Part shown: positions 1 through 8,291 of the stretch, piece by piece | How the letters are laid out: each line of letters opens with the position of its first letter | Position numbering within the stretch: the stretch's first letter is position 1 | Source of the DNA: an archaeon | Lineage (GTDB): Archaea; Iainarchaeota; Iainarchaeia; Iainarchaeales; CSSED10-239 | Direction: 5' to 3' | Assembly: GCA_037147375.1 (NCBI GenBank) | Contig: JBAWVI010000041.1 | Coordinates: forward strand, 1 to 8,291 | Length of the DNA stretch: 8,291 nt | Notes under the pieces: model-generated | Seen by the model: only the letters and a program-made list of their open reading frames with translations | Database searches by the model: none | What the model was told of the DNA's origin: nothing | Translations under genes and position numbers: made by a program

Positions 1-214
1 CTTCCTTTGGCTTATGTCCTTTCTCAATCTTTGCTAAAACATCTTTAAAATTATCTGATATTATCTTATTTCTTGATCTTGAGAGCTTTTCAAGAATTAT
101 TTTTAAATCATTACTTTTAGGAATGGATGAGAGTTTTAAGATTTCATCAATAAGTGCATTCTCTAATTTCTTTTTCTCAAGAGAAAAATAATATTTTTTT
201 AATAAATCTAACAT
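1..214 (-). CDS. T2SSF-domain (TadB/TadC, EpdJ/EpdK-like) platform protein, N-terminal part only; the gene runs off the left edge
   Basis: This ORF is absent from the supplied track because it is open to the window edge. Hand translation of the minus strand from the ATG at 214-212 stays open to base 1: MLDLLKKYYFSLEKKKLENALIDEILKLSSIPKSNDLKIILEKLSRSRNKIISDNFKDVLAKIEKGHKPKE. The frame is closed upstream by TAA at 262-260. A GGAG lies about 13 nt upstream of the ATG. The gene follows the preceding T2SSF gene after a 22-nt gap. The helical segment ending in the I-x-K-G-x-x-x-x-E pattern resembles the cytoplasmic bundle of T2SSF proteins. The family call is by eye only. Confidence 0.5.
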   Translation of the reverse strand, partial: MLDLLKKYYFSLEKKKLENALIDEILKLSSIPKSNDLKIILEKLSRSRNKIISDNFKDVLAKIEKGHKPKE

Positions 215-236
215 ATTTTCTTTCTTGCTCCAAAGA

Positions 237-980
237 TTATAAAGGATTATTTGATCTAATTACAAGCAACAACAACATATCAATTAATGGAAATAATACA
301 ATTGTAACAAAAACAATTGTGATTGGAGAGAAACTTAATTCTAGAAAATTACTTCCAACAAGTAAGAACATTAAAAACATTGATGGAATAATTGCTGAAA
401 AAACAATAAACAATAAGGTCAGAAGATTAAGCTTTGTTGAAAACCTTCTAACCATTTGTGTTTGATTTTCAAAGATTGTGTCTGATAAGGTCTTAAGTGA
501 ATATTCTTTATTTTTAACTCCTGAGTCCATAATATCTTCAATCTGATAGAAAACTCTCTCAAGCTCAGGATAGCTTGAGGACACAGAAAATAAAGCATCT
601 TGGAGATTAAAACCATGATTCTTAACAGAATATAAAGCTTCTTTAATTAACTTACCAATCTCTGTTTGATCACACCTTGATTCAAGTGCAATCTTTAATG
701 GTATGTTCTTTGAAAGATCTGTTGCAAGATTATTTAAGAAGAATGGAAGCTCTTGCTGTATCTTCTTTCTTTTTGTTTCAAGCACAATCTTTTTATTGAA
801 AAAGGTTATTGAAAAGAAAATAATAAATGAGAGAATGAAAATGTAAACTAGATTATCAAAAGATAAATCAAATAGATTATAATCAATTAAAAGATAAAGA
901 AGAAGCAAAGATAGAAAAAGAATTCCATAAAGAACTAGATTCTTTCTTGAAAAAGTTGTTTCAATTGTTTTTGAAAGCAT
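237..980 (-). CDS. Single-domain T2SSF family membrane platform protein (TadB/TadC or EpdJ/EpdK-like)
   Basis: ORF track, 247 aa. There are two N-terminal hydrophobic helices (LVLYGILFLSLLLLYLLI and LVYIFILSFIIFFSITFF). A soluble helical segment of about 120 aa follows (QELPFFLNNLATDLSKNIPLKIALES...LIKEALYSVKNHGFNLQDAL). Two C-terminal hydrophobic helices close the protein (LNLLTLLFIVFSAIIPSMFLMFLLV and ITIVFVTIVLFPLIDMLLLLVI). This is the topology of one T2SSF domain. The ATG at 980-978 directly abuts the TAA (983-981) of the ATPase gene, and AGGAG lies about 10 nt upstream inside the ATPase 3' end. Confidence 0.8.
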   Translation of the reverse strand: MLSKTIETTFSRKNLVLYGILFLSLLLLYLLIDYNLFDLSFDNLVYIFILSFIIFFSITFFNKKIVLETKRKKIQQELPFFLNNLATDLSKNIPLKIALESRCDQTEIGKLIKEALYSVKNHGFNLQDALFSVSSSYPELERVFYQIEDIMDSGVKNKEYSLKTLSDTIFENQTQMVRRFSTKLNLLTLLFIVFSAIIPSMFLMFLLVGSNFLELSFSPITIVFVTIVLFPLIDMLLLLVIRSNNPL

Positions 981-2855
981 TTATGGTTTACTCCTCTCGT
1001 TTAGAGATTCTGTAAAATAAGAAAGAACATCTGTTGGGGAGGGGGAGAGGTTTTTTCTAGTTTGGATGTCCAAGAAATATAACAACTTTTTATTTTGCTT
1101 TTTAAATAATTTATTTAATTCTGCATTTGTCTTGATTCCAAAAGCCATCCTAAACTTATCAAACAGCTTTTTTGGAGTTCCAACTCTTACAAGCTTTTCT
1201 TTATTTATATCAAACTCAAACAATTTGTTTAAGGTTGGTTTATTATTTTCAAAAACCACTTCACAAATTTCAGTAATATTTCTAAGATCAGATACTTTAC
1301 CTTTATTGTACTTATTATATCTTCTTTGAACAATAATTAAATCAATAACAGACAAATCATTTTCAATAACACCATAAGAAACTAATCTTAGAAGAGCTTC
1401 CTTTGCGTTTTGAGAATGAAAAGTGGTATATGTTCCTTTTGCTTGACCACAAAGCATAGAATCAATTATTGCTCTTGCTTCTTCTCTTGATCTAACTTCT
1501 CCAATAACCACTCTATCAGGTCTCATTCTAAGTGTATTAATTACAAGAGAATCAAGAGTAATTCCAAGATCTGAGTTTACAAGAGTAAATATCTTATGCT
1601 CGTGTGGAATATTTATTTCTCTAACTTCTTCAACCACAACAAACCTTTCATCAAATGGAACAAAAGATAAAAGTGTGTTAAGTGTAGTTGTTTTACCAGA
1701 ACCAGTGTTACCTACAACAAAAACATTTGAATCAGTTAAGAAAGCAAGAGATAAAAAAGAAAGAGCATAAATTGATAACGTGTTTCTTTTAATTAAATCC
1801 ACAATTGTAAATGGCTTTTCAGAAAACTTCCTAATTGTAACACACACGCTTTCTGTAATTGGAGAAATAATTGCATTCATTCTTGAAGCACCAATTGTAG
1901 CATCAAGAAGTGGATTTTTCAAAGTTATATATTTATTTGTTTCCCAGGATAGTTTATTAATTAAATCTTTAATTATCTTTGAAGATGTGTAAATTAGATT
2001 TGTTTCAAGCCATCCATAAGTTCTATGATACACAAAAACTGGTTTGTTTTCTCCAATTATTGAAATTTCTTCTAAACTATCATCTGCAAGCAATTTAGAG
2101 AGAGGCCCATAATCATAAAGATTGCTGTATGCAAGTAAAAGAATATAATTAAACTGATCAGACTCAAGTTCAATTTTTTCTCTATAACAATAATTAACTA
2201 AGGTTTCTTCAAGTTCTTCTTTTACAATTTCAGGAAGCTTATCTAGTTTACTTATTTTATCTTGCTTTTCTTTATCATCCTTAATATCAAATCTTTCTCT
2301 ATATTCATCTATAACTAAATTAATTATTTCAATTTCGTCTATTGAAAGAATAGATTCATCAATAAAATAATGCTTCTTTCCAAAATCATCTATGCATACG
2401 TTCTTTGATATGTTTCTTTTATTAAATTCAATTATTTTATATCCAAGATATTTATTAATAATTTCTAATTCTTCGTTTTTGCTTGTGTCTGTAACTAGTT
2501 CTAAGATATCAGGATTATTCTTTAAACAATACATGTTAAATGATTGATAAGAGCATAAATCACATTTTTGTGCCTTACTTTTCTTTAAAATAAGTGCATT
2601 ATTAGGGCAAGCTTCAATACATGCCTTGCATCCATTACATCTTGCTTGATCAATTGATACAACTCCTTTTGCAGAAAAATAGATTGCATTAGTTTTACAA
2701 GAATTTAAGCAAGGCGGATCTTCACAATTTTTACAATTAAAAATAATTATTGAATCTCTAGTTTTAAATTCATATGGACAATTAAGAAAAAGGTTTTTGT
2801 TTTTTCTCTTAGATAGTAGCTTAGATGTTTCTTCATTTTTAAATTTAATATACAT
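981..2855 (-). CDS. Type II/IV secretion / type IV filament assembly ATPase (FlaI/PilB/CpaF-VirB11 superfamily) with an N-terminal 4Fe-4S ferredoxin-like domain
   Basis: ORF track, 624 aa. ATPase core motifs are present:
- Walker A: VVGNTGSGKTTTLNTL (encoded around 1691-1717).
- Asp box: ERFVVVEEVREINIP.
- Walker B: LRMRPDRVVIGEVRSREEA.
- His box: KGTYTTFHSQ.
Upstream are blocks typical of the FlaI/GspE N-terminal domain (LEEISIIGENKPVFVYHRTYGWLETN, DATIGASRMNAI, VTIRKFSEKPFTIVDLI). The N-terminal region of about 110 aa is Cys-rich (see the separate feature). GTGAT lies 8 nt upstream of the ATG at 2855-2853. Confidence 0.9.
   Translation of the reverse strand: MYIKFKNEETSKLLSKRKNKNLFLNCPYEFKTRDSIIIFNCKNCEDPPCLNSCKTNAIYFSAKGVVSIDQARCNGCKACIEACPNNALILKKSKAQKCDLCSYQSFNMYCLKNNPDILELVTDTSKNEELEIINKYLGYKIIEFNKRNISKNVCIDDFGKKHYFIDESILSIDEIEIINLVIDEYRERFDIKDDKEKQDKISKLDKLPEIVKEELEETLVNYCYREKIELESDQFNYILLLAYSNLYDYGPLSKLLADDSLEEISIIGENKPVFVYHRTYGWLETNLIYTSSKIIKDLINKLSWETNKYITLKNPLLDATIGASRMNAIISPITESVCVTIRKFSEKPFTIVDLIKRNTLSIYALSFLSLAFLTDSNVFVVGNTGSGKTTTLNTLLSFVPFDERFVVVEEVREINIPHEHKIFTLVNSDLGITLDSLVINTLRMRPDRVVIGEVRSREEARAIIDSMLCGQAKGTYTTFHSQNAKEALLRLVSYGVIENDLSVIDLIIVQRRYNKYNKGKVSDLRNITEICEVVFENNKPTLNKLFEFDINKEKLVRVGTPKKLFDKFRMAFGIKTNAELNKLFKKQNKKLLYFLDIQTRKNLSPSPTDVLSYFTESLNERSKP
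2526..2780 (-). other. Cys-rich polyferredoxin-like module (residues ~26-110 of the ATPase ORF)
   Basis: Twelve Cys occur in about 85 aa. The groups are CKNCEDPPCLNSC followed by KTNAIYF (C-x2-C-x4-C-x3-C), CNGCKACIEACP (C-x2-C-x2-C-x3-C-P, the canonical 4Fe-4S motif), and KCDLC...YC. The spacing and flanking residues match DmsB/NrfC/PsrB-type 4Fe-4S dicluster domains as I remember them. Confidence 0.7.
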
Positions 2856-2856
2856 C

Positions 2857-2879
2857 TAGATATATCACAAATATATCTA
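2857..2879 (-). promoter_or_regulatory. Perfect 9-bp inverted repeat (TAGATATAT-cacaa-ATATATCTA) ending 1 nt before the ATPase start codon and overlapping its GTGAT ribosome-binding motif
   Basis: I checked the pairing base by base: 2857-2865 pairs with 2871-2879, with a 5-nt loop at 2866-2870. The SD-like GTGAT (minus strand, plus coordinates 2864-2868) spans the loop-stem junction. The stem has 8 A-T pairs and 1 G-C pair, so it is weak and partly expected in AT-rich DNA. It could equally be part of a TATA-like box for a leaderless transcript. Confidence 0.3.
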
Positions 2880-2959
2880 TAACTAATATTCTTAATATTC
2901 ATATTCATATAATTAAGAAATAATTAAACTAAAAGTAAAATCAAACTCAAAGCAAAAGC

Positions 2960-3754
2960 TTATGGGTTATTAATATCAAACACGTTTGCCATAGCATTGT
3001 AACTTGATTTAAACTTTTGATATAATTCTGAAAAGTTAGTTAACATAGTTGTGTTAAGTCTACCTTCAATCCCATTCATTGAATCGGATATACTTACATT
3101 AATATCATTTATCTTAGAATTAACAGACCCAAATTGAGTGTTTACGTTACTAAATTCATTCATAATATTATTATCAATATAATTTTGTACACCATATACT
3201 CTAGCATCAACTGAATTTATTCTTTCAGTTAAATTACTATCAAGGTCATTTAATCTTTGAACAAGTGCAACATATTGCTCTCTTTGTGATCTTGAAACCT
3301 CTACAATTAAATTAAGTCCTGTTGAAACGTGGAATGAAGAAGATACTTGTAATAATCTTGGAGTTCCATTTCTAATTACTGTACATCTAATATATTCTTC
3401 ATATATTCCTTCATTCTCTGGAGTAATAAATGAAACATAATAGTTTCCTGGAACAGTTGTTGAAATCATTTCTCTATCCACAAAGAAAAAAGATTTATCA
3501 GGATATAATAAAGACACAATACAATTTGCATCAGTTATTGATATTCCTTTTGAATCTTGCAGTCTAACAATTATCTGACCTTGCTCATTACTTATGTATT
3601 CAGTTCCTGATACCATCTTAAGATCTGATGCAACTCCTCTTCCTTTAAAGTAAAAGAAAAGGAACGTGCCTATAGCAAGAAGAAGGATTATACCTATTAC
3701 AAAGTATATTCTTTTATCACTTAGATTTTCTCGCATGTGGGATCTAAACATCAT
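2960..3754 (-). CDS. N-terminally membrane-anchored surface protein, short paralogue of the 643-aa repeat protein (2-Cys beta-rich domain plus about one degenerate repeat unit)
   Basis: ORF track, 264 aa. A basic stretch (SDKR) precedes a hydrophobic helix, IYFVIGIILLLAIGTFLFFYF. Residues ~47-143 align by eye with residues ~46-145 of the 643-aa protein. Shared blocks are TEY, IVRL-D--G, C-V--L-PDKS-F, GN-Y, G-YE, C, NGT and SSFH. The C-terminal part (INDINVSISDSMNGIEGRLNTTMLTNFSELY) resembles the 55-aa repeat of the larger gene. About five N-X-S/T sequons lie after the anchor. Confidence 0.75.
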   Translation of the reverse strand: MMFRSHMRENLSDKRIYFVIGIILLLAIGTFLFFYFKGRGVASDLKMVSGTEYISNEQGQIIVRLQDSKGISITDANCIVSLLYPDKSFFFVDREMISTTVPGNYYVSFITPENEGIYEEYIRCTVIRNGTPRLLQVSSSFHVSTGLNLIVEVSRSQREQYVALVQRLNDLDSNLTERINSVDARVYGVQNYIDNNIMNEFSNVNTQFGSVNSKINDINVSISDSMNGIEGRLNTTMLTNFSELYQKFKSSYNAMANVFDINNP

Positions 3755-3790
3755 TAGTTCAACTCAGGATATATTATATAGTTAATATAT

Positions 3791-3835
3791 AAAAACAAAA
3801 AGTATAAAAAACCAAGGGATTTGATGTTTATCCCT
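3791..3835 (-). terminator. Hairpin plus T-tract downstream of the 643-aa gene (candidate transcription terminator)
   Basis: The minus-strand RNA reads AGGGAU-AAACAUCAA-AUCCCU (plus-strand stems at 3830-3835 and 3815-3820, 9-nt loop). It is followed immediately by UGGUUUUUUAUACUUUUUGUUUUU (plus 3791-3814). The hairpin starts 25 nt after the TAA at 3863-3861. Oligo-T tracts are the known archaeal termination signal. The hairpin is short, with a 6-bp stem. Confidence 0.4.
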
Positions 3836-3860
3836 AAAGTTTCTTATAAAATCAATTTAC

Positions 3861-5792
3861 TTATGATATTATTCTAACATCAATCTGACTCTGTTGATTA
3901 TCTAAAATCTCATGAGCTGTTGAATTGATGTCTGTTGTTTGTGATTTTATGATACCAATGTCTGTTAATAATGTATCAATTCTTGATGATATACTTCCTG
4001 AAAGATATTCCCAGGTTGTTGTTGTAGTATTATCTATCTCATCAAGTCTTGCTACTTGTTCATTATGCATTACTACAGCTGCTGCTTTGATATTATATAT
4101 TTCTTGACACAATGCACTTGAATCTGTTTGTGGATTTGAACAAAATTGTTCAAGTAAAGCAATGTTTCCATCAATATTTGCAAATCTTTGGTCTATTGCT
4201 ACTCTATCTGTGTCATTCATAGCATGTACTGTAAGCCATGTAGTATCATCCTTAACACTTTGTACTTGTGTTGATAATTGTTCAAGCATTACGTTTAATT
4301 GAGCATTTAAGTCTCCAGCAACAAGGCTTGTAATCATATTAGATAAAGATGAATTAACATCTGATAAATCTGATTTGATTTCTTGTCCTGTAGTTACTAC
4401 TTGTCCATTAACGCTAACTTCTAAACTATCAAGTCTTGCACTTAAGAAATTATTTGAATCTAAGAACTTTTGTGCAATTAAAGCATTTGTGTTATTAAAT
4501 TGGTTTGTGATTTGACTTGACAAACTTACGTTTAATGCATCTAAGATATCTGTTAAGTTTGTATTAACGTTTGTTAAGTTTGTGTTTATCTCGTCACCAG
4601 TATCTTGAACCTTTGCATTTAAACTTAAATTTACGTTTTCTAATTGAGCAGAAAGTTCAGCAAATTTAGTTGTCATTTGTGTTGAAAGGTTTGTGTTTAC
4701 TGTGTTTAAAAGGTTTGTTAAAGATGTATCAACGTTTGTTAAGTGTGCGTTAATAGCGTCACCAGTAGCAACCATTCTTCCATCTATACTTAAGTTAATA
4801 TCTTCTAAGTTATTTCCAAGAGCTAAAAACTCAGAGCCCATTTGGTTTGAAAGGTTTGTGTTTACTGTGTTTAAGATATTTGTCATTGATGTATTAACAT
4901 CACTTAAGTTTGTAGTAATGATTTGTCCTGTTTCTGCAACCTTTGCCATGATTGTTAAATTAACATCACTTAATTGTGCAGTTTCTGCATTAAATGAACT
5001 TAACATCTGACCTGAAAGGTTAGTATTTACTGTATTTAATAAACTTGTTAATGATGTGTTTGATGTACTAATACTTGTTTGTAATTCTTGTCCTGTAGTT
5101 ACTACAGTTCCAGTAATACTTACATTAACATCATTTAATTGTGTCCCAAGTGTATTAATTCCTTCAGCTAATTGGCTTGTAACACCTGTATTAACATCTG
5201 TTACTAAATTATTTAAGTTTGTATTCATGTTTGCTATGTTTGTTGTTAATGTTTGATTTGTGTCTGCAATCTTTGCACTTAAAGAAACATTTACTTGTCC
5301 AAGGTTTGCATCAAGTGCATCTACCTTTTCAGTAACTATCTTAACTTGCTCTAAAGCTGGATTTAAGTGGAATGATTGAGATGTTTTAACTGTTTGTGTT
5401 CCGTTTACACAAGTTACTTCTTGTTCGTATGTTCCAAGTGGAGCACCAACAAGTGAATCTGTTCTATACCAGTTTCCTGCAATATTTGATAAAGCCATTG
5501 GCTGGTTATTAACAAATGTACTTTTATCAGGTCTTAAGATTGTAACATTACAAGATTCAACTTGATATGGTTCACCTTGATAATCAGCAAGTCTTACTAT
5601 TGTTGAGGCTACATCATCTCTCCAATATTCAGTGTGAGAAACCCAACTGACTACTGGTTCATTAACTGTTTGTTTACCATCAGTGTATGCAAATGCAAAA
5701 AATGCAATTACAACAATTATAATGGTTGAAACAATACCCCATTTAATAAGCTTCTTTTTTTTGTTTGTATATTTTGGATTTAAATCTTCCAT
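3861..5792 (-). CDS. Large N-terminally anchored surface protein: 2-Cys beta-rich domain, six 55-aa Asn/Thr/Ser/Leu/Val-rich tandem repeats, non-repetitive C-terminal domain
   Basis: ORF track, 643 aa.
- A KKKKLIK stretch precedes the hydrophobic helix WGIVSTIIIVVIAFFAFAY (positive-inside, so the C-terminus is predicted outside).
- GGTGA (plus 5800-5804) lies 7 nt upstream of the ATG at 5792-5790.
- The membrane-proximal domain is at aa ~46-145 and carries C81 and C128.
- The repeat block is at aa 164-508.
- The C-terminal domain is at aa ~509-643 and carries C551 and C562.
I counted about 22 N-X-S/T sequons by hand. Confidence 0.85.
   Translation of the reverse strand: MEDLNPKYTNKKKKLIKWGIVSTIIIVVIAFFAFAYTDGKQTVNEPVVSWVSHTEYWRDDVASTIVRLADYQGEPYQVESCNVTILRPDKSTFVNNQPMALSNIAGNWYRTDSLVGAPLGTYEQEVTCVNGTQTVKTSQSFHLNPALEQVKIVTEKVDALDANLGQVNVSLSAKIADTNQTLTTNIANMNTNLNNLVTDVNTGVTSQLAEGINTLGTQLNDVNVSITGTVVTTGQELQTSISTSNTSLTSLLNTVNTNLSGQMLSSFNAETAQLSDVNLTIMAKVAETGQIITTNLSDVNTSMTNILNTVNTNLSNQMGSEFLALGNNLEDINLSIDGRMVATGDAINAHLTNVDTSLTNLLNTVNTNLSTQMTTKFAELSAQLENVNLSLNAKVQDTGDEINTNLTNVNTNLTDILDALNVSLSSQITNQFNNTNALIAQKFLDSNNFLSARLDSLEVSVNGQVVTTGQEIKSDLSDVNSSLSNMITSLVAGDLNAQLNVMLEQLSTQVQSVKDDTTWLTVHAMNDTDRVAIDQRFANIDGNIALLEQFCSNPQTDSSALCQEIYNIKAAAVVMHNEQVARLDEIDNTTTTTWEYLSGSISSRIDTLLTDIGIIKSQTTDINSTAHEILDNQQSQIDVRIIS
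4269..5303 (-). repeat. In-frame tandem repeat array, period 165 nt (55 aa), six units; the central units are the best conserved
   Basis: The 26-mer GAAAGGTTTGTGTTTACTGTGTTTAA occurs at 4684-4709 and again at 4849-4874, exactly 165 nt apart. A degenerate copy, GAAAGGTTAGTATTTACTGTATTTAA, lies at 5014-5039, a further 165 nt on. The protein units start at L164, L219, L274, L329, L384 and, after a 15-aa insertion, L454. The unit consensus is roughly L-x-[DN]-V-N-[VL]-S-[IL]-x-[AG]-x-V-x-[DT]-T-G-x-x-I-x-T-N-L-[ST]-x-V-N-T-[SN]-[LM]-T-x-[IL]-L-N-T-V-N-T-N-L-S-x-Q-M. Confidence 0.9.
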
Positions 5793-5860
5793 GTTTATTT
5801 CACCTTATTTCACAAATTTTTTTAAATTTTTTATTAAAAGACTACCTTATATTTAATAAC
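5793..5860 (-). promoter_or_regulatory. 5' leader and candidate promoter of the 643-aa gene (SD GGTGA; TATA-like AT blocks)
   Basis: The minus strand upstream of the ATG reads GTGAAATAAG-GTGAAATAAAC-ATG. That is a tandem 10-nt duplication in which each copy carries a GTGA core (plus 5795-5803 and 5805-5813). Further upstream are TTTAATAAAAAATTTAAAAAAATTT (plus ~5814-5838) and TTAAATATAA (plus ~5848-5857). Either could serve as a TATA box. There is no experimental transcription start site, so assigning any one box is a guess. Confidence 0.35.
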
Positions 5861-6069
5861 ATAGATTATTATAAGTTGTTTGTAATACTTATAAACCTAT
5901 TTGTTTAGAAAATTAAAGAAAATCCAAATTTTTGGTTGGATTATTAACCATTAACTGTGAACAATTACTCCTTTTAATAAGTAATTTACTAACTAATACC
6001 AGTAATCCTAACCAATCACAGTTAAATAAGGGGTTTTAATAAGTTTCCTTATTAAAATATGCATATAAA

Positions 6070-6690
6070 TCATTTATTTAAAACAAGTATAAACTTTCTT
6101 TTTTTAATTGATTTTTCATTATAAATAAATTTGTTAACGTAAAAATTACATCTTTCAAATGCAGATGTAACAATTTCAAAAGTTTTTTCATCTTTTGGAT
6201 AAAATTGAATAACACAAACACCATTTTCTGAAAGAAGACTAAACACATTCTTCCCAATCTTCTTAATAATGTTTTTAATTTCCATCTCTTCTTTATTAGA
6301 GATCACCCATTGAAGAGCTGACACAGAAATAATTAAATTAAAATTATTCTTTTCTAAAGACAATTTATTTAAATCAAGAAACCCACCTACAAAAACATCT
6401 AAATTTTTCTTTTTTGCAATATTTATCATTTCGTGTGCAACATCAATTCCAACTAAACTTTCATATCCAAGAGATTTAAGATAAGTTAGAGAAAACCCAG
6501 TACCACATCCAATATCAAGTATCTTATCTTCTTTATTTGGCTCAGTATCTAAAAGAGCAAGGAGAATAGATGTTAATTCTTCTTGAGTTTTTCTCATCCC
6601 ACTTGATTGATCATATCTTTCTGCTTCTTCTCTTGTATAAAAAGAATTTGGATCTTCGTGTTCTTCTTCAGGAGTAATTTTTTTATTCAT
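6070..6690 (-). CDS. Class I SAM-dependent methyltransferase, Bud23/WBSCR22-like (candidate small-subunit rRNA guanine-N7 methyltransferase)
   Basis: ORF track, 206 aa, TGA stop at 6072-6070. SAM motif I is ILDIGCGTGFS. Other blocks match my recollection of conserved Bud23/WBSCR22 segments:
- N-terminal P-x-x-FY-x-x-EEAERY.
- SVSALQWV.
- VIQFYPKDEKTFEIVTSAFERCNF.
- C-terminal KKRKFILVLNK.
The basic C-terminal extension found in eukaryotic Bud23 is absent. Confidence 0.8.
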   Translation of the reverse strand: MNKKITPEEEHEDPNSFYTREEAERYDQSSGMRKTQEELTSILLALLDTEPNKEDKILDIGCGTGFSLTYLKSLGYESLVGIDVAHEMINIAKKKNLDVFVGGFLDLNKLSLEKNNFNLIISVSALQWVISNKEEMEIKNIIKKIGKNVFSLLSENGVCVIQFYPKDEKTFEIVTSAFERCNFYVNKFIYNEKSIKKRKFILVLNK

Positions 6691-6818
6691 ATTTTTTCTC
6701 TAACTTAAGTATTTTACATATATTTATAAATAATTTGAGATATATATTATATATAATAAATATATATAAATTCTACTTTTAATCTTAATCATTAAAAAAT
6801 TATTATTCGTGATAAACT
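6691..6818. promoter_or_regulatory. Divergent intergenic region, almost pure A/T, presumably carrying promoters for both the methyltransferase and the ABC transporter genes
   Basis: This 128-bp region lies between the divergent starts at 6690 and 6819. It holds multiple TATA-like runs (TATTTATAAATAA at ~6721-6733; TATATATTATATATAATAAATATATATAA at ~6741-6769). GTGAT lies 5 nt upstream of the ABC ATPase ATG (cGTGATaaactATG). The individual boxes cannot be discriminated by eye. Confidence 0.35.
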
Positions 6819-7520
6819 ATGATATCTCAAAACGTTGTTGAACTAAAAGATGTGTATAAAACATATAAGATGGGAGATAATGAAGTACATGCTCTTGATG
6901 GAGTTACTCTCACAATTAAGAAAGGTGAGTTTGTTTCTATTATGGGAGCATCTGGTTCTGGTAAATCCACAATGATGCATATTATAGGTGCTCTTGATCT
7001 TCCAACTAGAGGAGAAGTTTTAATTAATAATAAAAGACTTTCAACTCAAACAGAAGATGAGCTTGCACACATTAGAGGAAAATCAATTGGCTTTGTTTTC
7101 CAAGAGTTTAACTTAATTCCAACTCTTACAGCTCTTGAAAACGTAAATCTTCCTGTTCTTTTCCAAGAAGATGGAGATGATGATCACATTAATAGATGTA
7201 AAGCATTACTTGGTCTTGTAGGATTACATGAAAGAATAGATCACAAACCAAATGAATTATCTGGTGGGCAACAACAAAGAGTTGCAATTGCAAGAGCTCT
7301 TGCAAACAATCCAGAAATTATTTTAGCTGATGAACCAACAGGTGCTCTTGATTCAAAATCAAGTCTTGAAATTATTCAACTTCTTGAAAAATTAAATAAA
7401 GATGGACACACAATTATAATTATTACTCATGATCCAGGAGTAGCAAAACATGCAAGAAGAAATGTATTTTTAAAAGATGGAAAAATAATTACAGATTCCG
7501 CAAATAAAGCAAAAATCTAA
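6819..7520 (+). CDS. ABC transporter ATP-binding protein, MacB/LolD/FtsE-like subfamily
   Basis: ORF track, 233 aa. Motifs present:
- Walker A: GASGSGKST.
- Q-loop: FVFQEFNL.
- ABC signature: LSGGQQQRVAIARAL.
- Walker B: IILADEPTGALD.
- H-loop: IIITHD.
A gene for an FtsX/MacB-type permease follows 12 nt downstream. Confidence 0.95.
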   Translation: MISQNVVELKDVYKTYKMGDNEVHALDGVTLTIKKGEFVSIMGASGSGKSTMMHIIGALDLPTRGEVLINNKRLSTQTEDELAHIRGKSIGFVFQEFNLIPTLTALENVNLPVLFQEDGDDDHINRCKALLGLVGLHERIDHKPNELSGGQQQRVAIARALANNPEIILADEPTGALDSKSSLEIIQLLEKLNKDGHTIIIITHDPGVAKHARRNVFLKDGKIITDSANKAKI

Positions 7521-7532
7521 ACTGAAATAAAT

Positions 7533-8291
7533 ATGAAACAATTACCTTTGTTTGTTATAAATAATCTAAGACGTAGAAAACTTAGAAGTTGGTTAACCAT
7601 TATAGGTATAATTGTTGGGGTTCTTGCAATAGTTTCATTAATGTCTTTATCTCAAGGTTTAAAAGATTCAATTACAAGTGAGTTTGATAAACTTGGTGCA
7701 CAAAAAATAACTATTGATTCTAAATTAAATGCACTTGGTGCTGAAACAAATAAAGGTTTAACAACAGATGATATTAGAGAAATTAAGAAAATAAGCGATA
7801 TACAAGACGTTGTTGGAAAAATAAACTCTGGATTAATAATTAAATATAATGGAGAAAGTAAATTTTTAACAGTTACTGGATATGATATTACTCAAATGAC
7901 AGAAATATTCAAGCAAGACAATGTTGAATTACTTAAAGGACGCCTTCCTGAATCTCAAAAAGCAAAAGAAATAATCATGGGTTATGATTTTTATGTAATT
8001 GATGTAACTAGCAATAATACTCCAAACCCTATGGGTTTTGAAAGTAGTGCATTTAAGAAAAAAATAGATATAGGATCTGAAGTTGAAATAGATAATGAAA
8101 AATACAAAGTTGTTGGTATCCTAAAGGACACAGGAAATACTCAAACAAATAGAAATTGTTATATGCCTATTGAAACTCTAAGAAAAATAACTGGAGCTAG
8201 CGAAACTAGTGTTGATTCTATTTATGCAATTGCTAAAGATGGAAAAGATGTTGAGGTTGTTGGAGAAACAATAAAAGATAAACTTATAAGA
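7533..8291 (+). CDS. ABC transporter permease, FtsX/MacB type (N-terminal TM helix plus extracytoplasmic MacB_PCD-like domain); 3' end lies outside the window
   Basis: This ORF is absent from the track because it has no stop inside the window. Hand translation from the ATG at 7533 stays open for 253 codons to 8291: MKQLPLFVINNLRRRKLRSWLTIIGIIVGVLAIVSLMSLSQGLKDSITSEFDKLGAQKITIDS...KYKVVGILKDTGNTQTNRNCYMPIETLRKITG... The N-terminal motif (L-R-R-R-K-L-R-S-x-L-T followed by a TM helix) and the large soluble domain after it are typical of MacB/FtsX permeases. Confidence 0.85.
   Translation, partial: MKQLPLFVINNLRRRKLRSWLTIIGIIVGVLAIVSLMSLSQGLKDSITSEFDKLGAQKITIDSKLNALGAETNKGLTTDDIREIKKISDIQDVVGKINSGLIIKYNGESKFLTVTGYDITQMTEIFKQDNVELLKGRLPESQKAKEIIMGYDFYVIDVTSNNTPNPMGFESSAFKKKIDIGSEVEIDNEKYKVVGILKDTGNTQTNRNCYMPIETLRKITGASETSVDSIYAIAKDGKDVEVVGETIKDKLIR

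Follow-up and report, generated by a model that had tools for sequence, protein, structure and literature searches.

A probable type IV filament motor core of Epd/Tad layout beside a pair of 2-Cys stalk proteins in a DPANN archaeon

The window analysed here spans 8,291 nucleotides of a low-GC archaeon of the DPANN group, most closely related among named lineages to Candidatus Iainarchaeum, and places pilus-type motor genes beside two paralogous membrane-anchored proteins. Does this arrangement represent a filament locus whose pilins lie beyond the end of the sequence, a motor that works with large anchored proteins instead of pilins, or two modules that came to be neighbours? The first two possibilities had been raised by a sequence-only reading of the region. 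We favour the third, with a probability of roughly 60%: a motor core of Epd/Tad layout and a 2-Cys stalk pair are probably independent modules brought together by a lineage-specific rearrangement.

Gene order and composition of the motor core

Five co-directional genes run on the minus strand from position 5792 to 1 (Table 1), with all coordinates and junctions as originally claimed. The ATPase stop codon (TAA, 983-981) directly abuts the start codon of platform gene 1 (ATG, 980-978), and platform gene 2 begins 22 nt past platform gene 1 (ATG, 214-212) and leaves the window at its left edge. The 264-aa ORF is separated from the ATPase start by 104 nt and from the 643-aa ORF by 106 nt. A methyltransferase gene, outside the part of the window covered by the sequence-only reading, is kept upstream of the 2-Cys pair in loci where the small 2-Cys protein is 47-100% identical to that of the window (L087-L104, L109). 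The earlier claim that no proteins other than those of 264 and 643 aa are exported in this region is incorrect, given the MacB-type ABC exporter.

Table 1. Features of the window
Feature	Position	Strand	Description
Platform gene 2	1..214	-	N-terminal 71 of ~225 aa; single T2SSF-domain membrane protein, cut by left edge
Platform gene 1	237..980	-	247 aa; membrane protein with one T2SSF domain
Secretion/type IV filament ATPase	981..2855	-	624 aa; T2SSE plus N-terminal Fe-S domain
Predicted Fer4 (multi-[4Fe-4S]) domain of ATPase	2526..2780	-	aa 26-110; 12 conserved cysteines
Small 2-Cys protein	2960..3754	-	264 aa; anchor, beta-sandwich and long helix
Large 2-Cys protein	3861..5792	-	643 aa; anchor, beta-sandwich, repeats and C-terminal helical region
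SAM-dependent methyltransferase	6070..6690	-	206 aa; Methyltransf_25 1.5e-12
MacB-type ABC exporter	6819-8291		

The ATPase matches the Pfam families T2SSE (3.2e-32), Fer4_11 (1.4e-09) and Fer4 (6.7e-07). Its best NCBIfam match is FlaI (1.7e-52; TadA family 1.4e-38) and in the PDB its sequence matches afGspE best (2OAP, 1.8e-53), followed by FlaI (4.5e-33) and CpaF (1.1e-28). HMM and PDB rankings place afGspE and FlaI above CpaF. Among 31 homologues, the Walker A residues G385, S386, K388 and T389 are invariant, as are R443-D447, E453 and H480; the protein is a T2SSE/PilB/ArlI-family ATPase whose Walker A, Walker B, Asp and His boxes are all intact. In the same 31 homologues the Fer4 cysteines C26, C53, C73, C76, C79, C98, C101 and C110 are invariant and C41, C44, C49 and C83 are conserved to at least 90%. 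With Fer4_11 scoring 38.5 bits against a cut-off of 26.2 and the CxxCxxCxxxC(P) motifs conserved, the N-terminus is predicted to form a multi-[4Fe-4S] ferredoxin domain. All Fer4-ATPases bearing names, as given by the sources, belong to Iainarchaeum or Diapherotrites.

The T2SSF match of platform 1 in the window (E=0.0044) falls short of the Pfam gathering score. The protein also matches the ArlJ NCBIfam model at 1.8e-06 and, in a weak profile match against PDB, the GspF cytoplasmic domain (E=0.011). The full-length platform 2 orthologue (L087:13541-14218, 225 aa) likewise stays below the gathering score (E=4.6e-04). It is the orthologues that identify both as polytopic T2SSF platform proteins, T2SSF being matched by 8 of 10 orthologues of platform 1 (best 2e-09) and 9 of 10 of platform 2 (best 4.1e-09), and the two families are paralogous to each other (hhalign 94.8%, E=5e-08). 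Together with the junctions, these matches confirm the initial assignment of an Epd/Tad gene order, in which the ATPase gene is directly followed by a platform split into two single-domain T2SSF genes.

The same three-gene layout is found in the Epd pilus of Methanococcus maripaludis (EpdL, EpdJ, EpdK; archaeal TFF 'system 1', which has been reported in DPANN archaea) and in the bacterial Tad/Flp core (CpaF/TadA, TadB, TadC). The likeness to Epd is one of gene layout. Whereas Epd is encoded by 11 clustered genes, among them several pilins and a dedicated peptidase, EpdA, the window motor has no recognised pilin or peptidase within 10 kb, carries Fer4 at the N-terminus of its ATPase and has a DedA/VTT gene as its conserved fourth member. 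CpaF is a clear sequence relative of the window ATPase, but the latter is archaeal-type, closer to afGspE and FlaI, and fused to Fer4, and the window motor comes without equivalents of the Flp pilin, TadV, RcpA or TadZ.

The NCBIfam matches to FlaI and ArlJ raise the archaellum motor ArlI/ArlJ as a candidate, which we rejected because the scores fall far below the equivalog cut-offs (178.9 versus 550 bits for the ATPase, 27 versus 550 bits for platform 1). In addition, ArlJ is one long protein whereas the window platform consists of two halves, and none of ArlH, ArlB, ArlF, ArlG or ArlCDE/X was found in the flanks of the window motor. An Fe-S cluster protein, AapX, is also part of the archaeal type IV pilus machine Aap of Sulfolobales; there, however, it is encoded by a separate gene (arCOG07320) in a locus with a single platform protein and pilins, whereas in the window motor ATPase and Fe-S domain form one fusion protein.

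Search for pilins and a prepilin peptidase

Because platform gene 2 is cut by the window, the locus must continue leftward, and canonical pilins and a prepilin peptidase could follow immediately past the edge. The continuation can be read from L087, a 21-kb contig that matches the window at 99.07% identity across 8290 bases. There, platform 2 is completed and followed by a VTT/DedA gene (recognised at 9.8e-24) and a class-I aaRS, and further on by MarR, HMA, a 225-aa membrane protein and a cupredoxin, in a stretch with a copper cluster. L004 (ATPase 95% identical) and L001 (84%) also go on to platform 2, VTT and the class-I aaRS, after which the genes differ between the contigs; a copper-homeostasis cluster lies beyond the aaRS in L087 and L001.

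A FlaFind-like scan of all ORFs including alternative starts detected no credible class III signal peptide, and with it no pilin candidate, in the window, L087 (+-10 kb), L091, L097 or L159-L162. As a positive control, the same scan recovered three class III proteins at the canonical locus L163. The earlier observation that the window contains no canonical pilin was thus borne out. The sole class III-like N-terminus belongs to the 225-aa membrane protein (L087 18812-19489, no Pfam match), about 5 kb off and inside the copper cluster. For Peptidase_A24, no Pfam match was obtained among the called genes of L001, L004, L087 and L159-L163, and no class III (prepilin) peptidase was recognised among the called genes of these loci; its gene may lie in another part of the genome. 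The suggestion that pilins and peptidase lie just beyond the left edge is thus contradicted by the L087 continuation, and we regard it as hardly credible.

The paired 2-Cys proteins

The 264- and 643-aa proteins are indeed paralogous (blastp E=1e-20, aa 31-262 versus 32-278). The smaller consists of an N-terminal membrane anchor (aa 11-37), an Ig/filamin-like beta-sandwich (aa 43-144) with two cysteines invariant in the family alignment, and a long helix (aa 146-260). It matched no Pfam or NCBIfam family; its AF2 model (pLDDT 83) retrieved filamin, titin, macroglobulin and S-layer SbsC domains with Foldseek (E about 1e-4). In the larger, the membrane anchor is followed by the same beta-sandwich (aa 47-143) and by six repeat units with 55-aa periodicity (aa about 163-480), each predicted as a beta-hairpin plus helix (AF2 model, pLDDT 69.7); a second conserved cysteine pair (C551, C562) lies in its C-terminal helical region. 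It contains 22 N-x-S/T sequons, compared with 15.5+-3.0 in shuffled sequences.

Could these proteins themselves replace the pilins? Across 86 homologues of the smaller protein, membrane anchors vary and no K/R-G/A site is conserved, whereas MVSGTEYISGExGQ, a motif of the ectodomain, is invariant; the inspected orthologues of the large paralogue likewise show a variable anchor and no conserved G/A cleavage position. In both, conservation begins only past the anchor, at MVSGTEYISGE or WVSHTEYW. A variable anchor combined with an invariant ectodomain is the opposite of the pilin conservation pattern; the homologues thus agree with the earlier view that the two N-termini do not fit class III cleavage. 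Neither protein qualifies as a type IV pilin or archaellin, and the pair was rejected as a pilin substitute.

Like ArlF/ArlG and the Ig-fold accessory or S-layer-like TFF proteins, the 2-Cys proteins are paired and place a hydrophobic helix before a beta-sandwich. Sequence similarity to ArlF/ArlG and Ig-fold accessory proteins was, however, not detected, the 2-Cys proteins carry long helical or repeat stalks, and in most genomes the pair shows no synteny with TFF genes. The family comprises 498 clusters (50% identity) at E<=1e-10 and, according to the names given by the sources, reaches Woesearchaeota, Aenigmarchaeota and Nanoarchaeia. Of about 70 loci, nearly all carry its genes as tandem copies, with two copies in 21 loci, three in 6 and one in 1. 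Most likely, the pair forms a heteromeric surface stalk or envelope component. Its members would be type II membrane proteins with an anchor that stays uncleaved, an Ig-like domain able to form a disulfide, and a long helical or repeat stalk in which putative N-glycosylation sequons abound. The general secretion route, rather than the motor, probably inserts them.

Linkage across relatives and origin of the adjacency

To be informative for linkage, a related locus had to extend at least 3 kb downstream of the 2-Cys pair (n=41). The Fer4 motor adjoins the pair in seven of these, all within a clade of at least 81% identity, and no member of the pair lies within 10 kb in five loci with Fer4-ATPases of 38-61% identity. 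On contig NPID01000316.1 of a 59% relative, pair and motor are both present, tens of kb apart. Since the two are neighbours only in a narrow lineage, the partnership proposed in the sequence-only reading, a motor working with large anchored proteins, is not supported. That reading would have called the adjacency coincidental if homologues showed no conserved linkage and if pilins were found immediately outside the window; the former was observed, the latter was not.

What does travel with the motor is the DedA/VTT gene. Loci with ATPases of 99, 95, 84, 61, 57, 53 and 52% identity all show ATPase, platform 1, platform 2 and VTT in this order, separated by short gaps, while both flanks of the four-gene block differ between them. 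The upstream neighbour is the 2-Cys pair within the window's clade but a divergent PRPP synthetase in the other loci; on the downstream side lies an aaRS, a 515-aa protein, MscS, EF-2 or DUF5018. The conserved partner of the motor is therefore the DedA/VTT gene, in a block kept down to 52% identity. At 38% identity (L163) the cassette is without VTT and lies 1 kb from the canonical TFF locus with its three class III proteins.

These data also bear on the idea that, at least in this lineage, the 2-Cys proteins take the place of pilins and are assembled, exported or anchored by the motor, for example for cell-cell attachment. Adjacency, common direction and the gaps of 104 and 106 nt recur in 7/7 loci of the clade of at least 81% identity, pilins are absent locally, the hydrophobic helix followed by an Ig-like beta-sandwich loosely resembles archaeal pilins and ArlF/ArlG, and Ig-fold accessory proteins occur in many archaeal TFF subsystems (2026 survey). 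Against this stand the missing linkage in 34/41 informative loci and in all five distant Fer4-motor loci, the variable anchor without a conserved class III site, a 2-Cys family whose spread, by source names, greatly exceeds that of the Fer4 ATPase, and DedA/VTT as the motor's conserved partner, and we consider the idea improbable. Stable adjacency between 81 and 100% identity with all genes in the same direction may reflect co-transcription or lineage-specific co-option, and the modules may interact in trans despite the loss of synteny at larger distances.

A somewhat less improbable, still unlikely alternative is that the cassette is no filament machine at all but a pilin-independent membrane translocase, for instance for lipid-linked or protein cargo, with DedA as a functional component. 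It would account for a four-gene block without a pilin-like gene in 5 independent contexts (52-99% identity) and for the confidently recognised DedA/VTT gene. To our knowledge, however, all T2SSE plus T2SSF pairs characterised so far act on class III substrates, and the L163 cassette, which is without VTT, neighbours a canonical TFF locus. The 2026 survey of 29,521 archaeal TFF loci speaks to both sides: it states that there is no evidence of ATPase fusions, and a search of its text for ferredoxin, DedA and VTT came up empty for every subsystem, but it also reports that archaeal pilins are often encoded apart from the core genes. A pilin-independent, redox-gated machine of Iainarchaeota-type DPANN, here co-opted to deploy the 2-Cys pair at the surface, e.g. 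for host-cell contact, seems very unlikely to us.

Under the favoured reading of two independent modules, the first would be a TFF core of Epd/Tad layout in which a Fer4-fused hexameric-type ATPase, two half-size platforms and DedA/VTT move as one block of four genes. The ATPase would dock on a platform-1/platform-2 heterodimer, ATP hydrolysis would drive the movement of class III (pilin-like) substrates that we assume to be encoded elsewhere in the genome, and the Fe-S domain may couple motor activity to redox or oxygen state. The second would be the tandem pair of paralogous 2-Cys type II membrane proteins, and the adjacency would have arisen when the motor block moved between this pair and the tRNA synthetase gene.

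If this is true, the conjunction of a motor with giant surface proteins is an accident of gene order and no basis for a new attachment apparatus. The locus would instead exemplify a conserved DPANN variant of the type IV filament core, whose Fer4-fused ATPase travels with DedA/VTT; both the Fer4 fusion and the DedA partner appear undescribed. Such a variant would offer a concrete way to approach how redox state controls a filament motor, in organisms for which a dependence on cell-cell contact is presumed. The 2-Cys proteins, in turn, represent a large and so far uncharacterised family whose membrane-anchored members come in pairs and combine an Ig-like domain with a stalk. By source names the family is spread over several DPANN phyla, and it is a candidate envelope or contact structure.

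Gene layout and the composition of the motor

ORF coordinates and start and stop positions bear out the minus-strand genes and junctions of the sequence-only reading exactly as it described them. The ATPase stop codon (TAA, 983-981) directly abuts the ATG of the first platform gene (platform 1; 980-978), a gap of 22 nt leads from platform 1 to the next ORF (platform 2), and 104 nt separate the 264-aa gene from the ATPase. The window is AT-rich (GC ~0.21-0.34), and searches across it for Rfam families and tRNAs returned none. Scanning for bacterial-type sigma-70 promoters gave 31 promoter-like sites versus 37.5 expected, and scanning for intrinsic terminators gave 2 terminator-like sites versus 1.4 expected, both within genes. 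Every ATPase start has an AT-rich TATA-like element ~25-30 nt upstream, which at 28% GC is indistinguishable from background. Between the 643-aa and 264-aa genes there is, against the same 28% GC background, a short hairpin (GGGAT...ATCCC) with T-runs and then a TATA-like stretch; the bacterial-type terminator scan made no call at this hairpin. On the opposite strand, the MacB-type exporter combines a 233-aa ATPase with a MacB_PCD/FtsX permease, and on the longer related contig L087 the exporter continues with a 232-aa protein, a 421-aa protein with a faint CARDB match and a second MacB-type permease.

Features of the window and of related loci. L087 is contig CAYUKR010000008.1; L001 carries an ATPase 84% identical to that of the window; L159 to L163 carry more distant Fer4-ATPases.
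Feature	Sequence	Position	Strand	Source
Platform 2 (start of ORF, off left edge)	window	214-1	-	ORF call
Platform 1 (247-aa membrane protein)	window	237-980	-	ORF call
ATPase (624 aa)	window	981-2855	-	ORF call + Pfam
264-aa ORF	window	2960-3754	-	ORF call
Gap with hairpin	window	3755-3860	-	
643-aa ORF	window	3861-5792	-	ORF call
55-aa repeat (aa ~163-480 of 643-aa protein)	window	4353-5306	-	
SAM-dependent methyltransferase	window	6070-6690	-	Pfam
MacB-type ABC exporter (off right edge)	window	6819-8291	+	Pfam
MacB-type exporter	L087	1723-6936		
VTT/DedA (just left of window)	L087	14236-14826		
Copper-homeostasis cluster	L087	17947-20226		
Split 643-aa orthologue	L001	7063-8994		
VTT/DedA	L159	13262-13864		
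VTT/DedA	L160	13420-13950		
VTT/DedA	L161	14552-15154		
VTT/DedA	L162	10882-11478		
Canonical TFF locus and Fer4 motor	L163	1-8841, 10001-13207		

According to Pfam, the ATPase consists of an N-terminal Fer4 domain (Fer4_11, 1.4e-09, aa 40-102) and a T2SSE core (3.2e-32). Among curated models it matches the archaellum ATPase FlaI best (1.7e-52), although its 179 bits fall far short of the 550-bit cut-off, and TadA-family and VirB11 models rank next; the nearest solved structures are the Archaeoglobus secretion ATPase 2OAP (1.8e-53), then FlaI and CpaF. Across 31 aligned homologues, down to 35% identity, the residues that bind nucleotide show little or no variation, and neither do twelve N-terminal cysteines, which could accommodate up to three [4Fe-4S] clusters. 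Platform 1 by itself matches T2SSF weakly (E=0.0044). As T2SSF is matched by 8/10 platform 1 orthologues (best 2e-09) and 9/10 platform 2 orthologues (best 4e-09), and the two families are paralogous at the profile level, the description as an ATPase plus two split platform genes is correct. By gene layout, the motor corresponds to the Epd/Tad or the archaeal "system 1" arrangement, the latter also reported in DPANN archaea (2026 survey).

The genes beyond the left edge

An exact look-up gave no match for the window's ATPase; the 264-aa protein turned up unchanged on the 21.4-kb NCBI contig L087. This contig and the window share 99.07% identity across 8290 bases. Past the left edge, L087 continues with the remainder of platform 2 (225 aa), a VTT/DedA protein (9.8e-24) and a class-I aminoacyl-tRNA synthetase, and further on with a MarR-like regulator, an HMA copper chaperone, a 225-aa membrane protein and a cupredoxin. 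Two further contigs, with ATPases at 95% and 84% identity, share this continuation as far as the synthetase, and no Peptidase_A24-type match was recorded in the continuations of any of the three. A FlaFind-like scan that took in every ORF and alternative starts yielded a single weak class III candidate, the 225-aa membrane protein ~5 kb away, whose N-terminus (MSKHNFEIEKRA/ILITFLTFIV..., scanned as EKRA/ILITF...) has a class III-like pattern; this protein belongs to the copper cluster described below, has no Pfam match and is conserved in the related loci L091 and L097. The scan is effective on genomes of this type, as it recognised three typical class III proteins in L163 (MQMSKG/MIGIEF..., MAMRG/QFYV... 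and MLKG/AVAL..., the last being a 1449-aa Laminin_G_3 protein), all adjoining a canonical ATPase and platform set. The proposal that pilins and a peptidase lie just past the left edge is refuted. The copper-homeostasis cluster with the MarR-like regulator, chaperone and cupredoxin lies ~4-6.5 kb left of the window, and its counterpart in L001 has a CopA-type P-ATPase.

Architecture of the two 2-Cys proteins

The 264-aa and 643-aa proteins are paralogues (E=1e-20). In the model of the smaller one (pLDDT 83), a transmembrane helix (aa 11-37) is followed by a beta-sandwich of seven strands (aa 43-144) and then by one helix ~115 residues long (aa 146-260). Foldseek matches of the sandwich are generic, of Ig, filamin and macroglobulin type, with likewise generic likeness to titin and S-layer SbsC domains (E ~1e-4). 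The 643-aa protein shares the anchor and the sandwich, and continues with six 55-aa units and a C-terminal helical region with a second conserved Cys pair. Each unit is predicted with modest confidence as a beta-hairpin plus helix (AlphaFold2, pLDDT ~70); Foldseek found no meaningful structural match for the repeat stalk (whole-chain TM ~0.13) and no PDB match for the unit, and Tandem Repeats Finder detected no DNA-level array in the gene, the periodicity being confined to the protein level. Orthologues fall into length classes of ~400, 510, 640, 740, 810 and 864 aa, which suggests that the copy number of the unit varies. N-x-S/T sequons are mildly enriched in the 643-aa protein (22 versus 15.5+-3.0). 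Sub-gathering Pfam matches of the stalks (Baculo_PEP_C, Apolipoprotein) reflect helical repeat composition, and a PDB profile search of the family returned coiled-coil noise only. In L001, and likewise in L091, the 643-aa orthologue is split into ORFs of 165 and 455 aa with the break inside the first repeat, which may be a pseudogene, a phase variant or an assembly error; the small paralogue of L001 is 19 aa shorter at the C-terminus.

Among 86 homologues of the 264-aa protein, the N-terminal anchor is variable both in length and in sequence and has no conserved K/R-G/A position, and conservation starts directly past the anchor (MVSGTEYISGExGQ...R, two invariant Cys), as it does in the large paralogues (WVSHTEYW...). 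In type IV pilins the N-terminal helix is the conserved part. A variable anchor with a conserved ectodomain is the reverse of this; judged from their sequences, both proteins are signal-anchored surface proteins and not pilins.

Linkage of the motor and the 2-Cys pair

From the motor's side, Fer4-ATPases 61, 57, 53 and 52% identical to the window's all head the same gene order (ATPase, platform 1, platform 2, VTT/DedA), with a divergently transcribed PRPP synthetase upstream and different genes downstream in each. At 38% identity (L163), the three core genes are kept and VTT is absent. No 2-Cys gene occurs within 10 kb of the motor in any of these five loci; on NPID01000316.1 both modules share one contig, tens of kb apart. 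In all Fer4-motor loci with ATPases of 52 to 99% identity, the gene right after platform 2 encodes a VTT/DedA protein (196-200 aa, VTT_dom 9.8e-24), although both flanks differ; this protein is the motor's real conserved partner. All named Fer4-ATPases belong to Iainarchaeum or Diapherotrites. A contig profile search with the ATPase alignment, resting on generic Walker-type patterns, was of no use for synteny (matches listed at most 39% identical, mostly bacterial CpaF), and a 308-aa gene between methyltransferase and aminoacyl-tRNA synthetase in L160 is not a 2-Cys homologue. In L163 the Fer4 motor lies ~1 kb downstream of the canonical TFF locus, which comprises an ATPase, two T2SSF genes and proteins of 142, 406 and 1449 aa with textbook class III signals; the Fer4 core and the canonical core might share substrates.

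From the pair's side, a metagenome scan with the 2-Cys family alignment gave 70 loci, in which ORFs were called and annotated with HMMs from the window's genes. With 1011 clusters at 50% identity (E<=1e-3; 498 at E<=1e-10), this is a large family, and by source names it reaches Woesearchaeota, Aenigmarchaeota and Nanoarchaeia. Its paralogues stand in tandem at nearly all loci: 21 have two genes, 6 have three and 1 has a single gene. Sequence of 3 kb or more downstream of the pair is available for 41 loci. The Fer4 motor adjoins the pair in only 7 of these, and all seven fall in a clade whose members share at least 81% identity with the window in the small 2-Cys protein. The ~977-kb contig Ga0074198_1000002 encodes a small 2-Cys protein 83% identical to the window's. 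In relatives where this protein is 56-67% identical, no ATPase adjoins the pair: the methyltransferase comes first, then the large and the small paralogue, in some cases another methyltransferase-like gene, and finally the tRNA synthetase. Two apparent links between pair and ATPase (L103, L145) were rejected, involving a non-Fer4 T2SSE without adjacent split-platform genes and with unrelated genes between. The methyltransferase, found upstream of the pair on the same strand where the small protein is 47-100% identical, is a more conserved neighbour than the motor; a functional link to the pair, e.g. its modification, is possible.

Because the linkage is confined to the clade at 81% identity or above, it is not conserved, and the idea that this motor builds large anchored repeat proteins has lost its main support. 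The sequence-only reading had named such a lack of linkage as one half of what would refute it, and this half is borne out. That the motor was co-opted for the pair in the window's lineage, or interacts with it in trans, is improbable. Two units survive rearrangement: the four-gene block of ATPase, platform 1, platform 2 and DedA, and the 2-Cys pair, which is often accompanied by the methyltransferase upstream of it. In the lineage of the window, the block has the pair on one side and the synthetase gene on the other. Most simply, a lineage-specific rearrangement brought together two functionally independent modules; we put this reading, including the following mechanism, at a probability of about 0.6. 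The motor would be the core of a type IV filament machine and would act on class III substrates whose genes lie elsewhere; according to the 2026 survey, archaea do have loci that comprise the core alone, with their pilins dispersed. A genuinely pilin-independent machine involving DedA would match the constant DedA neighbour, and we consider it unlikely beside that precedent. In the two-module reading, the Fe-S domain of the ATPase would tie activity to redox state, for which Aap pili are a loose precedent: their Fe-S protein, of uncertain role, is separate, whereas here the domain is fused to the ATPase. The 2-Cys pair would form a glycosylated, disulfide-stabilised heteromeric envelope stalk, inserted independently of the motor.

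All homologues are named only generically or "hypothetical", and literature searches on the Fer4 fusion, UCP018868 and PF27713 found nothing. Ferredoxin is unmentioned in a 2016 census; the 2026 survey states no evidence of ATPase fusions, and none of the terms ferredoxin, DedA and VTT turned up in a search of its text. The novelty left after the linkage test is moderate and lies in a variant for which we found no description: a secretion ATPase with a fused Fer4 domain, constantly partnered by DedA, in a locus without pilins.

Follow-up and report, generated by a model that had tools for sequence, protein, structure and literature searches.

Few prokaryotic motors are as well studied as the type IV filament ATPases. 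The N-terminus is the usual place of regulatory modules in the T2SSE ATPase superfamily, and the known N-terminal add-ons on filament motors sense c-di-GMP or dock partners: the MshEN domain of MshE/PilB binds c-di-GMP and the N1E domain of GspE docks GspL. Ferredoxin-like Fe-S domains occur on non-redox machines, namely ABCE1/Rli1 and the archaeal RNA polymerase subunit D (RpoD), the lineages of the latter keeping 0, 1 or 2 clusters. An N-terminal add-on on an archaeal type IV pilus ATPase is already known in HVO_1160 (PMC4858521). In the Aap pilus operon of Sulfolobus acidocaldarius the product of aapX (Saci_2316) is annotated as an Fe-S protein, and genetics shows that this archaeal type IV pilus needs it (PMC11178785; PMC4371748). 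The sequence-only reading of the DNA described here had named such a need for a separate Fe-S protein, AapX, and PMC11178785 supports it.

In the window, the whole analysed stretch of 8,291 nucleotides, one 624-aa open reading frame with an ATG start on the minus strand joins a Cys-rich N-terminal domain to a type IV filament ATPase (Table 1). The frame is unbroken and GTGAT stands 8 nt 5' of the ATG, both as first read from the sequence; GTGAT may be the ribosome-binding site. An in-frame TAG (2856-2858) stands immediately 5' of the ATG and makes a longer reading frame impossible. Homologues keep the N-terminus MY(I/L)K(F/L)K, and comparison with an 84%-identical relative gave a dN/dS of 0.13 for aa 26-110 and of 0.06 for the ATPase core. 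The conserved N-terminus and the value of 0.13 indicate that this Cys-bearing stretch is both translated and under constraint. The same continuous fused reading frame is found in many independent assemblies (ENA, JGI, NCBI, Logan), and the earlier statement that the fusion is no gene-calling artefact thus stands, on its recurrence in homologues, the dN/dS and the TAG just before the ATG.

Table 1. Features of the fused gene and its neighbours, with positions in the window.
Feature	Position	Strand	Basis
Fusion of Fe-S domain and FlaI/afGspE/CpaF-type type IV filament ATPase, 624 aa	981..2855	-	ORF, profile searches, homologues, AF2, Foldseek
Start context: GTGAT (2864-2868), 8-nt spacer, in-frame TAG (2856-2858), then ATG	2856..2868	-	read from sequence
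Fe-S domain, aa 1-115, predicted HycB/DmsB/NarH-type four-cluster ferredoxin fold cut to three clusters	2511..2855	-	Pfam, AF2, Foldseek, PDB sequence matches
C26 (in NCPYEF), surviving fourth Cys of group I	2778..2780	-	at least 90% conserved in family
Cys group II, C41-x2-C44-x4-C49-x3-C53	2697..2735	-	aligns to NarH C184/187/192/196 and FdnH group II
Cys group III, C73-x2-C76-x2-C79-x3-C83-P84	2604..2639	-	PF00037 match aa 67-88, alignments
Cys group IV, K97-C98-D-L-C101 ... C110	2526..2564	-	family alignments
T2SSE ATPase core, aa 332-511	1323..1862	-	Pfam T2SSE 112 bits, invariant motif columns
Walker A, GNTGSGKTT 382-390 (G382-T390)	1686-1712	-	alignment columns
Asp box, E403-I414	1614-1649	-	alignment columns
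Walker B, R445-R455	1491-1523	-	alignment columns
His box (H480)	1413-1424	-	alignment columns
Platform protein half 1, 247 aa, one T2SSF/TadC-like domain	237..980	-	weak T2SSF/ArlJ matches, AR10 homologue, position
Start of platform protein half 2, exits window	1..214	-	orthologue of 225-aa L001 gene
264-aa membrane-anchored surface protein, upstream, same orientation	2960..3754	-	context; paralogue of 643-aa protein
643-aa membrane-anchored protein with long N-x-S/T-rich helical repeats	3861..5792	-	context

Pfam T2SSE (PF00437) matches the ATPase part with 112 bits against a cut-off of 24.9, and the Walker A, Asp box, Walker B and His box are all intact, on columns that are invariant or nearly so in an alignment of 40 sequences. 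The rest of the protein is therefore a complete FlaI/CpaF-type ATPase, as had been claimed, and to judge from its sequence it is apparently an active subunit of a FlaI/afGspE/CpaF-type hexameric motor. The full-length AF2 model (pLDDT 88.3) has the two-domain (NTD+CTD) archaeal GspE/FlaI fold, with afGspE 2oap (E 2.8e-34), FlaI 4ihq/4ii7 (E ~1e-31) and CpaF 8rkd as the top Foldseek matches. FlaI (ArlI, 4IHQ/4II7) and afGspE (2OAP) match end to end from about residue 115 to 624 (Foldseek E 1e-31 to 3e-34; TM ~0.72-0.75, normalised to the target), and likewise have all nucleotide-binding motifs and an adjoining platform gene. The window protein differs from them in the extra N-terminal Fe-S domain of 110 residues and in a locus without archaellin or FlaF/G/H genes and with the platform split into two single-domain genes. 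An archaellum motor was rejected, the NCBIfam FlaI/ArlI family (NF058587) scoring 179 bits against a cut-off of 550; archaellum genes (archaellins, FlaF/G/H/J) are absent from the window and from the related locus L001. CpaF/TadA of the Tad/Flp pilus has a similar T2SSE core (PDB 8rkd/9e24), and the Tad system also has two separate one-domain platform proteins after the ATPase, in a TadB/TadC-like order. The window protein scored 133 bits for the TadA/CpaF family (TIGR03819), below the cut-off of 373, and is archaeal whereas CpaF is bacterial and has an N-terminus without an Fe-S domain.

Twelve Cys lie within the first 110 residues (C26, C41, C44, C49, C53, C73, C76, C79, C83, C98, C101 and C110), and their number and spacings in the 624-aa protein (CKNCEDPPCLNSC, CNGCKACIEACP and KCDLC...C) were confirmed from the translation. 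The Cys region had been placed at 2526-2780, which is exactly the span from the C26 codon (2778-2780) to the C110 codon (2526-2528). On the 624-aa translation both Pfam Fer4_11 (PF13247; 38.5 bits against 26.2, aa 40-102) and Fer4 (PF00037; 29.3 bits against 21.1) pass their cut-offs. The AF2 model of aa 1-135 has a pLDDT of 87.5, and the Foldseek matches of the Fe-S domain, all with prob 1.0 and 29-42% identity, are 9mqx_G/E, 2ivf_B, PsrB 2vpw_B, WOR5 6x6u_B, FdnH 1kqf_B, HycB3/4 7qv7 and NarH (1q16_B). Four-cluster subunits in the PDB are matched by sequence as well, with MvhB among the closest relatives. The assignment to DmsB/NrfC/PsrB-type Fe-S domains agrees with these profiles and with the fold, which is that of the four-cluster ferredoxin subunits. 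Two other natures of the N-terminus were discarded, a Zn ribbon because the Foldseek matches contain four-cluster ferredoxin subunits and no Zn ribbons, and a disordered region because of the pLDDT of 87.5 together with the fold match.

The four-cluster subunits (DmsB, NarH, FdnH, PsrB/NrfC, HycB, HydN and the WOR5/AOR small subunits) have the same Cys groups II-IV, with the CxxCxxxxCxxxC(P) and KCxxC signatures, and the same predicted fold as the window domain; the full set of four groups is present in distant fused proteins. Unlike these subunits the window domain is not free-standing, has no catalytic or membrane-anchor partner at its locus and is without an FS1-like cluster. The named oxidoreductase beta equivalogs (DmsB, DsrO, NrfC, TtrB, HydN, FdnH) gave at best 36-50 bits against cut-offs of 200-480, and molybdoenzyme or hydrogenase genes are absent from the loci examined. 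The closest free-standing donor family was judged from NCBIfam and PDB matches only.

The Cys counts in the fused family are quantised at 16, 12 or 8, and all 16 canonical Cys are held by distant members (36/122 sequences). The window protein has 12 and lacks I1-3 and IV4; in its group IV the sequence NNP replaces CP, and IV4 is absent throughout the window clade. C26 reaches at least 90% conservation in the family, including members that are missing the first three Cys of group I. In the domain alignment of 25 sequences K97, C98, D99, L100, C101 and C110 never vary; in the full-length alignment of 40 sequences the same holds for C101 and C110, and C98, D99 and L100 reach at least 90% conservation. 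The 12 Cys of the window protein recur at the same columns in 54 related sequences, with identities as low as ~51%, which is far beyond chance.

When the Cys are grouped by the canonical cross-over wiring, 451 of the 488 cluster sites in 122 sequences are either complete or empty and 37 are partial, figures behind which stand only a handful of events since the sequences are phylogenetically non-independent. Grouping the same 488 sites by contiguous motif leaves 183 partial. Three independent events were identified, each removing three Cys of one motif together with the distant Cys that completes that cluster: I1-3+IV4 in the window clade, and II1-3+III4 both in P0016/17 and in P0102/P0151/L012/L015. 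Because the losses remove complete ligand sets, the co-loss pattern argues strongly that the domain truly binds [4Fe-4S] clusters.

With this wiring the domain of the window lineage would keep the ligands for three [4Fe-4S] clusters, C41/44/49+C83, C73/76/79+C53 and C98/101/110+C26, with C26 as the predicted fourth ligand of the last. The spacings of the three Cys groups first described were correct; the groups themselves are, however, not three loose units but the ligand sets of three clusters, one of which draws C26 from group I. All four ligands of the NarH FS1-like cluster, and no others, appear to have been lost in the window clade; in molybdoenzyme beta subunits the FS1-like cluster faces the catalytic subunit. 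P0016/17 and the P0102 group have probably lost the FS3-like cluster, which is mid-chain in NarH/FdnH. The NarH ligand numbering used here is that of the E. coli NarGHI structure, and the spatial order of the clusters was taken from homologous solved enzymes. NarH has FS1:FS2 in domain A and FS3:FS4 in domain B (PMC8301774), and the FS3-like assignment rests on this arrangement, on the alignment to NarH 182-247 and on the ligand numbering.

The fusion was found in more than 100 proteins forming ~30 clusters at 50% identity, with Iainarchaeota/Diapherotrites and Micrarchaeota as named sources. A Cys-rich N-terminus is present in 81 of the best 120 clusters at 90% identity and in ~30 of the best 150 representatives at 50% identity. 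The low-GC DPANN archaeon from which the window comes has Candidatus Iainarchaeum and Diapherotrites as its nearest named relatives. At other orthologous loci, in the complete genome of AR10 (L006) and at L008, L009, L010 and L013, the same two platform genes accompany an ATPase without the domain, so the Fe-S domain is accessory; in a neighbour-joining tree of the ATPase core the unfused forms are interspersed with the 16-Cys forms. Literature searches, including the full text of Makarova et al. 2016, found no paper describing the fusion, although this does not prove its absence, and the database names of the fused proteins are automatic only. The sequence-only reading, aware of no characterised example, was right about the literature searched; the architecture is, however, not a one-off, being a conserved DPANN family already labelled automatically by JGI as 'CpaF family ATPase/ferredoxin'. 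The fusion is thus real, conserved over a whole DPANN family and apparently unstudied.

Two single-domain T2SSF platform genes follow the ATPase in every fused locus examined. In the window the ATG of half 1 (978-980) directly adjoins the stop codon of the ATPase gene (981-983). The window copies score weakly (17.4 bits), the T2SSF and ArlJ matches of half 1 lying below the cut-off. Half 1 nevertheless shares 34% identity (E 1e-32) with a protein of AR10 for which T2SSF scores above its cut-off, and every related locus has a positional orthologue of half 1. The translation of half 2 matches L001 12640-13317, itself with a weak T2SSF match. A cognate polytopic T2SSF platform is thus encoded next to the ATPase; its halves contain no Cys or His motifs suggestive of cofactors.

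Upstream, the 264-aa protein is syntenic in L001/L002 and not in more distant fused loci, and the 643-aa protein is possibly a surface fibre or cargo. Both were rejected as pilins: their N-termini (KWG/IVST..., DKR/IYFV...) by eye misfit the usual [KR][GA] class III signal-peptide site, and their adjacency to the fused ATPase is not kept in distant loci. No pilin genes were found within the window. Two 16-Cys loci have a flavin-reductase gene two genes downstream; as a specific partner it was set aside since it is seen in only these two related loci, and so was the PAC2 gene downstream of the 16-Cys loci because PAC2 also follows the unfused AR10 locus. A scan for sigma-70 promoters and terminators, uninformative for an archaeon, gave counts at or below shuffle expectation.

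The reading preferred here, with a probability of about one half, is that the Fe-S module serves the motor of a type IV-filament-like machine as an input or docking module that responds to redox state or O2. The module would be an accessory N-terminal domain outside the core catalytic mechanism, and motor activity or engagement of the platform would depend on the integrity or redox state of the clusters. The signal could be exposure to O2 or how far the ferredoxin pool is reduced, and the ATP-expensive assembly of a filament would then be gated by the redox and energy status of the cell. MshEN and N1E, as N-terminal accessory domains on T2SSE-family motors, offer a works-like analogy, although their fold and ligand are unrelated to those of the window domain. 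AapX is likened to the domain by annotation and pilus requirement, not by sequence, and acts as a separate protein in trans whereas the domain here is covalent. Against a sensor it must be said that known Fe-S sensors mostly have one cluster, not three or four, and that chains of several clusters are typical of electron transfer.

A structural or mechanical role is rather unlikely. Redox-inert clusters would stiffen a compact N-terminal knob that docks the hexamer to the platform halves or another partner and moves with the ATPase cycle, with no sensing. Hardly any linker separates the Fe-S domain from the N-terminal domain of the ATPase, whose conserved LGW motif comes straight after it, and afGspE and FlaI align over ~500-520 columns of the 624 residues. 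Single clusters have been lost while the fold was kept, the domain is dispensable at orthologous loci, and ABCE1 is a precedent for an N-terminal 2x[4Fe-4S] domain on an ATPase. ABCE1, an ABC ATPase, and RpoD, which is no ATPase, are nevertheless of a different class and have only the generic ferredoxin fold in common with the window domain. A purely structural role leaves unexplained the strict upkeep of complete ligand sets over three or four clusters at 35-50% identity, and the platform halves, the only consistently linked partner, also accompany unfused ATPases.

An electron-transfer module is improbable. The chain would take electrons from ferredoxin or a hydrogenase-like partner to the platform, the filament, a host cell or filament-maturation chemistry. 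The closest relatives in sequence and structure are all electron wires (MvhB, HycB3/4, FdnH, PsrB, NarH, WOR5), the three clusters remaining in the window clade are contiguous in the NarH order (FS2-FS3-FS4), and the downstream flavin reductase of the two 16-Cys loci would suit such a role. The loss of a mid-chain, FS3-like cluster in two lineages would break the wire, however, and makes end-to-end conduction less likely. Orthologous systems also work without the domain, the loci examined hold no conserved redox partner, haem or quinone-binding subunit, and the platform halves are without Cys/His cofactor motifs. Equally improbable is a bolder form, a hexamer with a ring of 18-24 [4Fe-4S] clusters coupled to electron flow, in which reduced ferredoxin would directly license or co-drive filament extension, or electrons would pass via motor and platform to the filament or host cell.

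That the domain is the relic of a decaying ancestral fusion, with metal binding gone in the window lineage or Zn bound instead, is very improbable. Clusters and the whole domain have been lost repeatedly in the family, and a few representatives (P0223, P0236, P0251) have irregular Cys patterns. Decay is contradicted by the 12 Cys kept in 54 sequences to ~51% identity, by the dN/dS of 0.13, by the loss of whole ligand sets and not of random Cys, and by the confidently predicted ferredoxin-like fold. A misjoining of two neighbouring genes or a chimeric assembly, for which no supporting point was found, is effectively refuted by the unbroken frame, the stop immediately 5' of the ATG and the recurrence of the same continuous frame across the independent assemblies.

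A multi-cluster Fe-S input would, if true, be a new regulatory and possibly energetic principle for type IV filament motors. The natural variants with 16 Cys (such as P0067), 12 (the window protein), 8 (P0017) and 0 (the unfused AR10 form) are a ready-made mutational series for biochemistry, and an Fe-S domain on the motor opens a testable approach to the still unexplained need for AapX when Sulfolobus assembles its Aap pilus. An electron-coupled motor, if true, would give host-dependent DPANN archaea a type IV filament machine with redox coupling and would offer a molecular explanation of why some archaeal pili need the Fe-S protein AapX. As far as the source names show, the fused family is confined to DPANN archaea. 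These archaea depend on cell-cell contact, and a redox-gated adhesion or contact filament would therefore bear on how they find and hold their hosts.

The 624-aa product has three matches above the Pfam cut-offs, T2SSE and, in the N-terminus, Fer4_11 and Fer4, and belongs to the T2SSE and the Fer4_11-type ferredoxin superfamilies. The sequence-only reading had seen an Fe-S-type N-terminus on a T2SSE ATPase; this is confirmed by the Pfam matches, the cysteine pattern, the ATPase motifs and dN/dS. The 12 cysteines and their spacings are as it described, and the interval it marked runs exactly from the C26 to the C110 codon. In a 40-sequence alignment Walker A, Asp box, Walker B and His box lie on invariant columns. 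AlphaFold2 modelled the whole protein with confidence (pLDDT 88.3, pTM 0.73), and Foldseek aligned this model with archaeal GspE (2oap, E 3e-34), FlaI (4ihq/4ii7) and CpaF (8rkd) over about 500-520 columns; the ATPase is therefore complete, as had been claimed, and the first ~110 residues are extra. The model of aa 1-135 (pLDDT 87.5) matched only multi-cluster ferredoxin subunits: the AOR Fe-S subunit (9mqx), ethylbenzene dehydrogenase beta, PsrB (2vpw_B), WOR5 (6x6u_B), FdnH (1kqf_B), HDCR HycB3/4 (7qv7) and NarH; each match had a probability of 1.0, with identities of 29-42%. PDB sequence searches agree with these, and prediction, as far as it goes, excludes a Zn-ribbon or disorder at the N-terminus. 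Equivalog identity with FlaI, CpaF, DmsB or HycB was rejected, with scores below cut-off and the defining partners absent; the best NCBIfam ATPase model, FlaI, gave 179 bits, far under its cut-off of 550, and DsrO, DmsB, AegA, TtrB, HydN, NrfC and FdnH-beta all matched the N-terminus below theirs.

The coding strand upstream of the ATPase reads TTTGTGATATATCTAG-ATG, with an 8-nt spacer between the GTGAT already noticed and the ATG. This ATG comes straight after an in-frame TAG, which makes Met1 the earliest possible start. In comparison with L001, a related locus (84% identical), aa 26-110 have a dN/dS of 0.13 and the ATPase core one of 0.06; the cysteine region is thus translated and under purifying selection. 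The window has a GC content of ~28%, and its minus-strand genes form one co-oriented block.

Features of the window, the fused protein and related loci
Feature	Location	Strand	Remark
Further membrane protein	1-214	-	translation; start only, continues beyond window edge
247-aa membrane protein	237-980	-	ATG 978-980 abuts ATPase stop codon 981-983
Fused ATPase, 624 aa	981-2855	-	co-oriented block
C26 to C110 codons	2526-2780	-	
GTGAT	2864-2868	-	
264-aa membrane-anchored protein	2960-3754	-	co-oriented block
643-aa membrane-anchored protein	3861-5792	-	co-oriented block
Class I SAM-dependent methyltransferase	6070-6690	-	Methyltransf_25/31/11
MacB-type ABC transporter ATP-binding gene	6819-7520	+	ABC_tran 123.6 bits
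Following gene	~7513-8291	+	continues past window end
Fer4_11	residues 40-102		38.5 bits (cut-off 26.2)
Fer4	residues 67-88		29.3 bits (cut-off 21.1)
T2SSE	residues 332-511		112 bits (cut-off 24.9)
643-aa homologue in L001	7063-7560, 7627-8994		two ORFs, 165 aa + 455 aa
PAC2-family gene	L083 11737-13059; L084 11153-12471; L006 9625-10395; L005 9777-10532; L012 4477-5223		
Second filament-like cluster	L083 1-6841; L084 1-2808		directly upstream of fused ATPase

The number of cysteines in the first 140 residues is quantised across the family, at 16, 12 or 8. The aligned N-termini give 16 canonical columns that fall into groups I-IV, as in four-cluster proteins of the DmsB/HycB/NarH type, and 36 of 122 fused sequences have them all. 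The window clade (54/122) has, in the order I to IV, '...C CCCC CCCC CCC.', the cluster of homologues P0016/P0017 (11/122) '...C ...C CCC. CCC.', and P0102, P0151, L012 and L015 (4/122) 'CCCC ...C CCC. CCCC'; the group III hairpin is deleted in the P0087 group (5/122). A few singleton patterns occur besides, most of them N-terminally truncated or irregular. The 50%-identity representatives P0223, P0236, P0251, P0182 and P0194 have irregular or shortened patterns with 9-10 cysteines; these may reflect Fe-S domains in decay, wrongly called starts or clusters arranged in another way.

The ferredoxin fold binds each cluster through three cysteines of one motif and the fourth of its partner motif. 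With this cross-over wiring 37 of the 488 cluster sites are partial, the other 451 being either complete or empty; as the sequences are related, these figures reflect few events only. Grouping by contiguous motif instead gives 183 partial sites. Three independent events each removed three cysteines of one motif together with the distant one completing the same cluster: I1-3 and IV4 in the window clade, and II1-3 and III4 separately in the P0016/17 and P0102 lineages. C26, the orphaned fourth cysteine of group I, is at least 90% conserved. Such co-loss would be expected if real [4Fe-4S] sites were under selection and is hard to explain otherwise, and the ligand pattern of the window lineage indicates three putative clusters.

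The FS1-type cluster faces the catalytic subunit in molybdoenzymes. By phmmer, window residues 39-101 align to NarH 182-247; with the NarH ligands assigned as in the NarGHI structure, C98/101/110 with C26 correspond to an FS2-like, C41/44/49 with C83 to an FS3-like and C73/76/79 with C53 to an FS4-like cluster. Since NarH domain A holds FS1:FS2 and domain B FS3:FS4 (PMC8301774), the absent ligand set is, on these correspondences, predicted to be FS1-like.

Two separate single-T2SSF-domain genes follow the ATPase in every fused locus examined (the window; L001/L002, 84% identical; L083, L084 and L085; the GTDB genomes L003, L004, L005, L012 and L015), likewise the arrangement of TadB/TadC. This split platform is found in fused and unfused members of the DPANN ATPase clade (window, L003-L016, L083-L085). 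Two tadC genes per locus are common in archaea, and pilins of archaeal ATPase/TadC modules are often encoded in trans (Makarova et al., PMC4858521); no oxidoreductase, hydrogenase or pilin gene was found beside the motor in the loci examined. The platform copies of the window clade score weakly for T2SSF, being divergent enough to miss the Pfam cut-off; the window's 247-aa protein is 34% identical (E 1e-32) to its homologue in the complete AR10 genome, which is above it. The AR10 genome (L006), L008, L009, L010 and L013 have orthologous loci with the same two platform genes and no Fe-S domain. A rough NJ tree built on the ATPase core recovers the 12-Cys window clade as monophyletic, with 16-Cys and unfused forms intermixed; this suggests an old fusion, repeatedly lost.

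The two platform genes of 16-Cys and unfused loci regularly have a gene of the PAC2 family (proteasome assembly chaperone-like) after them, with a flavin-reductase-domain gene next in L083 and L084; the window clade has neither there and a VTT/DedA gene instead. Besides a full-length T2SSF protein of 400 aa and several small proteins, the second type IV filament-like cluster of these two 16-Cys genomes encodes a Laminin_G_3 protein of 1449 aa and DUF192. It lies directly upstream of the fused ATPase and suggests that their fused motor is an additional, specialised system.

The 643-aa and 264-aa proteins are paralogues (26% identity, E 2e-22). Each is membrane-anchored at its N-terminus and has a beta-rich domain that contains a GNW/YY motif and two conserved cysteines, as well as long helical repeats dense in N-x-S/T sequons, likely N-glycosylated surface fibres. 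Pfam gave only sub-threshold apolipoprotein and baculovirus PEP_C repeat matches, and they do not resemble canonical class III signal-peptide pilins. The split of the 643-aa homologue in L001 may stem from a frameshift or an assembly error, or be a real truncation in the repeat region. Synteny of the methyltransferase gene with the ATPase locus extends to L001, L002 and L085, and in L001 the MacB-type module goes on to a 291-aa protein and then a MacB_PCD/FtsX permease.

The architecture, a complete filament ATPase with a multi-cluster ferredoxin domain fused to it, is conserved and constrained. Because orthologues exist without it, the Fe-S domain would be accessory, and by analogy it appears to sit where the T2SSE superfamily places regulatory or docking modules. 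Two lineages have lost the mid-chain FS3-like cluster, which argues against an obligatory end-to-end wire in all lineages. For these reasons we favour, with a probability of about one half, identity claims included, a redox- or O2-responsive N-terminal input or docking module that would gate motor activity. A structural or mechanical role as a redox-inert knob, as in ABCE1, is a possible but weaker reading; genuine electron transfer through the domain, which the FS3-like losses speak against as an obligatory route, is improbable, and a decaying relic more improbable still. The precedent that had been named for an Fe-S link in trans, AapX of the Sulfolobus acidocaldarius Aap pilus, is real.

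Fused members come from sources named Candidatus Iainarchaeum/'ainarchaeum', Diapherotrites, Micrarchaeota and 'Nanobdellati archaeon', all within the DPANN kingdom. When 1.84 billion representatives at 50% identity were searched with a profile, ~30 fused ones were among the best 150 matches. Related archaeal T2SSE ATPases of 815-1605 aa (P0054, P0056, P0061, P0062, P0073, P0088, P0140, P0141 and P0154), some named Hydrothermarchaeota, have other large extensions or several ATPase-like stretches (PF23989, other domains), so that N-terminal elaboration of this motor is common in uncultured archaea. The sequence-only reading knew of no characterised example, and literature searches likewise found no description of the fusion; ferredoxin and Fe-S go unmentioned in the main survey on type IV pili of archaea. 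It had allowed that the architecture might prove common and functionally annotated: the fusion also occurs outside the window, in dozens of clusters made at 90% identity, the most distant at ~35% identity, but its database names are automatic only ('ATPase, T2SS/T4P/T4SS family'; JGI 'CpaF family ATPase/ferredoxin'). The fusion is real and conserved, and makes this an apparently uncharacterised variant of a known machine.

What the first reader, a model, noticed from the sequence alone, without database searches (positions are those of the whole stretch)
4269..5303. Six 55-aa tandem repeats saturated with position-conserved N-X-S/T sequons
Seen in sequence:
- The repeat period is exactly 165 nt. 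An identical 26-mer occurs at 4684 and 4849, and a degenerate copy at 5014.
- Protein units begin at L164, L219, L274, L329, L384 and L454.
- By hand count, about 17 of the roughly 22 N-X-S/T sequons in the protein fall in this block. They recur at fixed repeat positions (V-N-[VL]-S near the unit start, N-T-S or N-L-T mid-unit, N-T-N-L-S late).
- The block has almost no Lys/Arg or aromatic residues and no Pro. Leu/Val/Ile spacing is regular, as in helical or coiled-coil structure.

Established knowledge: archaeal AglB glycosylates N-X-S/T sequons, and archaeal surface proteins, pilins and S-layer proteins are often heavily N-glycosylated.

Inference:
- The block is probably an extended, glycan-coated stalk that holds the C-terminal domain away from the cell.
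- Near-identical DNA between the central units suggests recent expansion or gene conversion, so repeat number may vary between strains.
- I do not recognise the repeat as a named family.
Basis: partly seen in the sequence, partly recalled or inferred. Interest (0 to 1): 0.62.

Follow-up and report, generated by a model that had tools for sequence, protein, structure and literature searches.

The report
Even-numbered repeat rod on archaeal surface protein
The six 55-residue repeats are real and form the variable-length middle of a membrane-anchored surface protein found in tiny uncultured (DPANN) archaea; relatives carry 2, 4, 6, 8 or 10 repeats but never an odd number, while the many glycosylation motifs in this copy are roughly what its Asn/Ser/Thr-rich composition would give by chance.

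Summary
Observation confirmed. The 643-aa gene (3861-5792, minus strand) holds five 55-aa units in perfect register, plus a sixth after a 15-aa insert. It has 22 N-X-S/T sequons, 17 of them in the block, and the block has no Pro, Trp, Tyr or Cys.

Interpretation partly supported.
- **Location:** a single N-terminal anchor with positive charge before it puts the block outside the cell. The genome encodes AglB.
- **Sequons:** Across 208 family units, however, Asn and Ser/Thr at +2 are coupled (z=7.6; controls -4.6 to +2.9).
- **Fold:** two AlphaFold runs give each unit as a β-hairpin plus a helix, not one continuous helix. The block model has no significant PDB match.
- **Age:** units are 27-53% identical and match by position in orthologs at 47-58% identity, so the expansion is not recent.

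New findings. This is an unnamed family in Iainarchaeota and Woese-/Pacearchaeota that almost always sits beside a short paralog. Unit number is 2, 4, 6, 8 or 10. It changed about 17 times on the tree and ranges from 2 to 10 within one genus. In the 8- and 10-unit proteins the first and second halves grew equally. This suggests a two-unit structural period or a folded-back two-armed rod. Function is untested.

The parts
3861..5792 (-). Whole gene: 643-aa membrane-anchored repeat protein, the 'long' member of a conserved long+short pair
   Evidence: ORF list. 68 homologs, of which the ones carrying a source name are from DPANN archaea. Genome loci in Iainarchaeum, Forterrea, Woese-/Pacearchaeota and Nanoarchaeia.
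5685..5792 (-). aa 1-36: Lys-rich cytoplasmic tail and the single transmembrane anchor (N-in, C-out)
   Evidence: The only 19-residue windows with Kyte-Doolittle score above 1.6 start at aa 13-21. K/R count is 5 before the segment and 1 after. AlphaFold helix 6-44. Only 1 of 85 family members has a class III (prepilin) signal motif.
5364..5654 (-). aa 47-143: Ig-like β-sandwich with the conserved Cys81/Cys128 pair and the WVSHTEYW motif
   Evidence: AlphaFold strands with pLDDT 80-94. Foldseek matches to filamin, macroglobulin-type and Sap S-layer domains. Invariant residues. Shared with the 264-aa paralog.
5136..5300 (-). Repeat unit 1 (aa 165-219)
   Evidence: Unit HMM, 77.8 bits. AlphaFold strands 163-175 and 180-192, helix 193-214.
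4971..5135 (-). Repeat unit 2 (aa 220-274)
   Evidence: Unit HMM, 81.9 bits. AlphaFold strands 219-230 and 236-246, helix 248-271.
4806..4970 (-). Repeat unit 3 (aa 275-329); holds one copy of the identical 26-mer (4849-4874)
   Evidence: Unit HMM, 87.5 bits. 26-mer check. AlphaFold strands 274-285 and 291-301, helix 303-328.
4641..4805 (-). Repeat unit 4 (aa 330-384); holds the other copy of the identical 26-mer (4684-4709)
   Evidence: Unit HMM, 90.9 bits. AlphaFold strands 329-340 and 346-354, helix 358-381.
4476..4640 (-). Repeat unit 5 (aa 385-439)
   Evidence: Unit HMM, 81.0 bits. Same codon as unit 4 at 21 of 24 identical residues.
4422..4475 (-). aa 440-457: spacer (about 15 extra residues) that breaks the 55-aa register before the last unit
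   Evidence: Unit HMM coordinates. Lowest pLDDT in the AlphaFold model, residues 432-453.
4266..4421 (-). Repeat unit 6 (aa 458-509), divergent
   Evidence: Unit HMM, 27.9 bits. The same divergent last unit occurs in all 6-, 8- and 10-unit relatives.
3864..4265 (-). aa 510-643: conserved C-terminal helical domain with the Cys551/Cys562 pair
   Evidence: Invariant C551, C562, I622 and T625. AlphaFold helices 483-523, 530-551, 560-589 and 593-635.
2960..3754 (-). 264-aa short paralog: N-terminal anchor, the same 2-Cys Ig-like domain, and a short helical tail with one weak unit-like stretch
   Evidence: E=5e-17 to the long protein. Adjacent to the long gene in 26 of 27 loci from several DPANN lineages. 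Weak unit-HMM hit at aa 210-244.

Best explanation
The block is the length-variable middle of a type II (N-in, C-out) membrane-anchored cell-surface protein of a DPANN archaeon.

**Architecture.** The order of parts is: Lys-rich tail, one transmembrane helix, a disulfide-bearing Ig-like domain, six 55-residue units, and a conserved helical C-terminal domain with a second Cys pair.

**Unit structure.** Each unit spans five 11-residue hydrophobic periods. It most likely folds as a ~25-residue β-hairpin followed by a ~25-residue Leu-rich helix. In the hairpin, an alternating V-N-L-S-I-x-G-x-V strand leads into a T-G turn and a return strand. The hairpin's polar face carries the best-conserved N-x-S/T motif.

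**Array.** The units build a rod or array whose size evolves quickly, but only in steps that keep the unit number even (2 to 10). In the 8- and 10-unit relatives the first-half and second-half unit types grew equally. I infer that the structural period is two units, or that the array folds back into two equal arms, so that the N- and C-terminal domains stay in a fixed relation.

**Likely role.** The protein probably works with its always-adjacent short paralog as an envelope, spacer or contact structure, and is probably N-glycosylated by AglB.

**Shown:** the repeats, the family, the gene pairing, the even-only counts, the topology signals and the presence of AglB. **Inferred:** the fold, the two-arm or two-unit geometry, glycosylation and function.
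For: - **Repeat reality:**
- **Topology:** a single N-terminal transmembrane segment with positive charge inside, and conserved Cys pairs in both flanking domains.
- **Fold:** two independent AlphaFold runs, on the full protein and on the block alone, give hairpin plus helix in every unit. Central units reach pLDDT 70-83.
- **Family unit profile (208 units):** hydrophobic residues alternate at positions 2/4/6/(8)/10. Positions 1-26 are rich in V, I and T, there is a T13-G14 turn, and positions 28-54 are Leu-rich. Strict 11-residue spacing runs through 6/10, 17/21, 28/32, 39/43 and 50/54. The hydrophobic moment is β-type over strand 1 and helical over positions 25-33.
- **Family breadth:** 68 word-index homologs. 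110 representatives at E<1e-30, though that set also includes short paralogs, fragments and large proteins matched only by the repeat region.
- **Gene pairing:** the long and short genes are adjacent in 26 of 27 loci.
- **Unit counts:** 2/4/6 by length class, with 8 and 10 in Iainarchaeum and Forterrea.
- **Evolution of the count:** about 17 changes on a tree built from the non-repeat domains. Open frames of 412-866 aa occur within one genus.
- **Balanced growth:** unit types run 1,2,3,3,4,4,5,6 in the 8-unit protein and 1,2,2,2,3,4,4,4,5,6 in the 10-unit proteins.
- **Glycosylation:** AglB is present in the genome. Family-wide N...S/T coupling has z=7.6 against controls of -4.6 to +2.9. Distant members P0072 and P0097 are very sequon-dense.
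Against: - **Model quality is moderate:** pTM is 0.40-0.41 and mean pLDDT is 71 (full protein) and 59 (block).
- **No coordinates or contact maps were available,** so the packing of units, including any fold-back, was never seen.
- **The 11-residue periodicity also fits an all-helical reading.** So do the profile hits to apolipoproteins (E=4e-16).
- **Covariation across units did not recover a hairpin ladder**.
- **The 2-unit against 4-unit comparisons look more like A-B-A-B than A-A-B-B**. The two-arm reading therefore rests mainly on one clade.
- **Sequon evidence in this protein is weak.** Density is not above the composition expectation, and individual sequons turn over among orthologs.
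- **The z=7.6 coupling is inflated** by relatedness among the units.
- **There are no expression, localisation or glycan data.**
Confidence: 0.55

Rival explanations
1. First reader's model. The whole block is one continuous α-helical (hendecad, coiled-coil-type) stalk, heavily glycosylated. It runs once outward and holds the C-terminal domain away from the cell, in the manner of the tetrabrachion or SlaB stalks.
For: - Strict 11-residue hydrophobic periodicity over all 55 positions.
- Sub-threshold profile matches to 11/22-mer helical proteins: Apolipoprotein at 52.5 bits and PDB apoA-IV at E=4e-16.
- No Pro in the block.
- A few i,i+4 couplings at unit positions 13-22.
Against: - Both AlphaFold runs place β-hairpins in every unit.
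- The sequence argues against a helix in the first half of each unit. Hydrophobic residues alternate at positions 2/4/6/10, Gly is common at positions 8 and 14, and the segment is rich in β-branched residues.
- A single-pass stalk gives no reason for unit numbers to be only even, or for the two halves to grow equally.
- The Pfam hits are of a kind known to arise by convergence.
Confidence: 0.22
2. The two paralogs are unusual pilin-like or tip subunits of a type IV filament assembled by the FlaI-like ATPase and FlaJ-like platform genes immediately downstream. On this reading the repeat block decorates that filament.
For: - The genes are co-directional with the ATPase (981-2855) and the platform gene (237-980).
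- An N-terminal hydrophobic helix followed by a β-sandwich is the general shape of archaeal pilins.
- The genome has two A24 prepilin peptidases.
Against: - Only 1 of 85 family members has a class III signal motif.
- The ATPase and platform genes follow the pair only in the window's closest relatives (L003, L004, L017). They do not in the other 24 loci examined.
- The family has a conserved AY-x-x-GK motif after the anchor rather than before it.
Confidence: 0.07
3. The sequons are incidental. The Asn/Ser/Thr richness serves the fold, through polar faces of strands and helices, and the protein is little or not glycosylated.
For: - Block sequons number 17 against 13.3±2.9 expected (p=0.13).
- Sequon Asn and +2 Ser/Thr are no better conserved than other Asn, Ser or Thr in orthologs.
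- Homologs range from 1 to 24 sequons, and P0041 has one.
Against: - Family-wide coupling of N with S/T at +2 has z=7.6, while the reverse motif and the D/Q/E-x-S/T and N-x-other controls are not enriched.
- 59 of 69 homologs lie above their shuffle mean.
- AglB is present in the genome.
- The block is extracellular.
Confidence: 0.25
4. A cytoplasmic or lipid-binding apolipoprotein-, phasin- or LEA-like amphipathic repeat protein, meaning true homology to PF01442.
For: Best Pfam and PDB sequence matches are apolipoproteins.
Against: - The score of 52.5 bits is well under the 90-bit cut-off.
- There are no Pro-punctuated 22-mers.
- The N-terminal anchor and Cys pairs place the block outside the cell.
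- The flanking domains are unrelated to apolipoproteins.
Confidence: 0.03

Closest known systems
Tetrabrachion stalk of the Staphylothermus marinus S-layer (right-handed hendecad coiled coil); comparison from my own knowledge, not tested by alignment here
   Same: An archaeal cell-surface protein with an 11-residue hydrophobic periodicity, a long rod and many N-X-S/T motifs.
   Different: - Tetrabrachion is anchored at its C-terminus and is a continuous four-helix coiled coil.
- This protein has an N-terminal anchor, a discrete 55-aa unit predicted as hairpin plus helix, and an even-only variable unit number.
- Tetrabrachion was not among the best 60 PDB sequence matches.
SlaB, the S-layer stalk protein of Sulfolobales (from my own knowledge)
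   Same: β-sandwich domain(s) plus an elongated coiled region, membrane-anchored and glycosylated, working with a partner protein encoded next to it.
   Different: - SlaB has a signal peptide and a C-terminal anchor.
- It has no 55-aa tandem units.
- No sequence relationship was detected, and the partner here is a short paralog.
Pfam Apolipoprotein A1/A4/E (PF01442) and Baculo_PEP_C (PF04513)
   Same: These are the best sequence-profile matches: 52.5 and 37.4 bits, and apoA-IV at E=4e-16 with the family profile. They share the 11-residue amphipathic periodicity.
   Different: - Both scores are below the curated cut-offs of 90 and 38 bits.
- The block has no Pro punctuation.
- PF04513 is listed among the Pfam families that most often overlap other families through convergent coiled-coil similarity (PMC3695513).
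- The flanking domains and the topology are unrelated.
Archaeal type IV pilins
   Same: An N-terminal hydrophobic helix followed by an Ig-like β-sandwich. In this genome the gene lies next to FlaI/FlaJ-like genes.
   Different: - There is no class III signal motif (1 of 85).
- A C-terminal extension of about 500 aa is present.
- Linkage to the motor genes is limited to the closest relatives.

Membership tests
Tandem protein repeat (the observation itself) | Fixed period with copies in register and significant unit-to-unit similarity | tested here: met
   165-nt spacing. Autocorrelation peaks at 165 nt and 55 aa. Six unit-HMM hits.
Pfam Apolipoprotein (PF01442) | Score at or above the 90-bit gathering threshold | tested here: not met
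   52.5 bits.
Pfam Apolipoprotein (PF01442) | 22-mer amphipathic helices punctuated by Pro | tested here: not met
   No Pro in the 345-aa block. The period is 55, not 22.
Pfam Baculo_PEP_C (PF04513) | Score at or above the 38-bit gathering threshold | tested here: not met
   37.4 bits for this protein. One homolog, P0051, reaches 39.1. The family is listed among those that most often overlap other coiled-coil families.
Hendecad (11/3) coiled-coil stalk, tetrabrachion type | 11-residue hydrophobic periodicity | tested here: met
   Positions 6/10, 17/21, 28/32, 39/43 and 50/54 are 82-100% hydrophobic among residues present (position 54 is a gap in 40% of units).
Hendecad (11/3) coiled-coil stalk, tetrabrachion type | Uninterrupted α-helix along the rod | tested here: inconclusive
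   AlphaFold predicts a β-hairpin in each unit at moderate confidence. Sequence profiles favour helical proteins.
Hendecad (11/3) coiled-coil stalk, tetrabrachion type | C-terminal membrane anchor | tested here: not met
   The only hydrophobic segment is N-terminal.
Archaeal type IV pilin | Class III signal peptide ([KRDE][GA] followed by a hydrophobic stretch) | tested here: not met
   The pattern is found in 1 of 85 family N-termini, and not in this protein.
Archaeal type IV pilin | Conserved linkage to the assembly ATPase and platform genes | tested here: not met
   Linked only in L003, L004, L017 and the window. Absent in the other 24 loci examined.
Archaeal type IV pilin | N-terminal helix followed by a β-sandwich | tested here: met
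   AlphaFold helix 6-44, then strands 47-143.
AglB-dependent archaeal N-glycoprotein | Sequons on an extracytoplasmic segment | tested here: met
   21 of 22 sequons lie after the anchor... more precisely all 22 are at aa 82-623, after the single N-in/C-out anchor. Topology is predicted, not measured.
AglB-dependent archaeal N-glycoprotein | Oligosaccharyltransferase encoded in the genome | tested here: met
   STT3/AglB match at 90.3 bits, over the cut-off, on contig C74.
AglB-dependent archaeal N-glycoprotein | Sequons enriched beyond composition, as a sign of selection | tested here: inconclusive
   - Block: p=0.13. Whole protein: p=0.04.
- Family units: z=7.6 against controls of -4.6 to +2.9.
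- Individual sites are weakly conserved.
AglB-dependent archaeal N-glycoprotein | Glycan attached to Asn | not testable with these tools
   Needs glycoproteomics on native material.

The most novel reading that the evidence does not exclude
The repeat array is a length-tunable 'ruler' with built-in two-fold logic. Either two units form one structural period, or the array folds back into two equal arms that must be lengthened together. Species of a single genus set it anywhere from 2 to 10 units. Its fold (β-hairpin plus helix on an 11-residue lattice) would have no solved counterpart. It might set the spacing between the envelope of these tiny archaea and their surroundings or host.
Probability: 0.25. 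Interest if true: 0.75.

Novelty: new variant of a known kind. Interest (0 to 1): 0.55.

Why it matters
The cell surfaces of DPANN archaea are almost unknown, although their lifestyle depends on cell contact.

This work defines an unnamed surface-protein pair that recurs across several DPANN lineages. Its central rod changes length often, but only in even numbers of units. That rule is simple and falsifiable, and it constrains the three-dimensional architecture. It also gives natural 2-, 4-, 6-, 8- and 10-unit variants for structural work and cryo-tomography.

The work is also a caution. In an Asn/Ser/Thr-rich repeat, a high count of position-conserved sequons does not by itself show selection for glycosylation.

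Tried and rejected
- **Tandem Repeats Finder** missed the 165-nt array, even at minimum score 30.
- **Foldseek on the full model** (PDB and viral libraries) matched only the Ig-like N-domain, with TM-score about 0.14.
- **Foldseek on the block-only model** found nothing significant: best E=0.07, probability 0.08.
- **Mutual-information covariation** over 208 units did not recover a hairpin ladder or any clear contact pattern.
- **Chou-Fasman-type column propensities** did not separate the two halves of the unit.
- **Unit correspondence between 2- and 4-unit proteins** was too noisy to decide between A-B-A-B and A-A-B-B histories.
- **The listing of cluster members** returned no names.
- **Literature searches** found no description of this family.
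Strain-level copy-number variation and expression could therefore not be checked with reads.
- **The pilin reading was rejected** on the signal-motif and synteny tests.
- **Apolipoprotein and Baculo_PEP_C homology was rejected** on score thresholds and the known convergence problem.
- **No model coordinates or PAE** were available to inspect inter-unit packing.
Full report
**1. The observation**

The finding lies inside one gene, window 3861-5792 on the minus strand, encoding 643 aa. Coordinates 4269-5303 correspond to residues 164-508.

- The 26-mer at 4684 and 4849 is identical, and the copy at 5014 is degenerate.
- The repeat finder reports families with start-to-start spacing of 165, 165, 165 nt.
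- Nucleotide self-identity peaks at lag 165 (0.51). Protein self-identity peaks at lag 55 (0.34).
- A unit HMM places units at 165-219, 220-274, 275-329, 330-384 and 385-439. After about 15 extra residues, a sixth unit lies at 458-509.
- There are 22 N-X-S/T sequons, 17 of them in the block.
- The block contains N 54, T 49, L 49, S 36, K 6, R 2 and F 6, and no P, W, Y or C.

Two qualifications apply. Tandem Repeats Finder does not call the array, because units are only 27-53% identical in protein and 51-65% in DNA. The 'near-identical DNA' is limited to the 26-nt tract.

**2. Are the sequons more than chance?**

Within this protein, not clearly.
- Shuffling the block gives 13.3±2.9 sequons against 17 observed (p=0.13).
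- For the whole protein the figures are 22 against 15.5 (p=0.04).
- The excess is confined to N-[LIVM]-[ST] (12 against 4), which is the repeat motif itself.

Conservation in five orthologs at 47-58% identity is also weak.
- Sequon Asn residues are kept as Asn 3.06 times of 5, against 2.51 for other Asn.
- The +2 Ser/Thr is kept no better than other Ser/Thr.
- A sequon is kept as a sequon 2.0 times of 5.

At family level there is a signal.
- 59 of 69 homologs lie above their shuffle mean, with mean z of +1.2.
- In 208 aligned units, shuffling each column independently gives 355±12 sequons against 443 observed (z=7.6).
- Control motifs give z from -4.6 to +2.9. The controls were the reverse motif, D/Q/E-x-S/T, and N-x-A/G, N-x-D/E, N-x-N/Q and N-x-LIV.
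- Relatedness among units inflates such z-values, so I read this as suggestive only.

Other points bear on glycosylation. The genome encodes an STT3/AglB homolog above the Pfam cut-off. Distant family members P0072 and P0097 are strikingly sequon-dense even though their composition is less biased. Glycosylation is plausible but unproven.

**3. Where the block sits**

The only hydrophobic segment is N-terminal. The only 19-residue windows with Kyte-Doolittle score above 1.6 start at residues 13-21. Five K/R precede the segment and one follows it. AlphaFold makes residues 6-44 a helix.

The family alignment shows two invariant Cys pairs. C81/C128 lie in the domain before the block and C551/C562 in the domain after it. 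This is the signature of a type II, N-in/C-out membrane protein with an extracellular body.

**4. What a unit looks like**

Two AlphaFold runs gave the same secondary structure in every unit: two ~12-residue strands joined by a short turn, then a ~25-residue helix.
- The full-length run used 48 sequences and gave mean pLDDT 71 and pTM 0.40.
- The block-only run used 32 sequences, and its central units reached pLDDT 70-83.

The family unit profile agrees with this split.
- Positions 2, 4, 6, (8) and 10 alternate hydrophobic with polar residues.
- Positions 1-26 are rich in V, I and T.
- T13-G14 is a conserved turn.
- Positions 28-54 are Leu-rich.
- The hydrophobic moment is β-type over strand 1 and helical over positions 25-33.

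At the same time the hydrophobic positions keep a strict 11-residue spacing through the whole unit: 6/10, 17/21, 28/32, 39/43 and 50/54. So 55 equals five hendecads. This periodicity explains the only sequence-profile hits:
- Pfam Apolipoprotein, 52.5 bits against a 90-bit cut-off.
- Baculo_PEP_C, 37.4 bits against a 38-bit cut-off.
- PDB apolipoprotein A-IV at E=4e-16 with the family profile.

PF04513 is listed among the 20 Pfam families that most often overlap other families through convergent coiled-coil similarity (PMC3695513). I treat these hits as analogy, not homology.

Foldseek found no solved structure resembling the block model, with best E=0.07. The full model matched only through its Ig-like N-domain, to filamin, macroglobulin-type and Sap S-layer domains. 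A mutual-information analysis could not confirm the hairpin.

I rate hairpin plus helix as more likely than an all-helical rod, but the question is open.

In the hairpin reading, the best-conserved sequon lies on the solvent-facing side of strand 1. At that site N3 is Asn in 60% of units and position 5 is S/T in 76%.

**5. The family and its neighbours**

The word-index search found 68 homologs, and the few that carry a name are Woesearchaeota, Aenigmarchaeota or Nanoarchaeia. The exhaustive search found 110 representatives at E<1e-30. That set also includes short paralogs, fragments and large proteins hit only through the repeat region.

Genome loci come from Ca. Iainarchaeum, Ca. Forterrea multitransposorum (CP045477.1), Woesearchaeota, Pacearchaeota and Nanoarchaeia. 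Three loci carry titles naming 'uncultured Methanosarcinales' MAGs.

Within the window's own phylum the family is patchy. It occurs in 9 of 215 genomes and 3 of 79 genera.

In 26 of 27 loci the long gene is adjacent to a short paralog. The paralog is 221-298 aa and has the same anchor and 2-Cys Ig-like domain. This is a conserved two-gene module.

The FlaI-like ATPase (with its Fe-S domain) and the FlaJ-like platform gene downstream in the window follow the pair only in the closest relatives, L003, L004 and L017. Only 1 of 85 family N-termini has a class III signal motif, even though the genome has two prepilin peptidases. A pilin role is therefore unlikely.

**6. Copy number: the main new result**

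- Unit number tracks protein length. About 400 aa gives 2 units, about 510 aa gives 4, and about 640 aa gives 6.
- Ca. Iainarchaeum has 8 units (746 aa). Ca. Forterrea and a relative have 10 (864-866 aa).
- Among 84 proteins the spans cluster at about 107, 215, 340, 455 and 565 residues. Two apparent '3-unit' counts are probably detection misses, judged from their protein lengths of 516 and 562 aa.
- No odd number was seen.
- On a tree built only from the N- and C-domains, the unit number changes at least about 17 times. Well-supported branches alone force several changes.
- Within one genus the open frames are 412, 637, 763, 864 and 866 aa.

Length is therefore labile between species, but always even.

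In the clade where growth is recent enough to trace, the extra units are not a duplicated two-unit block.
- Position-specific profiles classify the 8-unit protein as 1,2,3,3,4,4,5,6.
- They classify the 10-unit proteins as 1,2,2,2,3,4,4,4,5,6.
- The first half and the second half therefore each gained the same number of units, through separate single-unit duplications.

In 2-unit proteins the first unit resembles first-half types and the second resembles second-half types. The 2-unit against 4-unit comparisons are noisier and partly look like A-B-A-B.

A simple stalk that passes once from membrane to tip has no reason to forbid odd numbers. I infer one of two things:
- Two units make one structural period. 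A unit of three roughly equal antiparallel segments (strand, strand, helix) would end at the opposite side from where it began, so two units would restore the start side.
- The array folds back into two equal arms.

Either would keep the conserved N- and C-domains in a fixed relation. This is inference. I could not inspect model coordinates.

**7. Age of the repeats**

Units match by position between this protein and orthologs down to about 47% identity. The mean same-index identity is 0.47, against 0.38 between units within a protein. The six-unit state is therefore old in this lineage.

The closest relatives, at 94%, 89% and 81-82% identity, also have six units. No strain-level variation was seen.

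There is, however, an excess of identical codons at identical residues between some units. Units 4 and 5 share 21 of 24 where 0.55 is expected (p=8e-4). The 26-mer itself has a chance of about 0.008 given the peptide and the gene's codon usage. Short-tract gene conversion is a reasonable explanation.

**8. Verdict**

- 'Surface-exposed, probably glycosylated, unnamed repeat' stands.
- 'Sequon-saturated beyond chance', 'purely helical' and 'recent expansion' do not stand as stated.

What is really there is the variable core of an uncharacterised DPANN surface-protein family. The family has a conserved short partner and an even-only repeat rule, and its function is untested. I file it as a new variant of a known kind, namely archaeal membrane-anchored repeat or stalk surface proteins. 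It has no detectable homology to the known examples.

Noticed in passing
L017:6496-6498 (the same-genus MAG CAZCAP010000006.1), equivalent to window 5295-5297: The 89%-identical ortholog has a single in-frame stop, TAA where the window has CAA (codon 166), at the very start of the repeat block. The rest of the frame is intact. This could be a recent pseudogene, a population variant or a consensus error.
   Followed up: partly
L034:5626-8887 (Woesearchaeota MAG JABICX010000005.1): Two 2-unit long copies (400 and 401 aa) flank one short paralog. This is a local duplication of the long gene.
   Followed up: no
window 981-2855 (-): The FlaI/T2SSE-type ATPase carries an N-terminal 4Fe-4S dicluster domain (Fer4_11 and Fer4 hits at aa 40-102).
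   Followed up: no
window 4476-4805 (-), units 4 and 5: Units 4 and 5 use the same codon at 21 of 24 identical residues, where 55% is expected. Units 3-4 and 3-5 are also high, at 77-78%. This points to short-tract gene conversion or a codon-level constraint, although the units match by position in orthologs.
   Followed up: partly
own phylum (genome search): The family is present in only 9 of 215 genomes (3 of 79 genera) of the window's phylum, yet it is common in Woese-/Pacearchaeota. This suggests lateral transfer between DPANN lineages or extensive loss.
   Followed up: no
P0082 (2337 aa, NCBI source), hit by the repeat part of the family profile: A giant protein with a C-terminal anchor has about ten sequon-dense helical repeats of roughly 110-120 aa, of the form ...LDxINxTLH.... 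It looks like a separate family of sequon-rich hendecad surface stalks.
   Followed up: no
window 2960-3754 (-), aa 202-247 of the 264-aa paralog: The short paralog's tail contains one weak unit-like stretch (INDINVSISDSMNGIEGRLNTTMLTNF; unit HMM 8.5 bits). Its length of 221-298 aa does not scale with the unit number of the long partner.
   Followed up: partly
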